This document shows positions 1 through 64,000 of a stretch of DNA of 64,000 nucleotides, piece by piece (the first letter of the stretch is position 1; each line of letters starts with the position of its first letter). Origin of the DNA: a virus. The notes beneath the pieces are model-generated. The model worked only from the letters and a program-made list of their open reading frames with translations. It was not told where the DNA came from and made no database searches. The position numbers were made by a program, and so were the translations under genes. The stretch lies in the IMG/VR virus record IMGVR_UViG_3300027763_000027, positions 32,001 to 96,000 of that record; one strand, 5' to 3'.

Positions 1-1669
1 TTTTTATAGAAGCAAATAAACTAGTAGATATGTAAACATCACCGATTGCTTCTGGTATAACATATAAAATTCTATTCTCTTGACCTTCGTTATCCAAAAT
101 TTCTTCAAATGATACTTTTTTATTTTCTTGATTTTCTTTATTGGCTACTTGTCTAAAATAATTTTCTATATCAGTTCTTTTGCCTCCTTTTTTAATTTCT
201 TGTAGCCAATATTTTAATCCGTCATCATTTTCATTAATATCTTTCATTTTTAAAATATTATTATACATAAAAATAAGCCATTCAGTATCATCTTTTATTT
301 CTGGAATAATAGCGAATGGATTTCTTTCTTCTTCTTTTAGAGAGAAGTCGTGATTCGTGATTACTGAATCATCAATAAATTTTTCTATAGCTCCTCCTAT
401 GGTTTGAACTGAGAAATTTTCTAAAGTCCATTCTCTAGCTTTTTTACCTAATTCTCTTCTTTTTTGAATAGGCATGTTGTATACTTTATTTAATTGTTTA
501 GCTATTGAAGATGGTTTTGTTGAGGCTTTAATAAATTCGGTTCCATGCTCTCTATATTCTGACCAATCTAATTCTAAAGAATAAGCTTCTCGCTCACACA
601 TTTCTTCTCCACAAGAATAATTAGTTACCAAAGTTATAAGTTCTGTTAATTTTGCCTCTTGAATAGGTATTTCTTGTCCACCACTAGTAAATGGGTGACA
701 ATATACATCCATTAAATTATAAACTTCATTTAATTGTGATTCAGTTACGCCTAGACCAACGCTTGTCGTTGTTTGACTTTTTTCGCTCTTACAAAATCTA
801 CAATTTAAATCTTGACCTTGAAATAGTTTAATTTCGTATTCATGGCAATTTTTACAAATATATGTTGTTAGAATTTCTCTTAAATCAATGCCGTATTCTT
901 TGGCTAATTTATGAATATTCCAACCCTCTGACCAATGAGTATGTAATAGTAAATATGTATTTTTAATTTGAGGATTTTGCCTCTTCCATAGAGCATATCC
1001 TTCTAATAAATTAGGAACACTTTTTCTTAATTGATTTCTAAATACAAACCCAATAATAAAAGAATCTAAAGGGATATTGTGTTTTTTTCTAAGCTCTTCT
1101 CTTTTGTAGTTATCTAATCTATAAAATTCAGCAGGATCAAGGGGTCCGTGCATTGTCTGGACATGAGCGTGACCTAGATCATGTAAAGCTTTAGTAGCGA
1201 AATTGCTCCAAATCCAATAGTTTTTAATTTTATTAGCTTTTTCTACTGCCGAAGGTAAAATCGGTAAAGAATCTAATGTGGTCCACAAAACTGATGGAAT
1301 TTTGTTGAACCATTTTTTATCTATTGCAAAATCTATACCCCAAATATCTTGTACAGCAATATAAATATCTGGCTTCTCTTCGTGAATTACTTTGTCTAAA
1401 AAATGCGCACCATAACTAGCAAGTCTGGCTAAATTAGGATCTTTATTTAATTCATTTATTTCTTGAGGATTATCTGGTAAAGATCCAATTGATTTCCATG
1501 GAGTTTTTTTGAGTTCTGGATTAGAATACTGCATTCCACAGCAGTAATGAATAATTTCGTATTTATTTGTATTATATAAATACGTTAGTAACGCCTTAGC
1601 TGCCCTACCAAATCCAGTTTTAGCCAAAGTAAAATCTGATTGGTAGAAGATTTTCTTTTTTTTAGACAC
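1..1669 (-). CDS. Glycosyltransferase (GT4-like with Zn-ribbon insert, fused to a GT9-like domain); runs off the window start
   Basis: Not in the ORF track. GTG at 1669 gives MSKKKKIFYQSDFTLAKTGFGRAAK. Contains CKNC..CRFC and a GT4-type acidic motif (HPFTSGGQEIPIQEA). In-frame LYVIPEAIGDVYISTSLFASIK near the window edge resembles a GT9 N-terminus. Confidence 0.75.
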   Translation of the reverse strand, partial: MSKKKKIFYQSDFTLAKTGFGRAAKALLTYLYNTNKYEIIHYCCGMQYSNPELKKTPWKSIGSLPDNPQEINELNKDPNLARLASYGAHFLDKVIHEEKPDIYIAVQDIWGIDFAIDKKWFNKIPSVLWTTLDSLPILPSAVEKANKIKNYWIWSNFATKALHDLGHAHVQTMHGPLDPAEFYRLDNYKREELRKKHNIPLDSFIIGFVFRNQLRKSVPNLLEGYALWKRQNPQIKNTYLLLHTHWSEGWNIHKLAKEYGIDLREILTTYICKNCHEYEIKLFQGQDLNCRFCKSEKSQTTTSVGLGVTESQLNEVYNLMDVYCHPFTSGGQEIPIQEAKLTELITLVTNYSCGEEMCEREAYSLELDWSEYREHGTEFIKASTKPSSIAKQLNKVYNMPIQKRRELGKKAREWTLENFSVQTIGGAIEKFIDDSVITNHDFSLKEEERNPFAIIPEIKDDTEWLIFMYNNILKMKDINENDDGLKYWLQEIKKGGKRTDIENYFRQVANKENQENKKVSFEEILDNEGQENRILYVIPEAIGDVYISTSLFASIK

Positions 1670-1671
1670 GA

Positions 1672-2211
1672 TTACCAAAGCTCACTATCGTCTTGAGCGT
1701 TCTTCTGTACGTTTGGTGAATTTGGTGCATTTTTTATCTTTTTAATTGCTTCAATTCTTTGAGATTCAAAAGTAGCATTTAAAGCGTAAGAGATAAATTC
1801 TTTTAATAACCTAGCTTCATTAAAATAAAATCCAATTAAGTAAGACTGTTTATTTTCACTGTTTTGCTTATCTTCTTTATTAACTGAATAAGAATAGCCT
1901 ACTTGCTTGTCATCTCTGATATACGGACAGAGTTTTATCCTTGTTGTTTGTTTTTCTGAAGTATGGTACGCAGAAAACTCTACATTTCTTTCGATTGCGT
2001 CTAAAATTCCTGCTGCTTCTGTTAAAGAAAATTTGATTTTTACACTTTTATTTGGATTATTTTGATTTTCTGAAAATGACCCTATTTTTTTAGCTTCATT
2101 CCATGCTGATTGTTTAATTAATGAACCCCATATGGATTCGTCTTTTGGATTGACTGTGAAACTACAAGCTGTTCCTGTGTTTTTGCTATTTGGTTTATAA
2201 AAAGATATCAT
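1672..2211 (-). CDS. Hypothetical protein, possibly ssDNA-binding (Whirly/PC4-like)
   Basis: 179 aa, next to the polymerase, acidic-aromatic C-terminal tail (DDSELW), own sigma70-like promoter. Confidence 0.4.
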   Translation of the reverse strand: MISFYKPNSKNTGTACSFTVNPKDESIWGSLIKQSAWNEAKKIGSFSENQNNPNKSVKIKFSLTEAAGILDAIERNVEFSAYHTSEKQTTRIKLCPYIRDDKQVGYSYSVNKEDKQNSENKQSYLIGFYFNEARLLKEFISYALNATFESQRIEAIKKIKNAPNSPNVQKNAQDDSELW

Positions 2212-2218
2212 ATATAAT

Positions 2219-2247
2219 ATATTATCATTATAATGTAATTATGTCAA
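2219..2247 (-). promoter_or_regulatory. sigma70-type promoter
   Basis: TTGACA-17 nt-TAATAT; ATG follows 7 nt after the -10. Confidence 0.65.
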
Positions 2248-4826
2248 CTATTTTTGTCTATCTTTTTTAAATCATTTAATTTCATATAAATTTGATGATC
2301 TTGGATAGCTATTAAATCGCCAAATACACAATCATCTCTTTTTGAGCCTTTCGCTATAACAATATTGCCTTCTTCAAAAGCTTTGTTATTTAACAGTTTA
2401 TTATTTTCAATGTTATCATTAAATATTAATACGCTAATAGAACTGGTTTCATCTGATATTTTTAATCTCACATATCTAGTTTTCTTTTCGTTTTTTGATA
2501 CACCAGTATATACTTCCTCTATTTGACCCACAAATGCTACTTTTGAATTAATTGGTTCTTCTAGGATATCTGATATAAATTTTAAATTCTCACGCTTTTC
2601 AATAAAGATATCCCTTAGATTTTTGTTGTATGTATATCCTAATAGCTTTTTTTCATAATACCAATTTGCAAAACTTTCGCTTTTACTATTCTGATTGTAA
2701 ATTTCAAGATATGGCGCATACTTTGCTTTAATAGTGTTTAATCTGTTATCTTTAATAACCACATGATTTTTTTCGTCAGTAAATTTATTGAGGTGTTTAA
2801 TTATTTTAATTAAATCATAATCAAATTTATCTGCAAATGAAATTGCATATTTTTTTTCTTTGGCAGTTAGGATGTTCCATAATTGAGCTTCTAGAACAAT
2901 TTTACTTCTAGATTGACTAAAACCACTTAATGCCCCAGCTTGAATTAAAGATGATAGAACCCCAATGTTAAGATTTGCTTCTTCTGCTGCTTGGAAAATT
3001 TCAAATTTATTAGAATACTTATTTCTAAAGCTATTTAATTTTTCGATAGATTTATCACTAATCCCTTTTATAGAGAGCAATCCAAATCTGATATCCTTAT
3101 CTTCTGTTGAGAAATCCATTTCTGATTTAATGATATGTGGAGGAAGAAGTTTGATGTCGAATTCATGCATTTCTTTTTGAATCTTAGAGATTTCACCAAT
3201 TGGGTCTGGTTCATTTCTGCTCATTTTCAATAATGACAAGAAAAATTGTTGAGGATAATTAAATTTTAAATAAATTGTAACTGCTGCCAAAGCAGCATAA
3301 GCTAACGAATGACTTTTGTTAAATGAATAATTTGCAGAATCCTCTAGAATCTTCCAAAGAATCTCTCCTACTTCTTTTGGAATTTTATTTTCTTTAATCT
3401 TTAATTCGATCTTTTTCTTCCACGCTTTGATTTCTTCTGTTTTCTTTTTACCAACGATTCTCCTTAAGATTTCCGCTTCGTCAAGAGTGAAGCCGATTTT
3501 GTTCGCCATCTTCATCAACTGCTCTTGATACAGGGCTACTCCACCAGTTTCTTTTAGGATCTCATCGAAAAATGGATGAATACTTTCTGATTGTTGATAA
3601 TTTGTATGAGCAGCATATTTATCCACGAATTGTAATGCTCCAGGTCTTGCTAAAGCTAAGACTCCGCTAAGTTCCTCAAGGCTTTTTGGCTTTACCTTTT
3701 GACAAACTCTAAAATTAGTTTCTGCTTCAATTTGAAACAGTCCGTGAGGCGATCTTAATTCTTGTAGATTTCTATAAATAGATTCATGATTTAAATCGAT
3801 ATCTTCTACTTTGATGCCTATGCTTTTGCAAACATCATCAACTACAGAAACACTTCTTAAACCCAAAATATCGAGTTTAATATTAAATAAACTAACCCAG
3901 TTCATATCAAAACTAGAAACTGGCTCTTTGTCTGATGAAAATTCAGTAGGACAAATTGTTTCTAAATTATAATAAGATAAAAGAACTCCAGAAGGATGGA
4001 CTCCTTTATTTTTAATTAAATCTCTGAGTTTTAAAGCTATTTCATAAGTTTCTTTATTTTCATCACACCAATCTTTAAATTTGGAAACTTCTTCGTAAGC
4101 CTCTTCGATGTTTTTGACTTGACCATATACCTTTGGAATTAAAGAGGAGATATTCGTCATCTCTTCTTCTGTTTTTTCGCCCACGATTTTACCACATTCT
4201 TTTATTAATAATTTTCCACTTAATGTGTTTAAAGTTAAAATTTTACTAGTTTTTCCTTTAAATTTATTTTCCAAGTATTGAAGTACTTTTTGTCTATTAT
4301 AATAACAAATGTCCAAATCAACGTCACACATTAAACTACCATCCAAATAGGTTACCCCGTCAACAACCTGCTTTTTAGCTCGAATCTTGGATATAAATCT
4401 TTCGAAATAGAGGTCATATTTAACTGGATCTATCCTAGTTACCCCAATAAGATATAGTATTAATGACCCAGCAGCCGAACCCCTACCTAATCCTATTGGA
4501 ATATTGCTAGTTTTACAAAAATTAATAACATCCCAAACTAATAAAATATAATCTATAAAACCCAATTCTTTTAATGTTTCTAATTCGTATTTTGCTCTAT
4601 CAATATATTTTTTATAATCTTTATTATTCTTGTCTATATTTAAATTTTTAAATCCATTCAAAGATAAAGCTCTTAGAAAATCATAATTATCAACATCCTC
4701 GCTTATATTAAGATGCCTCTTTAGGGATGAATCGATATTAAACTCTGGTAGTCTAACGCCGTGTAGACCTAAATCTATATCAGAGAATTTTTCAGAAAAG
4801 ATATTGTCTTTTAAAGCGTTATTCAT
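2244..4826 (-). CDS. dnaE: DNA polymerase III alpha subunit (DnaE-type) lacking the N-terminal PHP domain
   Basis: GRGSAAGSL, FERF, DVDLD catalytic motif, HPSGV, KLDILGL, YSFNKSH, IRFGL, C-terminal OB-like region. Confidence 0.95.
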   Translation of the reverse strand: MNNALKDNIFSEKFSDIDLGLHGVRLPEFNIDSSLKRHLNISEDVDNYDFLRALSLNGFKNLNIDKNNKDYKKYIDRAKYELETLKELGFIDYILLVWDVINFCKTSNIPIGLGRGSAAGSLILYLIGVTRIDPVKYDLYFERFISKIRAKKQVVDGVTYLDGSLMCDVDLDICYYNRQKVLQYLENKFKGKTSKILTLNTLSGKLLIKECGKIVGEKTEEEMTNISSLIPKVYGQVKNIEEAYEEVSKFKDWCDENKETYEIALKLRDLIKNKGVHPSGVLLSYYNLETICPTEFSSDKEPVSSFDMNWVSLFNIKLDILGLRSVSVVDDVCKSIGIKVEDIDLNHESIYRNLQELRSPHGLFQIEAETNFRVCQKVKPKSLEELSGVLALARPGALQFVDKYAAHTNYQQSESIHPFFDEILKETGGVALYQEQLMKMANKIGFTLDEAEILRRIVGKKKTEEIKAWKKKIELKIKENKIPKEVGEILWKILEDSANYSFNKSHSLAYAALAAVTIYLKFNYPQQFFLSLLKMSRNEPDPIGEISKIQKEMHEFDIKLLPPHIIKSEMDFSTEDKDIRFGLLSIKGISDKSIEKLNSFRNKYSNKFEIFQAAEEANLNIGVLSSLIQAGALSGFSQSRSKIVLEAQLWNILTAKEKKYAISFADKFDYDLIKIIKHLNKFTDEKNHVVIKDNRLNTIKAKYAPYLEIYNQNSKSESFANWYYEKKLLGYTYNKNLRDIFIEKRENLKFISDILEEPINSKVAFVGQIEEVYTGVSKNEKKTRYVRLKISDETSSISVLIFNDNIENNKLLNNKAFEEGNIVIAKGSKRDDCVFGDLIAIQDHQIYMKLNDLKKIDKNS

Positions 4827-5040
4827 TAGTTCCTGGCTCGTCTCTTTCTATATTGTCTATTTCTTTATTAAAAGAATCTAGTCCTTTAGCCAAAATCCTC
4901 ATTGAGCCTCTGTCTTTTAAATAGTAAAAAACATCTGCTTTCCCTTGCTTTTTACCTTTTTGAATTGTTATTAGCAAGTATTCTATATTTCCATCTTCTA
5001 ATTTTTGTGTCATGTCGTATATGTCGTCTAGTGATCCCAT
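4819..5040 (-). CDS. Small hypothetical protein in the polymerase operon
   Basis: 73 aa ORF tightly packed between the exonuclease gene and dnaE. Confidence 0.6.
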   Translation of the reverse strand: MGSLDDIYDMTQKLEDGNIEYLLITIQKGKKQGKADVFYYLKDRGSMRILAKGLDSFNKEIDNIERDEPGTNE

Positions 5041-5041
5041 T

Positions 5042-5680
5042 TTATACCTCCAATTGCCATTTTAATTTATTCCATACTTTTAAATTTAAGTCAAGATCAT
5101 TAATTGCATCGTGAAGCTTTTCGTAATCATGTTCTATCCCGTTTTCTTTACCCAAGAAAGTAAGTGAGCTTTTTACGTTCTTTTTTCTTGTATGATATAT
5201 TTTATATTGATATTCAATCAAACTATCTTTAGGGTTGTATGGAGTTTCATATTTTATGCCTCTAGCTATAGCGTTTGTATCAATAAATTTATTAGTTAAA
5301 TGATGCCAATTACATCCCATATACTTATAATACTCTTTTATTAAATAAATATCAAATCCTAAAGTATTATGTCCAATAATATAATCTGCTTTATCCAACC
5401 AGTCTTTAATGGTTGGAAATATCTCTTTTGGATCGTGCCCCTCCTTTTGGACTTTTTTGTGATCATATCTAGTTATTCTTGCTGCGTCTTGACTTATTTT
5501 TAAATCTGTTTGCCATTTTAAATAAAAGTTTTTCTGATCAATTTTTTTATCACCTTGAACTTTTAGCATAGCTATTTGCCATGGAATATTGTGACAAAAA
5601 TTAAGACATAAATTAAATGTCTCGCAATCAATAAAAACCAATGTTTTATTTTTATTATATCTTAAAAGATGTTCGTCCAT
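5042..5680 (-). CDS. DEDDh 3'-5' exonuclease (DnaQ/epsilon-like)
   Basis: ExoI FIDCET, ExoII GHNTLGFD, ExoIII HDAINDL. The likely start is ATG 5680, just after the PHP stop; the track start is 5722. Confidence 0.85.
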   Translation of the reverse strand: MDEHLLRYNKNKTLVFIDCETFNLCLNFCHNIPWQIAMLKVQGDKKIDQKNFYLKWQTDLKISQDAARITRYDHKKVQKEGHDPKEIFPTIKDWLDKADYIIGHNTLGFDIYLIKEYYKYMGCNWHHLTNKFIDTNAIARGIKYETPYNPKDSLIEYQYKIYHTRKKNVKSSLTFLGKENGIEHDYEKLHDAINDLDLNLKVWNKLKWQLEV

Positions 5681-5684
5681 AATA

Positions 5685-6431
5685 TCACTTACTTTCCTTC
5701 CAGCTTTCAAAACAAAATTCATTACTACTCATATGTTCTATTTCTGGTTTATTTAAAATACTCCTATTATTGATGCATCTAGAAGTTAAGTATGTTTTAA
5801 AATCTTTTCTTTTATTATAATAAATACTTTTTACATTAAAGACTTCTAATTCATTTTGCTTTGCGAAGCTTAATATTTTATCTTTAATAATAAAATCAAA
5901 AGGTAATTCGTTTTCTTCTAAAAAAACGATTGGTTTGGTAAAATCAAATTGGGGAACGCATATATTATTTTTTAAAGTATTATTGAATATAAAAGAGTCA
6001 TAAAATGGAATAGCTAATATTAAATCTTCTGACCAGTTTTTAGACAAAGTAGAATAATCAAGTCTTGGTTCGTAATAAAATCCATCTTTAGCAGCAATAC
6101 TAAATAGTTTGGTTAACAATTCGTATCCTTTTTTATTTTTAAAAAATAAGATAATTTTTGAATTTTTAGTTCTAGATTCATCAGATTTGTCGATCATTGA
6201 TTCTGTTATAGATATTCTTAATCCATAATTTAATTTAATATTATTGCTTTTACAATTAAAATAAGCTTCCAAAAAAGAAGACATATTATCTTCTACTAGA
6301 AATAACTCGTTTAGTTTATTGTTTTTACATATTTGTATTATTGAATCTGGATAATTATCCTCTTCAGATTTATCCTCTAGAGTAAGAATAGATCTTCCTA
6401 TAGAATAATGTGATTTAAAAATTGGAATCAT
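5685..6431 (-). CDS. Stand-alone PHP domain of Pol III alpha
   Basis: KSHYSIGRSIL, LNYGLRI, KNKKGYELLTKL and FYYEPRLD resemble the DnaE N-terminal PHP region; metal ligands look degenerate. Confidence 0.8.
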   Translation of the reverse strand: MIPIFKSHYSIGRSILTLEDKSEEDNYPDSIIQICKNNKLNELFLVEDNMSSFLEAYFNCKSNNIKLNYGLRISITESMIDKSDESRTKNSKIILFFKNKKGYELLTKLFSIAAKDGFYYEPRLDYSTLSKNWSEDLILAIPFYDSFIFNNTLKNNICVPQFDFTKPIVFLEENELPFDFIIKDKILSFAKQNELEVFNVKSIYYNKRKDFKTYLTSRCINNRSILNKPEIEHMSSNEFCFESWKESK

Positions 6432-6441
6432 TACCTAGATT

Positions 6442-6470
6442 AGGATATGATATTTTTATATATTTGTCAA
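6442..6470 (-). promoter_or_regulatory. sigma70-type promoter of the PHP-exo-dnaE operon
   Basis: TTGACA-17 nt-TATCCT; ATG 10 nt downstream. Confidence 0.6.
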
Positions 6471-9400
6471 GTTTTTTTAAAATCTCTTATTTTAGGAAGT
6501 AAAAGCGACCAATTCGTTGTTTTGTAGCTTGGGACATTAAAATTTATTGTGGGATTTAATGAATGTATTAAATTATCGTCTTTTTCCTTACTATTTTGGA
6601 TTTTAAGAGCTTTTTGTTTTTTTATAATTTTATTAATATTAATTCCTTCTGGGATTTTTAATTTTAAATTAAAATAGTTTTGTAAATCGTCTATAGACCT
6701 TTCGTAATCGTATTCAAAAAGATAATGATTTATTAAATTTACGGATTTATCTTCTATAAAATATTTTTGATTATATTTCCTATATAATTCTCCTGTGGCA
6801 GGATTCTCTGCGCCTGCTTTGTCTGCTGGATTTTTTAATTTTGCACTGTAATTATGCCAAACTGTAGCTTCTGAAGTTAATTTTAAATTCCATCCTTTTA
6901 AAAAACTCAAAAAAGTCATAACGTCTTCTTCTCCTTTGTAGACTATATAATCAGAATAAACTACTTCTTTTAACCATTTTTTACTCGTAAAAAAGAAACC
7001 AGCAGAAATCCAATATGCATCCACCATTTCGTAGTCTTTTAATGAATCTATATTCTTCACTTGCAAGCGATTATCTTTGGGGTTATTATTATCATAGAAA
7101 CCAACTATTTTAAGTGGTGCGTTAAATGGAAAACGTTCGCGCTCTGGGACATTTAAATATTCGTCTTCTTTATCTGGCTTATCAAAATGGTTTGGATAAG
7201 TACTTAATACTACTTTTTCTAAACCGAAGCTTTTGTATTGGTTAATGAGTATATTGTCCCAATTTTTTTTAACTCTGCTATGAGAATCTAGTTGTAAAAA
7301 ATAGTCTTCGTCATTATACAGTTCTTCTTTTATTTTGTTCCTAGCCCAATGAACACCTTTCGTTAATTCTATAGGGGTAAATTTAATCTTTAAATTCTTA
7401 AAATTATAAGACAGTATTTTTTTATAAAAATCTTCGCTGTCCTGTAAATGCAGACCAATACAGATTCTGTCTGAATCGAAAGCTTCTTCATTTAAAGATC
7501 TTATTGTATTTATGACATCTGTATCACAAAAACTGGCTATAGATACGAATATTTTTTCTTTCTTAAAATCCCAAGTATCTTTGTGGTATCTTGCCCAATT
7601 ACCAATATAATTCTTGTCTTCTAAAAAAGTGCATTGTTTTGATTCTTGAAATTTTTCTGTATTTATATAATAATTTTTATCTTCTATATCGTCCATGTAC
7701 CCTCTAATTCTATATATTAAAGACGATAAAGTAGATAATTTATTTCCTACGAATTTTATTGATCTAGAGCAGATCAATTGCTCTATCATAGGTATCCAAT
7801 TTGGGTGAATATCTTTATATTTCTCTTCTAATAAATTATCTAAATCTTTATAAAAATAGACCTGATATTTTTCTTTAAATATCTTAAAAAAATCTTGGTC
7901 TTTATGATCTGTTGCTATATAGAGTTTTGAGCCAAAAGGGATGATATTTTTAATATTCTCTATTATATCTTCTGCAGGTATCAACAATTCTTTGTATTGG
8001 TCTGCATAGTCTCCGCGCCGTACATGTATACTATAATAATTTTTGTCTTTCAAAAGATTAATAAACTGCCATGCAATATCAAATATTTGTGTTTTATATC
8101 TAACGTATTTCCCTGTTAATTTTTTAATCTCCGCGTCTAAAGAGGTATATATAGTTTGCTCTGGCACTCCAAGTAAATTCTTATCTAAAAATATACATTC
8201 TTCATTAGTAAAGTAATCTTCGGCGTTTATATAATTTCTAAATTTTAAAAAATCTTTGGGCGGAATTACCTTTTCAAAGTTTAATACATTTTTAATGCAA
8301 TCAAAATTTAGAATTTTGCTTATTTTTTTTGCAGATTCTAAATCTTCATTTATGTTTTTGATATTACAAAATTCTTTAAATGATAAATGTTTTATCCCGA
8401 AGTCTTGGTCTAATTCAAAATAGTTTTCTATTGCGCTTTCTTCTCGATAAACTGGACTTGGGATTCTGTAGGCTGGTGGAAGTACTAATTTCCTATTTGT
8501 TAAATATGCTATAGAAAAAGCCAATTCTAGAGACATTCTTAAATTATTAAAACCCGCCATCCAAGGACTTAGTATTAGATATCCTGATTCTCCGTTATAA
8601 TTTTTTAAAGCATTAGAAAAATCCCATTTTAAGTAATATAAATAATCCGTATTGCTTTGCGTTAAATTTGTTAGCAATAAATTATCTATAGGAAATTTAC
8701 ATAAAGATAAATCAATATGTTGTTTTTGTTTATTGGTGTATTCTTGTTTAAAAAAAAGATTTTTTTCACTATCATTTTTATCTTTTATAATGTTTGGATA
8801 ATGAATAATATTTCCTATTATTTTTCTATTTTCATTATACCAATCCGTACATGTTCCTAAGTCTTCTATTGTTTTTATATTTATATTTTCTGATTTTAAA
8901 GAAAAGTCTAAACCAAACATGTCAGATATCCATTCTTTTGTTCTTTCTCTAACCAATTCTGAATAAGATGTATTTTTTTTAGATATTTTTTTAAGGGTTA
9001 AAAAATTTATAACAAAAGGATACATTATAGATTCTGTTTTCGTGTATTCAAAAAATTCTGGAAAATCCGCGAATAAATCAAAAAATCTAGAAAAAAATTG
9101 ATCAGCATTTGGGAAAATCTGCCCAATAATTTGATCATCTTCTAATTGATCATATTCTATACGTTTTGCAAAACACATATCTGGATCAACAAATAGTAAT
9201 TTATCAGAATCTTTAAATTTAAAATAATTAGTTTCGCATAACCATTCTATCGATTTATATTTATTTGGTATGCCTCCGTGCCAATCATGCTTTGCTACAG
9301 TCCACTCTTCTGCCCAGTCGGGTAATTTAACCATTTGTACGTTTTGATCTATTAAAAAGTCTTCATATTTTATATCTAAAGCTTTATTTTCTGGATGGTG

Positions 9401-9529
9401 CCTAATATCATCGGACAATAATATTATAAATTTGCCAGATTGATTAACTTTTTTAAATGACCAATATAATAATTTTATTTGCCATAATTGATAGCTGCAA
9501 ACACTTGTGCTTACGATAAGGTAATCCAT
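6467..9529 (-). CDS. Three-domain protein O-glycosyltransferase: HPAT/SGT-like + O-fucosyltransferase-like + GT60 (Hyp-GlcNAc transferase)-like
   Basis: N-terminal YQLWQ..YWSF..QSG, NK..W, VDPDM. Middle GFNN..LVLPP, IHVRRGD, LYIATD, IEQLICSRS..FVG..STLS. C-terminal IFVSIASFCD, GVHWAR, LQLDSHSR..NWD, LSTYP, SAGFFF, GEED. Confidence 0.75.
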   Translation of the reverse strand: MDYLIVSTSVCSYQLWQIKLLYWSFKKVNQSGKFIILLSDDIRHHPENKALDIKYEDFLIDQNVQMVKLPDWAEEWTVAKHDWHGGIPNKYKSIEWLCETNYFKFKDSDKLLFVDPDMCFAKRIEYDQLEDDQIIGQIFPNADQFFSRFFDLFADFPEFFEYTKTESIMYPFVINFLTLKKISKKNTSYSELVRERTKEWISDMFGLDFSLKSENINIKTIEDLGTCTDWYNENRKIIGNIIHYPNIIKDKNDSEKNLFFKQEYTNKQKQHIDLSLCKFPIDNLLLTNLTQSNTDYLYYLKWDFSNALKNYNGESGYLILSPWMAGFNNLRMSLELAFSIAYLTNRKLVLPPAYRIPSPVYREESAIENYFELDQDFGIKHLSFKEFCNIKNINEDLESAKKISKILNFDCIKNVLNFEKVIPPKDFLKFRNYINAEDYFTNEECIFLDKNLLGVPEQTIYTSLDAEIKKLTGKYVRYKTQIFDIAWQFINLLKDKNYYSIHVRRGDYADQYKELLIPAEDIIENIKNIIPFGSKLYIATDHKDQDFFKIFKEKYQVYFYKDLDNLLEEKYKDIHPNWIPMIEQLICSRSIKFVGNKLSTLSSLIYRIRGYMDDIEDKNYYINTEKFQESKQCTFLEDKNYIGNWARYHKDTWDFKKEKIFVSIASFCDTDVINTIRSLNEEAFDSDRICIGLHLQDSEDFYKKILSYNFKNLKIKFTPIELTKGVHWARNKIKEELYNDEDYFLQLDSHSRVKKNWDNILINQYKSFGLEKVVLSTYPNHFDKPDKEDEYLNVPERERFPFNAPLKIVGFYDNNNPKDNRLQVKNIDSLKDYEMVDAYWISAGFFFTSKKWLKEVVYSDYIVYKGEEDVMTFLSFLKGWNLKLTSEATVWHNYSAKLKNPADKAGAENPATGELYRKYNQKYFIEDKSVNLINHYLFEYDYERSIDDLQNYFNLKLKIPEGININKIIKKQKALKIQNSKEKDDNLIHSLNPTINFNVPSYKTTNWSLLLPKIRDFKKT

Positions 9530-9565
9530 ACTGGATTTACACTCTAATAACAGGTATGAATAGTG

Positions 9566-19131: not shown

Positions 19132-20253
19132 TCAAATTATATTTCTATACTTAAATATATCTCCATATTTGTTTTTTAAAATCTTTATTATTTCTTTTGT
19201 TTCTATTATGAGTATTTTGTATCCTAAATTATAAAGTTTTAAAGCAAATTTTAATTTTTGAGATTCTTGTAAAATATTTGTGCCTTTCTTGTAGCTCACG
19301 GAGTCTATGGTTATTTCAATGTTTTTATTTGGGTTTTTATTTATAAAATCTATAATTTGATAGTCTAAATGCAAATTGTTTGACTCGTCGCTAGCTTTAC
19401 TTATTACGGCGTTTATATTTTTATAACTGGCGAAGATTGATAATGCTATATTATCTCTAGGAAAACAGGGGCCACCAAATCCATAACCATAATTTAAGTA
19501 TTTGCTTCCAATCCTTGAGTCGTCGCCAATTGCAGATAGAATTTTGTCAGGATTACATTTACTCCTTATCGCTATATCTCCTATCATATTTGCGTAGGCT
19601 ATTTTAGTTGTAAGAAAACAATTTAATGAAATTTTACATATTTCTGCTTCAGTTCTTGACATTCTGTGTATTTTAGGATGATTTATAGTATGTTTTAAAT
19701 AAATTTTTTCTATAATATCTCCAGCTTCAATAGATCCTTCGCCAATTAGAACTATATCGGGAAACATTTGATTTTTAAGTATTGAGCCTTGGGCGATAAA
19801 CTCTGGATTGTAACTAACAATATAATTGTAATTTTTTAATTTTTCTTGAATAGAATCACAATATTCTGGCATCGTAGTAGAAGAAATTATTAAATGTTTT
19901 TTTTCTTTTTGTGTTCCTAATTGAATTAAATTATTTATCAAAATATCTATTTGCTTGTGATCGTATTCTCCATTTTCTAACGAAGGGGTTGGCACTATTA
20001 CAAAAATAATATTTGCGTGATCTATCGTTAATTTTAAATCTAACGTAGCTGTAAAATTAGAGCTTTTTTTTAAAAAATTTTCTACGTTTTTTTCTGAAGA
20101 TTTTAAAGTTTTATTATTTACTAATTTAATGTATTCTTCGTTTACGTCTAATCCTAAAATTTTATACCCAGCTTTCTCTAACGTAAGAGCAAAGCATAAA
20201 CCTAGTTTACCTATTCCTATAATAGATATATTATTAAGTTTCTTTACGTTCAT
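19132..20253 (-). CDS. UDP-glucose/GDP-mannose dehydrogenase family protein
   Basis: GIGKLG, VPTP, YNPEF, GYGFGGPCFPRD. Confidence 0.9.
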   Translation of the reverse strand: MNVKKLNNISIIGIGKLGLCFALTLEKAGYKILGLDVNEEYIKLVNNKTLKSSEKNVENFLKKSSNFTATLDLKLTIDHANIIFVIVPTPSLENGEYDHKQIDILINNLIQLGTQKEKKHLIISSTTMPEYCDSIQEKLKNYNYIVSYNPEFIAQGSILKNQMFPDIVLIGEGSIEAGDIIEKIYLKHTINHPKIHRMSRTEAEICKISLNCFLTTKIAYANMIGDIAIRSKCNPDKILSAIGDDSRIGSKYLNYGYGFGGPCFPRDNIALSIFASYKNINAVISKASDESNNLHLDYQIIDFINKNPNKNIEITIDSVSYKKGTNILQESQKLKFALKLYNLGYKILIIETKEIIKILKNKYGDIFKYRNII

Positions 20254-21408
20254 CTATTCTTGGATAAAATAATTTTTAATATCATGTTCAACCATTTTTT
20301 TAATTAAATCATCGAATGTGTCTCTGGGTCTCCACCCTAGTTCTCGCCTAGCTTTTGCGGAATCTCCTAAGAGTAGATCGACTTCTGCTGGTCTATAAAA
20401 TTTAGGATTTATTTGGACAAGAACTTTGTTGTCATCTTCGGAAATATACATGATATGCTCACGCTCACCAACCCATCTACCTCTTATTCCAGCAAAAGAA
20501 AATGCTTTTTCAGTAAACTCTTTAATTGTATGAGATTCATTTGATGAAAAAACATATTCGACGGGTGTTCCATTGTAGCTTTTATTGTAAAAATCCTGAT
20601 TTAGCATCATCCATACGCCTTCTATAAAATTTTCTGCATCGCTCCAATCTCTTCTTGCCTCTATGTTACCTAATTCAAGTGGTTTAAATTGTTCTTTATT
20701 TTTTATTGCATTATAAATTCTTGCTATATTTTTTGTAATTTTTCTAGTTACAAATTCTTCTCCTCGCCTAATTCCTTCGTGATTAAATAACCACCCTTGA
20801 ATTGCGTAGAGGTTATAGGATTCCCTATACACTTTAACTAGTTGCCTGGAGGCTGCTTTGCTTGCCCCATATGGACTCCTCGGTTTTAATGGATGATTTT
20901 CGTCTTGAGGAGTATACTCTACATTTCCAAACTCTTCGCTAGAACCAGCTTGGTAAAGTCTACAAGATGGCTTATAAAGCCTAATCGCTTCAAGGATGTC
21001 TAAAATAGCGGTCGAATTTGTTTGCCAAGTTTGACGGGCGAAATCCCAACTACTGGCTACAAAACTTTGGGCTGCAAAATTAATAAAGTAATCTGGTTGA
21101 AGTTTTTCTATAGTTCTAGATATAGCATGAGAATCTGTTAAATCAAAATTAATAAGATAAAATCTATCAGAATTAATATGTTTAATATTTTTATGATTAT
21201 ACACACTGAGTCTTCTTACTCCACCAAAAATTAGATAATCTGTATTTTTAAGTAAAAAATCAGCCATATGACTTCCATCTTGTCCTGTCACCCCAGTTAT
21301 AACTACAGTTTTCCTTCCGTTAATTATCCTACTGGCATCTTCGATATTAAGAATATTGGAAGTGTCTATTTTTTTGCCATAATAGGTTTCTTGGAAATTA
21401 TTTTTCAT
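20254..21408 (-). CDS. gmd: GDP-mannose 4,6-dehydratase
   Basis: ITGVTGQDGS, AAQSFV, YQAGSSEEFG, PRSPYGASK, LFNHE, FVTRKIT, RPAEVDLLLGD. Confidence 0.95.
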   Translation of the reverse strand: MKNNFQETYYGKKIDTSNILNIEDASRIINGRKTVVITGVTGQDGSHMADFLLKNTDYLIFGGVRRLSVYNHKNIKHINSDRFYLINFDLTDSHAISRTIEKLQPDYFINFAAQSFVASSWDFARQTWQTNSTAILDILEAIRLYKPSCRLYQAGSSEEFGNVEYTPQDENHPLKPRSPYGASKAASRQLVKVYRESYNLYAIQGWLFNHEGIRRGEEFVTRKITKNIARIYNAIKNKEQFKPLELGNIEARRDWSDAENFIEGVWMMLNQDFYNKSYNGTPVEYVFSSNESHTIKEFTEKAFSFAGIRGRWVGEREHIMYISEDDNKVLVQINPKFYRPAEVDLLLGDSAKARRELGWRPRDTFDDLIKKMVEHDIKNYFIQE

Positions 21409-21438
21409 TTATATATAATATAAAAAATACCTTATAAT

Positions 21439-22026
21439 TTATACAATTTGTTTTAATATTAAATCTAAATATAGTGATTTATGTACCCAAAGGTCATCTA
21501 CATGATTATCTGGATGATTACCGTCCCAATCATAGATTAGTTCTTTTAATAAAATATAATTATTTTCTGCGAGTAATTTTCTTGAGGGATTTATTGTGGC
21601 TTTTTGTCTTGCGAAATCTACTTCGTATGTTATAACTCTAAATATATAATCAGATTTCATGATATTCTGTAAAGCAGTTAAAGAAATCTCTGGAGGTTCT
21701 AAATCTAGGCTTAAATAGTCTATTATTTTTGGAGCTTTATATTTTTCTAGCATTTCTTGATAATTTATAATTGTTGCGTCTTGTTTTAAAAAAATAGTAT
21801 TTTTTCTAAACATTTCCCATCCAGTAGCATATGGTTTACCATAAATATCATTTTCAGCTAATTCTATAGCTATTCCCTTCCAGCCTCTATTTCTTTCAAA
21901 AAAACAACTATTACTAAGCTTGTCGTACCATCCAGCCCCAACGTCTAGAAAAAAGCCATTTTCTTTATTTTTTAATAATTGATCTACTATAACGTCTTGT
22001 TGGATTTGAGAATAAGAATGTTTCAT
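21439..22026 (-). CDS. FkbM-family methyltransferase
   Basis: YSQIQQD, FFLDVGA, SNS..FE..GWKGIAIE, IDYLSLDLE. Confidence 0.8.
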   Translation of the reverse strand: MKHSYSQIQQDVIVDQLLKNKENGFFLDVGAGWYDKLSNSCFFERNRGWKGIAIELAENDIYGKPYATGWEMFRKNTIFLKQDATIINYQEMLEKYKAPKIIDYLSLDLEPPEISLTALQNIMKSDYIFRVITYEVDFARQKATINPSRKLLAENNYILLKELIYDWDGNHPDNHVDDLWVHKSLYLDLILKQIV

Positions 22027-22036
22027 CGGATTTATA

Positions 22037-22879
22037 TTAAAATATAATTAAGCCTTTAGATGGTTTTTTTACTTCCAATGGATGTACAAAGGGTTCAAAT
22101 TTATATATTTTTATTAATTCTGGAAATCGACTTTTTAACATAAGCCAAACGGGTTCATCATGATCTATTAAATTATAACTAAACATTATATTACATTCTT
22201 CATGAAATTTTTCTTGAATAAATTTAAAATTTTTTCTATGGGAAAATATACTACATCCCCATATTTTTTTCCAAAAAAACAAAAACTCCCAATTCCAATC
22301 TGTAGGTAATTTCCATCTTTCTAAAATTTCTGTATAAGCCATCATATGTAGACTATTATTATCTAGAAAACATTCTGTTGGATTATAAGTAAAATCTTTT
22401 GGCATATGACGTTTTTCTCTTAAAATTCCAAAATCTAACCAAGCGTAATATTCATGATTAGATAAATTATTCTCGATAACATAATTAATAATATCTATTT
22501 TTGAATAATTTATTAAATTATACTCTACATGATTTACTTCTGGAGTTGTACCCCTGCAAGGTCTTCTAACTTTTATTTTTTGAAAATAATCAGAATTTAA
22601 TATTTGTTTTGAGATAGTTAAGTTTTTCCAAGCATGAGTATTGTCTATTAAAAACTTTTCATTAATTTTAAATAAAGTAATATTTTTTTTATTTTTTAAT
22701 TCAATTAATTTTTTAAGTTCGGTTTCTATTTTTTCATCATAAAAAAGTATTATATCATTTTTTATATCTAAAAGATTAGAAAAATATTCTAAATATAAGG
22801 ATGGAGTTTTATTTTTTATTAATGAACTTAAATCCAAATATAAAGTGATTATACAAGGTAGATCTAAATTGTTTTCCAT
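22037..22879 (-). CDS. HtrL/WlaTC-like glycosyltransferase
   Basis: EYNLINYSK, YYAWLDFG, DHDE. Confidence 0.6.
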   Translation of the reverse strand: MENNLDLPCIITLYLDLSSLIKNKTPSLYLEYFSNLLDIKNDIILFYDEKIETELKKLIELKNKKNITLFKINEKFLIDNTHAWKNLTISKQILNSDYFQKIKVRRPCRGTTPEVNHVEYNLINYSKIDIINYVIENNLSNHEYYAWLDFGILREKRHMPKDFTYNPTECFLDNNSLHMMAYTEILERWKLPTDWNWEFLFFWKKIWGCSIFSHRKNFKFIQEKFHEECNIMFSYNLIDHDEPVWLMLKSRFPELIKIYKFEPFVHPLEVKKPSKGLIIF

Positions 22880-23673
22880 AAATTAATTTTGGTTTCTTTT
22901 AGGTTTTCTATTTCTAAATCTTTCTTATTTAATGAATGAGAGTTTTTGTCTCCTCCAGTAGCTTTCTCCCAAAAGGGTTTCCAAAAATGGTTTCTTTTAA
23001 TTCTATCATCAAAGTTTGTATACCCTAAGTGATAAATGAATGGATAATCTTTATGTATATATTCGTATGGGTCTTGTAAATTTAAGGCATACATAAGATT
23101 AAGTGTTGGGACTAGATTTGAATTTTCATCTATTAATTCATCTGTGCTAGTTTTATCGTAATCTGGTCTTCCATCTTGCTTGACTCCAAAATTTACTGCT
23201 CCACGATATAGTCCTTTTTTATGAATGTACCATTTAAATCCTATATCTTTATAATGATAAAAGTCTCCATAAAGATTTATGACTGGGACAAAAAAAGCTT
23301 TAACTTGATCTAATGCTAATAATTGCTCGCAAAGTTTAATTAAATAGTTCTTATTTCCACCAAATCTTTCATCAAAATCTTGTAGAATACATATATCACC
23401 TGTGCATCCTTGTAGGGCTGCGTTTACAATTTTACCATAACAAAATGGGTCATCGTAACTAAATTCTGTTGGGATGATTTTTACATTAAAATTATTATCT
23501 TTTACATATTTAGAGATTGTTTCTAAAGATGAATCTTGGCTCTTATTGATAGCCAAACAAACTTCATCTGCATAATATAAGAAGTTTTTGATTGCATCTT
23601 GATAATTAAAATTTTTTTCTATAACATTAAATGCTGTTGAATATATACTAATCTTCATGTTGAAACTCCCCAT
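22864..23673 (-). CDS. GT-A fold glycosyltransferase (GT2-like)
   Basis: ADEVCLA, NAALQGCTGD..LQDFDE, YHLGY. Confidence 0.7.
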   Translation of the reverse strand: MGSFNMKISIYSTAFNVIEKNFNYQDAIKNFLYYADEVCLAINKSQDSSLETISKYVKDNNFNVKIIPTEFSYDDPFCYGKIVNAALQGCTGDICILQDFDERFGGNKNYLIKLCEQLLALDQVKAFFVPVINLYGDFYHYKDIGFKWYIHKKGLYRGAVNFGVKQDGRPDYDKTSTDELIDENSNLVPTLNLMYALNLQDPYEYIHKDYPFIYHLGYTNFDDRIKRNHFWKPFWEKATGGDKNSHSLNKKDLEIENLKETKINLWKTI

Positions 23674-24497
23674 TTTTCTGCTATTTGTTCAACTGGAACA
23701 TTTCTTATGAAAGATAAGTAATACTTTTGTAGGATTGGTTCTTTATTGAACATATCAGTAAATATCTTATCATTTTCCCATTTATTTGTCAATAAGAAAT
23801 TATGAAGACTTTCTATTGTATAATCTAAATTATATTTAAATGCACAATATTGCCTGAAATTTAACCTGTTCGACTCTAATTCTTGATATTCTTTTATATT
23901 ATTTTCTCGACCTAATAATAGATGATTAGAGCGTCCATATACCCAATAATACTTCAAGTGGTGTTTGTACATATCTTGTTGAGTTCTATTTCCTAATCTA
24001 GTGTTCCAAGTTATTTCTTTATTATCGTCTGTATGCCCAAAATATTGAGCTAAGTCTATTCTTCTTTCTCTATTATTAACTATGCCCCAATGAGGATTAC
24101 CTTGAAAATACATGTCGTCATAATATTTAAATAAAAAACCTTTTCCTAGCCACCAACAAGACGAAATTCTATTGTTGTCTAAATCTTGAACAAAAGATTT
24201 TATGTTTTTAGTAAAATCTGGATTAAGTCTTTCTTCGTCATCCCTTAGTAAAAACCAATCTCCAACTTTCATTGGTCCTTGTCTTAATATTTCATTGTTT
24301 TGAAAATCAAAATCATTTGTCCATGATCTATGTATAATCTTGCCTTTGCCTTTTCTGGATTCTAGTAGTTCTAAACTTCCGTCAGTAGAACCTCCATCAA
24401 CAAAAATTAATCCATCAAAATGACTATAAACATCTTTTGTTAGTCCATCTATTTTATCTTTTTTGTTTTGTGTTATTCCGCATAAATATACATTCAT
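23655..24497 (-). CDS. GT-A fold glycosyltransferase (GT2-like)
   Basis: FVDGGSTDGSLE, W.NDF..QNN, WFLLRDDEE. Confidence 0.75.
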   Translation of the reverse strand: MNVYLCGITQNKKDKIDGLTKDVYSHFDGLIFVDGGSTDGSLELLESRKGKGKIIHRSWTNDFDFQNNEILRQGPMKVGDWFLLRDDEERLNPDFTKNIKSFVQDLDNNRISSCWWLGKGFLFKYYDDMYFQGNPHWGIVNNRERRIDLAQYFGHTDDNKEITWNTRLGNRTQQDMYKHHLKYYWVYGRSNHLLLGRENNIKEYQELESNRLNFRQYCAFKYNLDYTIESLHNFLLTNKWENDKIFTDMFNKEPILQKYYLSFIRNVPVEQIAEKWGVST

Positions 24498-25486
24498 TTG
24501 TTAAACTCCTCTATTAGTTGGTTGTATTCGTTTTTGCAATGAAATTTATCTTTTGCATAATCGAATATTTGTTTTCTATCTATTTTTAATGCTTTATTTT
24601 TTAATCTTTCAAAGTCTTCAAATGTAGACATCGTTAAATCAAAAAACTTAGAATTATTTGTTACTCCACCTTGATCTTCGTCTAAAGATATAACTGGTGC
24701 ACCTCTACTGTAAGATTCTAAGGTAATTATATTACATGACTCTATGAGCCTTGTAAATTGACAAAGCGCAATTGCGTTTGAAAAAACTTTATTTTTGTCT
24801 TCATCTTTTAAAGTTAAATGAAAAGAAAAATTTGGTAAATATAAATTTCTTAGAAAATCTTCTAACTGATCACTATTCCATGGCGCACCATAAGCAACGA
24901 ATTTATCTTCTGGATTTAATTTCGCTAAATTAATAAATAAATCTAAACCTTTTGATTGTAGTCCCCAGCCAAGGCTTGCGCACCATAAGAAATATTTTTT
25001 GCCTTGTTCTTTTTCATCAAAATAATAATCTTCATCAGATAGTCCATGAGGTATAACGCAAGAATATTCCTTATTATAATAATTTTCATAAGATTTCATT
25101 TGATTAAATGATAAAAATCTAGACTTTATATTTTCTGAAGAATAGACTTGGCTTGATGGCCTTTGATTTTTTGCTAAACCAGAGCAGTTTGCGTTTATTG
25201 TTTTTATATTTTTTTTATCTAAGATTTTTAACGAATCTGTGGATAAATTATAGGTTATTACTTTATCGTTTGGATTTATTAAATTCATTGAGTAGAATAT
25301 AAATTCTGATTCAGATTCAGCATTTACGTATATATAATTTTCAAGATTTAATTTTTTACATGATATAATTTGTAATTTTATATTATTACTCTTGCAGTAT
25401 TTGATAAAAGCTTCTATTCTTTTTTCTATTCCTCCAACTTGATCTGCTGGGAATATATTATGGGTATTTAATAAGACCATATTCAA
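24494..25486 (-). CDS. GT4-family glycosyltransferase
   Basis: GGIEK, VIPHG, KGLD, ESCNIITLESYSRGAPVI (EX7E). Confidence 0.8.
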   Translation of the reverse strand: MNMVLLNTHNIFPADQVGGIEKRIEAFIKYCKSNNIKLQIISCKKLNLENYIYVNAESESEFIFYSMNLINPNDKVITYNLSTDSLKILDKKNIKTINANCSGLAKNQRPSSQVYSSENIKSRFLSFNQMKSYENYYNKEYSCVIPHGLSDEDYYFDEKEQGKKYFLWCASLGWGLQSKGLDLFINLAKLNPEDKFVAYGAPWNSDQLEDFLRNLYLPNFSFHLTLKDEDKNKVFSNAIALCQFTRLIESCNIITLESYSRGAPVISLDEDQGGVTNNSKFFDLTMSTFEDFERLKNKALKIDRKQIFDYAKDKFHCKNEYNQLIEEFNK

Positions 25487-25490
25487 GATA

Positions 25491-25646
25491 TTATTTAATA
25501 AAAAAAGATGATTTTTTGCTTTTAGAAAGGTTGGTTTTTATATATTTTTTAGCTAATTGGAATCCTTCTTTTGTTTTAGGGAAAACCCCATGCAAAAATT
25601 TGTCGTTTTTAGAATATATTGCGTAAAATGGCAGCTTTTGCTTCAT
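25491..25646 (-). CDS. Small basic hypothetical protein (51 aa)
   Basis: Below the track cut-off. MKQKLPFYAIYSKNDKFLHGVFPKTKEG... fills the gap between neighbouring genes. Confidence 0.55.
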   Translation of the reverse strand: MKQKLPFYAIYSKNDKFLHGVFPKTKEGFQLAKKYIKTNLSKSKKSSFFIK

Positions 25647-25700
25647 AATATATGATACAGGAATACTATATATTATTACAAAATTAAATTAATTATGAAT

Positions 25701-26372
25701 TTACGCTAATGTTAAAAGATATTTTAATTGATTTAATGAACTAAGAATTTCATCTCTAATATTTAATAGATCTGAGTCTTTTGAGGGGTCGAGCATATTA
25801 GATAAGCTAATTAAAAATTGAATATATTTATCTGTAAGAGCTATTAAATCTGTATCTTTATAATTAGCTAAAGTAATATTAAATGTATTGACAGCAATCA
25901 CTCTGCCATATTTGCCCATATAAGTTTCAATAAATTCATCGGTATTTTCTACTAGGCTACTTACTATTTCGTCAAATGATTTATGTTGTGAAAATGAGGT
26001 TGTTTGCCAATGTAAGATTTTATATTGGTGTTGCATTTGAAGAAAAGTAGTTTGAATTTTTTCCCCATCTAAAGATTCAGTATTTTTGTTATCTTGGAGA
26101 TCAGATATATCTTGAGCTTTAATTTCTGGAGCTGGTGCAGTCACAGCTGTATTTGTTGGTTCTTTAATTTTATTCATATTTTTAATATCTTCTGTAAAAT
26201 CTACTTCAATTTCGTTTGCTTTGCTTTTCTTTTTGGGATTGCTATAAGTATTTAAGCAAATTGCAACTTGTTGCTTATTTTCCATTTTTGGATTATCTTT
26301 ATTAACCTTATGCATACATCTATTCATATAATCGTGTTGTTTTTCATTTTTGTGCGGTTGAGGTATTGGCAT
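25701..26372 (-). CDS. Ferritin/Dps-like (DUF5856-type) domain fused to a small Cys-containing N-terminal domain
   Basis: LHWQT..QHK.FD...D.FIE.YMGKYG, LLNIRDEI..LKYLLTL. N-terminus MPIPQP...RCM...Q.VAIC. Confidence 0.75.
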   Translation of the reverse strand: MPIPQPHKNEKQHDYMNRCMHKVNKDNPKMENKQQVAICLNTYSNPKKKSKANEIEVDFTEDIKNMNKIKEPTNTAVTAPAPEIKAQDISDLQDNKNTESLDGEKIQTTFLQMQHQYKILHWQTTSFSQHKSFDEIVSSLVENTDEFIETYMGKYGRVIAVNTFNITLANYKDTDLIALTDKYIQFLISLSNMLDPSKDSDLLNIRDEILSSLNQLKYLLTLA

Positions 26373-26440
26373 AATACTATTATTACACTTAAATTAATGC
26401 TATTTATTTATGTATTTTGCGCTTGGTGTAATGATTTTGT

Positions 26441-26515
26441 ATGACTATTACGACTATATTAATCTGTATTGCTGTTTTTGTTTATATATTTTATCTTATT
26501 GAAAGACTAAAATAA
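26441..26515 (+). CDS. 24-aa single-pass membrane peptide
   Basis: MTITTILICIAVFVYIFYLIERLK*, with GTGTAA 9 nt upstream; its stop abuts the stop of the convergent gene. Confidence 0.5.
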   Translation: MTITTILICIAVFVYIFYLIERLK

Positions 26516-26782
26516 TTATTCGTCTAAGTAATCTTTAATGTCTTCTATTAGTTTTTGTCTTTTATTGCGTTCTAAAACTGTTATTAAGGTAGCTATTGAT
26601 ATTGGAAAAGCAAACCTAAGAAAGAATTGAAGGTGGTCTTCTCTACTTAATAAATCAAAATAATTAATATAAAGGTCACTTAGCCCCCAAAACGTAAAAA
26701 GCATCGCTGGCACAAATGAGATAAAAAAGAACTTATCATAAGTTTTTAAATTAGTCCACCAATTCTTAATTTTAATTACCAT
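26516..26782 (-). CDS. Small membrane protein (2 TM)
   Basis: Two hydrophobic segments; GTGTAA motif upstream. Confidence 0.65.
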   Translation of the reverse strand: MVIKIKNWWTNLKTYDKFFFISFVPAMLFTFWGLSDLYINYFDLLSREDHLQFFLRFAFPISIATLITVLERNKRQKLIEDIKDYLDE

Positions 26783-26801
26783 ACATAAAGCTTACACCAG
26801 A

Positions 26802-27698
26802 TTAAATTGGCGTGGCTTCTCTAGGATTTGGATTTGAAGTTACTGGTGGTACAAGATTAGGGTTCATTAAAGGATTAAACTGTTGTGAGTTAGATACTGC
26901 TCCTGCTCCACTACCTACTGGTGCAGGACTAGTTGATACTTCAGAACCAGCAGCAGTATCAATATCAGGAATATCACCTCCATCAACTTTACCTAAAGCA
27001 GTTGCGCTATCAATTCTACCAGATACTACATCATTTATTTCACTAGCAAAAGATATGCCTTGGGCTTTTGCAGTTTCTTGTGCGCTAGTAACACCTTTAA
27101 TTAAAGCTTCATTAGCAAGTGGTGGCAATCCTTTTTCATTAAATAAAGGTGATGAAGATGTTAAGTCTTTTACATCAACACTCTTTGGACTTGAAGATGT
27201 CATTCCATTTGGTGTTGCAGAAATTCCTTCGCCAGATTGTAATGTCATTGATTTACCATTTTTATCTGTTACAATAACCCCTTTGGTTGTTTCAGCGACT
27301 GCAATATGCGTGGCATCATCTTTTACATCAAGCATTACAGTGCTACCGCTAATCGCAGCTGTAACGCTTCCTGTTGTTACAGTTATCGTCTCTGTTTCTG
27401 GATCTTTTGAAACAAGAAATGTCCCTTTATCGCATTTAACTAATCTCTCTTGTTTAACAAATGAAAATAAAGCATTTGCACCGATACGCGTTATTGATTT
27501 ATCATCTAATGATAATTCGCACATGCTCTGCTCGCCAGTGCCAACTTGAGTATCTGATTCTATTTTATCATTTAAAACTGCTGTTATTTTATTTGTATTT
27601 TGAACTGTATATACATTATTTTTTAAATATGATACAAATGATGCAGAAGCACTATGAGTTAATAATGCTAAGATAGGTAGATAAATTAATATTCTCAT
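26802..27698 (-). CDS. Secreted FecR-domain protein
   Basis: Signal peptide (..HSASA), V.TGEQS.CEL.L.D.SITRIGAN, T.SVTAAI.GS; low-complexity C-terminus containing DIDTAAG. Confidence 0.75.
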   Translation of the reverse strand: MRILIYLPILALLTHSASASFVSYLKNNVYTVQNTNKITAVLNDKIESDTQVGTGEQSMCELSLDDKSITRIGANALFSFVKQERLVKCDKGTFLVSKDPETETITVTTGSVTAAISGSTVMLDVKDDATHIAVAETTKGVIVTDKNGKSMTLQSGEGISATPNGMTSSSPKSVDVKDLTSSSPLFNEKGLPPLANEALIKGVTSAQETAKAQGISFASEINDVVSGRIDSATALGKVDGGDIPDIDTAAGSEVSTSPAPVGSGAGAVSNSQQFNPLMNPNLVPPVTSNPNPREATPI

Positions 27699-27735
27699 AA
27701 TCTATTAGACAGGTGAAGTTAGGATTCATTAGATT

Positions 27736-27954
27736 TCATTTTATTATAAAAATTGAATAATTTCCATGTCCCAAGCATTGATAATAATATTCATAATAAT
27801 CCTGTCCATTTTTATATACTCCAAAAATATCGTCTTGAAAATGTTCTTTTAATGATACTGTTTGATGTTCTCCAATTTGTTTAGTTATCCAATTAGATAC
27901 TTCTGTTACATCTCCTTGAAATACTACTATTTTCCCATGACTTGCGTGTTGCAT
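27736..27954 (-). CDS. Hypothetical protein
   Basis: 72 aa ORF within the operon. Confidence 0.5.
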   Translation of the reverse strand: MQHASHGKIVVFQGDVTEVSNWITKQIGEHQTVSLKEHFQDDIFGVYKNGQDYYEYYYQCLGHGNYSIFIIK

Positions 27955-28193
27955 TTCTCTACTCCAGCTGCAGTTTGAATATCTAAATTATTTTTATTTT
28001 GTTTTGCTACAATTGATCCTATCATAGTTAATATTAAAATGCAAGCAAAAGCTAGTCCATAATATGTTTTTTCTTGAGCTTTCTTTTTAGTTCTATATTG
28101 ATGAAAATTACTTATAAAGTCTTCTGTGTCCCTTTTGGATGGGAGACTCTTTTCGTAATTACTTAATAATAAGTTTCTCATGTTGTTGTCCAT
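27927..28193 (-). CDS. Single-pass membrane protein (anti-sigma-like topology)
   Basis: Basic N-terminal part, TM segment (YGLAFACILILTMIGSIVA), C-terminal DIQTAAG. Confidence 0.6.
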   Translation of the reverse strand: MDNNMRNLLLSNYEKSLPSKRDTEDFISNFHQYRTKKKAQEKTYYGLAFACILILTMIGSIVAKQNKNNLDIQTAAGVEKCNTQVMGK

Positions 28194-28202
28194 TGTTTTA
28201 TT

Positions 28203-28871
28203 CTATCTAACTTTTGTATCAGATTCTAATATTACACTACCGTCTGTTCTTAATAAATTCCTAAATTGACCATGTGGATTTTTTACTGTTTCATTTAATG
28301 ATGCAGAAGAATGATTTGTAAAAGCTTTTGTAAAATCAACTAAAAAATAATCATTTGTATCTACTCCAATTAATTTTTCTGAATTTTGTATACCATATGC
28401 TCCTCCAGCCCCACCAAAGCAAGACCCTCTTTTCCATATTATCGAATGCTTCTCGTCATGCGCTGGACAAGTAAATACTGGATTACCTTTTCTTTTCTTA
28501 CCACCTATAGATCGAACAGTTATATAATTTGTAATATAATATTCAAGATTAGATTTATCAACGACATTTGCAGTATCGCCTCCATATCTAGAATCTCGAA
28601 TAAAAGTATTTATTGTTTGACCATCTGGGCCAGGAGGAAGCCAACCATCATTATCATTAGCAAATAAATTAATTGCCATACCTACTTGTTTCATATTTGA
28701 TGCACAAACAGCTTGAGATGATTTACGTTTAACGGCTGAATACGCAGGAAATATCAAACTCGCTAATAATCCAATTATACCAATTACAACTAACATTTCA
28801 ACTAATGTAAAACCAAAACGTGAGAGTTTTAATAATCTTAAATGCTCTAAGAATGAGTTTTGTGTTGGCAT
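28203..28871 (-). CDS. Prepilin-type N-terminal cleavage/methylation protein with H-X9-DG motif (DUF1559-like)
   Basis: GFTLVEMLVVIGIIGLLASLIFP, C.SNMKQVG, F.CP, HGQFRNLLRTDG. Confidence 0.9.
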   Translation of the reverse strand: MPTQNSFLEHLRLLKLSRFGFTLVEMLVVIGIIGLLASLIFPAYSAVKRKSSQAVCASNMKQVGMAINLFANDNDGWLPPGPDGQTINTFIRDSRYGGDTANVVDKSNLEYYITNYITVRSIGGKKRKGNPVFTCPAHDEKHSIIWKRGSCFGGAGGAYGIQNSEKLIGVDTNDYFLVDFTKAFTNHSSASLNETVKNPHGQFRNLLRTDGSVILESDTKVR

Positions 28872-31342
28872 TTTTTTCTCCTTATAGCTTTGATTGTAAT
28901 CAAGCTAGCAATACCAAACATCATGAGTGAACTTGTAGAAGGTTCAGGTATAACACCAATTGTGCCATCTGTAGTAAAGTTACTAACATTCCACTTAAGA
29001 TCTGTGCTAGGAGTGTTCAAATTAGGAAGAGCAGCTTCTAATACTGCTACATCAAATGTACTCATATCAGCTGAACCCCAATCAAATAAATCATATGTGT
29101 TTCCATCTTCATATGTATAATTGTCTAGCGTTTCGAATGTGAATGCTGTATTAGTTCCTAATGTTAACAAGCTAGTTACATTAATTGCATCGTAGGTAGC
29201 ACCTCTGGTAGTTGGTGCAGCTAATTGGAATTGGAATGTTCCGTTACTTCCATTTAACTCATAAGCAGTTAGCAGACCAGGACTATTGCCAGGGGCCACA
29301 GTACCACCATTTAGAGTTAAACCCTGCACACTACCAGAGCCACCTAATGTACCTCCTGTATTTACCAAAATATCTCCTGCACTTCCATTTACTGATAGCA
29401 AGCTTCCATTGATAGTAGTACTACCAATAACGCCACCAGTATTAACTGTTGCTGTGCCAGAATTAAGTATAACAGTTCCAGCTGTTCCTTCTACTAATAA
29501 AGTACCACCACCAACAGTACTAGTACCTAAGAGACTACCGCCTGATTTTACATTGAGTGTACCACCAGTATTTACTGTTGATATACCAGTTCTTCCATAT
29601 ACATCCAATGTGCTGCCATTAACAGTTGTGATACCAGAATTGCCACCAGAATTTACTGTGGCTGTACCAGAATTAACAACAGTCTGTGCGACTGATCCTG
29701 ATACCAACAAAGTACCACCATTTACAGTAGCTTTAGAAGATGTACCACCTGTCTTTACATCAAAAGTACTGCCTGTGGCAATGGTTGTTTCGCCTATTGT
29801 ACCGCTATTGAGCAAGCTTCCTCCTGTGAGGGTAGAGTTGCCAAGAAACGCTCCATTATACACTGTAGCAGTTCCTGCAGACATGGAGAATGTACTACCA
29901 GTCCCTCTCAAGTCCAAGGTGCCACCGCCTTGTGTTATTGTACCAGTTGTACCATCTACTGATACCGTAGTGGTGACACCGATAGAGAAATTACCAATAG
30001 TCCCAGTGCTATCAACTATTAAGTTTCCTGCGTTAGCAGTTATACTACCAGCTGAACCTTTAACTCTTAAGGTACCACCTGATATTATAGCAGCACTAGA
30101 AGCAATAGAACCAGCAGTATCAACTATAAATGTACCATCTTGTATAGTAGTATCACCATTGTAAGAATTGACTGCTTGAAAAATTGCTGTTCCAGTTCCT
30201 GACTTAGTTAAGCCTCTAATAGCTCCTCCAGTATTGAGTAGAGAACCTTTAAATATAAAGTCACCTACACCACCTACAACACTTGTATCTGCAACTGTTC
30301 CTCCAATGTCCAATGAACCATCAAACTGCACAGTTAAATTAGTACTGTTGTTAAAAAGTCTTCTGCCACCACTAGAACCTGAAGATACAGTGAGCGTATT
30401 GGCACTATTAGTAAACTGCAGTAATGTCTTGTATCCTCCATGATTGGTAAAGTTCATATTATTACCTTGATATTGATTCATAACATAAGTAGTAACAGCA
30501 GCAGAATTAGATCCTGCTAGATCCAATGTTCCCATAGTAGATAAACTAGTAGAACCTTTCAAACTATTAGAAGCAGATAAACCGTTAGCCGTATTAACTA
30601 TAAGCTTGGGCATATTAGTTGTACCACTTGCTCCTCCAAGTGTTATTGCACCAGTACCCATTCCAGTAGCACCATTAACAATCACAGTGCCACCTCCTGT
30701 CATATCAAATCCTCCACCCAGTGTATTGTTACCATTGAATGTGACGCTACCGTTACCTGTGTATATAACTTTACCAGCAGTTGATAGAGGTCCTTGTCTG
30801 AGTTCATTGTTGAATGTGAATGAACCATCTCCTGCAAGAGTAAGAGTTCTAGATGTACTTGAAGAAGCGGTCGTAAGTGAAGCTATATTATTAAACACCA
30901 ATCCACCACCTGCTGTTTGAAACCAAGTATTGCTGGCGTTAGCATTTTCTACTAATATATTAAATGTCTGAATAGCAGTAGAATTATTACTAATGCCTCT
31001 GCTAACAGATAGAGTTTGCGTACCATTGAAGCTATTAATGTTGTATGCATTTGCATTTGTTAAAAACGTCATGCTCTGTGCAGCTCTAGTAGAAGTAAGT
31101 ATGACTGTATTGTTGCTTACTCCATAATTACCAAACTGAATTTCATCTGTGGTAGTACTAGAACTAGTTGATGAAGGTTGTATTCCATTTGTCCAGCTAG
31201 TTGGTGATGTCCAATTTGTTCCAGTATTATTCCACAAGAATACTACTGCTTGAGATTCTTGGACAGCTCCAGACATTAAAAAAGCCGCAATTAATTTTGC
31301 GGCTGTGCTTTTTAGTAACCTTTTTAGTAGGTTTATTTTCAT
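28847..31342 (-). CDS. PEP-CTERM surface protein with autotransporter-associated beta-strand repeats
   Basis: Signal peptide, GLTKSGTGT...NSYNGDTTI..G, Gly/Thr beta-helix repeats, APGNSPG, C-terminal IPEPS + TM + RRKK. Confidence 0.9.
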   Translation of the reverse strand: MKINLLKRLLKSTAAKLIAAFLMSGAVQESQAVVFLWNNTGTNWTSPTSWTNGIQPSSTSSSTTTDEIQFGNYGVSNNTVILTSTRAAQSMTFLTNANAYNINSFNGTQTLSVSRGISNNSTAIQTFNILVENANASNTWFQTAGGGLVFNNIASLTTASSSTSRTLTLAGDGSFTFNNELRQGPLSTAGKVIYTGNGSVTFNGNNTLGGGFDMTGGGTVIVNGATGMGTGAITLGGASGTTNMPKLIVNTANGLSASNSLKGSTSLSTMGTLDLAGSNSAAVTTYVMNQYQGNNMNFTNHGGYKTLLQFTNSANTLTVSSGSSGGRRLFNNSTNLTVQFDGSLDIGGTVADTSVVGGVGDFIFKGSLLNTGGAIRGLTKSGTGTAIFQAVNSYNGDTTIQDGTFIVDTAGSIASSAAIISGGTLRVKGSAGSITANAGNLIVDSTGTIGNFSIGVTTTVSVDGTTGTITQGGGTLDLRGTGSTFSMSAGTATVYNGAFLGNSTLTGGSLLNSGTIGETTIATGSTFDVKTGGTSSKATVNGGTLLVSGSVAQTVVNSGTATVNSGGNSGITTVNGSTLDVYGRTGISTVNTGGTLNVKSGGSLLGTSTVGGGTLLVEGTAGTVILNSGTATVNTGGVIGSTTINGSLLSVNGSAGDILVNTGGTLGGSGSVQGLTLNGGTVAPGNSPGLLTAYELNGSNGTFQFQLAAPTTRGATYDAINVTSLLTLGTNTAFTFETLDNYTYEDGNTYDLFDWGSADMSTFDVAVLEAALPNLNTPSTDLKWNVSNFTTDGTIGVIPEPSTSSLMMFGIASLITIKAIRRKKCQHKTHS

Positions 31343-31351
31343 GATATTAGT

Positions 31352-31882
31352 TTACTCCTTCTTGTTTTCATCTAAATGTATAGACACCTCTTTATAGATT
31401 TTGTTCATTTTATTTTTCTTTGTTTTTTGAACGTATGTCCAATCATTTAGCATGAAATCCTCTACTACTATTATAGGATAATATTGATTAATATACAATC
31501 TTATTTTTTCTCTATATTCTTTTTTCTTTCCTATTTTGCATATTGGTGATGTGCCCCAATTAGGGTCATACATCCATAAATTGTTATTATATTCAAAAAT
31601 GCAAATTGCATGACCAAGCATATTTTGTACATCGTCTTTATAGTAAAATGTAAAACCATAAACACTATTCCAAACTTCTCCAGATGTTTCTAAAAGAAGA
31701 TTGCATCTAGAAGCATATATCATTGAGTCAACAAAACAAGAATTAGGAAGATTTGTTATTGAATAATGTTTTTTTAATTCAAAACCAATTTTTAACCAAA
31801 AGATCCAAGATATGACAATTGCTAACCCAACTAATACTGTTTTCGATTTCCAGTTCCAAAGTTTATTTAATATTTTTTTCAC
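31352..31882 (-). CDS. Membrane-anchored transglutaminase/papain-like Cys-His-Asp protein (putative protease)
   Basis: N-terminal TM, then NSCFVDS ... GHAICIF ... WMYDPN. Confidence 0.6.
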   Translation of the reverse strand: MKKILNKLWNWKSKTVLVGLAIVISWIFWLKIGFELKKHYSITNLPNSCFVDSMIYASRCNLLLETSGEVWNSVYGFTFYYKDDVQNMLGHAICIFEYNNNLWMYDPNWGTSPICKIGKKKEYREKIRLYINQYYPIIVVEDFMLNDWTYVQKTKKNKMNKIYKEVSIHLDENKKE

Positions 31883-32711
31883 CTTCAGCTTGTTTGGCTT
31901 CAGTTTCTTGTCCTTTTTTGAACATTACATAGTTATGAATTGTAATCATATAATCTTCAGCAAGAGCAGCCATTTGTTGTAAAAATGGTTCTGTAAGATT
32001 TTCTTTGACCATTGGATCATTAATTTTATCCATCACATTTTTTGAATGTTGATAAATAGAATTAATTGAACCAACTATCATTTCATAAAAATCTTCTTTG
32101 TAATCTTCTAAGTCTTCAATTTCTTGTGCTTGAGATAGGGAAGCGTCAATTTTAAGAAGTTCAACTTGATCAAATTCTATTTCGCCATCCCATTCGTATT
32201 CTTCGTTTAGATAATCTGCTGCTTGGGCTTTTTTTAATGCTTCTTGCGTTGGCCGATCTTTCGATCCTGGTTTTGCTGGACGATAATTTTTGCCCATTCT
32301 TTTTTTCTTTTGTTGAATATTATACCAGAGACCTTTATTCTTGGCTTGAACATCTGCTTCTAAAGTAATTTCTTCTTCATTAACTGATCCACAATTTGGT
32401 TTTCCACATGAACTTGTAATTTTGCTAACTGGCTTGGCACTCCACATTTTACAAGACCAGTAGTTAGCTTTATATTTTGGACCAGGATTATCGCAACCAT
32501 GTCTGGCTCTGTATGCTTTTCTTCTTTCTGGATTATCTCTTTTAATAGACATATTTGGATCGCCGAAAGTAACTTTTACAATATTACCTTTATCATTTTT
32601 AACATAAACGCCAAATTTCTTTTTGCTTCCAGAAGGAAGACGAAATGGTTTATTAAGTGGGGCTTTGCCTTTTTTGGCTGCTAATATATCTTTTGAAAAA
32701 TCGATTTCCAT
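31863..32711 (-). CDS. Basic multi-module phage protein (possible head-associated or DNA-binding)
   Basis: KKFGVYV...VTFGD...RRKAYRARHGC...ANYWSC module seen in large DNA viruses, plus a GLWYNI..K module; GTGTAA motif upstream. Confidence 0.6.
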   Translation of the reverse strand: MEIDFSKDILAAKKGKAPLNKPFRLPSGSKKKFGVYVKNDKGNIVKVTFGDPNMSIKRDNPERRKAYRARHGCDNPGPKYKANYWSCKMWSAKPVSKITSSCGKPNCGSVNEEEITLEADVQAKNKGLWYNIQQKKKRMGKNYRPAKPGSKDRPTQEALKKAQAADYLNEEYEWDGEIEFDQVELLKIDASLSQAQEIEDLEDYKEDFYEMIVGSINSIYQHSKNVMDKINDPMVKENLTEPFLQQMAALAEDYMITIHNYVMFKKGQETEAKQAEGEKNIK

Positions 32712-32736
32712 ATTATTTAATATAGTTACACTATTT

Positions 32737-35700
32737 TTATGCGGCGGTGATGGTGATGGATGGAGACCAACCAGTGGTAGGGATGTAATCTGCAGATTGG
32801 CTACTTGAAGTATTTACAGAAAATTCATCAGGAATTGGAGGGATGCTTCCTTCGTCATAATTGCCAGCGGAGAATTTTATTAGATACCAAGTATTCGGAG
32901 ATAGTGTTACATTAGGGGCCGCGTTTGGCTGATTAGAGACATAGGTTGTTGCGGATGTGTTGAAGAACAGAATTGCTCTGCTTCCAGTTCCAGTATCATA
33001 ATCCCACACACTGTATCCATAGTAGTTTGCTGGTCTTGGTGGTGTGGTTTGAGATTCATCAAATGAATATAAAAGATTTCCATCTCCATTATCATTTTCT
33101 TTTGTAAGTGTAAATCCAAGGTAGTCGCTTGTTATTGATGCTGTGCTTGCGTAAGGAATCCCAGGGGGTGTAGGTGTAATAGAATATTTATTAGATAGAT
33201 AACTTTCTACTTCTTGTCTTTCTGATGTATCTAAGACTCGATTGTAAATAATTACTTCTGCTATATTTGAAGATCCATCTCCTCCACCAATAAATAGATT
33301 ATATCCACCATTTGCACTGCCAAGAGAAGCAGTTCCAACAGGAATCCCATTATAATATAAACGTGCTGTATCTGCATTAAATGTTGTTTCAAGTATATAA
33401 TTTGTATTGGCATTTAATGTATTGCTTGAAGTCAAAACGGAATTCCCATCAAACGTTAAATTTAAAGTATTTGAGGTATCTCTAAGAAATTTAAACTCAC
33501 TTTCATGATAAACCAAGAATGAATTAACGATATTTTCAGTAAATCTAGCAACACAAAAAATTGTCCCAATAAATTGACTTTCATACCATATTGTTGGACA
33601 AGTTAGATTTGTATTTGCAGGAAAATTTACAAATGACTTTCCACCAATTGTTACATAAGATGATGGTATGTAAGATGATAATGAGGCGTTTCTAGCGTTC
33701 TCGCTTTGATCTTCCCAAGAATTTACATGGTTTGTATTTACGGTTTCCGTTGTTGCGTTTCCGATAATAGAGCCAGATGGAATAGACACTGCAGTAGAAG
33801 TTGGTGATCCAATTGACCTTAAAAATGGTGAAACTGAAACACTATCACTAGGATTTGGAGAAATATTACTTCCATTTAGGGTATAATAGGTAAAAAATTC
33901 GTACTCATTATTCCAAATCTGCTCACCATTCACAGTGATTAATTTTTTTCGAGTCTCTTTCACATACCATGGGGAATTTTGCTCTTCTTGACCAATATAT
34001 TTATCTATAGTTGGATACTGGAAGCTTATACCGAAACCTGCAGGTTCTAGAGACTCTAGTCTTGTATACGTTCCATTTCCAGCCGTTTCTGGCCCACTTA
34101 TAGTTATTGAGAGTGGATAAGATGCTGGATCCCAAGATACATAATTATTTGTTGTCGCAATAGGAAGAGACCAGTAGCCGTCGTTACTGATACGAGAAAG
34201 AGTATTTCCTTCAATACGATACTGACCTTTACTAAAGATAAAATCGCTTAAATTATAAATATCCCTATTATAGGTTCCATTTGCGTCTGTATATATCCCA
34301 GTAAATCCATTAATAATAAATTGTGAAATGTAAGAATTATATGTGCTCCAATTTATTCCATCGAAGGATTGATATCCTATGTCCGTGCCCCCTACGTTTT
34401 CTGTTATTATTCTATAATCATAATCACCATCACCATTGATACTATAACTTATATTTCCAAGGCTATAATCATTTAATCTGTTATCTTCAAAATTATAAGT
34501 TGGAATACTTGATGCATTATATGTGCCAGTAACACTTGGATTTCCGCTAAGTACTATTTGTGAAATATAATTATAACTAAATTTATTTATTCCAGTACTT
34601 GCATCTAACCAAAGGCTAGGAAAGAACATGTTATCTATATTAGGAAATCTATCTTTTTCGCCGCTATATAAATTAGCTACTTGAATTTCTGTTAAACCTG
34701 TATTGTAAACTTGGAAACTACCAACAGATCCTTTGCCAAAACCACCCTCTCCCATGTTGGTACTATCACCTCCACATATTGCATAATATAAATTAGTTGG
34801 ACCATTCATTCTTTGGCAATTACTGTCAGCAATTTTTTCTCCATTTATATAAGCACTCAAAACTCCAGAAAAATAAGTTAATCCAAGATGATACCATCTA
34901 TCAAAATTTATTGATCCAGTAGATTGAATTTTGAATGTTGAATTTGTTCTATAGTCTCCCCATATTCCAAAATTAACTTTGCCATCTTGCGTTACTTCTA
35001 GTTGACTATCATGCCATCCTCCAAATAATCCAGGTTGACCTAATTCGTCAACAACTACTCCAGCGCCAGTTGGTTTAAACCATATAAAATAAGAAATTGA
35101 TCCATCAGTTGATTGAGGAACTTCTTGAGTCATTGCATATTGATCTACTCCATTAAAAGAATATATTCCACTATAATCAGAGCTATAAGTTGGATTATTA
35201 ACTAAAGTAACGTGTTTATTACCAGTATAAATTACTCCACTATTATTGAAACCAGAAATTGAATCTAGCCAAACATGAGAATAAACTGCATTTGGCGCAG
35301 GGTTATATCCTGTGTTTGTTGATTGCCACTCTCCTAATGTGAAATCGTAAACATAATCATTTGAATTTGTTGCAATTCCATCTCCAGTAGAATTAAAAAA
35401 TAATCCACTAAAATCATAAGTATCGCCTTGTGCTCCATTACGATAACTTAAACTTAAACCAGCAGTAGTTGGATTCGCTGGATGACCCCATTGTAATCTA
35501 ACTGGATAATAAGTTCCAGAAGTTAAAGGTAAATTTATAATATTTGTTGAATTGTATGCAATTGAATACATATCTGCATTTCCAGTAGTATATCCATTAA
35601 GAGCTTTATTTCCTATCCAGAAATAAGCATCTTCATCGGCATTTATATAAAAATTATGATTTGAAGTATCATTTGCTCTAAAGTATCCAACCCATTGCCA

Positions 35701-37815
35701 TGAAGTATCATTTGAAAGAGCACGAGTAGTTCCAAAATTTGTGCTATTTTCAAAATTTTGAGTTTGTGTTATAGTAGTTGTTGGGGCTCCTTCATCGCCA
35801 TATTCTTCTATTGCTTCTGGAGTCATTGTCCATGTTATTAAATCATTTGATTTACTATGAATCGGGCCAATATTTGCTTGCAAGTACCAATAAGATTCTG
35901 ATGTTGAAAATGCAGAATGATAATAAATTGCCCATCCATCATTTCCTTGGGTACCTTGGAAATAGGATGTACCTTGATTATTTTGATCTCCAACTTTTAT
36001 ATATGGCCCTACCATATCGCTAGTTGGATGATTTAAAAATAATTCATTTATTATTGGTTTTACAGAAGCTGTATTAAACCATGTTGGGTCACTATCAAAA
36101 TAACCGCTATATTGAATTCCTAATAATCCATCTGTTTTGTTTCTAGGATAAACTCTTGTTGTAGAAGTTAACCCTACTGGGTCTGGACTTTCTCCTAAAC
36201 AGTTTCCTACAACGTACCAGCTTGAAAAATTTTCAGTAAGATATGTAATCCCACCATTTTCTTCATTGTCTGGATTATATACTTGACTATCCCACAATGA
36301 AAATTCGATTGCTCCGTCTTTGGATATATAATTTCCATTTGGCCCAGTAAATGTTGTATCTCCACCAGCTGATCTAGTGTATGTTCCATTACTAGTTGCT
36401 GTTCCTGCGTTGCTAATTATTATTGAGCTAACAAAATCATAATACCAACCATTTGGATCTAAATTAACATCATCATTAGTATATCTAGTAATATTATCAT
36501 CATCTTGTAAATCCCATCCGCTATTTTGATTTTTTGTTATGCGCCTTCCATTTTGCGAAAGACTATTAAATGTATTATCTCCAGAATTTGTTCTAGTATA
36601 TATATCATCTATAGCCCCTTGTATTTCTACTCTATTAACAAAAGGAATATTTCCAGTATTAAAATAAGTCCAATCATTTTCTATCCAATCTCCAACAAAA
36701 TATCCAGTTTTTCCATACTGAACATCAAACTCAACAAAATTATTTTTACCAGATACTACTGGTCCATAAAATCCAGTATTATGAAACATGCTTCCAGAAA
36801 TTGGTGCCCCAGTTTGTGTATAAACATAAACTCCATCTACTGTTGATACTCCTGCGCCATCAAATGATATTTGATTTGGATTCTCATTGTAAGAAACTGC
36901 ATCAAGAGATAATACTCTACCAAAGTACGCAGAAGGAGGAGCACATACTCTATGGCCTTTGCTATCAACATCATAAAATAATTTGCCAGCTAAATCTGAA
37001 GTCCAAGTATTTGATCCTGGGGGCATATAATCAAAGATTAAAACTCCTTCACCTGCTGGTCCGTTACCAAATTCTACTGTTAATGGATAATAAGAATTTG
37101 CAACCATTGTGAATGTGCCAGGTGGATCTGTGTGATAAGGTCCATGAATTCCAGGTAATGATACTACAGAATTAGAAATTGTTCTATTTCCATCAAGAGC
37201 ATTATTTCCTACCCATAAGTAACTAGCATCATCTGAATACAATCTAAATTTATATACGCCATTTACTGTAGGTTTAAAATAACCTTTTATAATAAGACTT
37301 TTATTGTTTTGTCCTTGAGCTTGAGAATAAGAATCATCAATTTGAGAACTAACTGATTCAGAAACTAAGACTGGTCCTAAGTTTGCAGTTCCTGCATTTT
37401 CAATTGGACCTCCACCGAAATAACTAACACCTTTGCCTATTGATGGAAACGGTAAACCTAAAGCTTCTGGTGTACTGTATTGAGGTGATTCTACGAATCC
37501 CCAGTTATACCAATCTTGTTGAGTTGTAGTTCCAATATCTAATATTTGATATGATTTACCTATATCTCCTATACTAATTGCGCTGACTAATTTAGTATCA
37601 AAAAATTCATTAACATCATCAAAATAACCTTCATATTTTTTCTTATATAATCCAGGCGCTAAATTTAAACATGCTGTATTACTATCTTCTGGAGTTGGGG
37701 GCGGTGGAGTTGGAGTACTATTAATTTTTCTTTTAGGATTAGTTACAATATTTCTGCCTTGATTGTTACGTTGGCTTTTGCCTAGTACTATAGAATTTCT
37801 ATTTTTAACAATCAT
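32737..37815 (-). CDS. Large carbohydrate-binding (PA14 + LamG/ConA-like) putative virion fibre/adhesin
   Basis: Two PA14-like units (GYFKP..Y.F...SDDASYLW; GYFRA..DEDAYFW), LamG signatures (FNGVDQY, WYHLG.T, YINGE, IAEVIIYNR.L), repeated NGTYTR modules. Confidence 0.75.
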   Translation of the reverse strand: MIVKNRNSIVLGKSQRNNQGRNIVTNPKRKINSTPTPPPPTPEDSNTACLNLAPGLYKKKYEGYFDDVNEFFDTKLVSAISIGDIGKSYQILDIGTTTQQDWYNWGFVESPQYSTPEALGLPFPSIGKGVSYFGGGPIENAGTANLGPVLVSESVSSQIDDSYSQAQGQNNKSLIIKGYFKPTVNGVYKFRLYSDDASYLWVGNNALDGNRTISNSVVSLPGIHGPYHTDPPGTFTMVANSYYPLTVEFGNGPAGEGVLIFDYMPPGSNTWTSDLAGKLFYDVDSKGHRVCAPPSAYFGRVLSLDAVSYNENPNQISFDGAGVSTVDGVYVYTQTGAPISGSMFHNTGFYGPVVSGKNNFVEFDVQYGKTGYFVGDWIENDWTYFNTGNIPFVNRVEIQGAIDDIYTRTNSGDNTFNSLSQNGRRITKNQNSGWDLQDDDNITRYTNDDVNLDPNGWYYDFVSSIIISNAGTATSNGTYTRSAGGDTTFTGPNGNYISKDGAIEFSLWDSQVYNPDNEENGGITYLTENFSSWYVVGNCLGESPDPVGLTSTTRVYPRNKTDGLLGIQYSGYFDSDPTWFNTASVKPIINELFLNHPTSDMVGPYIKVGDQNNQGTSYFQGTQGNDGWAIYYHSAFSTSESYWYLQANIGPIHSKSNDLITWTMTPEAIEEYGDEGAPTTTITQTQNFENSTNFGTTRALSNDTSWQWVGYFRANDTSNHNFYINADEDAYFWIGNKALNGYTTGNADMYSIAYNSTNIINLPLTSGTYYPVRLQWGHPANPTTAGLSLSYRNGAQGDTYDFSGLFFNSTGDGIATNSNDYVYDFTLGEWQSTNTGYNPAPNAVYSHVWLDSISGFNNSGVIYTGNKHVTLVNNPTYSSDYSGIYSFNGVDQYAMTQEVPQSTDGSISYFIWFKPTGAGVVVDELGQPGLFGGWHDSQLEVTQDGKVNFGIWGDYRTNSTFKIQSTGSINFDRWYHLGLTYFSGVLSAYINGEKIADSNCQRMNGPTNLYYAICGGDSTNMGEGGFGKGSVGSFQVYNTGLTEIQVANLYSGEKDRFPNIDNMFFPSLWLDASTGINKFSYNYISQIVLSGNPSVTGTYNASSIPTYNFEDNRLNDYSLGNISYSINGDGDYDYRIITENVGGTDIGYQSFDGINWSTYNSYISQFIINGFTGIYTDANGTYNRDIYNLSDFIFSKGQYRIEGNTLSRISNDGYWSLPIATTNNYVSWDPASYPLSITISGPETAGNGTYTRLESLEPAGFGISFQYPTIDKYIGQEEQNSPWYVKETRKKLITVNGEQIWNNEYEFFTYYTLNGSNISPNPSDSVSVSPFLRSIGSPTSTAVSIPSGSIIGNATTETVNTNHVNSWEDQSENARNASLSSYIPSSYVTIGGKSFVNFPANTNLTCPTIWYESQFIGTIFCVARFTENIVNSFLVYHESEFKFLRDTSNTLNLTFDGNSVLTSSNTLNANTNYILETTFNADTARLYYNGIPVGTASLGSANGGYNLFIGGGDGSSNIAEVIIYNRVLDTSERQEVESYLSNKYSITPTPPGIPYASTASITSDYLGFTLTKENDNGDGNLLYSFDESQTTPPRPANYYGYSVWDYDTGTGSRAILFFNTSATTYVSNQPNAAPNVTLSPNTWYLIKFSAGNYDEGSIPPIPDEFSVNTSSSQSADYIPTTGWSPSITITAA

Positions 37816-37868
37816 ATTAAATATTACACATTTAAATTATTTTAAATGTATTTTAAATTAATATAAAA

Positions 37869-38270
37869 TTAACTTCTTTCCCAAGAAATAAAATTGGGAG
37901 TTGATTCGTTTGCGCCAAGAACGCTAACGGCTCCAGTATAATTAAGATCACTTAAAATACCACCGTCTGCAGCAAAATTGGCTGATCCACTTATTAGAAT
38001 AAAATTAAAACTATTACTCGAAGCATTTTCTCCATATTTAACGAAAAGATTGTTTGTTCCTAAATTTTGAATAAAAAGTTCTTCTCGATCAGCGTTTGCT
38101 TGTAAAGCTATACCATTTGTTGTATTTGGTGTGAAATTAGATATATTTGATCCTTTTGAGGTTAAGTCGTCTACGGAGATAGCTTCTTGAGCTTTGTAAG
38201 AATCTGTAGTTGGATCATAAACTAAAGATATTCTTTTTTCTCCAGGATCATTTGATTTAATATTAGCCAT
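37869..38270 (-). CDS. Hypothetical protein (likely structural)
   Basis: 133 aa, R.ELFIQNLG..L.V.YG pattern; GTGTAA upstream. Confidence 0.6.
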   Translation of the reverse strand: MANIKSNDPGEKRISLVYDPTTDSYKAQEAISVDDLTSKGSNISNFTPNTTNGIALQANADREELFIQNLGTNNLFVKYGENASSNSFNFILISGSANFAADGGILSDLNYTGAVSVLGANESTPNFISWERS

Positions 38271-38337
38271 AGTAAATACTATTACACATTAAATATAAAA
38301 AATGATATTATAAATTATTAATCTTTGTATTATATCT

Positions 38338-38725
38338 TGGACCCGAGAGGAGTTGAACCTCTGTCTTTTAAAAATCTAAATTAAAATACTACAAGTTTAG
38401 TTCATTTTAATATTTAGCTTCATATAGATAAATAAACAAACATATTCAGCGTATTCTATCTTGAGTATTGCTATCTAAAGAATAGAAAAACTATTAAATA
38501 GCAAACATCTAATTACGCAATATTCCAGTAGATGTGTCGTGGATATCACGCTGTAACTTAAGCTACAGAAGCGGTCTCTTCTACAAGAGAAACTCTTGCA
38601 GAAATATGACCTTTATATTTTGCTGTTTTGGCAGTTAATATAATTGAAACTTTTTAAGGAGTCCTCGATTCAACCTCCACTTGCATTTCAATTTATTTCT
38701 TTAAAATCGAAACCAGTACGGGCCC
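38338..38725 (-). ncRNA. ssrA: tmRNA
   Basis: 5' GGGCCCG pairs with 3' CGGGTCC-A, giving the G3:U alanine identity pair. 5' GGTTTCGA, T-arm AGAGGTTCAACTCCTCT. Resume context TTAACT-GCC and tag ORF 38632-38558 AKTAKYKGHISARVSLVEETASVA*. CCA not encoded. Confidence 0.92.
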
Positions 38726-38746
38726 AATGAGAATGAACTATACTAT

Positions 38747-38774
38747 ATTATACATTTTATTTGAATTTTGGCAA
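38747..38774 (-). promoter_or_regulatory. sigma70-type promoter for tmRNA
   Basis: TTGCCA-16 nt-TATAAT, 21 nt upstream of the mature 5' end. Confidence 0.55.
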
Positions 38775-38986
38775 TATTTTTATTAAGATTAAATATGGTA
38801 CTACAAGATAAAATATTAAACCTATTAGATCAAATTATTGAAAAGAATATATTGGAAGATTCAATTAATAAAAAGCCAATTGAATCTGGAGATAATTGGA
38901 ACGTATTTTATTTAAAAGTTTTAAAAAATTTGTTACAAGAATTATTTGACAAAAAACAAAATAAAGAGTATTATAAGATCACATAG
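38768..38986 (+). CDS. Small hypothetical protein (probable start MVLQDK)
   Basis: ORF between the two RNA genes. Confidence 0.45.
   Translation: MAIFLLRLNMVLQDKILNLLDQIIEKNILEDSINKKPIESGDNWNVFYLKVLKNLLQELFDKKQNKEYYKIT
38946..38974 (+). promoter_or_regulatory. sigma70-type promoter facing the non-coding structured region
   Basis: TTGACA-17 nt-TATTAT; predicted +1 near 38981. Confidence 0.7.
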
Positions 38987-39315
38987 TCCCCTATTAGGAC
39001 AGTTTATTGATACCAAAAAATCAATTATCAATCCCTGAGATAGCAATGTCCCAAGGGCTGACAACTATTAAAACCTTCATTTGTACATAACATGGCTAAA
39101 GAAGGAAATGTAGCTATAGGCATCGCAGAATGTAGTGATCGAAGCTACCTCTGATCCGTAAGTGCGATGGCCCTTTGTTGCTGAGATCGCAACAAATTTG
39201 GAGTTAAAAGAAAAGTTGGATTGATAATACTCAACCTCAGACTATAATAATCTAGAGGTAAAGCCCTTTTGGATATTAAAGAAAAGTTAAATAATTCAGA
39301 GAAGGACACTAGATA
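38981..39315 (+). ncRNA. Unassigned structured ncRNA (~335 nt)
   Basis: No ORF in the track, higher GC than flanks, own promoter, several hairpins, and an 11-bp long-range helix (39024-39034 with 39218-39228). Confidence 0.7.
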
Positions 39316-40221
39316 TCACTTATCTAATATAGAATATAATTGATTCTTAATTTCTTGAGATTTTGTTTTCGCTATAATTAGACTCGATTCAATATTTTCT
39401 GTATACTTGCCTTCTAGAATTTTTTTTATTTCTAAAGATATATTTTCTGCTGTAGCATTTTCTCCGATCAATAAAGCTGGCCAATTTATTGATTCAGTTT
39501 GTCTTCTAACTTTATGTCCACCACCAATAGGATCGATTGCTAATACTGGAATTTTATTTTTCAATGAATAAACGATTCCATGTAATCTAGTGCTTATTAT
39601 TGCATCACATTTACATATAAGTGATTCTAAGATATCAGAAGAATAAACTCTTGTTCTGTTTTTATTTTTTTCTGTTGTTATAGTTGTGTCTATGTCTATT
39701 CTTGCAAATTTTTCTTTATCAAAAAAATTCCATACTTCTTTTTTAATGTTTTCATGATATCTTATACCTCCCGAGCAGCGACCATTTAGATGAACTAGTA
39801 AAACACCTATGACGGGAACTTTTTTATTTTTTATGTTAAAAACTAAATCTGGATTTTTTATAGTAGTTGAATCTCTTGCTACGATATAATCCACATAACC
39901 ATTATAAGTACTAATGTCGTCTCTAGAAATCGTAGTGTTTATAGCAATTTTTTTACAATGCGAAAAGTCATTAATAATATCTAATGGGCGAAAAGAGCTA
40001 GTACCAAATGGCCCACATACATAAAATAATATATTGTATATTTTTGGATTAATTTCATTAAATTTTATACTTTTTTTAGAACAACTCACTTCATTAACGA
40101 TATCATATTCTATATTTTTTTCAGTAAGCCAAGAAGCTACTACTTGTGCTGCTTGAACGTCTCCAAATGTACAAGCTCTATCTCTTACTCCAAAAGGCCC
40201 AAATATTAAAGCTCTATTCAT
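39316..40221 (-). CDS. Polysaccharide pyruvyl transferase family protein
   Basis: TFGD, VCGP, ARDS, IISTRLHG.VYSL...PVLAIDP. Confidence 0.75.
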   Translation of the reverse strand: MNRALIFGPFGVRDRACTFGDVQAAQVVASWLTEKNIEYDIVNEVSCSKKSIKFNEINPKIYNILFYVCGPFGTSSFRPLDIINDFSHCKKIAINTTISRDDISTYNGYVDYIVARDSTTIKNPDLVFNIKNKKVPVIGVLLVHLNGRCSGGIRYHENIKKEVWNFFDKEKFARIDIDTTITTEKNKNRTRVYSSDILESLICKCDAIISTRLHGIVYSLKNKIPVLAIDPIGGGHKVRRQTESINWPALLIGENATAENISLEIKKILEGKYTENIESSLIIAKTKSQEIKNQLYSILDK

Positions 40222-40553
40222 TATTTTTTATTTATTAAATGCTGTTGTATTATATCAAAATTACGATCTAATTTAGATTCAATTCTATCAAAATAATCAT
40301 CGAAAGACTCTTTTGTAACATATGTTGTGCTAATTTTTAAAGCTAAATCGGCTATTTCTTGTTGATGCTTTCTTCCTTCTAATTCCATTTCTTTTCTTAA
40401 AGTTATGAAATCGCTAAATGTTTTATCATTGATCTCTTTCATTAAGTTCTCTTGCTTATCGAAAAGAGAGAATACCCTAGTAAACAACCATCCTCCTAAA
40501 AAAGAAAGTGCTCCCAAGACTAAATTAAATAATAATGAAATATCTAAATTCAC
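40221..40553 (-). CDS. Membrane protein with N-terminal TM and coiled coil
   Basis: Hydrophobic N-terminus, YVTKE..RIE.KLD tail; GTGTAA upstream. Confidence 0.6.
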   Translation of the reverse strand: MNLDISLLFNLVLGALSFLGGWLFTRVFSLFDKQENLMKEINDKTFSDFITLRKEMELEGRKHQQEIADLALKISTTYVTKESFDDYFDRIESKLDRNFDIIQQHLINKK

Positions 40554-40592
40554 ATAGATAATTACACTTTTTAATTAAAATTATATAGTAAA

Positions 40593-41672
40593 TTATACTT
40601 TACAAGTAAAGGGAGGTCGTCTCGGTAGGTTCTTATTCTGGAGGCGGAAAATATCTGATTCGCTTGTGCAAGGAAATTGTTCGCTACCTACTTCTTTCAT
40701 ATTCTCATTATAGATACATCTTTCATTTAACCACACATGATAATGAAAAATATCATTTTCTAAAATTATTTGACTTTTATGTTCATGCGAAGTAAGCATG
40801 AACTCATTGTCTTCTATCGTATTTGTATTTAAAATTACTTTGCCATGTGTGTCTTGAAGTCTAACAAAATATTTAGCTAATTTCAAAACATTATTATTTA
40901 TAATATCATTGTTATTCCTATTTGTAATTAAATGGCTTTTTGAAAGTATTGTAGAATTATTAAAATTTAAAAAATTTTCTATATGGGTTTTACTAGGTAA
41001 AAATATAAATTCATCTGCATCAATTAATGCAATATATTTACATTTATTTTTAAATGCATTTACTCCAATAGTAAGTGTTAATCTTTGTAAAATATTCCAA
41101 TGGCCGAGGGATCCTTTATCAGTCATAATATTTTTATAAGGGAAATCTATTAAAATAACTTTTTCTTTAAATTTATTGCATATTTCTTGAGTAGTTTTAT
41201 TGCTAATAGTATAGTCTAAGCTTTCGTGTAAGCCATTTTGATCATTTTCATTATTATTAAAAATAACAATTCCAGAAAAACCTAATTTTATATTATATTC
41301 TATCCATTCTTCAAGTCTATGTGAATAATCTTTACACATAGTACTTATAATTGCTGATGTATTTTTATTTAAATTTAATTGACATTTTTCAAATGGAAAT
41401 TCTAATTCTAAATTTTTAAAATGAATAACCTGATCGTTACTTAAGATAAAATTAATGTTCGATATATTATATTTAAAATTTTCAATTTCATCTTCTATTA
41501 TGACGTAGAATTGACAATCTTTAACAAAAAAACTATATTTTTTATCAGTGTTAATTTTTAATCTTTTGATTATTAAATTAACATATGGATTTATTAATCC
41601 ATATATTATAATTTTTTTTTCTTTGATTAAAGATGTTTTAGTAAAAAAAAATAAAATTTCAGAATCTATCAT
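40593..41672 (-). CDS. GT92/GT2-like glycosyltransferase
   Basis: LEEWIEYN.KLGF..IVIFNN, ALIDADEFI. Confidence 0.7.
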   Translation of the reverse strand: MIDSEILFFFTKTSLIKEKKIIIYGLINPYVNLIIKRLKINTDKKYSFFVKDCQFYVIIEDEIENFKYNISNINFILSNDQVIHFKNLELEFPFEKCQLNLNKNTSAIISTMCKDYSHRLEEWIEYNIKLGFSGIVIFNNNENDQNGLHESLDYTISNKTTQEICNKFKEKVILIDFPYKNIMTDKGSLGHWNILQRLTLTIGVNAFKNKCKYIALIDADEFIFLPSKTHIENFLNFNNSTILSKSHLITNRNNNDIINNNVLKLAKYFVRLQDTHGKVILNTNTIEDNEFMLTSHEHKSQIILENDIFHYHVWLNERCIYNENMKEVGSEQFPCTSESDIFRLQNKNLPRRPPFTCKV

Positions 41673-42733
41673 AGTCTTAAATCACCAAAATCATCATCAG
41701 AGATATCAGTTTTCCTTGCGCCAACTTTATAGCTGGATATCTCTGTTTCTTGTGGTGCGACTTGCACTTTACTACTATCTAAATAACTATCATGCCATCC
41801 AGCGATAGGGTTATCTTTTTGATTAAATATCTTCTTATAGCCCAAGCTCCTTAATCGACTATCGCAAAGCCACTTAGAGTAACCGTCTAGAACCTCAGCA
41901 TTTAATCCAAGTAAGCTCCCTTTACTAAAGAGATACTTAGACCATTCACTTTCGTTCTTTGCGGCTTGTTCATAAAAAGCATAAATCTTATCTTCATTTT
42001 TTTTTACAATAGATGTAAAACCTTCTTTATCTTCCTCACGAAGTATCTTTAACAAATTTTGAGAGGTGGCGAAATGCAATGCTTCATCTCTTTGAATGAA
42101 TTTAATAATTTTAGAATTGCCTTCCATCTTACCACGATATCCAAAATAAAAAGAACAAGCAAAAGAAACATAAAATACAAGACCTTCCATTACATTAATA
42201 GAAAGAATAGCGTCAAAAATCTTTTGTTTAGGATCTTTCTTTTCATCATCACCAAGAATTTTATCAAAGTTATTTCTAATTAATTCAGCGCGGCTTGTTA
42301 TTTCTTTATCCTCCATAATACTATCAAAAAATTTAGTTGCATCTGGATATACATTATTTAAAAGATAAGAGTAAGAATAACTATGAATGCCTTCAAATTG
42401 AGCCCAAGTATTCATGCAAATTTCAAGTTCTGGATTACTAACGTAATCTTTTAAGGAGTGAATACTCCTAGAGAGCATGCTATCACCAAGCGTTTGGAAT
42501 CTTAAATTACTATCAAATACAAATCTTTCTGTATCAGTTAAATTTTTATAATCACTTCTATCTTTTCCTAGTGCTATTTCGTGAGGCCACCAAAAATTTT
42601 CATTTTGCTTTTTAAACAATTCAAAAAATATTGGATATTTAAATCTATCATATCTTTGAAGGTTAAGGTCTTCGCCAAGAAACAATGGCTGTTTAGTGGT
42701 ATCTATGTTTTTAAAATTTAATACTGTTTTCAT
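41669..42733 (-). CDS. nrdB: Ribonucleotide reductase class Ia beta subunit
   Basis: FWWPHE, QTLGDS, EGIHSYSY, EGLVFYVSF, RDEALH, QVAPQETE..SY. Confidence 0.95.
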   Translation of the reverse strand: MKTVLNFKNIDTTKQPLFLGEDLNLQRYDRFKYPIFFELFKKQNENFWWPHEIALGKDRSDYKNLTDTERFVFDSNLRFQTLGDSMLSRSIHSLKDYVSNPELEICMNTWAQFEGIHSYSYSYLLNNVYPDATKFFDSIMEDKEITSRAELIRNNFDKILGDDEKKDPKQKIFDAILSINVMEGLVFYVSFACSFYFGYRGKMEGNSKIIKFIQRDEALHFATSQNLLKILREEDKEGFTSIVKKNEDKIYAFYEQAAKNESEWSKYLFSKGSLLGLNAEVLDGYSKWLCDSRLRSLGYKKIFNQKDNPIAGWHDSYLDSSKVQVAPQETEISSYKVGARKTDISDDDFGDLRL

Positions 42734-42736
42734 GGA

Positions 42737-44992
42737 CTATAGTTTACACGCTCCACTAGAACAATCTCTATCTTCTTTTTGATTTAATGATTGCTCTTTA
42801 TCTCCGTCATCTGTGTTATTGTAATACAAACTAATCAAACCTAAACTATAAGCATAAATCAATTCTTTCATAACTTTTGCGTCTGGAAGAATATTATTTT
42901 CATAATGACTATAATTGTAGTATACATTAGTTGATATAGCCATGTCAATATATTTTTGAATTACTGCATTAATTTTAAGTAATCCGCTATTATCTTTTAA
43001 ATCATATGCTAATTCATAATTTTCGTCATACTTTCCAATCCCTGGAACCATAACTGGAAGTTTACCCATTTTACTAGTTTTATATGTTATAAGGCTACGA
43101 ATAGGCTCTACTCCATTTGTTGAGCATTGAATTACAGAACTGCTTTCGCATGGCATACAAGAAGATAATGTAGAATGTCTTAATCCAAATTCTTTGATAT
43201 CTTTTCTTAGTTTCTCCCAATCAAGCGATAGTTTTCTTTTAACTAGCTCATCCACTTTATCTTTGTAAGTATCAATAGGAAGTATGCCTTTGGAGTATTT
43301 AGTTCTATCAAACTTCTCGCACTTGCCTTTTTCTTTAGCTATTTCAATACTACTTTTTAATAAATAATATTGAAAATGCTCCATCCATTCGTCAACAGCT
43401 AGTAATGATTTATCAGAACTATATTTTAATTCATTTTTAGCAAGAAAAGCTGCGAGATTAGTAATTCCAACACCAAGGCTTCTACGTTTTTTAGCAAAAT
43501 TTTCAGCAGCAACATTAAAGTAATCTTGAAGCTCAATGATTTCATCAAGAAATCTTACGATAAGATCGCAAGTCTTTTCAAGATCTTGCCAGTTTTTTAT
43601 TTCTAGCATATTTACTGCCGAAAGAATACACATTCCAATTTCCCCATCCTTGTCATTGTAATCATTCAATGGAATAGTTGGATGGATAACTTCAGTACAA
43701 AGATTACTCATAGTAACTTTATCTAACCAAGCTCCATGATTATTCGCGTGATCAACATTTAATATATAGATACGGCCAGTTTCAACTCTTTCTTTTATTA
43801 TAAGAGAGAACAATTTACGAGCAGATATTTTCTTTTTAATCTTTAATTTTTTAGATTCACACTCTTTATATACTTTATCAAAGTCTTTAGTTCCCCATGC
43901 TTCGTAAAGCTCTGGAACTTCTGAATTGTTAAATAGAGTGATATCTTCATCTTTTAATACTCTATCATAAAATAGCTTACTCATTCCAATTGTATAGTCA
44001 AGTTTACGAACTCTATTATCGTCTGTTCCAGCATTATTCTTCAACACTACGACATCTTCAATTTCATAATGCCACCATTGAATATTACAAGTTGCACTTC
44101 CACCTCTTAATCCATTTTGTTGCCATGCTTTTACGCTACTCTCATAAATTTTTAAGAATGGAATTAACCCAGTATGAACAACTTCTCCATTTTTGATAGG
44201 AGAACCAATTGCTCTTATTTTACTTACATCAATACCAATTCCACATCTATTAGCAGTAGCCATACTCACAGCCGTGGCACTAGCTGTAATACTTTCTCTA
44301 GTATCATCAACACCGATCAAACAACAACTAGCATAATTTCTGCTAGAAGTTCTAACTCCTGCCATAACTGGAGTTGGTAAATTGATCTTATGCTTACTTA
44401 CAGCATCATAAAATCTTCTTACATAATTAAGTCTTGTTTCAACTGGATATTTGGCAAACGCATAAGCTGCAATTAATACATAAGCGAATTGTGGAGTTTC
44501 ATAAATTTTTCCAGTAGTTCTATTTTTGATTAAATATTTATCACAAAGCTGTTTAATTCCAGCGTAAGTAAAGATGTAATCTCTTTCATGATCAATGAAT
44601 TCTCCAATCTTATTAATTTCATCCTCAGAATATGAATTGAAAATGCTATCATCATAAATCTTATTTTTAATACTTTCTTTTAAAAATTCTAATAACCTTG
44701 GAGCATGCTTACCTTTCCAAACATCTTTTCTTAATTGATAATTCAACAATCTTCCAGCTACAAATTGATAATTTGGTTTTTTAATAGAAATTAAATTCGC
44801 AGCACTTTCAATTAAAAGGTTATGTATCTCTTTTGAAGTAATACCTTCGTGGATATTTATTTTAGCATTGATTTCGATATCAGTAAGACTTACTTCACTT
44901 AAACCATTAACAGCCCATGCAATTACTTTATTTATCTTTTCTATGTTAAATTTTTCAAATGTTCCATTTCTTTTTTTGATTTTAATATTCAT
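42737..44992 (-). CDS. nrdA: Ribonucleotide reductase class Ia alpha subunit with ATP cone
   Basis: KKRNG ATP cone, PTPVMAG, SCCL, SNLCTEV, SLYY, C-terminal CSSGAC. Confidence 0.96.
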   Translation of the reverse strand: MNIKIKKRNGTFEKFNIEKINKVIAWAVNGLSEVSLTDIEINAKINIHEGITSKEIHNLLIESAANLISIKKPNYQFVAGRLLNYQLRKDVWKGKHAPRLLEFLKESIKNKIYDDSIFNSYSEDEINKIGEFIDHERDYIFTYAGIKQLCDKYLIKNRTTGKIYETPQFAYVLIAAYAFAKYPVETRLNYVRRFYDAVSKHKINLPTPVMAGVRTSSRNYASCCLIGVDDTRESITASATAVSMATANRCGIGIDVSKIRAIGSPIKNGEVVHTGLIPFLKIYESSVKAWQQNGLRGGSATCNIQWWHYEIEDVVVLKNNAGTDDNRVRKLDYTIGMSKLFYDRVLKDEDITLFNNSEVPELYEAWGTKDFDKVYKECESKKLKIKKKISARKLFSLIIKERVETGRIYILNVDHANNHGAWLDKVTMSNLCTEVIHPTIPLNDYNDKDGEIGMCILSAVNMLEIKNWQDLEKTCDLIVRFLDEIIELQDYFNVAAENFAKKRRSLGVGITNLAAFLAKNELKYSSDKSLLAVDEWMEHFQYYLLKSSIEIAKEKGKCEKFDRTKYSKGILPIDTYKDKVDELVKRKLSLDWEKLRKDIKEFGLRHSTLSSCMPCESSSVIQCSTNGVEPIRSLITYKTSKMGKLPVMVPGIGKYDENYELAYDLKDNSGLLKINAVIQKYIDMAISTNVYYNYSHYENNILPDAKVMKELIYAYSLGLISLYYNNTDDGDKEQSLNQKEDRDCSSGACKL

Positions 44993-45070
44993 AGTTTACA
45001 AGAAGCTTGAATATTATATTACATCATATTTAAGTATATAGAAAGAAAAAACCAAGAAGTTGTAAACAAT

Positions 45071-45418
45071 TTAATCTAAGTGACTTTTTGGGTGTACTTT
45101 ACCTTTTCTTTTTTTAGACCAATCATCGAAATATTTTTTCTTAATGGGATCTTTGCCGTAAACTTTTTTTCTTTTTTCAGATAATTCTTGACTTCTCTCC
45201 CAAAGATCACCTACTGTACCTTTTTGATTTTTTGTTACTCTTGCGAAATCTTTTTCATTTGAATTTACAGACAATTTTTCTTGGGTATTGACTTGAGGAG
45301 ACGTAAAAACCCTATCCCATAAAATACCATCTTCATAATACTCATGCTTATCATGAATACTTTGGATTATTTCTTTTACCTGTTTAGTCTTAGGATTTTG
45401 ATAGATATATACTGGCAT
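45071..45418 (-). CDS. FmdB-like small protein
   Basis: MPVYIY..E.IQS...W.RVF; lacks the Zn-ribbon cysteines. Confidence 0.5.
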   Translation of the reverse strand: MPVYIYQNPKTKQVKEIIQSIHDKHEYYEDGILWDRVFTSPQVNTQEKLSVNSNEKDFARVTKNQKGTVGDLWERSQELSEKRKKVYGKDPIKKKYFDDWSKKRKGKVHPKSHLD

Positions 45419-45427
45419 TATAATATA

Positions 45428-46510
45428 TTATAGCTCTTTTAATATATTATCACAAAACTTTTCAGAAGAAAAGTCGTCTTGTAGTTTTAAACCATTTTTA
45501 TTAACTTTATTTGATTCTACTTTTTGTATAGTTTTATCACAAGCATCAATGAATTCATTTTCATCAAAATCAAATATATTACCTTGATTGTACTGCTGAC
45601 CCTTATGAAAGAAAACTCCATCATAAGCTTCAATTTTACCATTAGACTTTACTAAAGTAGAATTATCTTTGTTAGCCCAACTTTTATATCCATGCTCATT
45701 CATTATTACTCCGTGTTTACCTAACGCAACAGAATGAAACTCTGGTAAACCCCATCCTTCTCCGCCACTCATTCCTAAAACTATATCTGCACTATTCAGT
45801 AAATCATTATATTCAGCATTTTTTTGAATAAAATTTAAAAATGATATATTAAAATAATTTTTACCTTCCAAAATAACATTTCTTATTAAATGCTCTTGAT
45901 CTTCTTGTTTCAGAAAAGGATTAAAAATAGAACATTGCAAATGATACCTACGATCATTGCCATATTTTTTAACCCATGATTGTATAACTTTTTTATGATT
46001 TTTTCTTTTTTCTAGTTTGCCCAAAAGATTAAAAACTATTCTATCAGAAAAATATTGCTTATCTAAAGTTTTAAAATTATATTTATCAAAGCATAAAGGC
46101 ACATATTTAACATTTTTGCATCCAGCTTTACTAAAAGTATCAACTGTGTATTGAGATGTAAATAAAACTTTATGATTATTGCTTACAATATTTAATTCAG
46201 CATTAGTAGGATTATCTAGTTCATAGAATGATAGTAGTATTTGTTTTTCTGACATACTTTCCATGGCACCATTGATGTGCCATAGTTTAAAAACGTTATT
46301 CTTCCTATTATGTTTTAAATAAAAAGAATTTATATTATTGCTTAAATAATCAATAAATCCCTGATCGAGGTCTTGTGTTGAAAGATCAACATTTTGACCT
46401 ATTGGACAAATTGGAATATTTATACTCTTAGAGTACAATTCTCTAAGAAGAATAGTCGAAATTTGACCAAACGATACAGGGTTTATTGGTAGATTTAAAC
46501 TAAAATCCAT
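45428..46510 (-). CDS. GT4-like glycosyltransferase
   Basis: GKLEKRKN, SGGEGWGLPEF. Confidence 0.75.
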   Translation of the reverse strand: MDFSLNLPINPVSFGQISTILLRELYSKSINIPICPIGQNVDLSTQDLDQGFIDYLSNNINSFYLKHNRKNNVFKLWHINGAMESMSEKQILLSFYELDNPTNAELNIVSNNHKVLFTSQYTVDTFSKAGCKNVKYVPLCFDKYNFKTLDKQYFSDRIVFNLLGKLEKRKNHKKVIQSWVKKYGNDRRYHLQCSIFNPFLKQEDQEHLIRNVILEGKNYFNISFLNFIQKNAEYNDLLNSADIVLGMSGGEGWGLPEFHSVALGKHGVIMNEHGYKSWANKDNSTLVKSNGKIEAYDGVFFHKGQQYNQGNIFDFDENEFIDACDKTIQKVESNKVNKNGLKLQDDFSSEKFCDNILKEL

Positions 46511-46833
46511 TATAGGATATCTTCGTCAGAATCTTCGACTACTTGCTTCTTAACTTCTTTAACAGGAGTTTTTGCTACTGCTTTAGGTTGTTGAATAGCT
46601 GATTCTGATTGAGTAGATCCTGAATCTAGAGGTTTAGAGACATAGATTCTATAATCTGGAGCGTTATCCTTAGACTTGTTATTATTAGCAAATACTACTA
46701 CTTTAATTTCTTTCTCTAGACCTAGATCATCAACCTTGACATATCCAGATAGAAATGACATACCAGATTTGCTTTTCTTTTTCCAAAGAGCACCGAGCTC
46801 TGTATTTTTATTTTGTGTTTTATTGTTTTCCAT
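46510..46833 (-). CDS. DUF736-like protein with acidic tail (possible SSB)
   Basis: GALWKK.SKSG..FLSG, N.K....PDYRI, tail EDSDEDIL. Confidence 0.55.
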   Translation of the reverse strand: MENNKTQNKNTELGALWKKKSKSGMSFLSGYVKVDDLGLEKEIKVVVFANNNKSKDNAPDYRIYVSKPLDSGSTQSESAIQQPKAVAKTPVKEVKKQVVEDSDEDIL

Positions 46834-46836
46834 AAA

Positions 46837-47436
46837 CTATATAATATCATTATTTTGTAAACTTGTCAACTTATTTTTCAATAAAAGTTTACCTTTATCA
46901 TGTAAGTTGATTGCTGTTTGAGTGCTGATATTAAGAGTTTTACTTATTTTACTCCAAGAAGTTACTTTCTTACCATTAAAATATCTTAATTTAAATACTT
47001 TACATATTCTTTTGTCTTTTACTCTGTCTAAAATTGAAAATACTAAATCGGAGTTTTCTTTATTTATAATTAAATTATTTTCATATTTTATTTGATTATT
47101 TTCTATAATATGATTTATATTCTCGTTGTCCATGCTAATAGTATTGTTTTGTTTGTTTATACAGTTCAAGCAATAATATCTAGCTTGATTACCTAGCCAA
47201 GTCGAAAATTTTACATTCTTATCTGGATTAAAATTTAAAGCCGATTTATATATTACAAAAAGTTTATCATTAATAATATCATCTGGATTAGCCCCAAAAT
47301 CAATTAAATGTTTATAGTATTTTTTAACCATTTGATTAAAAATACCAGTATGACGATTCTCTAGTTCTTTTAATGCATCACTATTTGATTCTTTTTTTAC
47401 TTTATTTATTAGATCTATGTCTGGTATATAATTCAT
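46837..47436 (-). CDS. Phage RNA polymerase sigma factor (sigma70 family regions 2 and 4)
   Basis: FNPDKNVKFSTWL.NQARY (region 2); VFKLRY...SWSKISKTLNIS (region 4 HTH). Confidence 0.8.
   Translation of the reverse strand: MNYIPDIDLINKVKKESNSDALKELENRHTGIFNQMVKKYYKHLIDFGANPDDIINDKLFVIYKSALNFNPDKNVKFSTWLGNQARYYCLNCINKQNNTISMDNENINHIIENNQIKYENNLIINKENSDLVFSILDRVKDKRICKVFKLRYFNGKKVTSWSKISKTLNISTQTAINLHDKGKLLLKNKLTSLQNNDII
46841..46869 (-). promoter_or_regulatory. sigma70-type promoter
   Basis: TTGACA-17 nt-TATTAT; ATG 7 nt downstream. Confidence 0.65.
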
Positions 47437-47995
47437 ATATTTTTTCTAAATTTTTTTCCATTAGTTCGTATAAGAAGTTTGTATCTTGACAAGTTTCCCA
47501 GCAAACAGAAAAATCAGCAACAGCTTTTAACTTATTATCATTTGCTTTTTCTTCAATATTAGCTGGTGGCACAAGGTTACCATTATCTAGTTTTCTAGAT
47601 ATATGTATTAGAATACCATTATTATTTTTCAACCAAGAGTATTCATCTTCCTTATATTCTATATATCGAACATCTGTAATTATAGGTATAATATTTTGTT
47701 TATTAAAATTTTTAATTTTCATATCTAATAATGAAGTCCAGTATTTGCCTTCTGTTTGAGATCTTCTGCATTTACCATAAGAAACCATTAAAGGTCTAAT
47801 AACTTCTTTTTCTTCATTTGTACATTTTGTTAAATCAATCTTAAATTTTTCAATTGTAAATGGATTTAATTCTTTTTTAAGATCATCAGCAAAAGCAAGC
47901 CTATCAGCTTTTAAGCCTTTATTTTCAAAATATTTAGCAAGAATACTATAGAATGTATCCTTACCAGATCGAGCTACACCTGTGATGCCTATCAT
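47402..47995 (-). CDS. Deoxynucleoside monophosphate kinase
   Basis: GITGVARSGKDT, AFADDLK, R..MV.YG..RR, ITDVRY..E. Confidence 0.85.
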   Translation of the reverse strand: MIGITGVARSGKDTFYSILAKYFENKGLKADRLAFADDLKKELNPFTIEKFKIDLTKCTNEEKEVIRPLMVSYGKCRRSQTEGKYWTSLLDMKIKNFNKQNIIPIITDVRYIEYKEDEYSWLKNNNGILIHISRKLDNGNLVPPANIEEKANDNKLKAVADFSVCWETCQDTNFLYELMEKNLEKIYELYTRHRSNK

Positions 47996-48037
47996 AATTA
48001 CAAGTATACATGTTTATTAAAAAAAGTAAAGTTAAAA

Positions 48038-48065
48038 TTGACTTAATTTAAAATTAATATATAAT
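48038..48065 (+). promoter_or_regulatory. sigma70-type promoter (predicted leaderless transcript)
   Basis: TTGACT-16 nt-TATAAT; ATG 6 nt after the -10. Confidence 0.6.
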
Positions 48066-48071
48066 TTATAA

Positions 48072-48488
48072 ATGAAAAGAGTATCGTTTAAAGACATGGC
48101 AATCAATTTTGCCATCAATGCTTCTTTAAGGTCAGAAGATAAGTATAAAAAAGTAGGATGTGCGATTTTAAATAAAGAAGGAAGATTATTAAGTATAGGA
48201 TATAATGGGCTACTACCAAAACAAAAAATAAAAAATAACTTTTGGAATGATAGAGATTATAGGAGAAAATACATAATACATGCAGAAACTAACGCTTTAT
48301 CATGTATAACTCGATACGATAACCCTTATCTTTTAGCTTGTACTTTATTACCATGCTCTAATTGCGCTTCTAATATTGCATCTAATGGGATTAAAGAGGT
48401 CTTATATATAGATGAGTATGTTCCTGACCAAAATGCACACGATATATTTGATTTTTATAAAATAAAATTAACTAAATTTAATAAATGA
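48072..48488 (+). CDS. dCMP deaminase
   Basis: KVGCAI, GYNG, HAETNA, PCSNC. Confidence 0.92.
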   Translation: MKRVSFKDMAINFAINASLRSEDKYKKVGCAILNKEGRLLSIGYNGLLPKQKIKNNFWNDRDYRRKYIIHAETNALSCITRYDNPYLLACTLLPCSNCASNIASNGIKEVLYIDEYVPDQNAHDIFDFYKIKLTKFNK

Positions 48489-48517
48489 TTGACACTAGTT
48501 TAAATATAATTTAATAT
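48489..48517 (+). promoter_or_regulatory. sigma70-type promoter
   Basis: TTGACA-17 nt-TAATAT; ATG 7 nt downstream. Confidence 0.6.
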
Positions 48518-48524
48518 AAGGATT

Positions 48525-49625
48525 ATGGAATTTAAACAAGGTTTAGGTTACGATGATATACAATTATTACCAAATTTTTCGGACATAACTTCAAGAAAAG
48601 AAATAGATACTACCACAAAAATATCAAGAAATTTTAAGATAAAACTTCCAATTATATTATCTCCTATGGATACAGTATCATCTGTAAAATCATGCATTAA
48701 AATGAATCAAATAGGTGCAGCAGGAGTTCTTCATAGATTCATGTCTCCACAAGATCAAAGAAGTAAATCAAAGATAATAAAAGATGAAAGTAATTTTTGT
48801 ATTACTGCAATAGGATTAAAAGATGCAGAAGAAAGAATTAGACTAACTTCTACATATACAGATATATATTTTCTTGATACAGCTAATGGTTTATGTAAAA
48901 ATGTCGAAGATTTTTTAAGATGGTTTAAAACTTCTAATTTTTCTCAAGATATTATAGTAGGAAACACCTTAACAAAAGAAAGCGTTTACAGATTAGCAAA
49001 TCTTAAAGCTGATGGATTCAGACACTTAATTGGGCCAGGAAGCATGTGCTTGACGCAAATGAAAACTGGCATAGGATGCCCAAGCGTCACTGGTAATTAT
49101 TACGCTTGGAAATCTGTTAGAAATTGGGAGTTATCACAAGTAGATTTATTCAAATACGATAAACCAGATCCATCTAATAGACCAAGCGTTTTAACGGATG
49201 GAGGGATAAGATATCCAAAAGATCTTGTAAAAGCTATTGCTAGTGGATGTGATGCCGTAATCTGTGGTAGGATTTTTGCAGGTCTTTTTGATGTTATAGA
49301 CGAAGAAAATATCATAGAAAAAGACGGAAAAACATACGCTAAATATAGAGGTATGGCAAGCAAAGATGTAGTAGAAGATTACGAATTATATGATGGAACA
49401 AAAAAGAACTTATTTGTAGAAGGAGATTCTACATTAATTGAACTTAATAAAGTTGACACAATTGAAAGTATAGTGTATGATTTTGTTAATGGACTTAGAA
49501 GCGCAATGAGTTACTTAGGATTTAGATCAATAGATGAAATGAGAGGTGGTCTTTGGACTAATAAAATACAAGCGATTCTAAACTCCGCAAACAATATATA
49601 TGAGGGATTTGCACATGGAAAATAA
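48525..49625 (+). CDS. IMP dehydrogenase / GMP reductase family protein (no CBS domains)
   Basis: YDDIQLLP, SPMDTV, DTANG, GPGSMCLT, DGGI, YRGMAS, VEG, GLRSAMSY.G. Confidence 0.9.
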   Translation: MEFKQGLGYDDIQLLPNFSDITSRKEIDTTTKISRNFKIKLPIILSPMDTVSSVKSCIKMNQIGAAGVLHRFMSPQDQRSKSKIIKDESNFCITAIGLKDAEERIRLTSTYTDIYFLDTANGLCKNVEDFLRWFKTSNFSQDIIVGNTLTKESVYRLANLKADGFRHLIGPGSMCLTQMKTGIGCPSVTGNYYAWKSVRNWELSQVDLFKYDKPDPSNRPSVLTDGGIRYPKDLVKAIASGCDAVICGRIFAGLFDVIDEENIIEKDGKTYAKYRGMASKDVVEDYELYDGTKKNLFVEGDSTLIELNKVDTIESIVYDFVNGLRSAMSYLGFRSIDEMRGGLWTNKIQAILNSANNIYEGFAHGK

Positions 49626-50103
49626 TATGAACTATAAGATTATGAAATATACAATTTTTGCATTATTTGCTTTTTGGTTAATCAGCAGCAAATCAAACGC
49701 GCAAGTCGCATACGGAAAATATGATCAACAAACTACTTGCTATGAGAAAAGTCTTATAGACTCTCAAATTAAAGCCAATGAAAAAACTATAAATCTTTTA
49801 AAATACCAGCAAGGTAATAATTCATTATTTACATCTCAAGGTTCTATAATGAGGTCAAGAATTCAGGCTACGGTAAATGCTAAAGAGCAAGAAAACTTTA
49901 GATTAAATCAAAAAACATTTGCCCTAAGTGATTCTAAAGTTATAAACGATAAAGAAAGACTTAATTCATTCAGGAGACAATATCCACTTTATAAAATTAG
50001 CCCCAACGATGGAACATCTCGCGGATCATATAGAATTAGTAAAACTTTCAATGAATTTAATAGCGCTCAAGGACAAGCAGTATTTGCTCCAGAGTTAAAA
50101 TGA
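49600..50103 (+). CDS. Secreted hypothetical protein
   Basis: Signal peptide MKYTIFALFAFWLISSKSNA; the true start is probably downstream of the track start. Confidence 0.55.
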   Translation: MRDLHMENNMNYKIMKYTIFALFAFWLISSKSNAQVAYGKYDQQTTCYEKSLIDSQIKANEKTINLLKYQQGNNSLFTSQGSIMRSRIQATVNAKEQENFRLNQKTFALSDSKVINDKERLNSFRRQYPLYKISPNDGTSRGSYRISKTFNEFNSAQGQAVFAPELK

Positions 50104-50321
50104 ACGAAGAAAAATTTCAATTACCAAATACTCCATATGCTAGAGGTACGGATTTTAGTCCAGTAGTTAGAGTATTAGCAAAAATTTCTAGAAATGCTAT
50201 GTGTCCATTGTTAAATAAGAAATTTAAAAAATGTTGCGGAAGTACTGGTCAAAATTATTGTAATAAAGCTAAAGAAAATCTAGAAACATATCTCAATGAA
50301 TTAAAGAATAAAAATGATTAA
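50100..50321 (+). CDS. SEC-C-like motif small protein
   Basis: KISRNAMCP...KKFKKCCG. Confidence 0.65.
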   Translation: MNEEKFQLPNTPYARGTDFSPVVRVLAKISRNAMCPLLNKKFKKCCGSTGQNYCNKAKENLETYLNELKNKND

Positions 50322-51306
50322 ACATGTAGATATTATATTCGGATTAGCTTGGGGAGACGAAGGCAAAGGCAAAATTAGTTTTAATTTAACCGAAGATTAT
50401 GATTATGTATGTAGATGGAATGGTGGGCCAAACGCTGGACATACAGTTTATATTAATGATAAGAAACTAAAAACACATATTATTCCATGTGGAATTTTCA
50501 AAAATAAAAAAAGCATCATTGGTCCTAATTGCGTTATCAACATAGATAAATTTTATGATGAAATTGAATATTTACAAAAAGAAGGTTTTGATACATCATT
50601 AATAAAAGTTAGCCCAAGAGCTCATATCATTACCGAAAAGCATATACAATATGATTTACAATATTTAAAACCTAAACTTGGAACTACTGGACAAGGTATA
50701 GCTCCAGCGTATTCGGATAAAATGCTCAGAGTAGGAAAACAAGCAGGAAACTACTTAGACAAAAAATACATTTGGGATGGCAAATTAGAAGGAAGAGTAT
50801 TATGTGAAGGTGCTCAAAGCTTTTGGTTAGATATTAATTATGGAGATTATCCTTATGTTACAAGTAGCGAAACTTTACCTTATTCAGCTTGCTCATTAGG
50901 TTTTAGTCCAAAGTTAATAAGAAGTATAATTGGTGTTGCTAAAATTTATGATACCAAAAGTGGAGTAGATCCATTATTTCCAGAATCTTTATTTGAAGAT
51001 CAAGATTTGAATAAAATAATAGAAGAAGGCCAAGAGTTCGGAACCACAACTGGAAGAAAGCGTTTAGTAAATTGGTTAAGATTAGATAAATTAACCGAAG
51101 CCACAATCATTTCTGGTTGCACAAAATTAATTATAAATAAATGTGATATTTTACAAAAACTAGACTTATATAAAGTTTATATTGATAAAGAGCTTTTATC
51201 TTTTAAGACTTTTGATGAATTACACCAAGTTGTATTAAATTATATATATGGGAAAAACAAGCACATTACTCAAATCTTATTTTCTGGAAATAAGAATTAT
51301 ATTTAA
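50314..51306 (+). CDS. purA: Adenylosuccinate synthetase (short form)
   Basis: WGDEGKGK, GGPNAGHT, GTTGQGIAPAY, EGAQ, YPYVTSS, GTTTGRKR, NKCD. Confidence 0.92.
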   Translation: MIKHVDIIFGLAWGDEGKGKISFNLTEDYDYVCRWNGGPNAGHTVYINDKKLKTHIIPCGIFKNKKSIIGPNCVINIDKFYDEIEYLQKEGFDTSLIKVSPRAHIITEKHIQYDLQYLKPKLGTTGQGIAPAYSDKMLRVGKQAGNYLDKKYIWDGKLEGRVLCEGAQSFWLDINYGDYPYVTSSETLPYSACSLGFSPKLIRSIIGVAKIYDTKSGVDPLFPESLFEDQDLNKIIEEGQEFGTTTGRKRLVNWLRLDKLTEATIISGCTKLIINKCDILQKLDLYKVYIDKELLSFKTFDELHQVVLNYIYGKNKHITQILFSGNKNYI

Positions 51307-51596
51307 AATTGAGAAGTTTTTTCTTTTAGAATGTGTCTAACAAAAAGATAGTTAATAAAAAATCCACAAAAAGCACTTAATATATTACTAATATAAGGTA
51401 AAGTAATTAAATCTAATGGATTCAAGAAAATACTTAATCCCAAAGATATCCAAAAGCTAGAGCATTCATGACATAATAATGGTTTTCTTATATATGGAAT
51501 TTTTGCGATAAAATTCCTAAAAGGTCTAGAAACTTCTGTATCCGACCACGCATAAGTCAAAGCTAAACTAGTGAATAAATATATTATAAATATCAT
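51303..51596 (-). CDS. DUF1360-like membrane protein
   Basis: TM segments flanking PFR..LLCHECSSFW. Confidence 0.6.
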   Translation of the reverse strand: MIFIIYLFTSLALTYAWSDTEVSRPFRNFIAKIPYIRKPLLCHECSSFWISLGLSIFLNPLDLITLPYISNILSAFCGFFINYLFVRHILKEKTSQF

Positions 51597-52019
51597 TTAC
51601 AAGAAATAAACATCAACAGAATCACCCCTATCCACTATAGAAAAAGACCTAAACATTTTGCCAAAAGTTGTTTTCGTAAATTCTTCCCAGTAATTATCTT
51701 TTTTCATAAGAGTAAAAATTTTACCACTTAAGGTGTTGGTGATTGTTTCTTGATTTTGCTTGATTTGATTAGACGCATTATTAATAGTTTTTTCTTTGGA
51801 AAAAATTCCATCCAAGAAAACTCTTTCAGTATCTGTCTTATATTTTTGAGTTATGTAAGATACCACTCTTCCTCTACAAGAACAATTAGAATTAGATTTC
51901 GCGCTTACGAGATCGGCTAAAATATCGGGATATCTGTCTTTTAATAACGAAAAAGATGTATCGTCTTCTAAGGCAGCGAATATATAAGCATACAAAAGAT
52001 GTTCTGGGATTGTGTTCAT
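51597..52019 (-). CDS. Hypothetical protein
   Basis: 140 aa with an NCSC motif. Confidence 0.6.
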   Translation of the reverse strand: MNTIPEHLLYAYIFAALEDDTSFSLLKDRYPDILADLVSAKSNSNCSCRGRVVSYITQKYKTDTERVFLDGIFSKEKTINNASNQIKQNQETITNTLSGKIFTLMKKDNYWEEFTKTTFGKMFRSFSIVDRGDSVDVYFL

Positions 52020-52061
52020 AATAATAATTATATATTTATAATATTATAAATTCTAATTTTT

Positions 52062-53006
52062 TTACCAATAATATGTTTTATTTTTTGACCAATCAGGTAA
52101 AGGCACCGAACTCACTGGTATATTTGCTTCTGACCACCAAAGATATGAATCTTGATATAAAGGATAAGACGTATAAGTTAATCTATTTGTAAATCTATTT
52201 GTTGTAGTGCTTAATAAAGGAAGAAAAAGAGCATCAGTTAACTGCCCATCTAAGACCTTCCACCTTACAATACCAATACATCCAGGAATACCAGGTAAAG
52301 CTTGTGGTTGTACGTATTCAGGATATGCTCCAAAAATGGGGGTTCCATTTTCTTCATAGTCTATAATAAGATACTTTGTGCATTGTTTAGCGCCGTACCA
52401 ATCTCTATATGCATATAAGTCCAGAGTATTAGCTACATCCATAGAAATAGAAGTGTTAGGCGTAGTGGAGATATCTCCTCTTATTTGATTAATTTGATAT
52501 GGTGAAACTCCACCTAATCGGGTATTTGCTCCATTCCATCTTGCTCCTTTTGGTTCTGATTGGCTCCTTGGCCATGTATTTTGGCTAAAATTTATATTGA
52601 AATAATTATTGGAGAATACCCAAAGCCTATCCACATTCCTTCCACACAAATCATATATAAGCATATTATTATAATTAGACGCAATTTGATATGCTGATGG
52701 ATTATAATCAGGATCACCTATCGTAGGACAGCCATCGCCTTCGTCGGTGGTGCAATATGCACACTTGAATGGTGCTCCGTAGGACTCAATTCTTGGACAT
52801 ATTATTTGTTCATTAAAAGTAGGAGTTCCATAACTATACTGATTTCTCCATTCGGATCTTGGCCTACTCCCCATAAAATCTCCAATATATGTTCCATTTA
52901 CAACAACTTGAAAATTATTTGTGTAATCATAACCACAACGGCTCATATATAAACCATATACTGAACAACCATCAAGATAAGTCGCAAAGTTTGGGTTATA
53001 TGGCAT
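52062..53006 (-). CDS. Tyr/Cys/Pro-rich hypothetical protein (possible structural)
   Basis: 314 aa; GTGTAA motif upstream; divergent from the mucin-like gene. Confidence 0.6.
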   Translation of the reverse strand: MPYNPNFATYLDGCSVYGLYMSRCGYDYTNNFQVVVNGTYIGDFMGSRPRSEWRNQYSYGTPTFNEQIICPRIESYGAPFKCAYCTTDEGDGCPTIGDPDYNPSAYQIASNYNNMLIYDLCGRNVDRLWVFSNNYFNINFSQNTWPRSQSEPKGARWNGANTRLGGVSPYQINQIRGDISTTPNTSISMDVANTLDLYAYRDWYGAKQCTKYLIIDYEENGTPIFGAYPEYVQPQALPGIPGCIGIVRWKVLDGQLTDALFLPLLSTTTNRFTNRLTYTSYPLYQDSYLWWSEANIPVSSVPLPDWSKNKTYYW

Positions 53007-53049
53007 TTAATTGATTACACTCTTTTATTTCTTGTGTAATACATAAATA

Positions 53050-55368
53050 ATGGACAATTACAACTGGGATAAAGATTTTGATAATTTTTTAGTAGGCTTG
53101 GAGTTTACTTGTGATGATTCGGCTTTTGCTGCCGCTGCCGCTCAATGGCGAAGTGACGAAAGATATGCCAAAAACCAACAATATAAATGCGGCGCTACCT
53201 TTTGGATATGCAACAATGGATCTTGTTGTACAGTGTGGTTTTGGCCATTTGCATGCTGCACACAAAAAGATGGAAGTAATATGCAACAGTCATGTACTAC
53301 TCTATCCCATTGTGATGGTACGTCAGAGCAAGTATGCATAGATTATGATGCTTGTGGTTGCGGAAGTTCAAATGCATGTTGCGGTAGAACGGATCCTCCA
53401 CTTAATACGGCTGCTCCAGTCAGGACGTTCGGGCCTATTAAACACGACACAGCTGGCCCAACAACATCTGGTCCAGTAGAGCCTCCAATTGGACCAACTC
53501 AACCTCCAGCAAACACAAGTGCTCCAGGATCTACAGGTGCTCCAGGATCTACAGGTGCTCCAGCTGCTACGGGTGCTCCAGCTGCTACGAGTGCTCCAAC
53601 TGGTACGAGTGCTCCAGTAAACACTACTTCTGCTCCAGTAAACACTACTTCTGCTCCAGTAAAGACTACTTCTGCTCCAGTAAACACTACTTCTGCTCCA
53701 GTAAAGACTACTTCTGCTCCAGTAAAGACTACTTCTGCTCCAGTAAAGACTACTTCTGCTCCAACTACCACAAACGCTCCTATTTTTATTCCAACTCCAG
53801 TTCAACCTCCAGTTGCTACTCTTGCTCCAGTCAGGACGTTTGCTCCAGTAAAGACTTCTGCTCCAGTTGTTACGAGTGCTCCAGTTGTTACTAGTGCTCC
53901 AGTTGTTACTAGTGCTCCAGTTGTTACAAGTGCTCCAGTAAAGACTTCTGCTCCAGTTGTTACAAGTGCTCCAGTAAAGACTTCTGCTCCAGTTGTTACG
54001 AGTGCTCCAGTTGTTACGAGTGCTCCAGTTGTTACGAGTGCTCCAGTTGTTACAAGTGCTCCAGTTGTTACTAGTGCTCCAGTAAAGACTTCTGCTCCAG
54101 TTGTTACAAGTGCTCCAGTTGTTACGAGTGCTCCAGGAACAAGTGCTCCAGGAACAGGTGCTCCAGTTGTTACGAGTGCTCCAGTTGTTACGAGTGCTCC
54201 AGTTGTTACTAGTGCTCCAGTTGTTACGAGTGCTCCAGTTGTTACAAGTGCTCCAGTTGTTACAAGTGCTCCAGTTGTTACTAGTGCTCCAGTTGTTACA
54301 AGTGCTCCAGTTGTTACAAGTGCTCCAGTTGTTACTAGTGCTCCAGTTGTTACGAGTGCTCCAGTTGTTACGAGTGCTCCAGTTGTTACAAGTGCTCCAG
54401 TTGTTACAAGTGCTCCAGTTGTTACTAGTGCTCCAGTTGTTACGAGTGCTCCAGTTGTTACAAGTGCTCCAGTTGTTACAAGTGCTCCAGTTGTTACTAG
54501 TGCTCCAGTTGTTACAAGTGCTCCAGTTGTTACAAGTGCTCCAGTTGTTACTAGTGCTCCAGTTGTTACGAGTGCTCCAGTTGTTACGAGTGCTCCAGTT
54601 GTTACGAGTGCTCCAGTAAAGACTTCTGCTCCAGTTGTTACAAGTGCTCCAGTTGTTACGAGTGCTCCAGGAACAAGTGCTCCAGGAACAGGTGCTCCAG
54701 GAACAAGTGCTCCAGGAACAAGTGCTCCAGGAACAGGCGCTCCAGGAACAGGAAGTGGATCAGGAACAGGCGCTCCAGGAACAGGAACAGGCGCTCCAGG
54801 AACAACAACAGGCGCTCCAGGAGGAGGAACAGGGGCTCCAGGAGGAACAGGTGCTCCAGGATCAGGAACAGGCGCTCCAGGAACAGGAACAGGCGCTCCA
54901 GGAGGAACAGGTGCTCCAGGAACAAGCGCTCCAAATACAAGTGCTCCAACAAGTGCGCCAACTTGCGCGCCAATTGATCCAAACACTTGTACCTGTGCTA
55001 GTAAGGGCGCATATGATGATATTATAAGTGCAGTAGCAGCATGTATTAATAGCGCGGGTAATATACTATGTCCATCATGCACAGGGTATAAGACTAATTT
55101 TTCATGCGGAGGTGGTCCAGGATGTCCTCCAAAAATAATAACCTGTTTTACTAAAGGATACCCTCAAGCTGGCCCTACCTGTTATGGAACGAGGTGTGTA
55201 TTTGCAGGTGGAAAATGCCGAGAGCAAAATACAGGGCAAACATGCTGTAAAAAAGCACAAACTCAAGATTGTCATTGCGCTCAAGGCTGCCCACAAGACC
55301 CACCTTGTGGGGATTGGGAAGTAATAACGGTAGATACTAATCTTCGAGATGGAGGATTTACGGCTTAA
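53050..55368 (+). CDS. Mucin/arabinogalactan-protein-like protein: Cys-rich ends flanking a Pro/Thr/Ser/Ala/Val tandem-repeat core
   Basis: 772 aa; (VVTSAP)n, (V[NK]TTSAP)n, (GT[SG]AP)n; many Cys in both termini; repeat variation is largely synonymous in this frame. Confidence 0.85.
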   Translation: MDNYNWDKDFDNFLVGLEFTCDDSAFAAAAAQWRSDERYAKNQQYKCGATFWICNNGSCCTVWFWPFACCTQKDGSNMQQSCTTLSHCDGTSEQVCIDYDACGCGSSNACCGRTDPPLNTAAPVRTFGPIKHDTAGPTTSGPVEPPIGPTQPPANTSAPGSTGAPGSTGAPAATGAPAATSAPTGTSAPVNTTSAPVNTTSAPVKTTSAPVNTTSAPVKTTSAPVKTTSAPVKTTSAPTTTNAPIFIPTPVQPPVATLAPVRTFAPVKTSAPVVTSAPVVTSAPVVTSAPVVTSAPVKTSAPVVTSAPVKTSAPVVTSAPVVTSAPVVTSAPVVTSAPVVTSAPVKTSAPVVTSAPVVTSAPGTSAPGTGAPVVTSAPVVTSAPVVTSAPVVTSAPVVTSAPVVTSAPVVTSAPVVTSAPVVTSAPVVTSAPVVTSAPVVTSAPVVTSAPVVTSAPVVTSAPVVTSAPVVTSAPVVTSAPVVTSAPVVTSAPVVTSAPVVTSAPVVTSAPVVTSAPVVTSAPVKTSAPVVTSAPVVTSAPGTSAPGTGAPGTSAPGTSAPGTGAPGTGSGSGTGAPGTGTGAPGTTTGAPGGGTGAPGGTGAPGSGTGAPGTGTGAPGGTGAPGTSAPNTSAPTSAPTCAPIDPNTCTCASKGAYDDIISAVAACINSAGNILCPSCTGYKTNFSCGGGPGCPPKIITCFTKGYPQAGPTCYGTRCVFAGGKCREQNTGQTCCKKAQTQDCHCAQGCPQDPPCGDWEVITVDTNLRDGGFTA
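53518..54960 (+). repeat. Coding minisatellite array (18-, 21- and 15-bp units)
   Basis: ccagttgttacDagtgct, with 25 uninterrupted copies at 54163-54612; ccagtaaaSactacttctgct x7 at 53614-53760; ccaggaacaRgYgct units. Confidence 0.97.
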
Positions 55369-55969
55369 TAATATGGAATATTTTTTTTTGATTGCAAATT
55401 CTAAAACATCCGATTCTGAAAAAATAATAGAAAAAATAAAAAAATTAAATACTCAAGAAAATTATAGTTTTGTTTTTTTTAATAGATTTATTAGAGATTT
55501 AAAAAATCCATTTTGGTTAAATTTTATAAAAACAAATACAAAATTTAAATTTTGGTTTGTTTCAAGAATGACCAATATTACTGATAATGGTTATCCAAAT
55601 AATAAAAAAAGCGCCTTGTGGGGTTTATATGGCGAAGAATGTATATGCTCAGGGAAACATAAATTAGATAAATATTTTGAAAAAATTTTAATTTTTGCCA
55701 GTGGACAATCAAATATATTCTACCATAACTGTCCAAATAATTTTTTTAAGAAAACTATTCATATAAATGACTATCAAAAAATAAATAATACAAATTTCAA
55801 AAATCCTTCTACTGGATTATTAACGTATTTATTTATCAAAAAATATTACCTAGAAAGTAGATTGCATTTAGTAGGTTTTGAGCATATAGGTTTAAAAGAC
55901 CACGAATTTGAGCTTGAAAAAGTTTATTTTGAATTAGAAAAACAAAATAATCCTAATTTAATTTTTTAA
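55349..55969 (+). CDS. GT29 (sialyltransferase)-like protein
   Basis: PSTGLLTY...LHLVGF and H.FELE resemble sialylmotifs S and VS; probable start MEYFF. Confidence 0.55.
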   Translation: MEDLRLNNMEYFFLIANSKTSDSEKIIEKIKKLNTQENYSFVFFNRFIRDLKNPFWLNFIKTNTKFKFWFVSRMTNITDNGYPNNKKSALWGLYGEECICSGKHKLDKYFEKILIFASGQSNIFYHNCPNNFFKKTIHINDYQKINNTNFKNPSTGLLTYLFIKKYYLESRLHLVGFEHIGLKDHEFELEKVYFELEKQNNPNLIF

Positions 55970-56979
55970 AAAATACTATTTATAGTTTTAATGAAGTAAG
56001 TTTTTTTAAATTTTCTTAAATTTGAAATCATCCAAGACAAATTGCCAGGATATCCAACAAATGTATCGACTTTAGATGCTATATATATAATCGCCATAAT
56101 TGTTAAAACATGATACTTTTCATCATGAGTATTTGTCTCTTTTAAAAATTCATGATGCTGTCCTCCATCAGCATTTGCACATAAAGGTAATTCTTCAAGT
56201 ACTTTAATATTTTTTTGTTTTTTTAATTCTAAAAATATTTCTTGATCGTCTGTTTGAGCAATTGTATTATTTTTATTATCTTTTAATATTTCAATTGCTT
56301 CTGATAATTCAGGGTACTTTAGCCCACAATAAGCCAATTCATAAGGATGATCTGTTCTTCTCCAATATATAAAATTAGAATTATTTAAGTTTATATTATA
56401 TTTTTTTATTATTTTATTTGCTCTATTTTTAACAGAATCAGTAAAGTTAAAATAACTTTTTAAAATAACTCTTATTAAATTAAAATCTAAATTATTTTTA
56501 TCACTCCCAATACCCCAGCAACCTAGTTGATTTTTTTCTAAAAATGAAAGAAGATATTTATTATCTATTTTTTTAAAATTATTGATCTGTTCTTTATTTA
56601 TATAAAGAATATTATCATATAAATTATAATTTTTATATAAATATAATTTCGTAGATATATTTTCTGGCACAATATTATAATAAGCTTTTAATTCTATCAA
56701 AAAATAAATTATAACAGAGCAATTTGATCCTATTCCAGCCCAACGGTGTAATGTAAATGTTTTATTTTTCTTTTCATATATATAATTATCAGTTGGATTT
56801 TTTGACACTTTAAATGTTATAGTGTCATTATCTTCAATTATTTCCTTAGTCATACCTTTGGGTAAAAGATTCATTTTATTGAAATTATTAATATTTTTTG
56901 AAGTTGATACCTTTTTTGGATGATTGTTTAATTTTTGCTCATACAAAATACGACGTTTTTCATTAAAATTATTTTTCAT
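55966..56979 (-). CDS. Fucosyltransferase-like (GT11/GT23/NodZ-type) protein
   Basis: AGIGSN, YWRRTDH, AQTDD, ..GNLSW. Confidence 0.55.
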   Translation of the reverse strand: MKNNFNEKRRILYEQKLNNHPKKVSTSKNINNFNKMNLLPKGMTKEIIEDNDTITFKVSKNPTDNYIYEKKNKTFTLHRWAGIGSNCSVIIYFLIELKAYYNIVPENISTKLYLYKNYNLYDNILYINKEQINNFKKIDNKYLLSFLEKNQLGCWGIGSDKNNLDFNLIRVILKSYFNFTDSVKNRANKIIKKYNINLNNSNFIYWRRTDHPYELAYCGLKYPELSEAIEILKDNKNNTIAQTDDQEIFLELKKQKNIKVLEELPLCANADGGQHHEFLKETNTHDEKYHVLTIMAIIYIASKVDTFVGYPGNLSWMISNLRKFKKTYFIKTINSIF

Positions 56980-57073
56980 TTATATTTGGCTAATTGCAGT
57001 TATACTTATATAATATAAAAAATATGCATAAATATCTAATTCTTTCTGGCATATTTGAATATAATGTATTATT

Positions 57074-58048
57074 ATGAAAAAAATTCGTATAACAACAAAC
57101 TGGAAGATTATACCAAATGATGAAGAGCTAATTAAAATAATAAAAAATTCATTTATTACAAAAAATAATTTTAATGAAAAATATATCTTGACTCACAAAA
57201 ATGATTTTGATTATTTAGTTATATTGAACAAATATCATCCTGATATTTTAAAATCCGACATAAAACCATATAAGACTATATTGTATTACAATGAACCATC
57301 TTGGCACGCATATATAACTGATAATATCAAAAAAAATTTAAAAATCGCTAAATATATTTGTTATCATGATTGTGATTTATTTAAAGTTTGGGATAGAAAT
57401 ATAGGCGATAAAGCTCTTTGTAAATTAGACATTAAAAATTATAAAAATAATTTCTTAAATATATCTGGACACTTGCCTCATTGGGTCGTAGATATAGAAA
57501 AAAATATAAATTTAGATTATTTAATTAAAAATAAATTTAAAAAAACAAAAAAATGCAGTTTTATAGTTTCTTCGAAAACTATGATAAAATCATTTGCAAT
57601 TAAAACTAACTCGGTCTACGAAGAAAGATTGCTCTTGGTAAAAGACATTTTAGATTCCAAGTTAGATATAGATGTGTATGGTAAAGGACTCATTGAAATT
57701 TTCGGGGAACACCCCAAGTTAAAGGGCGAAATAGATAATAAGCTAGAAGCTTTAAAAGACTATCAATTTTCAATTTGTATAGAAAATACTCAAGAAAATA
57801 ACTATTTTACAGAAAAGCTAACGGACTGTATACTAACGGACTCAACACCAATTTATATAGGCTGCCCGAATATAGATGATTATTTTAATAATATACATAA
57901 AGTAAACTTTGAAAATGCTATACAGAAAATTGAGAAAATTTTAAATAATAATTTAATTCTAGATCAAACAGAAAATAAAAAATTATTTGAATTTAAATAT
58001 AATCTATATACTCAAATTATTGATATAATAGAAAAATATAAAATATGA
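57074..58048 (+). CDS. GT10-like (alpha-1,3-fucosyltransferase-like) protein
   Basis: EPSW, IDVYG, K...LKDYQFSICIEN...YFTEKL.DC....PIY.G. Confidence 0.75.
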   Translation: MKKIRITTNWKIIPNDEELIKIIKNSFITKNNFNEKYILTHKNDFDYLVILNKYHPDILKSDIKPYKTILYYNEPSWHAYITDNIKKNLKIAKYICYHDCDLFKVWDRNIGDKALCKLDIKNYKNNFLNISGHLPHWVVDIEKNINLDYLIKNKFKKTKKCSFIVSSKTMIKSFAIKTNSVYEERLLLVKDILDSKLDIDVYGKGLIEIFGEHPKLKGEIDNKLEALKDYQFSICIENTQENNYFTEKLTDCILTDSTPIYIGCPNIDDYFNNIHKVNFENAIQKIEKILNNNLILDQTENKKLFEFKYNLYTQIIDIIEKYKI

Positions 58049-58956
58049 ATGATATTTTATACATAATTGTCCCATATTTTAATTTTTTAGATTGGGAATC
58101 TAATAAATTTAATTTAAACAATTTCTTGATAAAAAATAATTTTCCACCCAATGCTAGAGTAGTTTTAGTAGAAGGATATATTAATAATAAATTACCAGAT
58201 TATTCTGATAAGGTTTATAAACATCTTAAATTTAAGCTTAAAAATATGTTTTGGGCTAAGGAGAATTTAATTAATATAGCTATTAATAATCTACCAAAAG
58301 ACTGGAAATTTGTTGTGTGGATAGATAGAGATGTGGTTTTTCAAACCAAAACTTGGGTGAATGAAAGCATAGAAAAATTAAAAATTTCAGATGTGATACA
58401 GCCATGGAATAAATTATTTTATTTAGATAAAGCTAATAAAATACTATACCCAGATTATCCAAATTTAAGCATTTTCTATACAAAATTGAGCCCAGATTTT
58501 TACAACAGAAAGGGTCATTCTGGAATGGGATGGGGAATTAATAAAAATTTTTATAATAAAATTGGCAAAATCATAGATTGGCATATTATTGGTGGTGGAG
58601 ATGTATCTTTTGCATTTTGTTGTGGAATGCAAAATAAAGAAAGATTAAAAGAAATGCCATCAATTAGAACAGAAGGAATGCAAAGAGGAATTGTCAATTA
58701 TGCAAAACTTTTTGAAAACACAAATTACGATTATGTAAACGCAACAATTTATCATTATCCTCATGGTATCCAAGAAAATAGACAATATAAAACAAGATGG
58801 GATATTTTACATAATAACAACTTTGACCCATCTCAAGATATTTTTTATAATTCCGAAGGAGTATTAGAATTTTCTGAAGACTGGGCAAAAAAAGCCTCAA
58901 AACAGATAGAAGATTTTTTTACTCACAGAAAAGAAGACGATTACGAAACAATTTAA
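58045..58956 (+). CDS. GT-A fold glycosyltransferase-like protein
   Basis: IVPYFN, W.KENLIN...LPKDW..V.WIDRDV.F, GH.G.GW, IIGGGD, H.PHG..R.Y. Confidence 0.65.
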   Translation: MNDILYIIVPYFNFLDWESNKFNLNNFLIKNNFPPNARVVLVEGYINNKLPDYSDKVYKHLKFKLKNMFWAKENLINIAINNLPKDWKFVVWIDRDVVFQTKTWVNESIEKLKISDVIQPWNKLFYLDKANKILYPDYPNLSIFYTKLSPDFYNRKGHSGMGWGINKNFYNKIGKIIDWHIIGGGDVSFAFCCGMQNKERLKEMPSIRTEGMQRGIVNYAKLFENTNYDYVNATIYHYPHGIQENRQYKTRWDILHNNNFDPSQDIFYNSEGVLEFSEDWAKKASKQIEDFFTHRKEDDYETI

Positions 58957-58981
58957 GCTCCAATTTAGTGTAAATTGTAAG

Positions 58982-59914
58982 ATGAAAAATAAAGCAAAAA
59001 AAATACGAATCACTTGTAATTGGCAATCTATACCCAACGACAATTTATTAGTAAAGCTATTTAATAGTACTTATATTACAAATAATAATTTAAATAAAAA
59101 TTATATTATAACATCAGAAAATGAATTTGATTATTTAGTCATATTGGGCGGAACCAAAGATAGTTCTTTATATGAAAAAATAAATCCTTCAAAAATAATA
59201 AAAGCCTACATGGAGCCATCATGGAACCCATTAATAGAATTAGAATGCGCCTCAAATTTATTTAGAGCAAAATGGGTGCTCTATCACAAACCCGAATTAC
59301 TCGAAAAGCATTTAAAAGAAAACGTCCAAAAAAAAGAAATTTATTTTAAAAAAAACCCAGGAATGCTACCCCATAGCTTAGAAGATTTAAATTTTCATTT
59401 AAATAATAAATATCAAAAAAATAAAAAATGCAGCTTAATCCTTTCAACGAAATTAATAAAAGATAAATCGGAAACAATTTATAAAGAAAGAGTATCAATT
59501 TTATCAAAAATTTTAAAAAGCGATTTAGACATAGATATATACGGTCAAGGACTAGATAGGTTCAAACATAAGGATTCAAGAATAAAAGGCTATATACCAT
59601 TAAAATTAAACGCTTTAAAAGACTATCAATTTTCTATAGCAATGGAAAACACGATAGAAGATGGGTATTTCACAGAAAAATTAACGGATTGTATTCTATC
59701 TGACACAACTCCAATATATCTTGGTTGCAAAGATGTATTTAATTATTTTAATAATATACATGCGTTCGATCTAAACTCAAACCCAGTAGAGTATATAAAA
59801 AATATACTTGATAATAATTTAATTCTAGATCAAACAGAAAATAAAAAATTACTAGAATATAAATATAATTTTTATATTCAATTAATTAGTTTAATAGAAG
59901 AATATAATATATGA
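58982..59914 (+). CDS. GT10-like protein (paralog of 57074-58048)
   Basis: Same motifs; shares a 41-nt identical stretch with its paralog. Confidence 0.75.
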   Translation: MKNKAKKIRITCNWQSIPNDNLLVKLFNSTYITNNNLNKNYIITSENEFDYLVILGGTKDSSLYEKINPSKIIKAYMEPSWNPLIELECASNLFRAKWVLYHKPELLEKHLKENVQKKEIYFKKNPGMLPHSLEDLNFHLNNKYQKNKKCSLILSTKLIKDKSETIYKERVSILSKILKSDLDIDIYGQGLDRFKHKDSRIKGYIPLKLNALKDYQFSIAMENTIEDGYFTEKLTDCILSDTTPIYLGCKDVFNYFNNIHAFDLNSNPVEYIKNILDNNLILDQTENKKLLEYKYNFYIQLISLIEEYNI

Positions 59915-60645
59915 TATCCGCAATTATAAGCTGCATGAATCGAACGGATAGATTAATTCCAATGTTACCCACTTGGACTGAAGTAGATAAAATTAAAGAT
60001 ATAGTAGTTTTAGATTGGAGTTCAAGAGAGCCAATTTCAGAAAATAAAGAAATACAAAAAATATTAAAAAATTCGAATAAAATCAAAATAGTAAGAGTTG
60101 ACGGACAAAAACACTTTCATTTAGGTAAATCCAATAATCTCGCTTACACATTTACAGATCCAAAAAATAAAATTTTATTGAAATTAGATGTGGATTACAT
60201 GAACATAAATAGCAAATGGATAGATTCTCTCGTTTACATTAATGGGTATTTAAAAAAATATTTTATTGTAGGTTCATATAAATTCTACAAAAGCTCCAAT
60301 GGTTTTTTATTAGTAAATAAACCTGAATTTGCAAAAGTTAAAGGGTATAATGAAAATCTATTATCGGCTTGGGGTTGGGATGATGTTGATTTACATAAAA
60401 GATTATCAGATCTTTTTTCTCACGATCCCTCTCATAGAAAAATAGAATTTTTTAATATTAAAGACTATATCTACCATATACCTCATGACGACGATTTGAG
60501 ATTAGAGAATTACCCAATAAAAATTAAAAGCGATCTTTTGAATAAATCTGAGGCAGATAAAGATAAAAACAAAAATTGGGTTTTTAAAAAAGTGAAAGTG
60601 CTCGAATCACGCGAATCATATCAAAGAATAATTCTAGAGGACTAA
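59911..60645 (+). CDS. GT2/GT7 galactosyltransferase-like protein
   Basis: CMNR, VLDWSS, KLDVD, GYNE....WGWDDVDL..R. Confidence 0.75.
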   Translation: MISAIISCMNRTDRLIPMLPTWTEVDKIKDIVVLDWSSREPISENKEIQKILKNSNKIKIVRVDGQKHFHLGKSNNLAYTFTDPKNKILLKLDVDYMNINSKWIDSLVYINGYLKKYFIVGSYKFYKSSNGFLLVNKPEFAKVKGYNENLLSAWGWDDVDLHKRLSDLFSHDPSHRKIEFFNIKDYIYHIPHDDDLRLENYPIKIKSDLLNKSEADKDKNKNWVFKKVKVLESRESYQRIILED

Positions 60646-60650
60646 ATTAT

Positions 60651-61709
60651 ATGAACGATAATTTATATGTTATAATTCCTTATTTTAATTTTTATAAAAA
60701 TATTTACAGAATTTCAAATTTACTTAAAGTTTTGAGTTCTTTTAAAAATTCTAAAAATTTCTTAAAATGCAAAGTCTTCATCGCGGAAGCGTGCCACGAA
60801 GAAGTTCCAATAAATAAAAACGTTAAATGGAATGAAGATGATTCTTTTTTTGAGCTGGACGAAACAAACGCTCACGTCCCTCAAGTTATGGATTTTACTA
60901 GAAACTTAATGGATAAAAATTATGAAAAATTAAATAATATTTTTTTACAATTCATAGATAACAAAAATTATTTTCATGTAAAATACCAAATACCCCAAAA
61001 AATTTGGATTAAAGAAAATTTAATTAATCTAACAATTAAAGAACACTTACCTAAAGATTGGGAATATTTTTGCTGGATAGACGGAGATGTTATTTTTGAT
61101 AATGAAAATTGGATAAACGAAACAAAAGAGCTATTAAATCAGTTTGATATTATACAAATGTTTTCTACATGCTTTAACCAAATGAATTATAACAAAAAAA
61201 ACTATGTAGGGCACAATGGATATATCTATACCGAACGCAAAAAAGAAAACAATAATGATTCATTATTAAATAGTATGTTTATTACGCATATGGGATACGC
61301 ATGGGCCATGAATAGAAAATTGTATGAAAAAATAGAAAAACTATGGGAAGTTAATATCGTTGGCGCTGCAGATAGTGTTATCGCTAGATGCGCTATTCAA
61401 AAATTATCAGAAGAACAAATTTTAAACACTGAAGCATTAAATGTAATTTATTCTCCGAATTATGGTAAAAAACTTTTGGAATACTATTCAAAGTTTAAAG
61501 ATTGTAAATACGGCTTCTTAAATAATAACTTATTTCATATATATCATGGACAAATACAGAAAAGACAATATATGGTAAGACATAAAATTCTTCAAAAACA
61601 TGAATATGATGATTCTTTTCTAGAGCGTAATGAATTTGGAGTTTTATATTTAAAAAATGAGAGCCTTGAAAAAGAAATAGAGCAGTACTTAATACACAGA
61701 GAAAATTAA
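60651..61709 (+). CDS. GT-A fold glycosyltransferase-like protein (paralog of 58045-58956)
   Basis: IPYFN, WIKENLIN, LPKDW, WIDGDV, HMGYAWA, IVGAAD, HIYHG..RQY. Confidence 0.65.
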   Translation: MNDNLYVIIPYFNFYKNIYRISNLLKVLSSFKNSKNFLKCKVFIAEACHEEVPINKNVKWNEDDSFFELDETNAHVPQVMDFTRNLMDKNYEKLNNIFLQFIDNKNYFHVKYQIPQKIWIKENLINLTIKEHLPKDWEYFCWIDGDVIFDNENWINETKELLNQFDIIQMFSTCFNQMNYNKKNYVGHNGYIYTERKKENNNDSLLNSMFITHMGYAWAMNRKLYEKIEKLWEVNIVGAADSVIARCAIQKLSEEQILNTEALNVIYSPNYGKKLLEYYSKFKDCKYGFLNNNLFHIYHGQIQKRQYMVRHKILQKHEYDDSFLERNEFGVLYLKNESLEKEIEQYLIHREN

Positions 61710-61770
61710 AACATTTTTTAATTCTAAATTAAAATATCCATTTACTAAAAGCAAAACGTCAAATATATAC

Positions 61771-61799
61771 TTGACGAAACTAATTTGGTTATATATAAT
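61771..61799 (+). promoter_or_regulatory. sigma70-type promoter
   Basis: TTGACG-17 nt-TATAAT; ATG 8 nt downstream. Confidence 0.65.
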
Positions 61800-61807
61800 A
61801 TAATAAT

Positions 61808-62128
61808 ATGAATAAAATTAAAATACTATTATCGATTGGACTAATTTTTGGTTCTTTAACGTTTGCTGACACAGGCTCAACAGTAGACCCGAATTTTATA
61901 GGTCCTCGTCTTGAGTCTAACTCAGTAGCAGATGGTTTTCTAGCTGCTGGAGATTTAGTATTTGTACGTCCAATCTCGACCGCGGCAACCATTGGTGCTT
62001 TTGGAATTTTTGCGATAGTGGCCCCATTCACAGAAATGGCTGGATGCACAGAGGAAACTTACGAAGGTCTTGTAGAAAAGACTGGAAAGTTTTCTTTTGA
62101 TCGTGATCTTGGCGACTTTAAAAAGTAA
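61808..62128 (+). CDS. Secreted/membrane small protein
   Basis: Signal peptide, then D.V.VRP...AAT..G...F....PF hydrophobic hairpin. Confidence 0.65.
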   Translation: MNKIKILLSIGLIFGSLTFADTGSTVDPNFIGPRLESNSVADGFLAAGDLVFVRPISTAATIGAFGIFAIVAPFTEMAGCTEETYEGLVEKTGKFSFDRDLGDFKK

Positions 62129-62224
62129 TATTTACTAATAATATTTAGCCAAATATATCCTTATTTCCTAATAGGATATTCACAAATATATAACTATATT
62201 TGCTAATAGAAAAAAGCCAAATAT

Positions 62225-62422
62225 ATGAACAAAAAATGTCCAAATATGAACGAATGTCGGCCAAATATAGGGGCTGGAAAAGGGGATAAGCCAAGAAATT
62301 GTTTCTCTGATAGATTTAAACAAAACTATGATAGTATAAACTGGTCAGATGAAAAAGATAAGTCGTTGATTAAAAAAGAATTAAAAAAGCAAAACAACTC
62401 ATCTACATACATTTACAAATAA
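62225..62422 (+). CDS. Small hypothetical phage protein
   Basis: GAGKGDKPR..F..NYD.I.W motif. Confidence 0.6.
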   Translation: MNKKCPNMNECRPNIGAGKGDKPRNCFSDRFKQNYDSINWSDEKDKSLIKKELKKQNNSSTYIYK

Positions 62423-62433
62423 TATATAGAGTA

Positions 62434-62462
62434 TTGACAGATTTGACAAAAAGTAATATACT
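62434..62462 (+). promoter_or_regulatory. sigma70-type promoter (predicted leaderless transcript)
   Basis: TTGACA-17 nt-TATACT; ATG 6 nt after the -10. Confidence 0.65.
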
Positions 62463-62468
62463 CTTACT

Positions 62469-63368
62469 ATGAGAAAAGGAGTTTGCTGTATTGTATTAAG
62501 TCTAACTGAACAAGATAATCCTATCAAGTTCAATACTATGACTTATGCTCGTTTTTCTGCGATGGATAGGAAAGAAGCTCTTTCTACCCTATCCTCTAGA
62601 ATATTAAACAATATGCTAACTACATATCACTATATCAAATATTGTGCAGACCATAATCATACATACAGAATTTCTTCTGATCTATTTCCTCTTATTACTT
62701 ATGATAAAGCAGATGTTAAGCTCGAATATTTACCAGATTATACCCGAATACTAGCATCATTTGATAGTATCAAGAAACTAATACAATCTAGAAATGTTAG
62801 AGTATCTTGCCATCCTAGTGAATTTAATGTTCTTGCAAGTGATAATGAAAACGCAATCACTAAAACAATCAAAGAATTAAATCACTATGGTTGGTTTATG
62901 ACGCAAATCGGTTGTCCTCTTAACTATGATTCTCCTATGAATATGCACATACATAATTCTAAAGGTGATTTAAATAACATAGTAAAGAAGTTTATGAGTA
63001 ACTTTGAAAAACTATCAGAAGATGTTAAGTCTAGATTAGTTATTGAGAATGACGATAAAGATACTTGCTGGTCAGTTAAAAAACTTATGAAGTATTTTCA
63101 TTCTGTTTCTAATATCCCTATTACCTTCGATTATCTTCATCACAAATGCCATCCAGATAATCTATCAGAGGAGCAAGCATTTCATCTTGCACGAATTACT
63201 TGGGGCAATCATACTCCACTATTTCATTATTCTGAAAGTATTGATGGTCATAAGAATCCACGCAAACACGCAGATTACGCAAAAAACTTGCCAAACACTT
63301 ATAATTATGATAATATAGATATTGACTTTGAGTTAAAAATGAAAGAACAATCTTTTGCAAATTTATGA
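62469..63368 (+). CDS. uvsE: UV damage endonuclease (UvsE/UVDE)
   Basis: YRISSDLFP, R.SCHPSEFNVL, RLVIENDD, PITFDYLHH, FHYSE, HADY, E.K.KE. Confidence 0.92.
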   Translation: MRKGVCCIVLSLTEQDNPIKFNTMTYARFSAMDRKEALSTLSSRILNNMLTTYHYIKYCADHNHTYRISSDLFPLITYDKADVKLEYLPDYTRILASFDSIKKLIQSRNVRVSCHPSEFNVLASDNENAITKTIKELNHYGWFMTQIGCPLNYDSPMNMHIHNSKGDLNNIVKKFMSNFEKLSEDVKSRLVIENDDKDTCWSVKKLMKYFHSVSNIPITFDYLHHKCHPDNLSEEQAFHLARITWGNHTPLFHYSESIDGHKNPRKHADYAKNLPNTYNYDNIDIDFELKMKEQSFANL

Positions 63369-63877
63369 AAGAAAGAACATTAATCAAACATTTTCCAAAA
63401 GGAAAAGAAGATATTGACAAGTATTTTATTGTAGACGAAGAAAATCAAAAGGTTTGGAATCGTAAAACTGGAAACGAATTAAAATTTTATCCTAACAGCG
63501 ATAATTACCCAAGATTTAGCATAAGAATAAATGGAAAGCAAATTCATATTAAAGTCCATCAATTTTTTTGGTATTATAGATATAATGATCTTCCAGTAGA
63601 ATTAGATCATATAGATAGAAATAGACAAAATTATAAATTAGAAAATTTAAGACCCGCAACAAAAAGACAAAATAATCTTAATTCTGATTACGATAAAAAA
63701 ACAAACAAGCATCTTCCAAAACATATTTATAAAGTAAAAAATAAAAATACTTTATTCGTAAAAATAGACGGAAAATATCTAGGTTGCTCTACGGACTTAC
63801 AAAAAGCTATCGAAATCAGAAATAAGGCTTATGAAATTATATTTTCCGAGGAAGATAAAAAGTTTTTATCAATCTAA
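63365..63877 (+). CDS. HNH homing endonuclease
   Basis: VHQ, LDHIDRNRQNYKLENLR..T..QN; AP2-like C-terminus (YLG....A...R). Confidence 0.85.
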   Translation: MKERTLIKHFPKGKEDIDKYFIVDEENQKVWNRKTGNELKFYPNSDNYPRFSIRINGKQIHIKVHQFFWYYRYNDLPVELDHIDRNRQNYKLENLRPATKRQNNLNSDYDKKTNKHLPKHIYKVKNKNTLFVKIDGKYLGCSTDLQKAIEIRNKAYEIIFSEEDKKFLSI

Positions 63878-64000
63878 ATGAAAGTATGCGTAAAATGTAA
63901 AGTCTTAAAACCTATTACAGATTTTAGACTTCATTCTAAAGGAGAAGGAATTAATTATCGTAGACCAGAATGTATAGAGTGTGAAAAAAGCTATCAAAAG
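63878..64000 (+). CDS. Partial Zn-finger protein (likely endonuclease N-terminus); runs off the window end
   Basis: MKVCVKC...K...DF.......CIEC. Confidence 0.55.
   Translation, partial: MKVCVKCKVLKPITDFRLHSKGEGINYRRPECIECEKSYQK

What the first reader, a model, noticed from the sequence alone, without database searches (positions are those of the whole stretch)
38981..39315. Unassigned ~335-nt highly structured RNA with its own promoter, divergent from tmRNA
Seen: a consensus promoter (38946-38974) and no ORF in the track. Long-range helices: ATAGTC 38983-88 with GACTAT 39240-45, and ATTATCAATCC 39024-34 with GGATTGATAAT 39218-28. A crossing pair AAGGGCT 39053-59 with AGCCCTT 39262-68 suggests a pseudoknot or switch. 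Local stems: a GCAA-tetraloop hairpin, ATGGCTA/TAGCTAT whose loop GAAGG can pair with upstream CCTTC, CATCGCA/TGCGATG, TTTGTTGC/GCAACAAA. It lacks the RNase P, SRP, 6S and tRNA hallmarks I can recognise. Speculative: AAGAUCACAUAGUCC and CUCAGACUAUA resemble group I intron S and R (P7) elements in reversed order, as in a circularly permuted ribozyme.
Basis: partly seen in the sequence, partly recalled or inferred. Interest (0 to 1): 0.8.

Follow-up and report, generated by a model that had tools for sequence, protein, structure and literature searches.

The report
New pseudoknotted phage RNA gene

Summary
The RNA is real and, as far as these tools show, undescribed. The window is part of a 172-kb, 31% GC phage record. 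At 38981-39289(+), behind a conserved sigma-70-type promoter (TTGACA-17-TATTAT, 38946-38974), lies a block found in about 60 related freshwater phage contigs. These fall into three clades: A at 82-100% identity, B at about 60%, and C found only with a covariance model. Flanks and neighbouring genes differ. On 49 distinct sequences, 98.3% of cells pair and 45 of 74 pairs show compensatory changes, against 14.1 in shuffles and 8-16 in slid controls.

The fold has a long-range helix, two pseudoknots (PK1, PK3) and several hairpins. Rfam 15 gives nothing at E<=10 for any clade.

The group I idea fails. The S-like AAGAUCAC lies upstream of the start and is not conserved. The R-like CAGACUAU sits in a variable hairpin. 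The proposed ATAGTC/GACTAT helix pairs in only 45% of cells.

The most unusual feature is two single-stranded 18-nt motifs (39200-39217, 39271-39288) that change in parallel across clades. I read the RNA as a trans-acting scaffold or decoy presenting two copies of one recognition site; this is an inference. Expression could not be checked.

The parts
38946..38974 (+). Sigma-70-type promoter: -35 TTGACA (38946-51), 17-nt spacer, -10 TATTAT (38969-74)
   Evidence: Scores 11/12 in the consensus scan. TTGACA and the spacing are kept in clades A and B and in L365 of clade C; L366 has TTGATT. Conservation of the RNA begins 7 nt after the -10 box.
38981..39289 (+). The RNA gene (309 nt). The 5' end is inferred from the promoter and the onset of conservation (ACAUAG). 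The 3' end is at least 39289, where conservation stops; no terminator was found.
   Evidence: Alignments A2 and A3. The covariance model R1 scores the window copy at 361.7 bits over positions 1-311. Single copy in the genome. No terminator-like site.
38986..39000 (+). Hairpin Ha (GUCC/GGAC) with a 7-nt loop
   Evidence: All three clades pair with different sequences: GCUU/AAGC in B, CCGC/GCGG in C.
39006..39025 (+). Hairpin Hb with a conserved loop (uGUCAAAnAA in most of clades A and B; UACCAAAAAA in the window itself; ACUCCGAAAA/ACUCCGAGAA in clade C)
   Evidence: The stem covaries.
39026..39034 (+). 5' strand of the long-range helix Hc
   Evidence: Pairs with 39218-39226. All 9 pairs show compensatory changes: UAUCAAUCC/GGAUUGAUA in A, UAUUAGUUC/GAACUAAUA in C.
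39039..39069 (+). Hairpin Hd: GAUAG/CUAUU plus YGUC/GACR, with an internal loop CAA. Its loop 39053-39059 is the 5' strand of pseudoknot PK1.
   Evidence: The pair at columns 120:136 is 26 U:A to 23 C:G with none broken. Clade C has UGGG/CCCA and CGC/GCG.
39262..39268 (+). 3' strand of pseudoknot PK1 (AGCCCUU), pairing with AAGGGCU at 39053-39059
   Evidence: AAGGGCU/AGCCCUU in A, AUAGGCU/AGCCUAU in B, CGGAGCU/AGCUCCG in C. PK1 was not in the covariance model, so this support does not come from model fitting.
39074..39105 (+). Hairpin He (CCUUC 39074-78 with GAAGG 39101-05). The loop is large and variable in clade A and short in clade C.
   Evidence: The closing pair is C:G 30, U:A 11, A:U 6. 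Clade C has CCACUA/UAGUGG.
39110..39115 (+). 5' strand of pseudoknot PK3 (GUAGCU), pairing with AGCUAC at 39143-39148 in the loop of Hh
   Evidence: 99% of cells pair; C:G changes to G:C in five sequences of clades B and C.
39119..39172 (+). Stem Hg (39119-27/39163-72) topped by Hh (39137-41/39152-56). The conserved loop AAGCUACCUC carries the PK3 3' strand.
   Evidence: 5 of 9 Hg pairs and 4 of 5 Hh pairs show compensatory changes.
39174..39196 (+). Hairpin Hi, a variable stem; reduced to GCC-GAAA-GGC in clade C
   Evidence: 6 of 8 pairs show compensatory changes within clade A alone.
39200..39217 (+). Twin motif, copy 1 (GGAGUUAAAAGAAAAGUU), single-stranded, just before the Hc 3' strand
   Evidence: Invariant in clades A and B apart from a C/U position that changes together with copy 2. 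Clade C has GGACUCAAUUGGGAAGUU (L365) and AGACUCAACUGGGAAGUA (L366).
39218..39226 (+). 3' strand of the long-range helix Hc
   Evidence: See the Hc 5' strand.
39235..39258 (+). Hairpin Hk.
   Evidence: The stem is kept and the loop varies freely among relatives.
39271..39288 (+). Twin motif, copy 2 (GGAUAUUAAAGAAAAGUU), at the 3' end of the conserved block
   Evidence: Changes in parallel with copy 1: GGAGCUCAUUGGGAAGUU in L365, AGAGCUCACUGGGAAGUC in L366.

Best explanation
Shown: 38981-39289(+) is an independent gene for a non-coding RNA of about 310 nt in an uncultured freshwater phage lineage. A host-type sigma-70 promoter precedes it. The RNA folds into a compact structure: hairpins Ha and Hb; a 9-bp long-range helix Hc enclosing Hd, He, Hg/Hh and Hi; a pseudoknot from the Hd loop to the 3' region (PK1); and a pseudoknot from the He-Hg linker to the Hh loop (PK3).

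Inferred: the RNA acts in trans as a rigid scaffold. It presents two copies of one single-stranded recognition motif (RGA-N1-2-UYA...GRRAAGU) at 39200-17 and 39271-88, with a possible third, shorter copy in the Hb loop. It would bind two copies or a dimer of one partner, either a host or phage protein or a nucleic acid with a repeated site, and so work as a ribonucleoprotein scaffold or decoy during infection. The partner and the biological effect are unknown.
For: Gene status: the promoter scores 11/12 and is conserved. The promoter and RNA are conserved as one block while the flanks and neighbours differ between relatives.

Structure: 98.3% of cells pair and 45 of 74 pairs have compensatory changes, against 14.1 +/- 2.5 in shuffles and 8-16 in slid controls. 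Every helix is rebuilt with different letters in three clades. PK1 and PK3 were not in the model, so their support is independent of model fitting.

Not coding: 1-nt indels shift the only recurrent antisense frame.

Not a leader: clade A lacks a co-oriented downstream gene, and nrdA keeps its own upstream element without the RNA.

Twin motif: no complementary segment exists in the RNA, and both copies change alike in four respects. C becomes U in the window, L082 and L145 in both copies. AAAGAAAAG becomes AUUGGGAAG in both in L365. AUUGGG becomes ACUGGG in both in L366. GGA becomes AGA in both in L366.
Against: No partner was identified: there is no adjacent conserved protein gene, no complementary site elsewhere in the phage genome, and no above-chance complementarity to the phage tmRNA. 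The parallel change of the two motifs rests on few independent events and could come from gene conversion between the copies. The many invariant unpaired bases would also fit a ribozyme or a ligand-binding RNA.
Confidence: 0.4

Rival explanations
1. It is a ribozyme of a new class, self-processing or acting on another RNA such as phage tmRNA or tRNA precursors. The invariant junction bases would form an active site.
For: The size, the two pseudoknots and the more than 100 positions that are invariant between clades A and B, many of them unpaired, are typical of catalytic RNAs. The phage carries tmRNA and tRNA genes.
Against: There is no similarity to any ribozyme family in Rfam. The conserved 5' end coincides with the predicted transcription start, not with a cleavage site. 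Hi and the large He loop are dispensable in clade C, but that says little about a core.
Confidence: 0.15
2. It is an RNA-only structural assembly of the ROOL/GOLLD kind: copies of the RNA associate into a dimer or cage, and the conserved single strands make contacts between molecules.
For: ROOL and GOLLD are phage and prophage RNAs with multiple pseudoknots, often near tRNA genes, of unknown function, and they form cages (10.1101/2024.12.08.627333). This RNA also sits in a phage, beside a tmRNA gene in clade A. Copy 2 holds a 6-nt palindrome, GAUAUC in clades A and B and GAGCUC in clade C.
Against: It is much smaller (310 nt against about 580 and 800 nt or more). There is no Rfam match to either family. 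The palindrome rests on one change, and the window itself has GAUAUU. The tmRNA is not adjacent in clades B and C.
Confidence: 0.12
3. It is a transcript that primes or marks a replication origin. A strong promoter would drive a structured RNA whose purine-rich tracts form a stable RNA-DNA hybrid, as with ColE1 RNA II or the T4 ori transcripts.
For: A strong promoter and two purine tracts, AAAAGAAAAG. It is one of the few plus-strand genes in a minus-strand block.
Against: The purine tracts become UUGGGAAG in clade C. The compensatory changes show selection on the RNA fold over the whole length. The cumulative GC-skew minimum lies about 8 kb away, near 46-48 kb.
Confidence: 0.04
4. It is a cis-acting leader or riboswitch of the ribonucleotide reductase gene nrdA.
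For: In clades B and C the RNA lies 120-140 nt upstream of nrdA on the same strand. In all clades it sits at the edge of the nucleotide-metabolism genes.
Against: In clade A, including the window, nrdA is 3.4 kb away on the other strand. It keeps the same proximal upstream element without the RNA. The RNA has its own promoter in all clades.
Confidence: 0.04
5. It is a circularly permuted group I ribozyme.
For: In the window alone, AAGAUCACAUAGUCC and CUCAGACUAUA resemble the S and R elements, and ATAGTC/GACTAT can pair. The Hg-Hh-Hi stems loosely recall P4-P5-P6, and PK1 recalls P3.
Against: The S-like AAGAUCAC lies upstream of the start and is not conserved. The R-like element lies in a variable hairpin loop. 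The proposed P7 pairs in 45% of cells. The junctions are 59 and 21 nt where group I introns have about 3. The only helix in a P7-like position (Hc) changes all nine pairs between clades. Rfam's group I model gives no hit at E<=10.
Confidence: 0.01
6. The conservation reflects a small protein gene on the opposite strand (54-58 codons at 39145-39309).
For: An open antisense frame of 53-72 codons recurs in most clade A and B sequences.
Against: It covers only the 3' half of the conserved block. 1-nt indels shift the frame, so the peptide diverges after ...TFLLTPN while the nucleotides stay conserved. The changes are compensatory for RNA pairing.
Confidence: 0.01

Closest known systems
ROOL and GOLLD RNAs (Rfam families; large 'ornate' phage and prophage RNAs)
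   Same: Carried by phages, stand-alone genes, several pseudoknots, located among RNA genes (tRNA islands there, a tmRNA here in clade A), no known protein partner or function.
   Different: No sequence or structure match. About half to a third of their size. Restricted to one freshwater phage lineage. Has twin single-stranded motifs that co-evolve. Multimer formation is untested.
Group I self-splicing introns (Rfam RF00028), including engineered permuted intron-exon forms
   Same: A pseudoknotted core, and a P4-P5-P6-like run of stems (Hg, Hh, Hi) between the two strands of a P3-like pseudoknot (PK1).
   Different: No conserved R or S elements and no P7 with a guanosine site. The junctions are long. 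There are no exons or host gene. No model match.
tmRNA (RF00023), the neighbouring gene at 38335-38725(-)
   Same: Similar size, rich in pseudoknots, phage-encoded, driven by a comparable promoter, present in the same genomes in all three clades.
   Different: No tRNA-like domain and no tag reading frame. ARAGORN and Rfam do not recognise it as tmRNA. It is adjacent only in clade A.
Protein-sequestering RNAs (CsrB/RsmZ, 6S RNA)
   Same: Trans-acting RNAs that present repeated or mimic sites to bind a protein; this is the working model proposed here.
   Different: Only two or three motif copies, on an elaborate fixed fold. The motif is not a simple GGA loop, and in L366 GGA becomes AGA. No Rfam match.

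Membership tests
Group I intron (normal or circularly permuted) | Conserved R and S elements forming P7 with the guanosine-binding site | tested here: not met
   The S-like AAGAUCAC is not conserved and lies upstream of the conserved start. The R-like element is in a variable hairpin loop. ATAGTC/GACTAT pairs in 45% of cells.
Group I intron (normal or circularly permuted) | Match to the Rfam covariance model RF00028 | tested here: not met
   No hit at E<=10 on the native order in clades A and C. Re-permuted sequences could not be submitted to the tool.
Group I intron (normal or circularly permuted) | Core topology P3-[P4-P5-P6]-P7-P3' with junctions of a few bases | tested here: not met
   59 nt with an extra hairpin lie between the PK1 5' strand and Hg. 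21 nt lie between Hi and the Hc 3' strand. A 35-nt hairpin region lies between Hc and the PK1 3' strand.
Group I intron (normal or circularly permuted) | Self-splicing or circle formation with guanosine | not testable with these tools
   Needs an in vitro assay.
tmRNA | tRNA-like domain and tag reading frame | tested here: not met
   ARAGORN and Rfam find only the neighbouring gene at 38335-38725(-).
RNase P RNA, SRP RNA, 6S RNA | Match to the Rfam models for these universal RNAs | tested here: not met
   No hit at E<=10.
ROOL / GOLLD | Match to the Rfam models | tested here: not met
   No hit at E<=10.
ROOL / GOLLD | RNA-only homo-oligomeric cage | not testable with these tools
   Needs native gel or cryo-EM.
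Cis-regulatory leader or riboswitch | Always directly upstream of, and co-oriented with, the regulated gene | tested here: not met
   True in clades B and C (nrdA) but not in clade A, where the next gene is convergent.
RNA partner of a reverse transcriptase or of a TnpB/IscB-type nuclease | The partner enzyme is encoded in the same element | tested here: not met
   No RVT_1 and no TnpB zinc-ribbon domain in the 172-kb genome, which CheckV rates 100% complete.

The most novel reading that the evidence does not exclude
The RNA founds a new class of phage ribonucleoprotein or guide-like RNA. A knotted scaffold would carry two identical recognition arms that co-evolve with a repeated or dimeric target, such as a host nucleic acid read by base pairing or a host factor, to redirect a host process during infection.
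Probability: 0.2. Interest if true: 0.85.

Novelty: categorically new. Interest (0 to 1): 0.62.

Why it matters
New structured RNA classes of about 300 nt with extensive covariation are rare, and known ones have often turned out to be ribozymes, ribonucleoprotein cores or, recently, RNA cages. This one is phage-specific, sits behind a strong host-type promoter, and has an unusual signature: two single-stranded motifs that change in parallel. That signature gives a concrete handle for finding its partner. The model R1 and the three-clade alignment make the family searchable. A defined fold of 281-316 nt is small enough for chemical probing, cryo-EM and pull-downs. The limits are a distribution confined to one uncultured lineage, an unknown host, and no expression data yet.

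Tried and rejected
- **Rfam searches:** gathering thresholds on the whole window and E<=10 on the locus in clades A and C gave only chance-level hits such as Yfr11 at 17.7 bits against a cut-off of 44.
- **Phage GenBank collection:** BLAST found no match.
- **S...R pattern in IMG/VR:** the group-I-style pattern hit only a coding sequence by chance.
- **Neighbouring pyruvyl transferase:** no relatives in IMG/VR.
- **Bacterial and archaeal genomes:** the only hit was the end of a chimeric contig in an Actinomycetota MAG.
- **Twin-motif pattern scans:** the metagenome and IMG/VR scans added only clade A members.
- **Partner searches:** there is no reverse transcriptase, TnpB or SmpB in the genome, no second copy and no complementary site, and no above-chance complementarity to the tmRNA (-100 against -95 +/- 7 kcal/mol for shuffles; short-motif duplexes about -13 kcal/mol at different sites).
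- **Literature:** a catalogue of more than 10,000 candidate viral structured RNAs (PMC10690425) may or may not list this RNA. Its text does not mention it and no supplement is held.
- **RNAalifold's pairing of 39003-16 with the 3' tail:** rejected, because it conflicts with the covarying hairpin Hb and shows no compensatory change.

Full report
**Setting.** The window is bases 32001-96000 of a single 171,916-base virus record with 31% GC. CheckV rates it complete. It encodes phage replication proteins: a DnaE-like polymerase, a DnaB helicase and UvsX. It has no close cultured relative; the best polymerase identity is about 31%. A tmRNA gene lies at 38335-38725 on the minus strand.

**The observation.** At 38946-38974 there is a near-consensus sigma-70 promoter, TTGACA-17-TATTAT, scoring 11 of 12. 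Rfam 15 finds nothing in or near 38981-39315, either at gathering thresholds or at E<=10. The single sequence folds only slightly better than shuffles (z = -1.82), so the case had to be made by comparison with relatives.

**Relatives.**
- The polymerase retrieved 80 related IMG/VR contigs. BLAST of the locus against those records found homologues at 85-92% identity and one at 67%.
- A 20-nt invariant pattern then gave 48 true IMG/VR loci. Two further pattern scans added 10 metagenome contigs and 2 IMG/VR loci, one of them truncated.
- The only hit in 185,579 bacterial and archaeal genomes is the end of a chimeric contig. The RNA therefore looks phage-specific.
- A covariance model built from 38 distinct sequences (R1) found a third, much more divergent clade in two related phage records. 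These are L365 and L366, at 63 and 59 bits, 281-286 nt and 46% GC.

**Extent of the gene.**
- In all alignments conservation starts at the -35 box. It drops between the -10 box and the start, resumes exactly at ACAUAG (38981), and ends at ...AAAGAAAAGUUA (39289).
- The flanks are unrelated between relatives and the neighbouring genes differ.
- In the window, a real small protein gene ends inside the first six bases of the RNA. It runs from 38795 to 38986 and is 46% identical to a protein in L142.
- The promoter plus RNA thus behaves as an independent unit. No terminator was found, so the 3' end is uncertain.

**Structure.**
- On alignment A2 (38 sequences) the proposed structure pairs in 97.4% of cells. 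It has 32 pairs with compensatory change, against 10.7 in shuffles and 4-11 in slid controls.
- On A3 (49 sequences, three clades) it pairs in 98.3% of cells. It has 45 of 74 pairs with compensatory change, against 14.1 +/- 2.5 in shuffles and 8-16 in slid controls.
- A3 was fitted to the nested helices, which favours them. The two pseudoknots were not in the model and are still supported.
- A direct check shows that every helix is rebuilt with different letters in clades A, B and C.
- The fold, in window coordinates:

| Element | Coordinates | Note |
|---|---|---|
| Ha | 38986-89 / 38997-39000 | hairpin |
| Hb | 39006-10 / 39021-25 | hairpin with conserved loop |
| Hc | 39026-34 / 39218-26 | long-range helix |
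| Hd | 39039-43 / 39065-69 and 39047-50 / 39060-63 | hairpin; its loop is the PK1 5' strand |
| PK1 | 39053-59 / 39262-68 | pseudoknot from the Hd loop to the 3' region |
| He | 39074-78 / 39101-05 | hairpin |
| PK3 | 39110-15 / 39143-48 | pseudoknot from the He-Hg linker to the Hh loop |
| Hg | 39119-27 / 39163-72 | stem below Hh |
| Hh | 39137-41 / 39152-56 | its loop carries the PK3 3' strand |
| Hi | 39174-81 / 39189-96 | hairpin |
| Hk | 39235-41 / 39251-58 | hairpin |

- Hi shrinks to a GAAA-capped 3-bp hairpin in clade C, and the large He loop is short there. Both are therefore peripheral.

- Right: the promoter, the absence of a conserved ORF, the long-range helix Hc, the crossing pair PK1, CCUUC/GAAGG, CAUCGCA/UGCGAUG, and the UUUGUUGC hairpin.
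- Wrong: the ATAGTC/GACTAT helix pairs in only 45% of cells.
- Wrong: the GCAA-tetraloop hairpin. Its closing pair breaks in 13 of 38 sequences. The alternative YGUC/GACR pair covaries 26 U:A to 23 C:G with none broken.
- Not general: the AUGGCUA/UAGCUAU hairpin has no compensatory change, and its 5' strand is missing in clade C. Its 3' strand forms PK3 instead.

**The group I idea.**
- The S-like AAGAUCAC lies between the -10 box and the conserved start, and it differs in almost every relative.
- The R-like CAGACUAU lies in Hk, whose loop varies freely.
- Rfam's group I model gives no hit.
- The junctions that are about 3 nt in group I introns are 21-59 nt here.
- The helix in a P7-like position, Hc, changes all nine pairs between clades, unlike a guanosine-binding P7.
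- I could not submit permuted sequences to Rfam. The comparative data make the idea very unlikely without that test.

**Other readings excluded.**
- Coding on the opposite strand: the recurrent antisense frame covers only the 3' half and is shifted by 1-nt indels.
- Leader of nrdA: in clades B and C the RNA lies 120-140 nt upstream of nrdA on the same strand. In clade A nrdA is 3.4 kb away on the other strand and keeps the same proximal upstream element without the RNA.
- Template or guide for a phage enzyme: there is no reverse transcriptase or TnpB-type nuclease in the genome.
- Functional tie to the tmRNA: the two genes are adjacent and divergent in clade A, where a tmRNA was found upstream in 42 of 59 loci. 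They are about 16 kb apart in clades B and C, and no meaningful complementarity was found. The phage has no SmpB.

**The twin motif.**
- Two single-stranded stretches, at 39200-17 and 39271-88, share the pattern RGA-N1-2-UYA...GRRAAGU. Nothing in the RNA or elsewhere in the phage genome is complementary to them.
- They change alike, as the table shows.

| Sequences | Copy 1 | Copy 2 |
|---|---|---|
| Clades A and B | GGAGUCAAAAGAAAAGUU | GGAUAUCAAAGAAAAGUU |
| Window, L082, L145 | U in place of the C before AAA | same change |
| L365 (clade C) | GGACUCAAUUGGGAAGUU | GGAGCUCAUUGGGAAGUU |
| L366 (clade C) | AGACUCAACUGGGAAGUA | AGAGCUCACUGGGAAGUC |

- The Hb loop shows the same G-to-C change before UC (GUCAAA to CUCCGA).
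- Identical change, rather than complementary change, in two sites points to a shared partner, or less likely to gene conversion between the copies.
- The events are few and the clades are nested, so this is suggestive and not proven.

**Most likely function.** The RNA is a stand-alone, promoter-driven, trans-acting RNA. I infer that its fold presents two copies of one recognition site, acting as a ribonucleoprotein scaffold or decoy. Rivals are a new ribozyme, a ROOL/GOLLD-like RNA-only assembly, or a replication-priming transcript. None is excluded by computation.

**Novelty.** No Rfam family matches, no bacterial homologue exists in the collections searched, and no description turned up in the literature searches. 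A published catalogue of more than 10,000 candidate viral RNAs built from IMG/VR (PMC10690425) could contain it without naming it, and I could not check that. I rate it a new RNA class of unknown function, with strong evidence that it is real and weak evidence for its mechanism.

Noticed in passing
window 38335-38725 (-), promoter 38774-38747: The phage tmRNA has an unusual 24-residue tag, AKTAKYKGHISARVSLVEETASVA. The tag is nearly identical in dozens of relatives and in clades B and C. The gene has its own 11/12 sigma-70 promoter. The genome encodes no SmpB.
   Followed up: partly
window 38795-38986 (+): A small protein gene of 63 aa, 46% identical to a 70-aa protein in L142. It overlaps the RNA promoter, and its stop codon TAG lies inside the RNA's first six bases. 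In most relatives this position is instead taken by a 66-92-aa gene on the other strand, between the RNA and the tmRNA where a tmRNA is present.
   Followed up: partly
window 44993-45080 (-), and L102, L118, L109, L365, L366 upstream of nrdA: A conserved AT-rich element (TTTTTCTTTTT ... TGTAAYAT) lies 20-70 nt upstream of nrdA in all clades, whether or not the RNA is adjacent. It may be a phage promoter or an operator of the reductase genes.
   Followed up: no
L157:1406-1512 (RGER01000055.1, Actinomycetota MAG): A high-GC actinobacterial contig ends in 107 bases of the 3' part of this phage RNA. It looks like an assembly chimera and is not evidence about the host.
   Followed up: yes
genome C1:127307-127399 (outside the window): ARAGORN calls a 93-base tRNA-Ile(TAT), unusually long, in a small tRNA cluster with Met, Leu and Arg.
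   Followed up: no
window 2244-4826 (-): The replicative polymerase matches PHROG 'DNA polymerase' families. By tblastn it resembles DnaE-type Pol III alpha subunits of other phages at about 30% identity, so the lineage has no close cultured relative.
   Followed up: partly
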